Shown one piece after another: positions 1 through 15,023 of a stretch of DNA of 15,023 nt (position 1 is its first letter; each line of letters begins with the position of its first letter). The notes below the pieces were generated by a model. That model was not told the origin of the DNA and made no database searches. It saw nothing but the letters and a program-made list of their open reading frames with translations. A program made the position numbers and the translations under genes. The DNA comes from an uncultured bacterium. GTDB taxonomy: Bacteria; Hydrogenedentota; Hydrogenedentia; Hydrogenedentales; JAEUWI01. The stretch lies in assembly GCA_963977445.1 (NCBI GenBank), contig CAXBPH010000170.1, positions 1-15,023 on the forward strand. Reading direction: 5' to 3'.

Positions 1-280
1 TCGGCCCGGTTCGCCCGGTGAACGAAGTGATTACGTCGTGGTGCCAAGGTGATTGAAGATGAAGGGCGGGTGATGGAGATCGCCGTGGCTGTCCCTGAGG
101 GTTCGTCACGTGGGGATTCACACACGAACCGACGTTGTCGGATCGCGTGGCACGGGTGGCGTACGTGCGGTGCAGTCCCTGTGTCGTCGTTGGTGACTTG
201 ACTTGTCCGGGGGTTGTATTGAATGATGGCCGATGCACCTTGTGGCGTAGTTGCGCCGCGTAACAACTGAGGAATACTTC

Positions 281-1432
281 ATGAAATTCAGAGAATTGTG
301 CGGCGCCATTGCGGGTGTATCCGCCATGGTCGCGGTAAGCACCTCCTGCTCCGCCGAGCTGACCTTTGAGAAACAACGCATTGGAACGGGTACCTATGAA
401 GCCGGGTCCATTTGCGACATTAACAACGACGGCGTGCTCGATATTGTTTCCGGCGAATACTGGCATCCGGGCCCGGACTTCACCGCCTCCCACAAGATCG
501 CCACCATTCTGGAGCAGTCTACGTATTTTGACGACTTCTCCAATTACCCCATGGATGTGAACGGTGATGGGTATGTCGACATCGTTTCCGGCGGCTGGTT
601 TGCGAAAAAGCTGGTCTGGCGGGAAAACCCCCAGGGTACGACCGTCGAGTGGGTTACCCACGAGATTGCCGAAGTGGGCAATGTAGAGCGCGGATGCTTC
701 TGGGATATTGATGGCGATGGTTTTGTGGAGGCCGTGCCGAACCTGCCCAACGATGGCGTGGCTATCTTTGTGCTGGAGCGGGATGAGGCCGGCAAGGGCA
801 AAGGCACCTTCCGCCGTGTCGATGTGTATGGGGAAAAGCAGGGCCACGGCCTGGGCTTTGGCGACATTAACGGCGACGGGCGAGACGATATCGTTCTGCC
901 CCACGGTTGGCTGGAAGCGCCGGCAAAACCTTTCGACGAGGCCTGGACCTTTCATGCCGAATTGGAACTGGGTGAGGCCAGTGTGCCCGTGCTGGTTTAC
1001 GACATGAATGGCGACGGCAAGAACGATCTCATTGTCGGCCAGGGTCATGATTACGGCCTGGCGTGGATCGAGCAAGGAATGGCCGAGGGCAAACGGACCT
1101 GGACCAAACACGAAATCGAGACGGACCGGTCTCAGTTTCACGTGTTGGATCTGGCCGACCTCGATAATGATGGTACGCCCGAACTCATCACCGGCAAGCG
1201 TTATCACGCCCACAACGGCAGTGATCCCGGCGCCGCCGAGCCGGTGGGACTTTACTACTATCCCTTGACGGGCACCGAGCTGAAGCGCCACGTAATCGAC
1301 TATGGTCCGGCGGACACGGCCAGTGGTTCCGGAATTTATTTCTGGGTGGCCGATATCGACGGCAACGGCTGGAAAGATATCCTGGCCCCGGGCAAAGAGG
1401 GCATATACCTCTTTAAAAATCAGGGCAAGTAA
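281..1432 (+). CDS. Secreted FG-GAP/VCBS repeat (beta-propeller) protein
   Basis: Seven DxN/DxDGxxD-type repeats (DINNDGVLD, DVNGDGYVD, DIDGDGFVE, DINGDGRDD, DMNGDGKND, DLDNDGTPE, DIDGNGWKD). Hydrophobic N-terminal signal. GAGGA RBS at 269-273 favours ATG 281 over TTG 251. Confidence 0.88.
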   Translation: MKFRELCGAIAGVSAMVAVSTSCSAELTFEKQRIGTGTYEAGSICDINNDGVLDIVSGEYWHPGPDFTASHKIATILEQSTYFDDFSNYPMDVNGDGYVDIVSGGWFAKKLVWRENPQGTTVEWVTHEIAEVGNVERGCFWDIDGDGFVEAVPNLPNDGVAIFVLERDEAGKGKGTFRRVDVYGEKQGHGLGFGDINGDGRDDIVLPHGWLEAPAKPFDEAWTFHAELELGEASVPVLVYDMNGDGKNDLIVGQGHDYGLAWIEQGMAEGKRTWTKHEIETDRSQFHVLDLADLDNDGTPELITGKRYHAHNGSDPGAAEPVGLYYYPLTGTELKRHVIDYGPADTASGSGIYFWVADIDGNGWKDILAPGKEGIYLFKNQGK

Positions 1433-1468
1433 TCCAGCGCTGCTTTGCTGACAATCATATTAAATGCG

Positions 1469-1500
1469 TAAACCCGGTTTCCTGAAGGAAACCGGGTTTA
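1469..1500. terminator. Probable bidirectional intrinsic terminator between convergent genes
   Basis: Perfect 14 bp stem TAAACCCGGTTTCC-TGAA-GGAAACCGGGTTTA between the stop codons at 1432 (+) and 1527 (-). Confidence 0.85.
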
Positions 1501-1526
1501 TTGCATATTCCGTGCTCCGGGCACAA

Positions 1527-1841
1527 TTACTTCTTTGGAGGAGTAATTGCGTCTTTCGCTGCTTTGGCGATACGGAACTTGAGGACCTTCTTGGCGGGGA
1601 TTTTGATGGTCTCGCCGGTCTTTGGGTTACGTCCCTTGCGGGCCTTACGGGCCTGAACGACCAACTTACCCATGCCGGGGATGGTGAAACCAACCGTGGC
1701 CTGGTTGTAGGACAGTTCGGTAAGGGCGGCAAGAACGGTGGTTACGTCCTTTTTCGGCAGGCCGGTTTCTTCTGCCAGTGATTCAATGATTTTGGCTTTG
1801 GTCAACGGCTTGTCGGTGGGCTTTGCTTTCTTGAATGCCAT
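1527..1841 (-). CDS. hup: HU family DNA-binding protein
   Basis: 104 aa basic protein with LTKAKIIESLAE, FTIPGMGKL and RKARKGRNPKTGETIKIPAKKVLKFR, the HU/IHF signature. AGGAG RBS upstream on the minus strand. Confidence 0.95.
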   Translation of the reverse strand: MAFKKAKPTDKPLTKAKIIESLAEETGLPKKDVTTVLAALTELSYNQATVGFTIPGMGKLVVQARKARKGRNPKTGETIKIPAKKVLKFRIAKAAKDAITPPKK

Positions 1842-2113
1842 GTGTCGCTTCTCCTTTTTGTTTCTCTCGAAGTATCATGGTGTGGTTAACGCGGATTCGC
1901 AACAGACGATATCCGAACTGGCGCTGCCAGTCTCCAACGCATGAACTACTATTGATTACCGTTCAAATAACGATTTGTCAAGCCCTATTTTCAGGGGTAA
2001 AAAAATTTTCGCCCCCAAATCGCCCTTATTTTACGGGGTCATTCCGGTCTCAAAAATGGCCCATTTTAAACTCAAAATCGTAAGTATAGCATTTGCAACC
2101 ACTTACATTTTGA

Positions 2114-2142
2114 TTGACGCATGCTTTTTTTCCGCGTATAGT
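2114..2142 (+). promoter_or_regulatory. Sigma70-type promoter for the 2199 gene
   Basis: TTGACG (2114-2119), 17 bp spacer, TATAGT (2137-2142), in an AT-rich divergent intergenic region. Confidence 0.7.
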
Positions 2143-2198
2143 GCGTCACACGTGCCCAACCGGCATTTTTTCTTATCAAGCTCGCAAAGGAATTTTTT

Positions 2199-2825
2199 AT
2201 GATTTTTGCCGCCATAGGCAATATCGATGGAAACGAAACTGCACTGAAGTGCACCTTGTCGGCGATTGAAGAGATGGGAATTCACACCATTCTTCACACC
2301 GGCAACGCCGTCGTAGGCCTGCAGGGGGCCAATGAAATCATGACCCTGCTCGAACAATTCAACGTGACCTGCGTCCAGGGAAGTATGGATCGCCTTGCGG
2401 TGCGTTACTCCAGAAAACAGGAAACACTCGATAGAAAATTGGATGAAAGCACCCGGGACGCCCTGCGGTGGACCCACGAAAACATGAGCAGCCAAAACCT
2501 GGAAGTTATCCGGGACTGGCGCAAGACGAAACAGCTTGAACTGGAAGGACTCCAGATTTTCCTGTGCCACGGCTCGCCCTCCAACCCCCGTGAGCTTTTA
2601 ACGGCAGACACGCCCCGGTCCAAACTGCAGCGTCAGCGAGAACACAGCCGGGCGGACATTATTGTCTGCGGTGGCGCAGATGAACCCTTCAGCATGGAGG
2701 TGGATGGTGCGCTCTTCGTGTCTCCTGGTGGACTCATGGCGGCATCGGGGAACGCCCAGTTTGCGCTGATAAACACGGAAGAAAAACCGTGGACCGTGAC
2801 CATGGAACCGGTCAGTCTGCCTTAA
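2199..2825 (+). CDS. Calcineurin-like metallophosphoesterase-fold protein (YfcE/MJ0936-like) with degenerate metal ligands
   Basis: Motif order and spacing match the family: IGNIDGN (cf. SDIHGN), TGNAV (cf. GDLV), GSMD (cf. GNHD), CHGSP, CGGADEP (cf. GHTHxP), SPGGL (cf. NPGSV). Confidence 0.8.
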   Translation: MIFAAIGNIDGNETALKCTLSAIEEMGIHTILHTGNAVVGLQGANEIMTLLEQFNVTCVQGSMDRLAVRYSRKQETLDRKLDESTRDALRWTHENMSSQNLEVIRDWRKTKQLELEGLQIFLCHGSPSNPRELLTADTPRSKLQRQREHSRADIIVCGGADEPFSMEVDGALFVSPGGLMAASGNAQFALINTEEKPWTVTMEPVSLP

Positions 2826-3543
2826 CGTTCTCCGGCACGAGCTCCGGCAGGACCGCCAGGAATTCATTCCAGTGATGGAAGGTATGCTCTGCGCGGGTCG
2901 TTGGGGCAAAGCGGTCATTGGCACCGGCAAAGAGTCCCCCTACGCCGCCCACGGCCTGGACCCCCTTGATGTCGGTGGGCTCGAGATCGCCCAGATGCAA
3001 TAATTCCTGGGGCGCAACGCCGAGGGCCGCCGCTGTTTTTTCAAACATGGGTGCCTGGGGTTTGGCCACGCCCAACTCATCCGAAAAGGTCAGGGTGGTG
3101 AAATAGGGCGTGAAACCGTGCCGGTCCAGTAAGGTCCGCAATGACGTGCCGGGACTCATGCCGCTATCGGAAATAATGCCAATGGGTACCCGCGCTGCGG
3201 CAGCCTGAACGGCCTCCAGGGCACCGGCGATAGGCGTGGGCGGATGGGTGTAGATGGCGGTGCCGAAAAAGGTCGCCAATTCGTCAAAGGTTTCGGGGGT
3301 GAGGGTGATCGCGATGGATTCACAGACCATACGCACCGCGTCGGCCGGGGCCAGGGTACGCTGCTCGTTGACGTGAACCCGAAAAAATCGGTCGTGGGCT
3401 TCTTGCAGGGCAAGGTCTACGGCTCCCCGGTGGGCACCCGTAGCATCGCAAAACGCATCCACGCGGATCTGGTGGCGTTCTTCGCGATTGCTTTCTTCAA
3501 AGAGGGTCATCCAGAAGTCGAAGGTAATCGCGCGAATCGCCAC
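2812..3543 (-). CDS. HAD-superfamily hydrolase
   Basis: Motif I AITFDFWMTL, motif II IISDS, motif III FSDELGVAKP, motif IV HLGDLEPTDIKG. GTG start overlaps the stop of the upstream gene. Confidence 0.9.
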   Translation of the reverse strand: MAIRAITFDFWMTLFEESNREERHQIRVDAFCDATGAHRGAVDLALQEAHDRFFRVHVNEQRTLAPADAVRMVCESIAITLTPETFDELATFFGTAIYTHPPTPIAGALEAVQAAAARVPIGIISDSGMSPGTSLRTLLDRHGFTPYFTTLTFSDELGVAKPQAPMFEKTAAALGVAPQELLHLGDLEPTDIKGVQAVGGVGGLFAGANDRFAPTTRAEHTFHHWNEFLAVLPELVPENVKAD

Positions 3544-4136
3544 TACTGGTACCGATCCCCCTGGATGCCTTGCTGGGATACGAGATCGCGATAGGCCTGC
3601 AATTGGGCCTCGGTCACCCCGTCCGTGCGGTGTCCCATACGTCGGGCCGGTGCACCATTCCAGATTTCCAGGGGCCCTACATCGCGCGTGATGACCGAGA
3701 AGGGTCCGATTACGGCCCCATCACCAATGGTCACGCCCGGGCCAATGAAGCAACCACTGCCCACGAAGACATTGTCGCCAATGTAGATGGGCTTCGAAAC
3801 GTAGGTCACTTCTTGTTGGCCGTCGCTGTTGCCTTTTAATACGGGCATGGTGTCGCAAATATAAGAGAACTCGGCGATGGCCGTGTAGTTGCCAATCTGG
3901 ATGAGTTCGTGGGCCTCTGCGGTGCAGCCCCAGCTCAAGCCCGAGCGATTACCGAAGATGATTTTTCCATCCCCATGGGTGCGCAGGGTCACATCGTTGC
4001 GAAAACGGCAAAAATCGCCCAGTTCCACGTGGCCCTGCACCGAAAGCTGGGGTATGGGAAACTGGCAGCGCTTTCCCGTGCGGGCAAATTTCCAATGGTG
4101 CCGCACGGTGAGCCAGGTCCGTTCAATCGTATTCAT
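3543..4136 (-). CDS. Hexapeptide-repeat (left-handed beta-helix) O-acyltransferase
   Basis: KPIYIGDNVFVGSGCFIGPGVTIGDGAVIGPFSVITRDV...WNGAPAR is typical of maltose/galactoside acetyltransferase-like proteins. GAAGGA RBS upstream. Confidence 0.88.
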   Translation of the reverse strand: MNTIERTWLTVRHHWKFARTGKRCQFPIPQLSVQGHVELGDFCRFRNDVTLRTHGDGKIIFGNRSGLSWGCTAEAHELIQIGNYTAIAEFSYICDTMPVLKGNSDGQQEVTYVSKPIYIGDNVFVGSGCFIGPGVTIGDGAVIGPFSVITRDVGPLEIWNGAPARRMGHRTDGVTEAQLQAYRDLVSQQGIQGDRYQ

Positions 4137-4294
4137 AGGTCCGTTCCTTCAGGGTGGCTGCGATCCGTTGCAGCAGCCCCTATTGTAGTGGACATCGACG
4201 GGACGAGGCAACGGGCCGCTGGCGCTTTGTCCAAAGCGTGGGACAACGGAGGGCCGGGAGGAAAAAAAGCGGAATAGTTTTTCCTGCGGCCCTT

Positions 4295-4303
4295 TGGTAT
4301 ACT
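4295..4303 (+). promoter_or_regulatory. Possible extended -10 promoter for the transketolase gene
   Basis: TG-G-TATACT about 150 bp upstream of the ATG. No good -35 element. Confidence 0.35.
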
Positions 4304-4452
4304 TGCACCGACCATTTTGGGGATGTTGGGCCCGTCTGCAGTGCCTGCAGAAACGGGTGAGGTGTGGATAATTCTTACCTTTAGTGCCACGTCCTGAATT
4401 GGATAATCTATCGCCATCTACTCACGATCCGTGTAAGGAAGAAGGAGAACCC

Positions 4453-6351
4453 ATGTCTTTTCCTATCGACGTCAGCAACTACAAGCCGGTGGCCATTGAC
4501 CCCTTCAGTGGCGGTGCCATCACACCCGAGCAAAAAGCCCAGCTTCAGACCAACATCCAGATCGTTCGCGACACCATCGTGTTTTTCACGGCGGTCGCGG
4601 GCATCCGTGGTTTCGGTGGTCACACGGGTGGTGCCTACAGCATCGTTCCCGAAGTGTTAATCGCCGACAGCTTTATGAAGGGTAGTGACCGTGTGTACCC
4701 CGCCTATTTCGACGAGGGTGGACACCGGGTAGCTATCCAATACGCCATGAGCGCCTTCAACGGCGAAATGCCCTTTGAAAAACTCCTCCAGTACCGTGCC
4801 GCCGGTGCTGGCCTCTATGGCCACCCCGAGATCGACCCGGAACTCGGCATTAAATTCGCCTCCGGCCGTCTCGGTCACATGTGGCCCTTCGTCAACGGTG
4901 TGGCCAAGGCCAACAGCGATGGCGTGGTCTTCATGTTTGGATCCGACGGCTCCCAGATGGAAGGCAACGACGCCGAGGCCGCCCGCCTGGCCGTGGCCCA
5001 GCAGCTCAACGTGAAGCTGGCCATCGACGACAACAACGTAACTATCTCCGGTCATCCCGCAGATTACCTGCCCGGCTATGATGTGGCCCAGACCCTTACG
5101 GGTCATGGACTCACCGTGGACACGGGTGATGGCGAAGATTTCGACGCCCTCTATGCACGCATGCTCAAGTCGATTCAGACCAACGGCCCCGTTGCCCTGG
5201 TCAACAAGCGCAAAATGGCCCCCGGCATCCCGGGCATCGAAGGCACCCACGCGGGCCACGATGTTATCGACAAAGACTCGGCCATTGCCTACCTGACCCT
5301 TCATGGCCAGAACGCCGCCATCGACTTCCTCAATGCCGTCAAGAAAACCAGCGCCTCCGTAAGCTACGTAGGCTCCACGGCGGAACAGGGCAGCAACCGC
5401 ACCGAATTCGGCAACATCGTCAACGGTATTCTCGACAAGATCCCCGCCGCAGAACGCGCCCACAAGGTCCTCGTCGTTGACTCCGATCTGGAAGGTTCCA
5501 CCGGCCTCAAAGGCATTCGCGTGGCCCACCCCGACGTCTGCATCAACGGCGGCGTCCAGGAACGCGGCAACTTCTCCGCAGCGGCCGGCTTCGGCTTTGG
5601 CCCCGGCAAACAGGGTATCTTCAGCACCTTTTCCGCCTTCCTGGAAATGATTATCTCCGAGGCCACCATGGCCCGCCTCAACGGCTCCCGAGTGATTTGT
5701 CACTTCTCCCACGCCGGTGTGGATGAAATCGCCGACAACACCTGCCACTACGGCATCAACATCTGGCTCGCCCACAGCGGCATCAAAGAAGGCGACACCA
5801 ACCGCCTCTACTTCGCCGCCGACGCCGCCCAGCTTAAGAGCCTCGTGGAAACCATCTGGGACGACGAAGGCATCCGTTACGTCTTCACCACCCGGAGCAA
5901 GGTGCCCTACATCGCCAAGGAAGACGGCTCCAAGTTCTACGACGACAAATATCAGTTTGTCGCCGGAAAAGACGAAGTGCTCCGCGAAGGTACGGCTGGT
6001 TATGTCATCTCCTACGGTGAAATGGTTTACCGCGCTATCGACGCCGTGGACCGTGCCCGTGCCGAAGGCATCGACGTGGGCCTCATCAACAAGCCCACGC
6101 TCAACGTCATCGACGAAGACATGCTCAAGAAAGTCGGCGGCAGCCCCTTCGCCCTCGTGGTGGAAGCGCAAAACGAAAACAACGGCCTCGGCAGCCGCTA
6201 CGGCACCTGGCTCCTCGAGCGTGGCCTTGCCCCCAAGCTCGGCGTCATGGCCGTCCACAAGCCCGGTGAAGGCGGTATCGCCGAACACGTGCCCCACCAG
6301 GGATTAGACCCCGACAGCATCCTCGCTAAGATCAAAACGCTGGCTGGCTAA
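4453..6351 (+). CDS. Transketolase-family ThDP-dependent enzyme (divergent, single chain)
   Basis: ThDP motif GSDGSQMEG...IDDNN, plus GHTGG, GHPE, SGRLG, DSDLEGS, GVQE, STFSAF and a C-terminal transketolase domain. AAGGAG RBS before ATG 4453. Strong C-ending codon bias. Confidence 0.88.
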   Translation: MSFPIDVSNYKPVAIDPFSGGAITPEQKAQLQTNIQIVRDTIVFFTAVAGIRGFGGHTGGAYSIVPEVLIADSFMKGSDRVYPAYFDEGGHRVAIQYAMSAFNGEMPFEKLLQYRAAGAGLYGHPEIDPELGIKFASGRLGHMWPFVNGVAKANSDGVVFMFGSDGSQMEGNDAEAARLAVAQQLNVKLAIDDNNVTISGHPADYLPGYDVAQTLTGHGLTVDTGDGEDFDALYARMLKSIQTNGPVALVNKRKMAPGIPGIEGTHAGHDVIDKDSAIAYLTLHGQNAAIDFLNAVKKTSASVSYVGSTAEQGSNRTEFGNIVNGILDKIPAAERAHKVLVVDSDLEGSTGLKGIRVAHPDVCINGGVQERGNFSAAAGFGFGPGKQGIFSTFSAFLEMIISEATMARLNGSRVICHFSHAGVDEIADNTCHYGINIWLAHSGIKEGDTNRLYFAADAAQLKSLVETIWDDEGIRYVFTTRSKVPYIAKEDGSKFYDDKYQFVAGKDEVLREGTAGYVISYGEMVYRAIDAVDRARAEGIDVGLINKPTLNVIDEDMLKKVGGSPFALVVEAQNENNGLGSRYGTWLLERGLAPKLGVMAVHKPGEGGIAEHVPHQGLDPDSILAKIKTLAG

Positions 6352-6410
6352 TCCCACGGCGATAGCTTAAGACCCACCACGGCCCCGGAGAACTTCTTCG
6401 GGGCCGTTTT
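6266..6410 (+). repeat. Direct repeat copy 1 (transketolase 3' end plus terminator)
   Basis: Aligns ungapped with 9757-9901. Manual count gives 15 mismatches in 145 nt. Confidence 0.97.
6379..6410 (+). terminator. Intrinsic terminator after transketolase (short T tract)
   Basis: ACGGCCCCGGAG-AACTT-CTTCGGGGCCGT hairpin ending in only four T. Confidence 0.7.
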
Positions 6411-9400
6411 AGTATACTTAGGTAAGATTATTGTGGCAGGGGACTACTCGACTCTGATTTTAAAAGCGATCAGATGTTTACAAAAGGGGAACATGATGAT
6501 ACTAGGTTTTACTCCTCGGCAAAACAGGATTCTTAAGCGACTCGAACTTGTTGGGCCTGGTTCAAAAGCATTCTTTCAGGACTATGTGCGAATTAGAGCA
6601 TGTTCCGAAAACCTCGAAAGTACAACACATATCATCGGGCACCTTTTCCGAGAGATTGAAAGTGCGGTTCGTGACGTGATACTGCCGATATCTCCCCCAT
6701 GCGAGAAGAAAAAAAATGGTGACGAAAGTCACAAGCTTGAGATCGCTTCTTGTCTGAACGGACTCGAAATAGATCTCAATGATCCGATTTGTTCGATGTG
6801 GTATTCATTTACGGGACGAGATGGCTGCGCTTTGAATACGCTTGCACATCGGAATGGCTTGTATTTGTCTAAGATTGGACAACAAGAATCAAGTTTTCAG
6901 TGGGACAATTTCGAGGAGGTGATGGATGTAGTGCTCTCCAAATACGAAAGCAAGTATCTGACGATAATCTCCCAACTAGACGAACTGCTCCAGAAACCAA
7001 CACCTGGTAATATCGACGCAAAGAAGCTTGTTGGAAAGATACCTCAACACCCCACGATACTCCGGTACTTTCTGGAGCGAGTTCAAAATCCAGCTTGGCT
7101 GGACCTATTGGATACACAAGGTTTCTTCGCAAATCCACCCTCCAAGAGGTTGGCGCCTTCGGGTGACTATTTTGAGCTACCTAGTTGGTCAGCATCGAAT
7201 TTCTTGATCAGAATGGCACCGCTGGCGCCGACGTCAGTAGCAAGAGTCATCGCATCAATCGAGGGCGTAGACAATCGCAATATTTGTATGGATCTCGTCA
7301 ATGCAGTACTCCTGCTTCCCGCAGCAGAGCGAAAGGAAGTGGGAAATTCACTGACTACCTGGATCTCGAAGTGCGATCACATAGCGATTCACGATGACTA
7401 CGCCGAATTAATCGCGAAATTTCTTAATATAGGCGAGATCCAAAAAGCACTCGATCTCATTGAGCAATTGCTCTCAGTGAGGGTTTCGAATATATCTGAC
7501 ACGCCTGAATATCGCTTTGAAGAATGGAGTCTCGAGCATTTTCTCAAAAAAGTAGTGCCAGATTTAGGTAGAACTGGAGATATTCGCGCGCTTGACCTTT
7601 TCGCGCGCCTCCTGAACGAGAGCTTTACTGTGAGTGGTGAGAGAGGGTCACGTTGGCAGTTTTTCAATACTTCATCGCTTCCGGCCATCGAGGAACACGA
7701 ACAGAATCAGGAGTATATCGGCCACCAGTGTTATCTGGTCTTCGCGATTCGTGATATCGCACTAGCGTTGGCTACTTCTCACTGGAATGATGTAATTGCC
7801 TGTATTCGTCGCTACGATGACAGAATATTCATGCGTATAGAGCTTTACCTCCGGGCAAGGTTTCCCAAAAAAGATCTAAGGGGTACCGCGGAACTTCTCT
7901 TTCAGGAGGAGATCTTGAGAAAATCCGAATTCCATCATGAACTATTTCACCTCCTCAAGGCATGCTTTGGCGACCTTTCAGATTTGGCACAAGACTACTA
8001 CCTTCGATTTGTTGGCGACGAAGCAAGGCTGGCGGAGATTCGCGAGCGTCGAGGCGCCATAAAAGATGAAAACTGGCCACGTATCAAGAAACAACTGATC
8101 TATGGTGGCTTGATACCAATTGCCGATTACTTGGTGGGTGAATGGAAAACACGCTATGAGGCGTATTTAGCGGAGTTTGGCGAGAAGCCCCATCCTGATT
8201 TCGAGGTCTATATGGAGGGCGGCCGACTTATAAATCGTATGCCCACTCGACCGTTGGAGGAGTTCACTGCTTGCAGCGCGGAGGCATTTGCGAATCGAAT
8301 TCGAAGCCGATCCTGAGTCCAGTACTGACTCCAAGAGCGAGCTGGCCAACACACTGCGCGATCTAGTCGCCACGAGGACTGCTGAGTTTGCGGCTGGAGC
8401 GCCTTACTTTTCAGGCCTGCCGATCATGTACACACGTTCCTTTCTGGGGAGCATTCGTGATTACTTGGAAACTCAAAGGCCGCTGGAGCCAAATGCGTGG
8501 TGCTCGGTGCTGAAGCTTTGTAGCTTCGAGGTAAAACAGTATCGGAACGTAGTCGAAGATAAGCGAAACTATCGCGAAACCTACATGCACCTTCGAACAA
8601 TCATTTCCATACTGCAGTCTGGCTTCAAACAGGACGAAACCCATCTTCCGGTTGAAGAGCGAGACTTGGCATGGGAAGTTTTTCGTCCGCTGACAAATCA
8701 TCCGGACCCGAAGGCAGACGAGGAGGAAGCCGATGAGGATAGAGCGACTTCTTCGATAAACACCGTCCGGGGCGAGGCCATGCATACCGTAGTGGATTAT
8801 GCTTTGTGGGTTAAGCGCAACTTGGATAGTGATTTCAAAGGTATGGCGACGGTTCCCGAAGTGCGCGAGGTGCTGGAGAAGCGCCTAACCGAGGATGCCT
8901 CCCTCACGATTTGTGCCGTTTATGGCAAGTGGTATCCTTGGCTGGAAGCGATAGATCCAGATTGGGCGACGGAATGGAAGGCGCAAATCTTCCCAGAGTC
9001 AATTGAGAAGCGTAGATGCGTGGCATGGGAAACGTATGTCACCTTTTGTCCACCCTACAATGGGATCTTCGAAACGCTTAAAGGCGACTATGCCTGGGCT
9101 GTCGCCAAGATTGGGACGTGGCCAGAACGCCAGCGTTCCATGGGTCACCCCGATGAGTCCCTGTTGGAGCACCTGTTTGCCTATTACTGGCGCGACAGGC
9201 TGCCGCTGGATGACCCCGATATTTCGCTTCGCGAGGCCTATGCGAAAGCGTCAGAAGAGCACAAAGTCGCGGCGTTGCGCTTTGTTGGGCGTAGTATCAA
9301 AGAATGGATATTCGTCGGCGATGAGACATTAGACCGATTAAAGACGCTGTGGGTAGACGTGGTAAAGCCCGACGGTGAGCAAAAGACATTAGAAACCTTT

Positions 9401-9756
9401 GGGTTGTGGTTCAGCAGTGATAAATTTGATGAGTCATGGTCGCTTGCCGAGCTCCAATACGTGCTGGATTATGCTCACCCTTCCCAACCAGAGCATTGGG
9501 TAATCGAACGGCTTGCCACATTGTCCCAAGAATTTCCTGCCGAGTCGCTCGGCTGTTTGAGCAGTATGTATGACCACGTGGAATTTCCGGCGTATCTCGA
9601 ACACTGGTGGGAGCACGTGGTTGCCGTACTGCGGGCTGCAATTTGCGCAGAGGACCAGGATACGAACGCCGCAGCGATTCAACTTGCCAATATTATCGGG
9701 GCGAAGGGTGTCAGCTCAGAACATCTCGACGAACTGCGCAGGCTCGTGAAGCCGCA
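6411..9756. mobile_element. Horizontally acquired islet inserted at the transketolase 3' end; no mobility gene
   Basis: Bounded by 145 bp direct repeats. Visibly lower GC and loss of the host C-ending codon bias (frequent TTA, ATA, AGA, CGA). Confidence 0.8.
6493..8316 (+). CDS. Hypothetical protein, N-terminal part: HEPN-like domain followed by an alpha-helical region
   Basis: 607 aa ORF from ATG 6493 (or 6496) after AAGGGGA. HLFREIE and LNTLAHR motifs, then Leu/Trp-rich helical sequence. Function is inferred only. Confidence 0.7.
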   Translation: MMILGFTPRQNRILKRLELVGPGSKAFFQDYVRIRACSENLESTTHIIGHLFREIESAVRDVILPISPPCEKKKNGDESHKLEIASCLNGLEIDLNDPICSMWYSFTGRDGCALNTLAHRNGLYLSKIGQQESSFQWDNFEEVMDVVLSKYESKYLTIISQLDELLQKPTPGNIDAKKLVGKIPQHPTILRYFLERVQNPAWLDLLDTQGFFANPPSKRLAPSGDYFELPSWSASNFLIRMAPLAPTSVARVIASIEGVDNRNICMDLVNAVLLLPAAERKEVGNSLTTWISKCDHIAIHDDYAELIAKFLNIGEIQKALDLIEQLLSVRVSNISDTPEYRFEEWSLEHFLKKVVPDLGRTGDIRALDLFARLLNESFTVSGERGSRWQFFNTSSLPAIEEHEQNQEYIGHQCYLVFAIRDIALALATSHWNDVIACIRRYDDRIFMRIELYLRARFPKKDLRGTAELLFQEEILRKSEFHHELFHLLKACFGDLSDLAQDYYLRFVGDEARLAEIRERRGAIKDENWPRIKKQLIYGGLIPIADYLVGEWKTRYEAYLAEFGEKPHPDFEVYMEGGRLINRMPTRPLEEFTACSAEAFANRIRSRS

Positions 9757-9760
9757 GTGA
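8288..9760 (+). CDS. Hypothetical protein, probable C-terminal continuation of 6493-8316 in the +1 frame
   Basis: 490 aa ORF overlapping the previous one by 29 nt. Poor TTG start. Same helical, Trp-rich character (INTVRGEAMHTVVDYALW). The stop codon lies inside repeat copy 2. Confidence 0.7.
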   Translation: MRIEFEADPESSTDSKSELANTLRDLVATRTAEFAAGAPYFSGLPIMYTRSFLGSIRDYLETQRPLEPNAWCSVLKLCSFEVKQYRNVVEDKRNYRETYMHLRTIISILQSGFKQDETHLPVEERDLAWEVFRPLTNHPDPKADEEEADEDRATSSINTVRGEAMHTVVDYALWVKRNLDSDFKGMATVPEVREVLEKRLTEDASLTICAVYGKWYPWLEAIDPDWATEWKAQIFPESIEKRRCVAWETYVTFCPPYNGIFETLKGDYAWAVAKIGTWPERQRSMGHPDESLLEHLFAYYWRDRLPLDDPDISLREAYAKASEEHKVAALRFVGRSIKEWIFVGDETLDRLKTLWVDVVKPDGEQKTLETFGLWFSSDKFDESWSLAELQYVLDYAHPSQPEHWVIERLATLSQEFPAESLGCLSSMYDHVEFPAYLEHWWEHVVAVLRAAICAEDQDTNAAAIQLANIIGAKGVSSEHLDELRRLVKPQ

Positions 9761-9901
9761 AGGCGGCATCGCCGAACACGTGCCCCACCAGGGCCTCGAC
9801 CCCGACAGCATCCTTGCAAAGATCAAAACGCTGGCTGGCTAAGCCCACCGCGATAGCTTAAGACCCACGACGGCCCCGGAGGTTTACACCGGGGCCGTTT
9901 T
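9757..9901 (+). repeat. Direct repeat copy 2 (displaced transketolase 3' fragment plus terminator)
   Basis: 9759-9842 encodes EGGIAEHVPHQGLDPDSILAKIKTLAG-stop, identical in amino acids to the transketolase C-terminus. Confidence 0.97.
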
Positions 9902-9904
9902 TTT
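9870..9904 (+). terminator. Intrinsic terminator (second copy)
   Basis: Perfect 10 bp stem ACGGCCCCGG/CCGGGGCCGT running into T7. Confidence 0.88.
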
Positions 9905-10066
9905 GTGTTATGGGACGAGTGGGACGGCCGCGAAGTCCTGTGTCGTGGACGCAACGGGGTATGCTCAATTGGGGCTACTTCAACCATCGGTCGCACCTTC
10001 CTGTTTGGTATGTTTTTTGTCTTGCGCAGAAGCATATTTCCAACATACTGGCGATCTACGTGCATA

Positions 10067-10103
10067 TGATTGCATTGACAGCGATGCGATCAACGATTAC
10101 GCT
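10067..10103 (+). promoter_or_regulatory. Sigma70 promoter with overlapping inverted-repeat operator
   Basis: TTGACA (10075-10080), 17 bp spacer, TACGCT (10098-10103). The -35 is flanked by TGATTGCA (10067-10074) and TGCGATCA (10085-10092). Confidence 0.75.
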
Positions 10104-10124
10104 ATAGGTAAAGGAGCTTTCGCC

Positions 10125-10331
10125 ATGGCTAATATCACTATTCGAAATTTGCCCGATGACACGATAAAAATTCTCTGGGCTCGCGCTGCGGAACACGGGA
10201 TGTCGCTGGAGGGATATGTCCTGGAACTATTGCAGCAGGAGTCCGCACGGGAATCCGTCCCCGCAGTATCGATAGCGGATTTGGCTCGCAGGATTTTCGG
10301 CCCCGAGCACGGCATAGAACTGCGCCCGTAG
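10125..10331 (+). CDS. FitA-like ribbon-helix-helix antitoxin / plasmid-stability protein (orphan, possibly C-terminally truncated)
   Basis: MANITIRNLPDDTIKILWARAAEHGMSLEGYVLELL matches the FitA/Arc RHH pattern. AAGGAG RBS at 10111. 68 aa. Confidence 0.85.
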   Translation: MANITIRNLPDDTIKILWARAAEHGMSLEGYVLELLQQESARESVPAVSIADLARRIFGPEHGIELRP

Positions 10332-10468
10332 ATAGTAAATAGCAGGAGTCTTTCGGGAGTAACTCGGGGCGCTCCCCGGGGACTGCAACGACGTGGCAAC
10401 TTTTACCCAGCGCTGCAAACCCCGTGGTTGGCCTACGATGGCACTTCAGGGAAGCACGCGAAGAACGT

Positions 10469-10515
10469 CGGGGCCGTCCCCCTGAGTGTGATTTCCCTCG
10501 GGGGGGACGGCCCCG
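10469..10515. repeat. Strong GC-rich inverted repeat
   Basis: CGGGGCCGTCCCCCTGAG ... CTCGGGGGGGACGGCCCCG, with no T tract on either side. Confidence 0.7.
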
Positions 10516-10698
10516 GCGGTTACCATCGTTATTTCATACAAGACAACGCCTGTTGACCACGTGGTTCACCAGGCCACAGCAACATCACTCGGCCGGTGCA
10601 GTCCCCGGGGTTCCTTCTTCGCGTTCTTGCTTGTAGGCCGTGTTGTCGTTAAGCTGCTACAGCTACGGTGCCGCTTCGGCGCTGTATCAGGGGCCGCT

Positions 10699-12597
10699 AT
10701 GAATCCAACGCACAACGACTATGGAACCGACCTGGCCTCGTTGCGAGAGCCAACGGGGCCGCCACCTATTCCGCTGCGGGAAGCGGAGGGGCGGAGTCTG
10801 GCCGATTGGGCGGTGGATGCCCTCATTCCCCTCATGATTTTCTGCATGATGCTTTCTGTCACGTGGTTCTTGCTGGATATCCGCTTTGTCTACACCGAAC
10901 GGCTGGACCTCAATTATCGGGCCTTTGCCTTTTTCTTTGTGATGGGCATTGTGGCGCTCAACCGATTACGGGCGGAGCGGGGCCTGGCCGATTCGGCGGT
11001 TTATATGGTGGGCCTGGTTTTTGCCGTGGGCGTCTTTACGCTCGTCTCCCAATCCCGGGGCGGTGGCGTGGCGGGTGGCTATCTCGGCGGTGTCGTTCTA
11101 TCTTTGTGTTTTAATCTTGCCGTGGTGGTGGTGTTATGGCGGGTGACGGATCGACTCACACGGGATTGTTGTGTGGATGCGAGTAGCCGCTATGGTGAAG
11201 AAGGCATCCTGCGCAGTCGTTGGACCTGGCGAAGGTCGCTTGCGGTGGAAGTGGCTGACACCGCAGTGCCGTCGGACGATGGAGCGACCGGGGCGAAGCG
11301 GCCACCCCGAAAACATCCGGCCAGTTCGCTCTTTTATCTGGCCCTGCCGATTCTGGCTATCCTCGCCGCCGGGCAGCGGATACTCCCTCAGGGCGGCACC
11401 TTTCTGGAGTCTGCGGGCAGTGTCTACGTGGGCACCTATACGGCGTCCATGCTCATGCTGTTGCTCCTTTCCAGCTACCGAGGGTTACGGGTCTATTGCC
11501 AGCGTCGGGAAATTAATTTCCCCACGAGTATCGCGGCCTTCTGGCTCGGGTTGGGCACCGTGATGGTGGCGCTGGTCTTTGTCCTGGGCTTGTGGGGGCC
11601 TGTCCCAGTGACGGCCCCACCTGGCGGGAAGGTGGCCCGCACCTATGACAGCACCGGGCGAACCCTGTCTGATCGCCGGGATTACCACGAACATGAACGG
11701 GAAGGCGAGTCTGGCAGTCAACGTGCTTCGCGTGAAGCCAACCCGGACGGGAACGGAAATGATGGCGCGGGACCGGGTGACGAATCGGGTGGCACGGAAA
11801 GCGGCGGGGACCAGGGGACCGAAGGTGGGGGCGAGGCCGGTGGTGAGGAACGGGACGGCGTCCAAAGTTCGGAAGACGGTAGCCAGACCAACAATGACGA
11901 AGGGGCCGGGGACACGGAGCGTCAAGGGGCTGGCACCGAGGAATCCTCTACGTCTCCCCGTGAGGATGCTGTGCGCTCCGGCACCGAAGACGGGTCGGGC
12001 GCTTCCGCTAAATCGGCTTCAACACCCCGGGCGGAAGTGCCCATGAATGCCTTGATGGAGAGTTTTCCCGGTTTGAAGTGGCTCGGCTATGGGGCCCTGG
12101 CGCTCGTGGGCCTCTTTGTGTTGTATATGCTGCTCCAGGCCGCGGCCCACTTCTTCGGGCAGGCCTCCCGCCGTCCTTCCCGCTTTGCGCGGTGGTTTGA
12201 ACGGCTCTCCCGGCTCTTTCGTCGGCTGACCTATGTGCCCAAGCGCAAACCCCGTCGTGCCCGGGTGAAAATCGACCGGGACATCGCCACCTGCGCCCAT
12301 TTTCAGAATCCCCTCGATGGTCCCCTGCCCCTGCGGGAAAAAATCCAATACAGCTATGATGCCCTCTGTGCCCTGGCCTATGATCTGGGTGTGCCACGGG
12401 AAGAGGACCAGACACCCTTTGAATTTCTGGCCCAGCTGCCCGAGCCCATCGCGGCTATTCGGAATGAGGCCCATGTGCTCACCCACCTCTATGTGGCGGG
12501 GAGTTATTCCGCCCTCAACGTGCCCGAATCGGTCCTCGATGATCTACGGGCATTCTGGAAGCGTTTTGAGCGAATGCGTTCTAAGATCGTGCGCTGA
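10699..12597 (+). CDS. Multi-pass membrane protein with acidic low-complexity linker and C-terminal DUF4129-like domain
   Basis: About 8 hydrophobic segments, a G/E/S/D-rich linker, one more TM segment, then YSYDALCALAYDLGVPREEDQTPFEFL...LTHLYVAGSY (DUF4129-type RxxxxTPxEF pattern). Start uncertain. Confidence 0.72.
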   Translation: MNPTHNDYGTDLASLREPTGPPPIPLREAEGRSLADWAVDALIPLMIFCMMLSVTWFLLDIRFVYTERLDLNYRAFAFFFVMGIVALNRLRAERGLADSAVYMVGLVFAVGVFTLVSQSRGGGVAGGYLGGVVLSLCFNLAVVVVLWRVTDRLTRDCCVDASSRYGEEGILRSRWTWRRSLAVEVADTAVPSDDGATGAKRPPRKHPASSLFYLALPILAILAAGQRILPQGGTFLESAGSVYVGTYTASMLMLLLLSSYRGLRVYCQRREINFPTSIAAFWLGLGTVMVALVFVLGLWGPVPVTAPPGGKVARTYDSTGRTLSDRRDYHEHEREGESGSQRASREANPDGNGNDGAGPGDESGGTESGGDQGTEGGGEAGGEERDGVQSSEDGSQTNNDEGAGDTERQGAGTEESSTSPREDAVRSGTEDGSGASAKSASTPRAEVPMNALMESFPGLKWLGYGALALVGLFVLYMLLQAAAHFFGQASRRPSRFARWFERLSRLFRRLTYVPKRKPRRARVKIDRDIATCAHFQNPLDGPLPLREKIQYSYDALCALAYDLGVPREEDQTPFEFLAQLPEPIAAIRNEAHVLTHLYVAGSYSALNVPESVLDDLRAFWKRFERMRSKIVR

Positions 12598-12743
12598 TGT
12601 ATAGTATGGGTGAATAAATATGGCGACATTGCGTCTATAACCGTAGTGTCGCAATTGCTCCAGACACCGTGTATCTGGAATACTGCTTTCCGCAGGCCAT
12701 GGGTCTGCTTGAAGAGCGATTTTCTCGATTGATGAAGGGAAGT

Positions 12744-13346
12744 ATGATGACGATGACAAAACGATGGATGACCGGCATGATGGCCTGTGGTCTCCTGCTT
12801 ACGATGGCCGGCTGCCAGACCTATGGCGAAGCGGGCGGATTGGGTGCGGTATTGGGCGGTACGGCGGGTGCGATTATTGGCCACCAGTCGGGCAATGCCC
12901 TCGAAGGTGCGGCCATTGGCGCGGCGCTCGGTGGTATTACCGGCCTCATCGTTCACGATATCAAGGCGCAGAAAGCCAAAGAACGTCAGGCGACGGTCGA
13001 TTATTACAATTACCAGCCAAGCCAGGGTGAAGTGCTTTCTCTGGAAGAGAGCTATGTGGGCCCCAACGTGACCCGCGCCGGTGCCATGATTGAGGCGACC
13101 CTGCAATACGCCATCATCGGCACGGGCGGCAACACCCAGGTCAAAGAGACCCGTCGGCTCCTTCGGGGAGAAAAGGTGGTCGCGGAGCTTTCCTCCAAGA
13201 CCTTCAACCGCTCCGACGGCACGTGGGTGACCAGCCAGCAGTTCAAGCTGCCCTCGAACCTCAAGCCCGGTCAGTATTCGCTGATTCAGAAAGTGGAAAC
13301 GAACAAATCCACTATCTTCGGCACGGCAGATTTTACCGTACAATAG
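12744..13346 (+). CDS. Glycine-zipper lipoprotein with beta-rich C-terminal domain
   Basis: Lipobox LLLTMAG-C followed by GGLGAVLGGTAGAIIG...GAAIGAALGGITG. AAGGGA RBS. Start at 12744 or 12747. Confidence 0.82.
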   Translation: MMTMTKRWMTGMMACGLLLTMAGCQTYGEAGGLGAVLGGTAGAIIGHQSGNALEGAAIGAALGGITGLIVHDIKAQKAKERQATVDYYNYQPSQGEVLSLEESYVGPNVTRAGAMIEATLQYAIIGTGGNTQVKETRRLLRGEKVVAELSSKTFNRSDGTWVTSQQFKLPSNLKPGQYSLIQKVETNKSTIFGTADFTVQ

Positions 13347-13368
13347 AATTTGCGACGACGACACATGG

Positions 13369-13405
13369 AACCGGGTCTTTCCTTAGCGGGGAAGGCCCGG
13401 TTTTT
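13369..13405 (+). terminator. Intrinsic terminator
   Basis: AACCGGGTCTTTCC...GGGAAGGCCCGGTT hairpin followed by a T run, just after the stop at 13346. Confidence 0.8.
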
Positions 13406-13528
13406 CGTTGATGGGGCAGGCCGTGGTCCCTCATGGATGTCTCTAATTGACACCGTGGTCCCGGGTGGGTGGTCTATGCCTTACGGGGGATTCACCACAG
13501 ACAACCCACGTTGCAGGAGAATGGATTC

Positions 13529-14818
13529 ATGAGAATTGCGGTCGCGTTGCTATTTGGTGTCCTTATATCCGGTGTCTGTCATGCCGATTTGATGGCGGGC
13601 ACGGCCCGGGCAAGCATAACGCCCCTGGAGGCCGACATTCCGACCCAGTTGGGGGGTTACGGCGAGCGCAACGGCGTTCCGGCCACGGGGATTCACGATA
13701 CCATCTGGGCCAAAGTGGTGGTGTTGCAATCGGGGGACGCGCTCGCTGCCCTGGTGGGCCTGGATATCTGCACCACGCCCCGTTCGCTCGTGGAGGCCAC
13801 CCTGGAGAAAGCCGCAATTCCAGGCCTTACCTACGACAACGTCATCATGAGTGCCAGCCATGACCACGCGGGCCTCGAAGGCATGTCCATGGATCGCAAC
13901 AACGTCCTGGGCAATCCCCACATTGGGCTCTTCAGTGAAGACGTCTTGAATTTCGTTTCTGACCGGGTGGCCCTCGCGCTGAAAGAGGCCTTTGGACGCC
14001 TTGAGCCCGTGACGGCAGGCACCGCTGTAGCACCCCTGCGCGGTATGAACCGGAACCGTCGTCATGAAGGGGCCCCCACCGATGAAGACATGACCATCGT
14101 GCGCCTGGACCGGGCGAACGGCACGCCCCTCGCCCTCTTGGTGAACTATACGGCCCACGGCACCATCATGACCGAAGAGATAATGGAAATATCCGGGGGC
14201 TGGGCCGGGGTCATGCAGCGCACGGTAGAAGATTTGGTGGGCGGCGACGTGCTGTGCCTCTATACCAACGGTTCCGAAGGAGACGTGGCACCCCGGGGCT
14301 ATACGGGAGGCAGTCGCTTCGAAATGGCCGAGCAATATGGTCGGCGGGTGGCCATGGCGGCCAGCAAGCTCGCCGAGGCCATCCACACCGGTCCCGTGAC
14401 GGATTTTGCGGTGAAAACCCATTGGGTATCGTTGCCCGAGAAAAAACCGGCCCCGGATTTTCTGAAAATCGCGGGCGATGAATACCAGGTAACCGAAGAG
14501 CAGCTGGCTGTGGCGTTGCAGGTGTTGTTTCCCAGCGAAACACCCCTCTACGGCCTGCGCATCAACGATTTTCACATGATCACCATTCCCGGCGAGCCCA
14601 TTACCGCCATTGGCCTGGCCATCAAGCAGGCCTTACGGGAGGGCGGCAGCAGCCATCCGATTATCGCGGCCTGCACCAACGATCACATTGGCTATATCCT
14701 GACCAAAGAGGAATATCACCTCAGTGGCTATGAAGTCACCGCCTCGTTTTATGGCGATGGCTTGGGGGACTTGTTTGTGCGGGAGGGCTCGGCCTTTGCG
14801 GCCGAGTTGACGAAGTAG
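13529..14818 (+). CDS. Secreted neutral/alkaline ceramidase-like metallohydrolase
   Basis: Signal peptide, then GTARASITP, GIHDTIWAK, SASHDHAG (cf. SATHTHSG), NYTAHGT, GSEGDVAP, IPGEP, NDHIGY and GYE. AGGAGA RBS before ATG 13529. Confidence 0.85.
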   Translation: MRIAVALLFGVLISGVCHADLMAGTARASITPLEADIPTQLGGYGERNGVPATGIHDTIWAKVVVLQSGDALAALVGLDICTTPRSLVEATLEKAAIPGLTYDNVIMSASHDHAGLEGMSMDRNNVLGNPHIGLFSEDVLNFVSDRVALALKEAFGRLEPVTAGTAVAPLRGMNRNRRHEGAPTDEDMTIVRLDRANGTPLALLVNYTAHGTIMTEEIMEISGGWAGVMQRTVEDLVGGDVLCLYTNGSEGDVAPRGYTGGSRFEMAEQYGRRVAMAASKLAEAIHTGPVTDFAVKTHWVSLPEKKPAPDFLKIAGDEYQVTEEQLAVALQVLFPSETPLYGLRINDFHMITIPGEPITAIGLAIKQALREGGSSHPIIAACTNDHIGYILTKEEYHLSGYEVTASFYGDGLGDLFVREGSAFAAELTK

Positions 14819-15023
14819 AGGGGCGTTCTGTCTGCGCCACAGCCGGTAATGGTGCCACCCGATCCGGTACTCCGGTCGAAGATCCGCCGCAGGAGGATTC
14901 GGGTGTCTTGAGCCGGGATGGACTGGGTCTATCCTGAATATACGGGGCAGAAGCCTTGTTCAAGTCTTCTAGGAGTCTGACTCCGAATCCACGCGGATGC
15001 ACGTTTGGCCCCAGTGCGCCGGA

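Follow-up and report, generated by a model that had tools for sequence, protein, structure and literature searches.

Here we describe a putative defence gene in an uncultured Hydrogenedentota bacterium that lies between two copies of the end of a core gene, the transketolase gene tkt. The locus is very probably a variable defence slot in which one of these ends was imported and the other is the displaced native end. The best explanation overall, which we hold at even chances, is a defence hotspot that received imported cargo, with a left end anchored by homology and an illegitimate join on the right.

The stretch analysed, hereafter the window, is an entire contig of 15,023 bases from a metagenome-assembled genome (464 contigs, 94% complete). 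This genome is labelled G000 and its genus relatives G001-G005, G007 and G008; loci and metagenome contigs carry L numbers. The relevant features of the window are as follows.

4384..6351, + strand: transketolase gene tkt, the core gene anchoring the slot (Pfam Transketolase_N, Transket_pyr, Transketolase_C)
6266..6410, + strand: repeat copy A, the live tkt end, with the last 27 codons and stop (6268-6351), a spacer, a terminator hairpin (6379-6407) and a short T run
6433..8316, + strand: cargo front, a 627-aa ORF with likely true start ATG 6493; predicted HEPN-like helical N-terminal domain (~6493-7040), followed by the front half of a DSR1-type alpha-solenoid
8288..8316, + strand: frameshift zone, where the two cargo ORFs overlap in different frames
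8288..9760, + strand: cargo rear, a 490-aa ORF covering the remaining half of the DSR1-type solenoid and ending in a TGA stop (9758-9760) that overlaps the start of copy B
9757..9901, + strand: repeat copy B, with the last 27 tkt codons and stop (9759-9842), a spacer, a terminator hairpin (9870-9898) and a 7-T run
9902..9925, + strand: native post-terminator spacer with a GGGAC-rich block, continuing from copy B; aligned by blastn up to 9925 with both G007 and the G003 distal copy
10125..10331, + strand: orphan FitA/VapB-like ribbon-helix-helix (RHH) antitoxin gene (Pfam FitA-like_RHH, E 5.5e-12)

Two copies of the transketolase end

Scanning the window revealed one direct-repeat family, of 145 nt, whose copies (6266-6410 and 9757-9901) are 90% identical and spaced 3491 nt apart, as an earlier note made from the sequence had reported (145 bp, 3,491 bp apart). 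The whole 7.1-Mb assembly contains the 145-mer exactly twice, both times here (E 1.4e-70 and 2.1e-50); this rules out a dispersed repeat or a chance match. The idea of a dispersed hairpin was also discarded, the genome-wide hairpin pattern matching copy B alone.

Copies A and B differ at 15 of the 145 positions, six coding and nine non-coding. Within the 27 duplicated codons all six coding mismatches are synonymous (GGT/GGC, GGA TTA/GGC CTC, CTC/CTT, GCT/GCA), and both copies encode the identical peptide, EGGIAEHVPHQGLDPDSILAKIKTLAG, followed by the stop. When six random changes were simulated in the coding stretch of the repeat, all were synonymous in 1 of 10,000 trials. Six of the nine non-coding mismatches fall in the loop of the terminator hairpin; the earlier note was right on this point and on the synonymous changes. 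The longest run identical between the copies is 26 nt. Both hairpins fold at ~-27 kcal/mol (z -4.1 and -3.3), that of copy A being a predicted 13-pair terminator.

Orthologues of tkt are present in 41 of 41 related genomes, with 85-93% amino acid identity within the genus. Compared with eight relatives, the live copy A carries the derived state at five of the six coding mismatches and copy B at one, the outgroups being other species with tkt DNA 79-88% identical, which makes polarity at any single site somewhat risky. Copy B is also the nearer to each relative (66-76 of 84 nt, versus 63-73 of 84 for copy A; 8/8), and copy B together with the next 24 nt matches the relatives' native post-terminator sequence. 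In-place decay predicts the opposite polarity, and the pattern observed has a P of about 0.0013. Together with the 6/6 synonymous changes, this upholds the earlier view that the repeat is not a decaying local duplication, and with A as the odd copy it agrees with the proposal that one copy came from a related genome and replaced the resident end. Thus, judged by sequence, copy A would be a surrogate tkt end imported with the cargo, and copy B with its 3' flank the native, displaced one. The two copies are identical at 78 of 84 nt, with joint states absent from all relatives compared, which points to a close relative as the donor.

All five derived changes of copy A are towards A or T. This shift was dropped as proof of foreign origin, the tail block being no outlier within tkt in lineage-specific changes or GC3: it has 8 such changes, compared with 101 spread over 23 of the 24 27-codon blocks of tkt (range 1-13).

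A 497-nt contig from a related strain carries copy-B-like letters at 6276, 6303, 6304, 6306, 6352 and 6358. It differs from the window by ~1.8% over 5927-6265 and at 10 or more places over 6266-6358. Divergence thus jumps at 6266, so that a change of history may start at the left edge of the repeat; such a change would be easier to reconcile with a crossover at a fixed point than with homologous exchange somewhere upstream. A scan with a degenerate tkt-tail pattern returned two short metagenome contigs and five genus genome contigs, and no strain-level relative was found among them. One public read run contained 6% of the sampled words; its contigs match parts of the tkt, RHH and DUF4129 genes, with none over 6435-10108.

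A variable slot downstream of tkt

The slot extends from the tkt terminator to the core gene that follows, which encodes a xylose-isomerase-like TIM barrel (Pfam AP_endonuc_2) and is the right-hand neighbour in G001, G002, G003, G004, G005 and G008 and on contigs L047 and L048. G002 provides an empty site, with 166 nt between tkt and AP_endonuc_2. Homology to G002 in G008, G001 and G004 ends at the end of the terminator hairpin and returns ~2.0, 6.3 and 6.1 kb further on, respectively. The slots contain the following.

G001: Mrr-type nuclease and a 1,160-aa protein without assignment
G003: 545-aa protein without assignment
G004: IetA/IetS (E 4.9e-71 and 6.9e-37)
G005: PDC-M68A/B (E 3.5e-84 and 1.1e-215) and an RHH-PIN toxin-antitoxin pair
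G007: group II intron reverse transcriptase
G008: M78-peptidase-like gene
Metagenome contig L047: RHH-PIN pair
Metagenome contig L048: nearly empty

Seven different occupants were counted across the related genomes; the slot ranges from 0 to 6 kb and often holds one gene. In G011, from another genus, a cytosine methylase follows tkt. The earlier note had suspected that a core gene anchors a cargo slot here and proposed aligning the locus across relatives in search of empty or alternatively filled sites; that alignment gave one empty site and variable filling elsewhere in place of one fixed arrangement, in line with its suspicion. PADLOC matches occur in the slots of G000, G001, G004, G005 and, weakly, G008, which is a plain tally rather than an enrichment statistic. 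By its gene content, the tkt/AP_endonuc_2 gap appears to be a core-gene-anchored defence hotspot in this Hydrogenedentota genus.

The tkt terminator hairpin is conserved throughout the genus. In G003 and G004 the cargo likewise has a copy of the tkt terminator region on either side, which with G000 makes three of the eight genus genomes analysed. The distal copy begins ~84 nt before the tkt stop codon in G000, about at the stop in G003 and 6 nt after it in G004; in G003, as in G000, it is the native-like copy. Local duplications directly after the tkt terminator are found in five of the eight genomes; examples are a tandem array of 95 nt in G001 and a pair of 113-nt repeats in G007.

Three observations go beyond the earlier note: the bracketed layout in two further genomes, the nature of the cargo as a single frameshifted defence-type gene, and the location of the right-hand neighbour on another contig. 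In G000, AP_endonuc_2 is on a separate contig, C208. In the relatives, DUF4129 and the other genes that follow copy B lie far away from tkt, and the genes to the left of tkt do not adjoin it there either; either the G000 locus has been rearranged or the contig stops short of its AP_endonuc_2 neighbour. At the amino acid level, the RHH gene is 62% identical to its counterpart in the RHH-PIN pair of the G005 slot; for that of L047 the identity is 48%. The window has no PIN match. This orphan gene is probably older slot content.

The cargo gene and its protein family

Between the repeats lies a single low-GC gene that a frameshift splits into two ORFs. Homologues of 1,141 and 1,188 aa are single ORFs that align unbroken across the frameshift point, and the copy in the window, given its frameshift, is either dead or mis-assembled. 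GC is 0.44-0.49 in the cargo front and 0.44-0.55 over the islet, versus about 0.58-0.62 in tkt; base composition suggests that the cargo was horizontally acquired. Homologues of the cargo rear occur in 8 of 135 genomes of the phylum, G000 counted.

A Pfam scan of the 25 window ORFs found no integrase, transposase or relaxase family, and the earlier statement that the islet lacks a recombinase holds. From copy A to the first possible cargo start at 6433 there are 22 nt (82 nt to ATG 6493), and after the cargo 0 nt. Of seven loci retrieved with cargo homologues, six (all but L044) were examined for flanking repeats: none were found at L040, L041, L043, L045 and L046, and L042 has local downstream repeats only. 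With five of six loci free of flanking repeats, mobility carried by the cargo itself was rejected. An integron cassette, suggested by the gene-plus-hairpin layout, was rejected as well; the window has no integron integrase, and the hairpin is the genus-conserved tkt terminator.

No Pfam or NCBIfam family was found for the cargo, and no PDB sequence match below E 0.003. Both ORFs match the PADLOC Dsr1 profile PDLC04166, the front with residues 174-527 on profile positions 288-661 (E 4.9e-13) and the rear with residues 4-367 on positions 755-1112 (E 6e-20); the intact homologue at L040 covers positions 293-1176 of 1227 (E 2.5e-46). In the window and L040, the profile is matched only from position 288/293 on. 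Pfam SIR2 was absent from the window ORFs, 7 homologous ORFs and 40 family members at E up to 1. The family comprises 2,556 related cluster representatives, mostly of 1,100-1,150 aa, aligned from query residue ~27.

Structure models of the cargo (pLDDT 85.6 and 91.0) show an all-helical solenoid, for which the importin-/adaptin-like repeat matches in Foldseek are weak (best E 0.012). The best fold matches of the N-terminal domain are HEPN proteins, and Foldseek with both models returned no match at E up to 0.001. The intact protein would have ~1,110 aa, comprising a helical N-terminal domain, predicted to be HEPN-like, and an alpha-solenoid body of the DSR1 type. Residues invariant or nearly so among 40 and 60 aligned members are H66, H70, R73, E74, E76, S77, R80, W123 and an R-A-H-R motif (H139, R140; P0001 numbering). 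The motif of the HEPN superfamily is R-x(4-6)-H, and in the same alignments no conserved R stands 4-6 residues ahead of a conserved H. A language-model search for look-alikes proposed PF18165 pP_pnuc_1, a predicted pPIWI-associated nuclease (0.92; 203 of 256 features in common). This identity was rejected: 0 of 40 family members match at E up to 1, and the profile has no match genome-wide at E up to 10.

Like DSR1 and DSR2, as presented in the available text of 10.1101/2021.12.14.472415 and PMC11850899, the cargo encodes a single large protein in which an N-terminal effector domain precedes a long alpha-solenoid. Unlike them it has no SIR2 domain, its first ~170 residues forming a different helical domain, predicted to be HEPN-like, and the window copy is frameshifted. 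If it works as DSR1 and DSR2 do, the solenoid would recognise a phage protein and then activate the N-terminal effector; since SIR2 is missing, NAD+ depletion is not expected. A role in phage defence is what we infer from this analogy, and the same slot in relatives holds IetA/IetS and PDC-M68. The analysis also brings to light a large unstudied DSR1-like family (2,556 cluster representatives), with a conserved helical domain, possibly a nuclease, in place of the sirtuin.

Proposed route of entry and relation to known systems

On its left side the repeat runs on from tkt without a break. At the right-hand join, GTGA or GA is all that the cargo stop has in common with the tkt tail; a cargo ending in ...GTGA is also found in the relic of G004, so this ending is the cargo's own and the join shares just 2-4 nt with tkt.

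For the donor and the recombination route, we infer the following. The donor would be a close relative already carrying the cargo behind its own tkt, and the incoming DNA would bring the donor's last 27 tkt codons and terminator, now copy A. The left end of this DNA would pair with the recipient tkt by homology, and its right end, at the cargo stop codon, would join inside the recipient tkt at the microhomology of 2-4 nt (GTGA or GA). The recipient's own gene end and terminator would be shifted downstream intact, as copy B. Such homology-facilitated illegitimate recombination, the most likely route, would not need a recombinase of the islet's own. The missing recombinase gene and a duplication start that differs from genome to genome favour, on sequence grounds, a homology-anchored entry with an illegitimate right join; this particular route nevertheless falls a little short of an even chance. 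No genome was found with the donor arrangement, that is, with this cargo directly behind an undisturbed tkt.

Integrative elements that target the 3' ends of genes restore them, as at tRNA/tmRNA-type att sites; such elements and their sites were reportedly treated by Williams in 2002. Integrase-less cis-mobilisable remnants of such elements are termed CIMEs. Site-specific integration at the tkt 3' end, by a stripped remnant of this kind or as the passenger of an integrase encoded elsewhere, would make A attL and B attR and would put the crossover at the repeat's left boundary. The layout fits, with a surrogate end in the live gene and the native end displaced; all polarised differences put the crossover in the first 10 nt of the repeat, and divergence from the related strain climbs at that same edge. 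Nevertheless, we regard it as unlikely. The 25 ORFs include no recombinase gene, and the 22 nt before the first possible cargo start and 0 nt after the cargo leave no space for relics. A resident helper of the same specificity would have a third tkt-tail copy, and the 94%-complete assembly has none. Moreover, the G003 and G004 duplications start elsewhere, so there is no common core, and flanking repeats are absent from five of the six homologue loci examined, L042 having local downstream ones only.

The cargo might instead cycle without any recombinase, looping out as a circle between the copies and re-entering a relative through one homologous crossover in the tkt tail and terminator, which would recreate the repeats. 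Direct repeats of 145 nt allow looping out, terminator-bracketed cargo occurs in three genomes, and the hairpin is conserved throughout the genus. A homologous crossover should, however, fall inside the repeat and leave both copies mosaic, and the polarised sites place it in the first 10 nt. Ten nucleotides are too short for RecA-type pairing. Identical runs reach at most 26 nt, and the alternative junction is absent from the assembly, which leaves such cycling quite unlikely. Its general form, in which the tkt terminator region is a recombinase-free exchange site from which single-gene defence cassettes bracketed by gene-end copies loop out and re-enter relatives, strikes us as improbable. 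If true, it would be a natural cassette system doing the job of an integron without an integrase; its footprint would be the recurrent bracketed layout in three Hydrogenedentota genomes, a pattern that would give a direct clue to the filling of defence hotspots that lack an integrase.

Very improbable, in our view, is a duplication made in place when the cargo inserted, after which homologous recombination overwrote the live tkt end with the allele of another strain. This would also yield purely synonymous differences, mostly in the live copy, and the genus often has local duplications just behind the tkt terminator (five of eight genomes analysed). It requires two events where one is enough, and the second exchange would have to end before the cargo, within a short distance of the repeat's left edge; divergence in place without a second event is disfavoured (P 0.0013). 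An assembly artefact, in which the contig fuses two strains or loci and the copies were never on one molecule, would suit a short contig from a fragmented assembly (464 contigs) with a right flank that adjoins tkt in no relative, but it is highly improbable: with 15 mismatches in 145 nt, no more than 26 identical bases in a row and only 2-4 bases common with tkt at the junction of cargo and copy B, the assembler had no repeat for jumping, native post-terminator sequence follows copy B, two other assemblies have the same layout, and a strain mix inside the cargo would still leave a displaced tkt tail behind it.

Defence hotspots between core genes are already known. In the available text of PMC10250203, the core defence hotspots (cDHS) of Pseudomonas aeruginosa are variable, lower-GC, defence-rich regions between conserved core genes that fit no single mobile-element type, in all of which the tkt slot resembles them. 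The authors propose there that cDHS spread by homologous recombination through their flanks, leaving no mobile-element scars, and name as future work the question of how such hotspots fill when mobile-element genes are missing. Relative to the cDHS of that text, the slot described here is tiny, belongs to an uncultured phylum and has a scar, the duplicated end and terminator of the left core gene, in three of eight genus genomes. The scar is readable: a probably imported end of the upstream gene accompanies the displaced native one, two sister genomes have similar scars with other edges, and an empty site is available for comparison. Recombination through flanks, a general idea, thereby becomes testable at this locus with strain-resolved metagenomes.

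With integrative elements and CIMEs the islet shares direct repeats formed by a surrogate and a displaced native gene end, and a crossover located at the repeat's 5' edge. It differs from them in lacking a recombinase, any other element genes and a helper copy in the genome, and the three bracketed cargos have no crossover point in common.

The proposed homology-anchored entry with an illegitimate right join has its counterpart in T6SS effector-immunity arrays and in Rhs/CDI orphan arrays, where gene ends are displaced. There, in the available text of PMC5361080, homology-facilitated illegitimate recombination shifts old gene 3' ends and immunity genes downstream at T6SS and Rhs loci; a module is anchored in a conserved upstream gene and the resident 3' end is kept downstream, with no integrase, as at tkt. 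What is displaced in those arrays, as described in that text, is a toxin tip with its immunity gene, which are useful to keep; at the tkt locus the displaced piece comprises 27 housekeeping codons plus the terminator, and what comes in is a putative defence gene unrelated to it.

Two copies of the tkt 3' end and the gene between them

The 145-nt direct repeat of the earlier note was recovered at the same coordinates: copy A, the live 3' end of the transketolase gene tkt, and copy B lie 3,491 nt apart, are 90% identical and are the only two copies in the 7.1-Mb assembly, a MAG of 464 contigs (94% complete) in which the window is an entire contig, C170. Alignment and extracted tails both gave 15 mismatches. 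Six fall within the 27 duplicated tkt codons and, as had been claimed, all are synonymous, with an identical encoded peptide; in simulation, six random changes in these codons were all synonymous in about 1 per 10,000 trials. Of the nine non-coding mismatches, six cluster in the terminator loop, again as described. Both hairpins are predicted to fold stably, and copy A was scored as a terminator by terminator prediction. GC content between the copies is 0.44-0.55, compared with about 0.58-0.62 in tkt.

Features of the window
1527-1841, minus strand, HU-like DNA-binding protein gene (Bac_DNA_binding, E 1.3e-23)
6266-6410, copy A
6433-8316, plus strand, front cargo ORF, overlapping the rear ORF in a different frame
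8288-9760, plus strand, rear cargo ORF, overlapping the front ORF in a different frame
9757-9901, copy B
10125-10331, FitA/VapB-like antitoxin gene, an orphan with no PIN toxin beside it

A second lower-GC patch (window 1400-2200, GC 0.43-0.51) contains the HU-like gene and small ORFs that gave no family matches.

Neither cargo ORF matched a Pfam or NCBIfam family. Both matched the PADLOC Dsr1 profile PDLC04166, consecutively, at positions 288-661 and then 755-1112 of 1227, and elsewhere in the phylum the cargo homologues are unsplit, with ORF lengths of 1,141 and 1,188 aa and alignments that run through the break. Together, the unbroken homologues and the consecutive matches to one profile indicate that the window cargo is a frameshifted copy of a single gene, whose true start is probably the ATG at 6493. 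At E <=0.001 an exhaustive search retrieved 2,556 cluster representatives, of which 406 remained at E <=1e-30; among the matches listed, most members are 1,100-1,150 aa long and align from query residue ~27. The family (window 6493-9760, proteins P0003-P0152) is very large, uncharacterised and typically ~1,130 aa in length.

The first ~290 positions of the Dsr1 profile, which hold the sirtuin domain in DSR1, were unmatched in the window and its homologues, and no SIR2 family match was found among window ORFs, cargo homologues or family members. In place of the sirtuin there is a conserved helical domain, modelled alone with a pLDDT of 91.0, in which R73, W123, H139 and R140 are invariant and H66, H70, E74, E76, S77 and R80 near-invariant among aligned members. 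A 627-aa model is an alpha-solenoid, with weak matches only to repeat-protein folds. The never-matched sirtuin region and the helical domain in its stead place the cargo, judging from profiles and models, outside DSR1 itself, and we call it a DSR1-like sensor body joined to a non-sirtuin, possibly nuclease, N-terminal domain. The cargo is one of a large, so far unstudied group of DSR1-like proteins that lack a sirtuin, some of which annotation pipelines may label DSR1. An identity with PF18165, a language-model lead, found no confirmation in profile searches.

The slot behind tkt in related genomes

All 41 related genomes carry a tkt orthologue. The ~10 kb downstream was compared for eight genomes, seven from the genus and one from a different genus (G006 was left out, its tkt being truncated where the contig stops), and the window shares with these loci only tkt itself. 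Six genus members have a common right-hand block starting with an AP_endonuc_2 gene, and the slot between the tkt terminator and this block is occupied differently from genome to genome.

Contents of the region directly after the tkt terminator
G002: empty site, 166 nt from terminator to AP_endonuc_2
G008: ~2.0 kb, M78-peptidase-like gene and 223-aa ORF
G003: 545-aa protein without an assigned family
G005: PDC-M68A/B and an RHH-PIN pair (L025 4086-4813)
G001: ~6.3 kb, 1,160-aa protein and Mrr-type nuclease
G004: ~6.1 kb, IetA and IetS
G007: group II intron reverse transcriptase (RVT_1 and GIIM; L024 2473-3840, minus strand); contig ends beyond
Two metagenome contigs: RHH-PIN pair (L047); nearly empty

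Alignment across relatives thus yielded both an empty site and alternative cargo, and the proposal of a cargo slot anchored on a core gene holds. In G008, G001 and G004, homology to the empty site breaks off where the terminator hairpin ends, the same point at which the islet starts in the window.

Several further features were seen at these loci. Intact RHH-PIN pairs occupy the slot of G005 and of L047, in contrast to the orphan antitoxin of the window. A 95-nt tandem unit (L027 9465-10034; at least four copies, 92-96% alike) directly follows the tkt terminator of G001 and precedes its low-GC 6.3-kb insert, whose 1,160-aa protein has no Pfam or PADLOC match, and a 113-nt direct repeat pair lies beside the reverse transcriptase of G007 (oriented positions 197-309 and 471-582). 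In G011, which belongs to the same family but another genus, the gene directly behind tkt encodes a C-5 cytosine DNA methylase (L030 2104-3111, E 1.1e-67) and is followed by ORFs without an assigned family; a hotspot at this position may not be confined to the genus.

The bracketed layout recurs in two sister genomes. In G004 (L029 5840-9776), IetA (8808-9776) and IetS (6287-8830) directly follow the tkt terminator; behind them, only the final 128 residues of a cargo homologue are left as a relic (6223-5840, 50% identity), trailed by ~190 nt of its own downstream sequence and then by the tkt spacer and hairpin once more (5588-5640). One defence system seems to have been largely replaced here by a more recent one. 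In G003, the spacer, hairpin and second hairpin region occur on both sides of the 545-aa gene, and the distal copy has a GGGAC-rich block, native in its closest relative G007, that the proximal copy lacks. The distal copy starts ~84 nt before the tkt stop in G000 (the window's genome), approximately at it in G003 and 6 nt after it in G004. No repeats bracket cargo homologues at other loci (six of seven examined), so bracketing is a property of the slot and not of the cargo. Downstream of one such homologue, intact and the second in G004 (L042, contig C34), a 172-nt unit occurs four times and a GGGAC-rich 9-nt unit is repeated nine-fold in tandem (9687-11524 and 12617-12732); the GGGAC motif also fills the native post-terminator spacer of G000, G003 and G007.

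In G000, the AP_endonuc_2 gene lies on another contig, C208 (L057 867-1826), followed by a cNMP-binding gene, and orthologues of the genes that do follow copy B lie far from tkt in relatives (the DUF4129 gene ~300 kb away in G008). Either the slot has therefore served as a breakpoint for rearrangement as well, or the window's contig stops short of the neighbour. Window 1-145 matches the far end of C208 (L057 11854-12000) at 94% identity, probably as a repeated gene segment, which points to either a rearranged slot or an assembly interrupted by a repeat.

Origin of the two copies and proposed route of entry

Copies A and B are closest to each other (78 of 84 nt) and share states seen in no other species, which points to a very close relative as the source of the foreign copy. 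Compared with orthologous gene ends, copy B is closer than copy A to all eight relatives (66-76 versus 63-73 of 84 nt), and at the six coding mismatches the unshared state is in A five times and in B once. In-place divergence predicts most changes in the dead copy B, the reverse of this 5:1 bias toward the live copy (P ~0.0013), so the earlier view that this is not a decaying local duplication stands. A 497-nt contig of a related strain, found in one public run, carries the copy B letters at 6276, 6303, 6304, 6306, 6352 and 6358, and the sequence directly behind copy B (24 nt) is a continuation of the native spacer seen in G007 and in the G003 distal copy. The proximity of B to relatives, the polarity of changes and the native 3' flank argue that copy A arrived with the cargo, replacing the resident end as had been suggested, and that copy B is the displaced native end. 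The A/T direction of the copy A changes was dropped as an argument for foreign origin, as the tail does not stand out from the rest of tkt.

The islet, as reported, has no recombinase: 25 window ORFs were scanned without finding an integrase, transposase or relaxase. The first possible start codon (6433) lies just 22 nt behind copy A, the likely start 82 nt behind it, and the cargo stop codon overlaps copy B, so there is no space for element relics between the repeats. The simplest route would be homology-facilitated illegitimate recombination, as proposed for T6SS and Rhs loci with old 3' ends shifted downstream (PMC5361080). The donor would be a close relative with the cargo already behind its own tkt; incoming DNA would pair with the recipient tkt on the left and join illegitimately on the right. 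The cargo ending ...GTGA is also found in the G004 relic, and overlap with tkt at the join is only 2-4 bases. Selection would retain only products in which both the terminator and the short intergenic region before AP_endonuc_2 survive, favouring duplications over deletions. This route would explain the clean polarity of A and B, the differing duplication edges in three genomes and the absence of a recombinase. The overall reading of the locus in the earlier note is supported.

One observation counts against it. The related strain's contig differs from the window by ~1.8% over 5927-6265 and at 10 or more places over 6266-6358, so that history may change right at the left edge of the repeat. 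Such a step suits a crossover fixed by an integrase, either supplied in trans or lost afterwards, which we nevertheless consider unlikely, since the duplication edges differ in G003 and G004 and the assembly has no third, helper copy of the tkt tail. Looping out and re-entry through the repeats is more doubtful, as it predicts mosaic copies and neither A nor B is mosaic; in-place duplication followed by allelic replacement of the live tkt end, which requires two events, is slightly less probable again. An assembly chimera is very improbable, given that the junctions have hardly any sequence in common and that two other genomes show the same layout.

Relation to known systems

Recurrent duplications with differing edges, together with an empty site, offer a concrete way into the question of how defence slots fill up without an integrase. 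Elements directed at the 3' ends of genes leave attL/attR pairs, which the tkt-end scar resembles, but here there is neither an enzyme nor a common core. The scar is also like the displaced gene ends found in arrays of T6SS and Rhs loci (PMC5361080). The tkt slot behaves like the core defence hotspots of Pseudomonas aeruginosa, for which PMC10250203 reports no mobile-element hallmarks and proposes movement by flank recombination.
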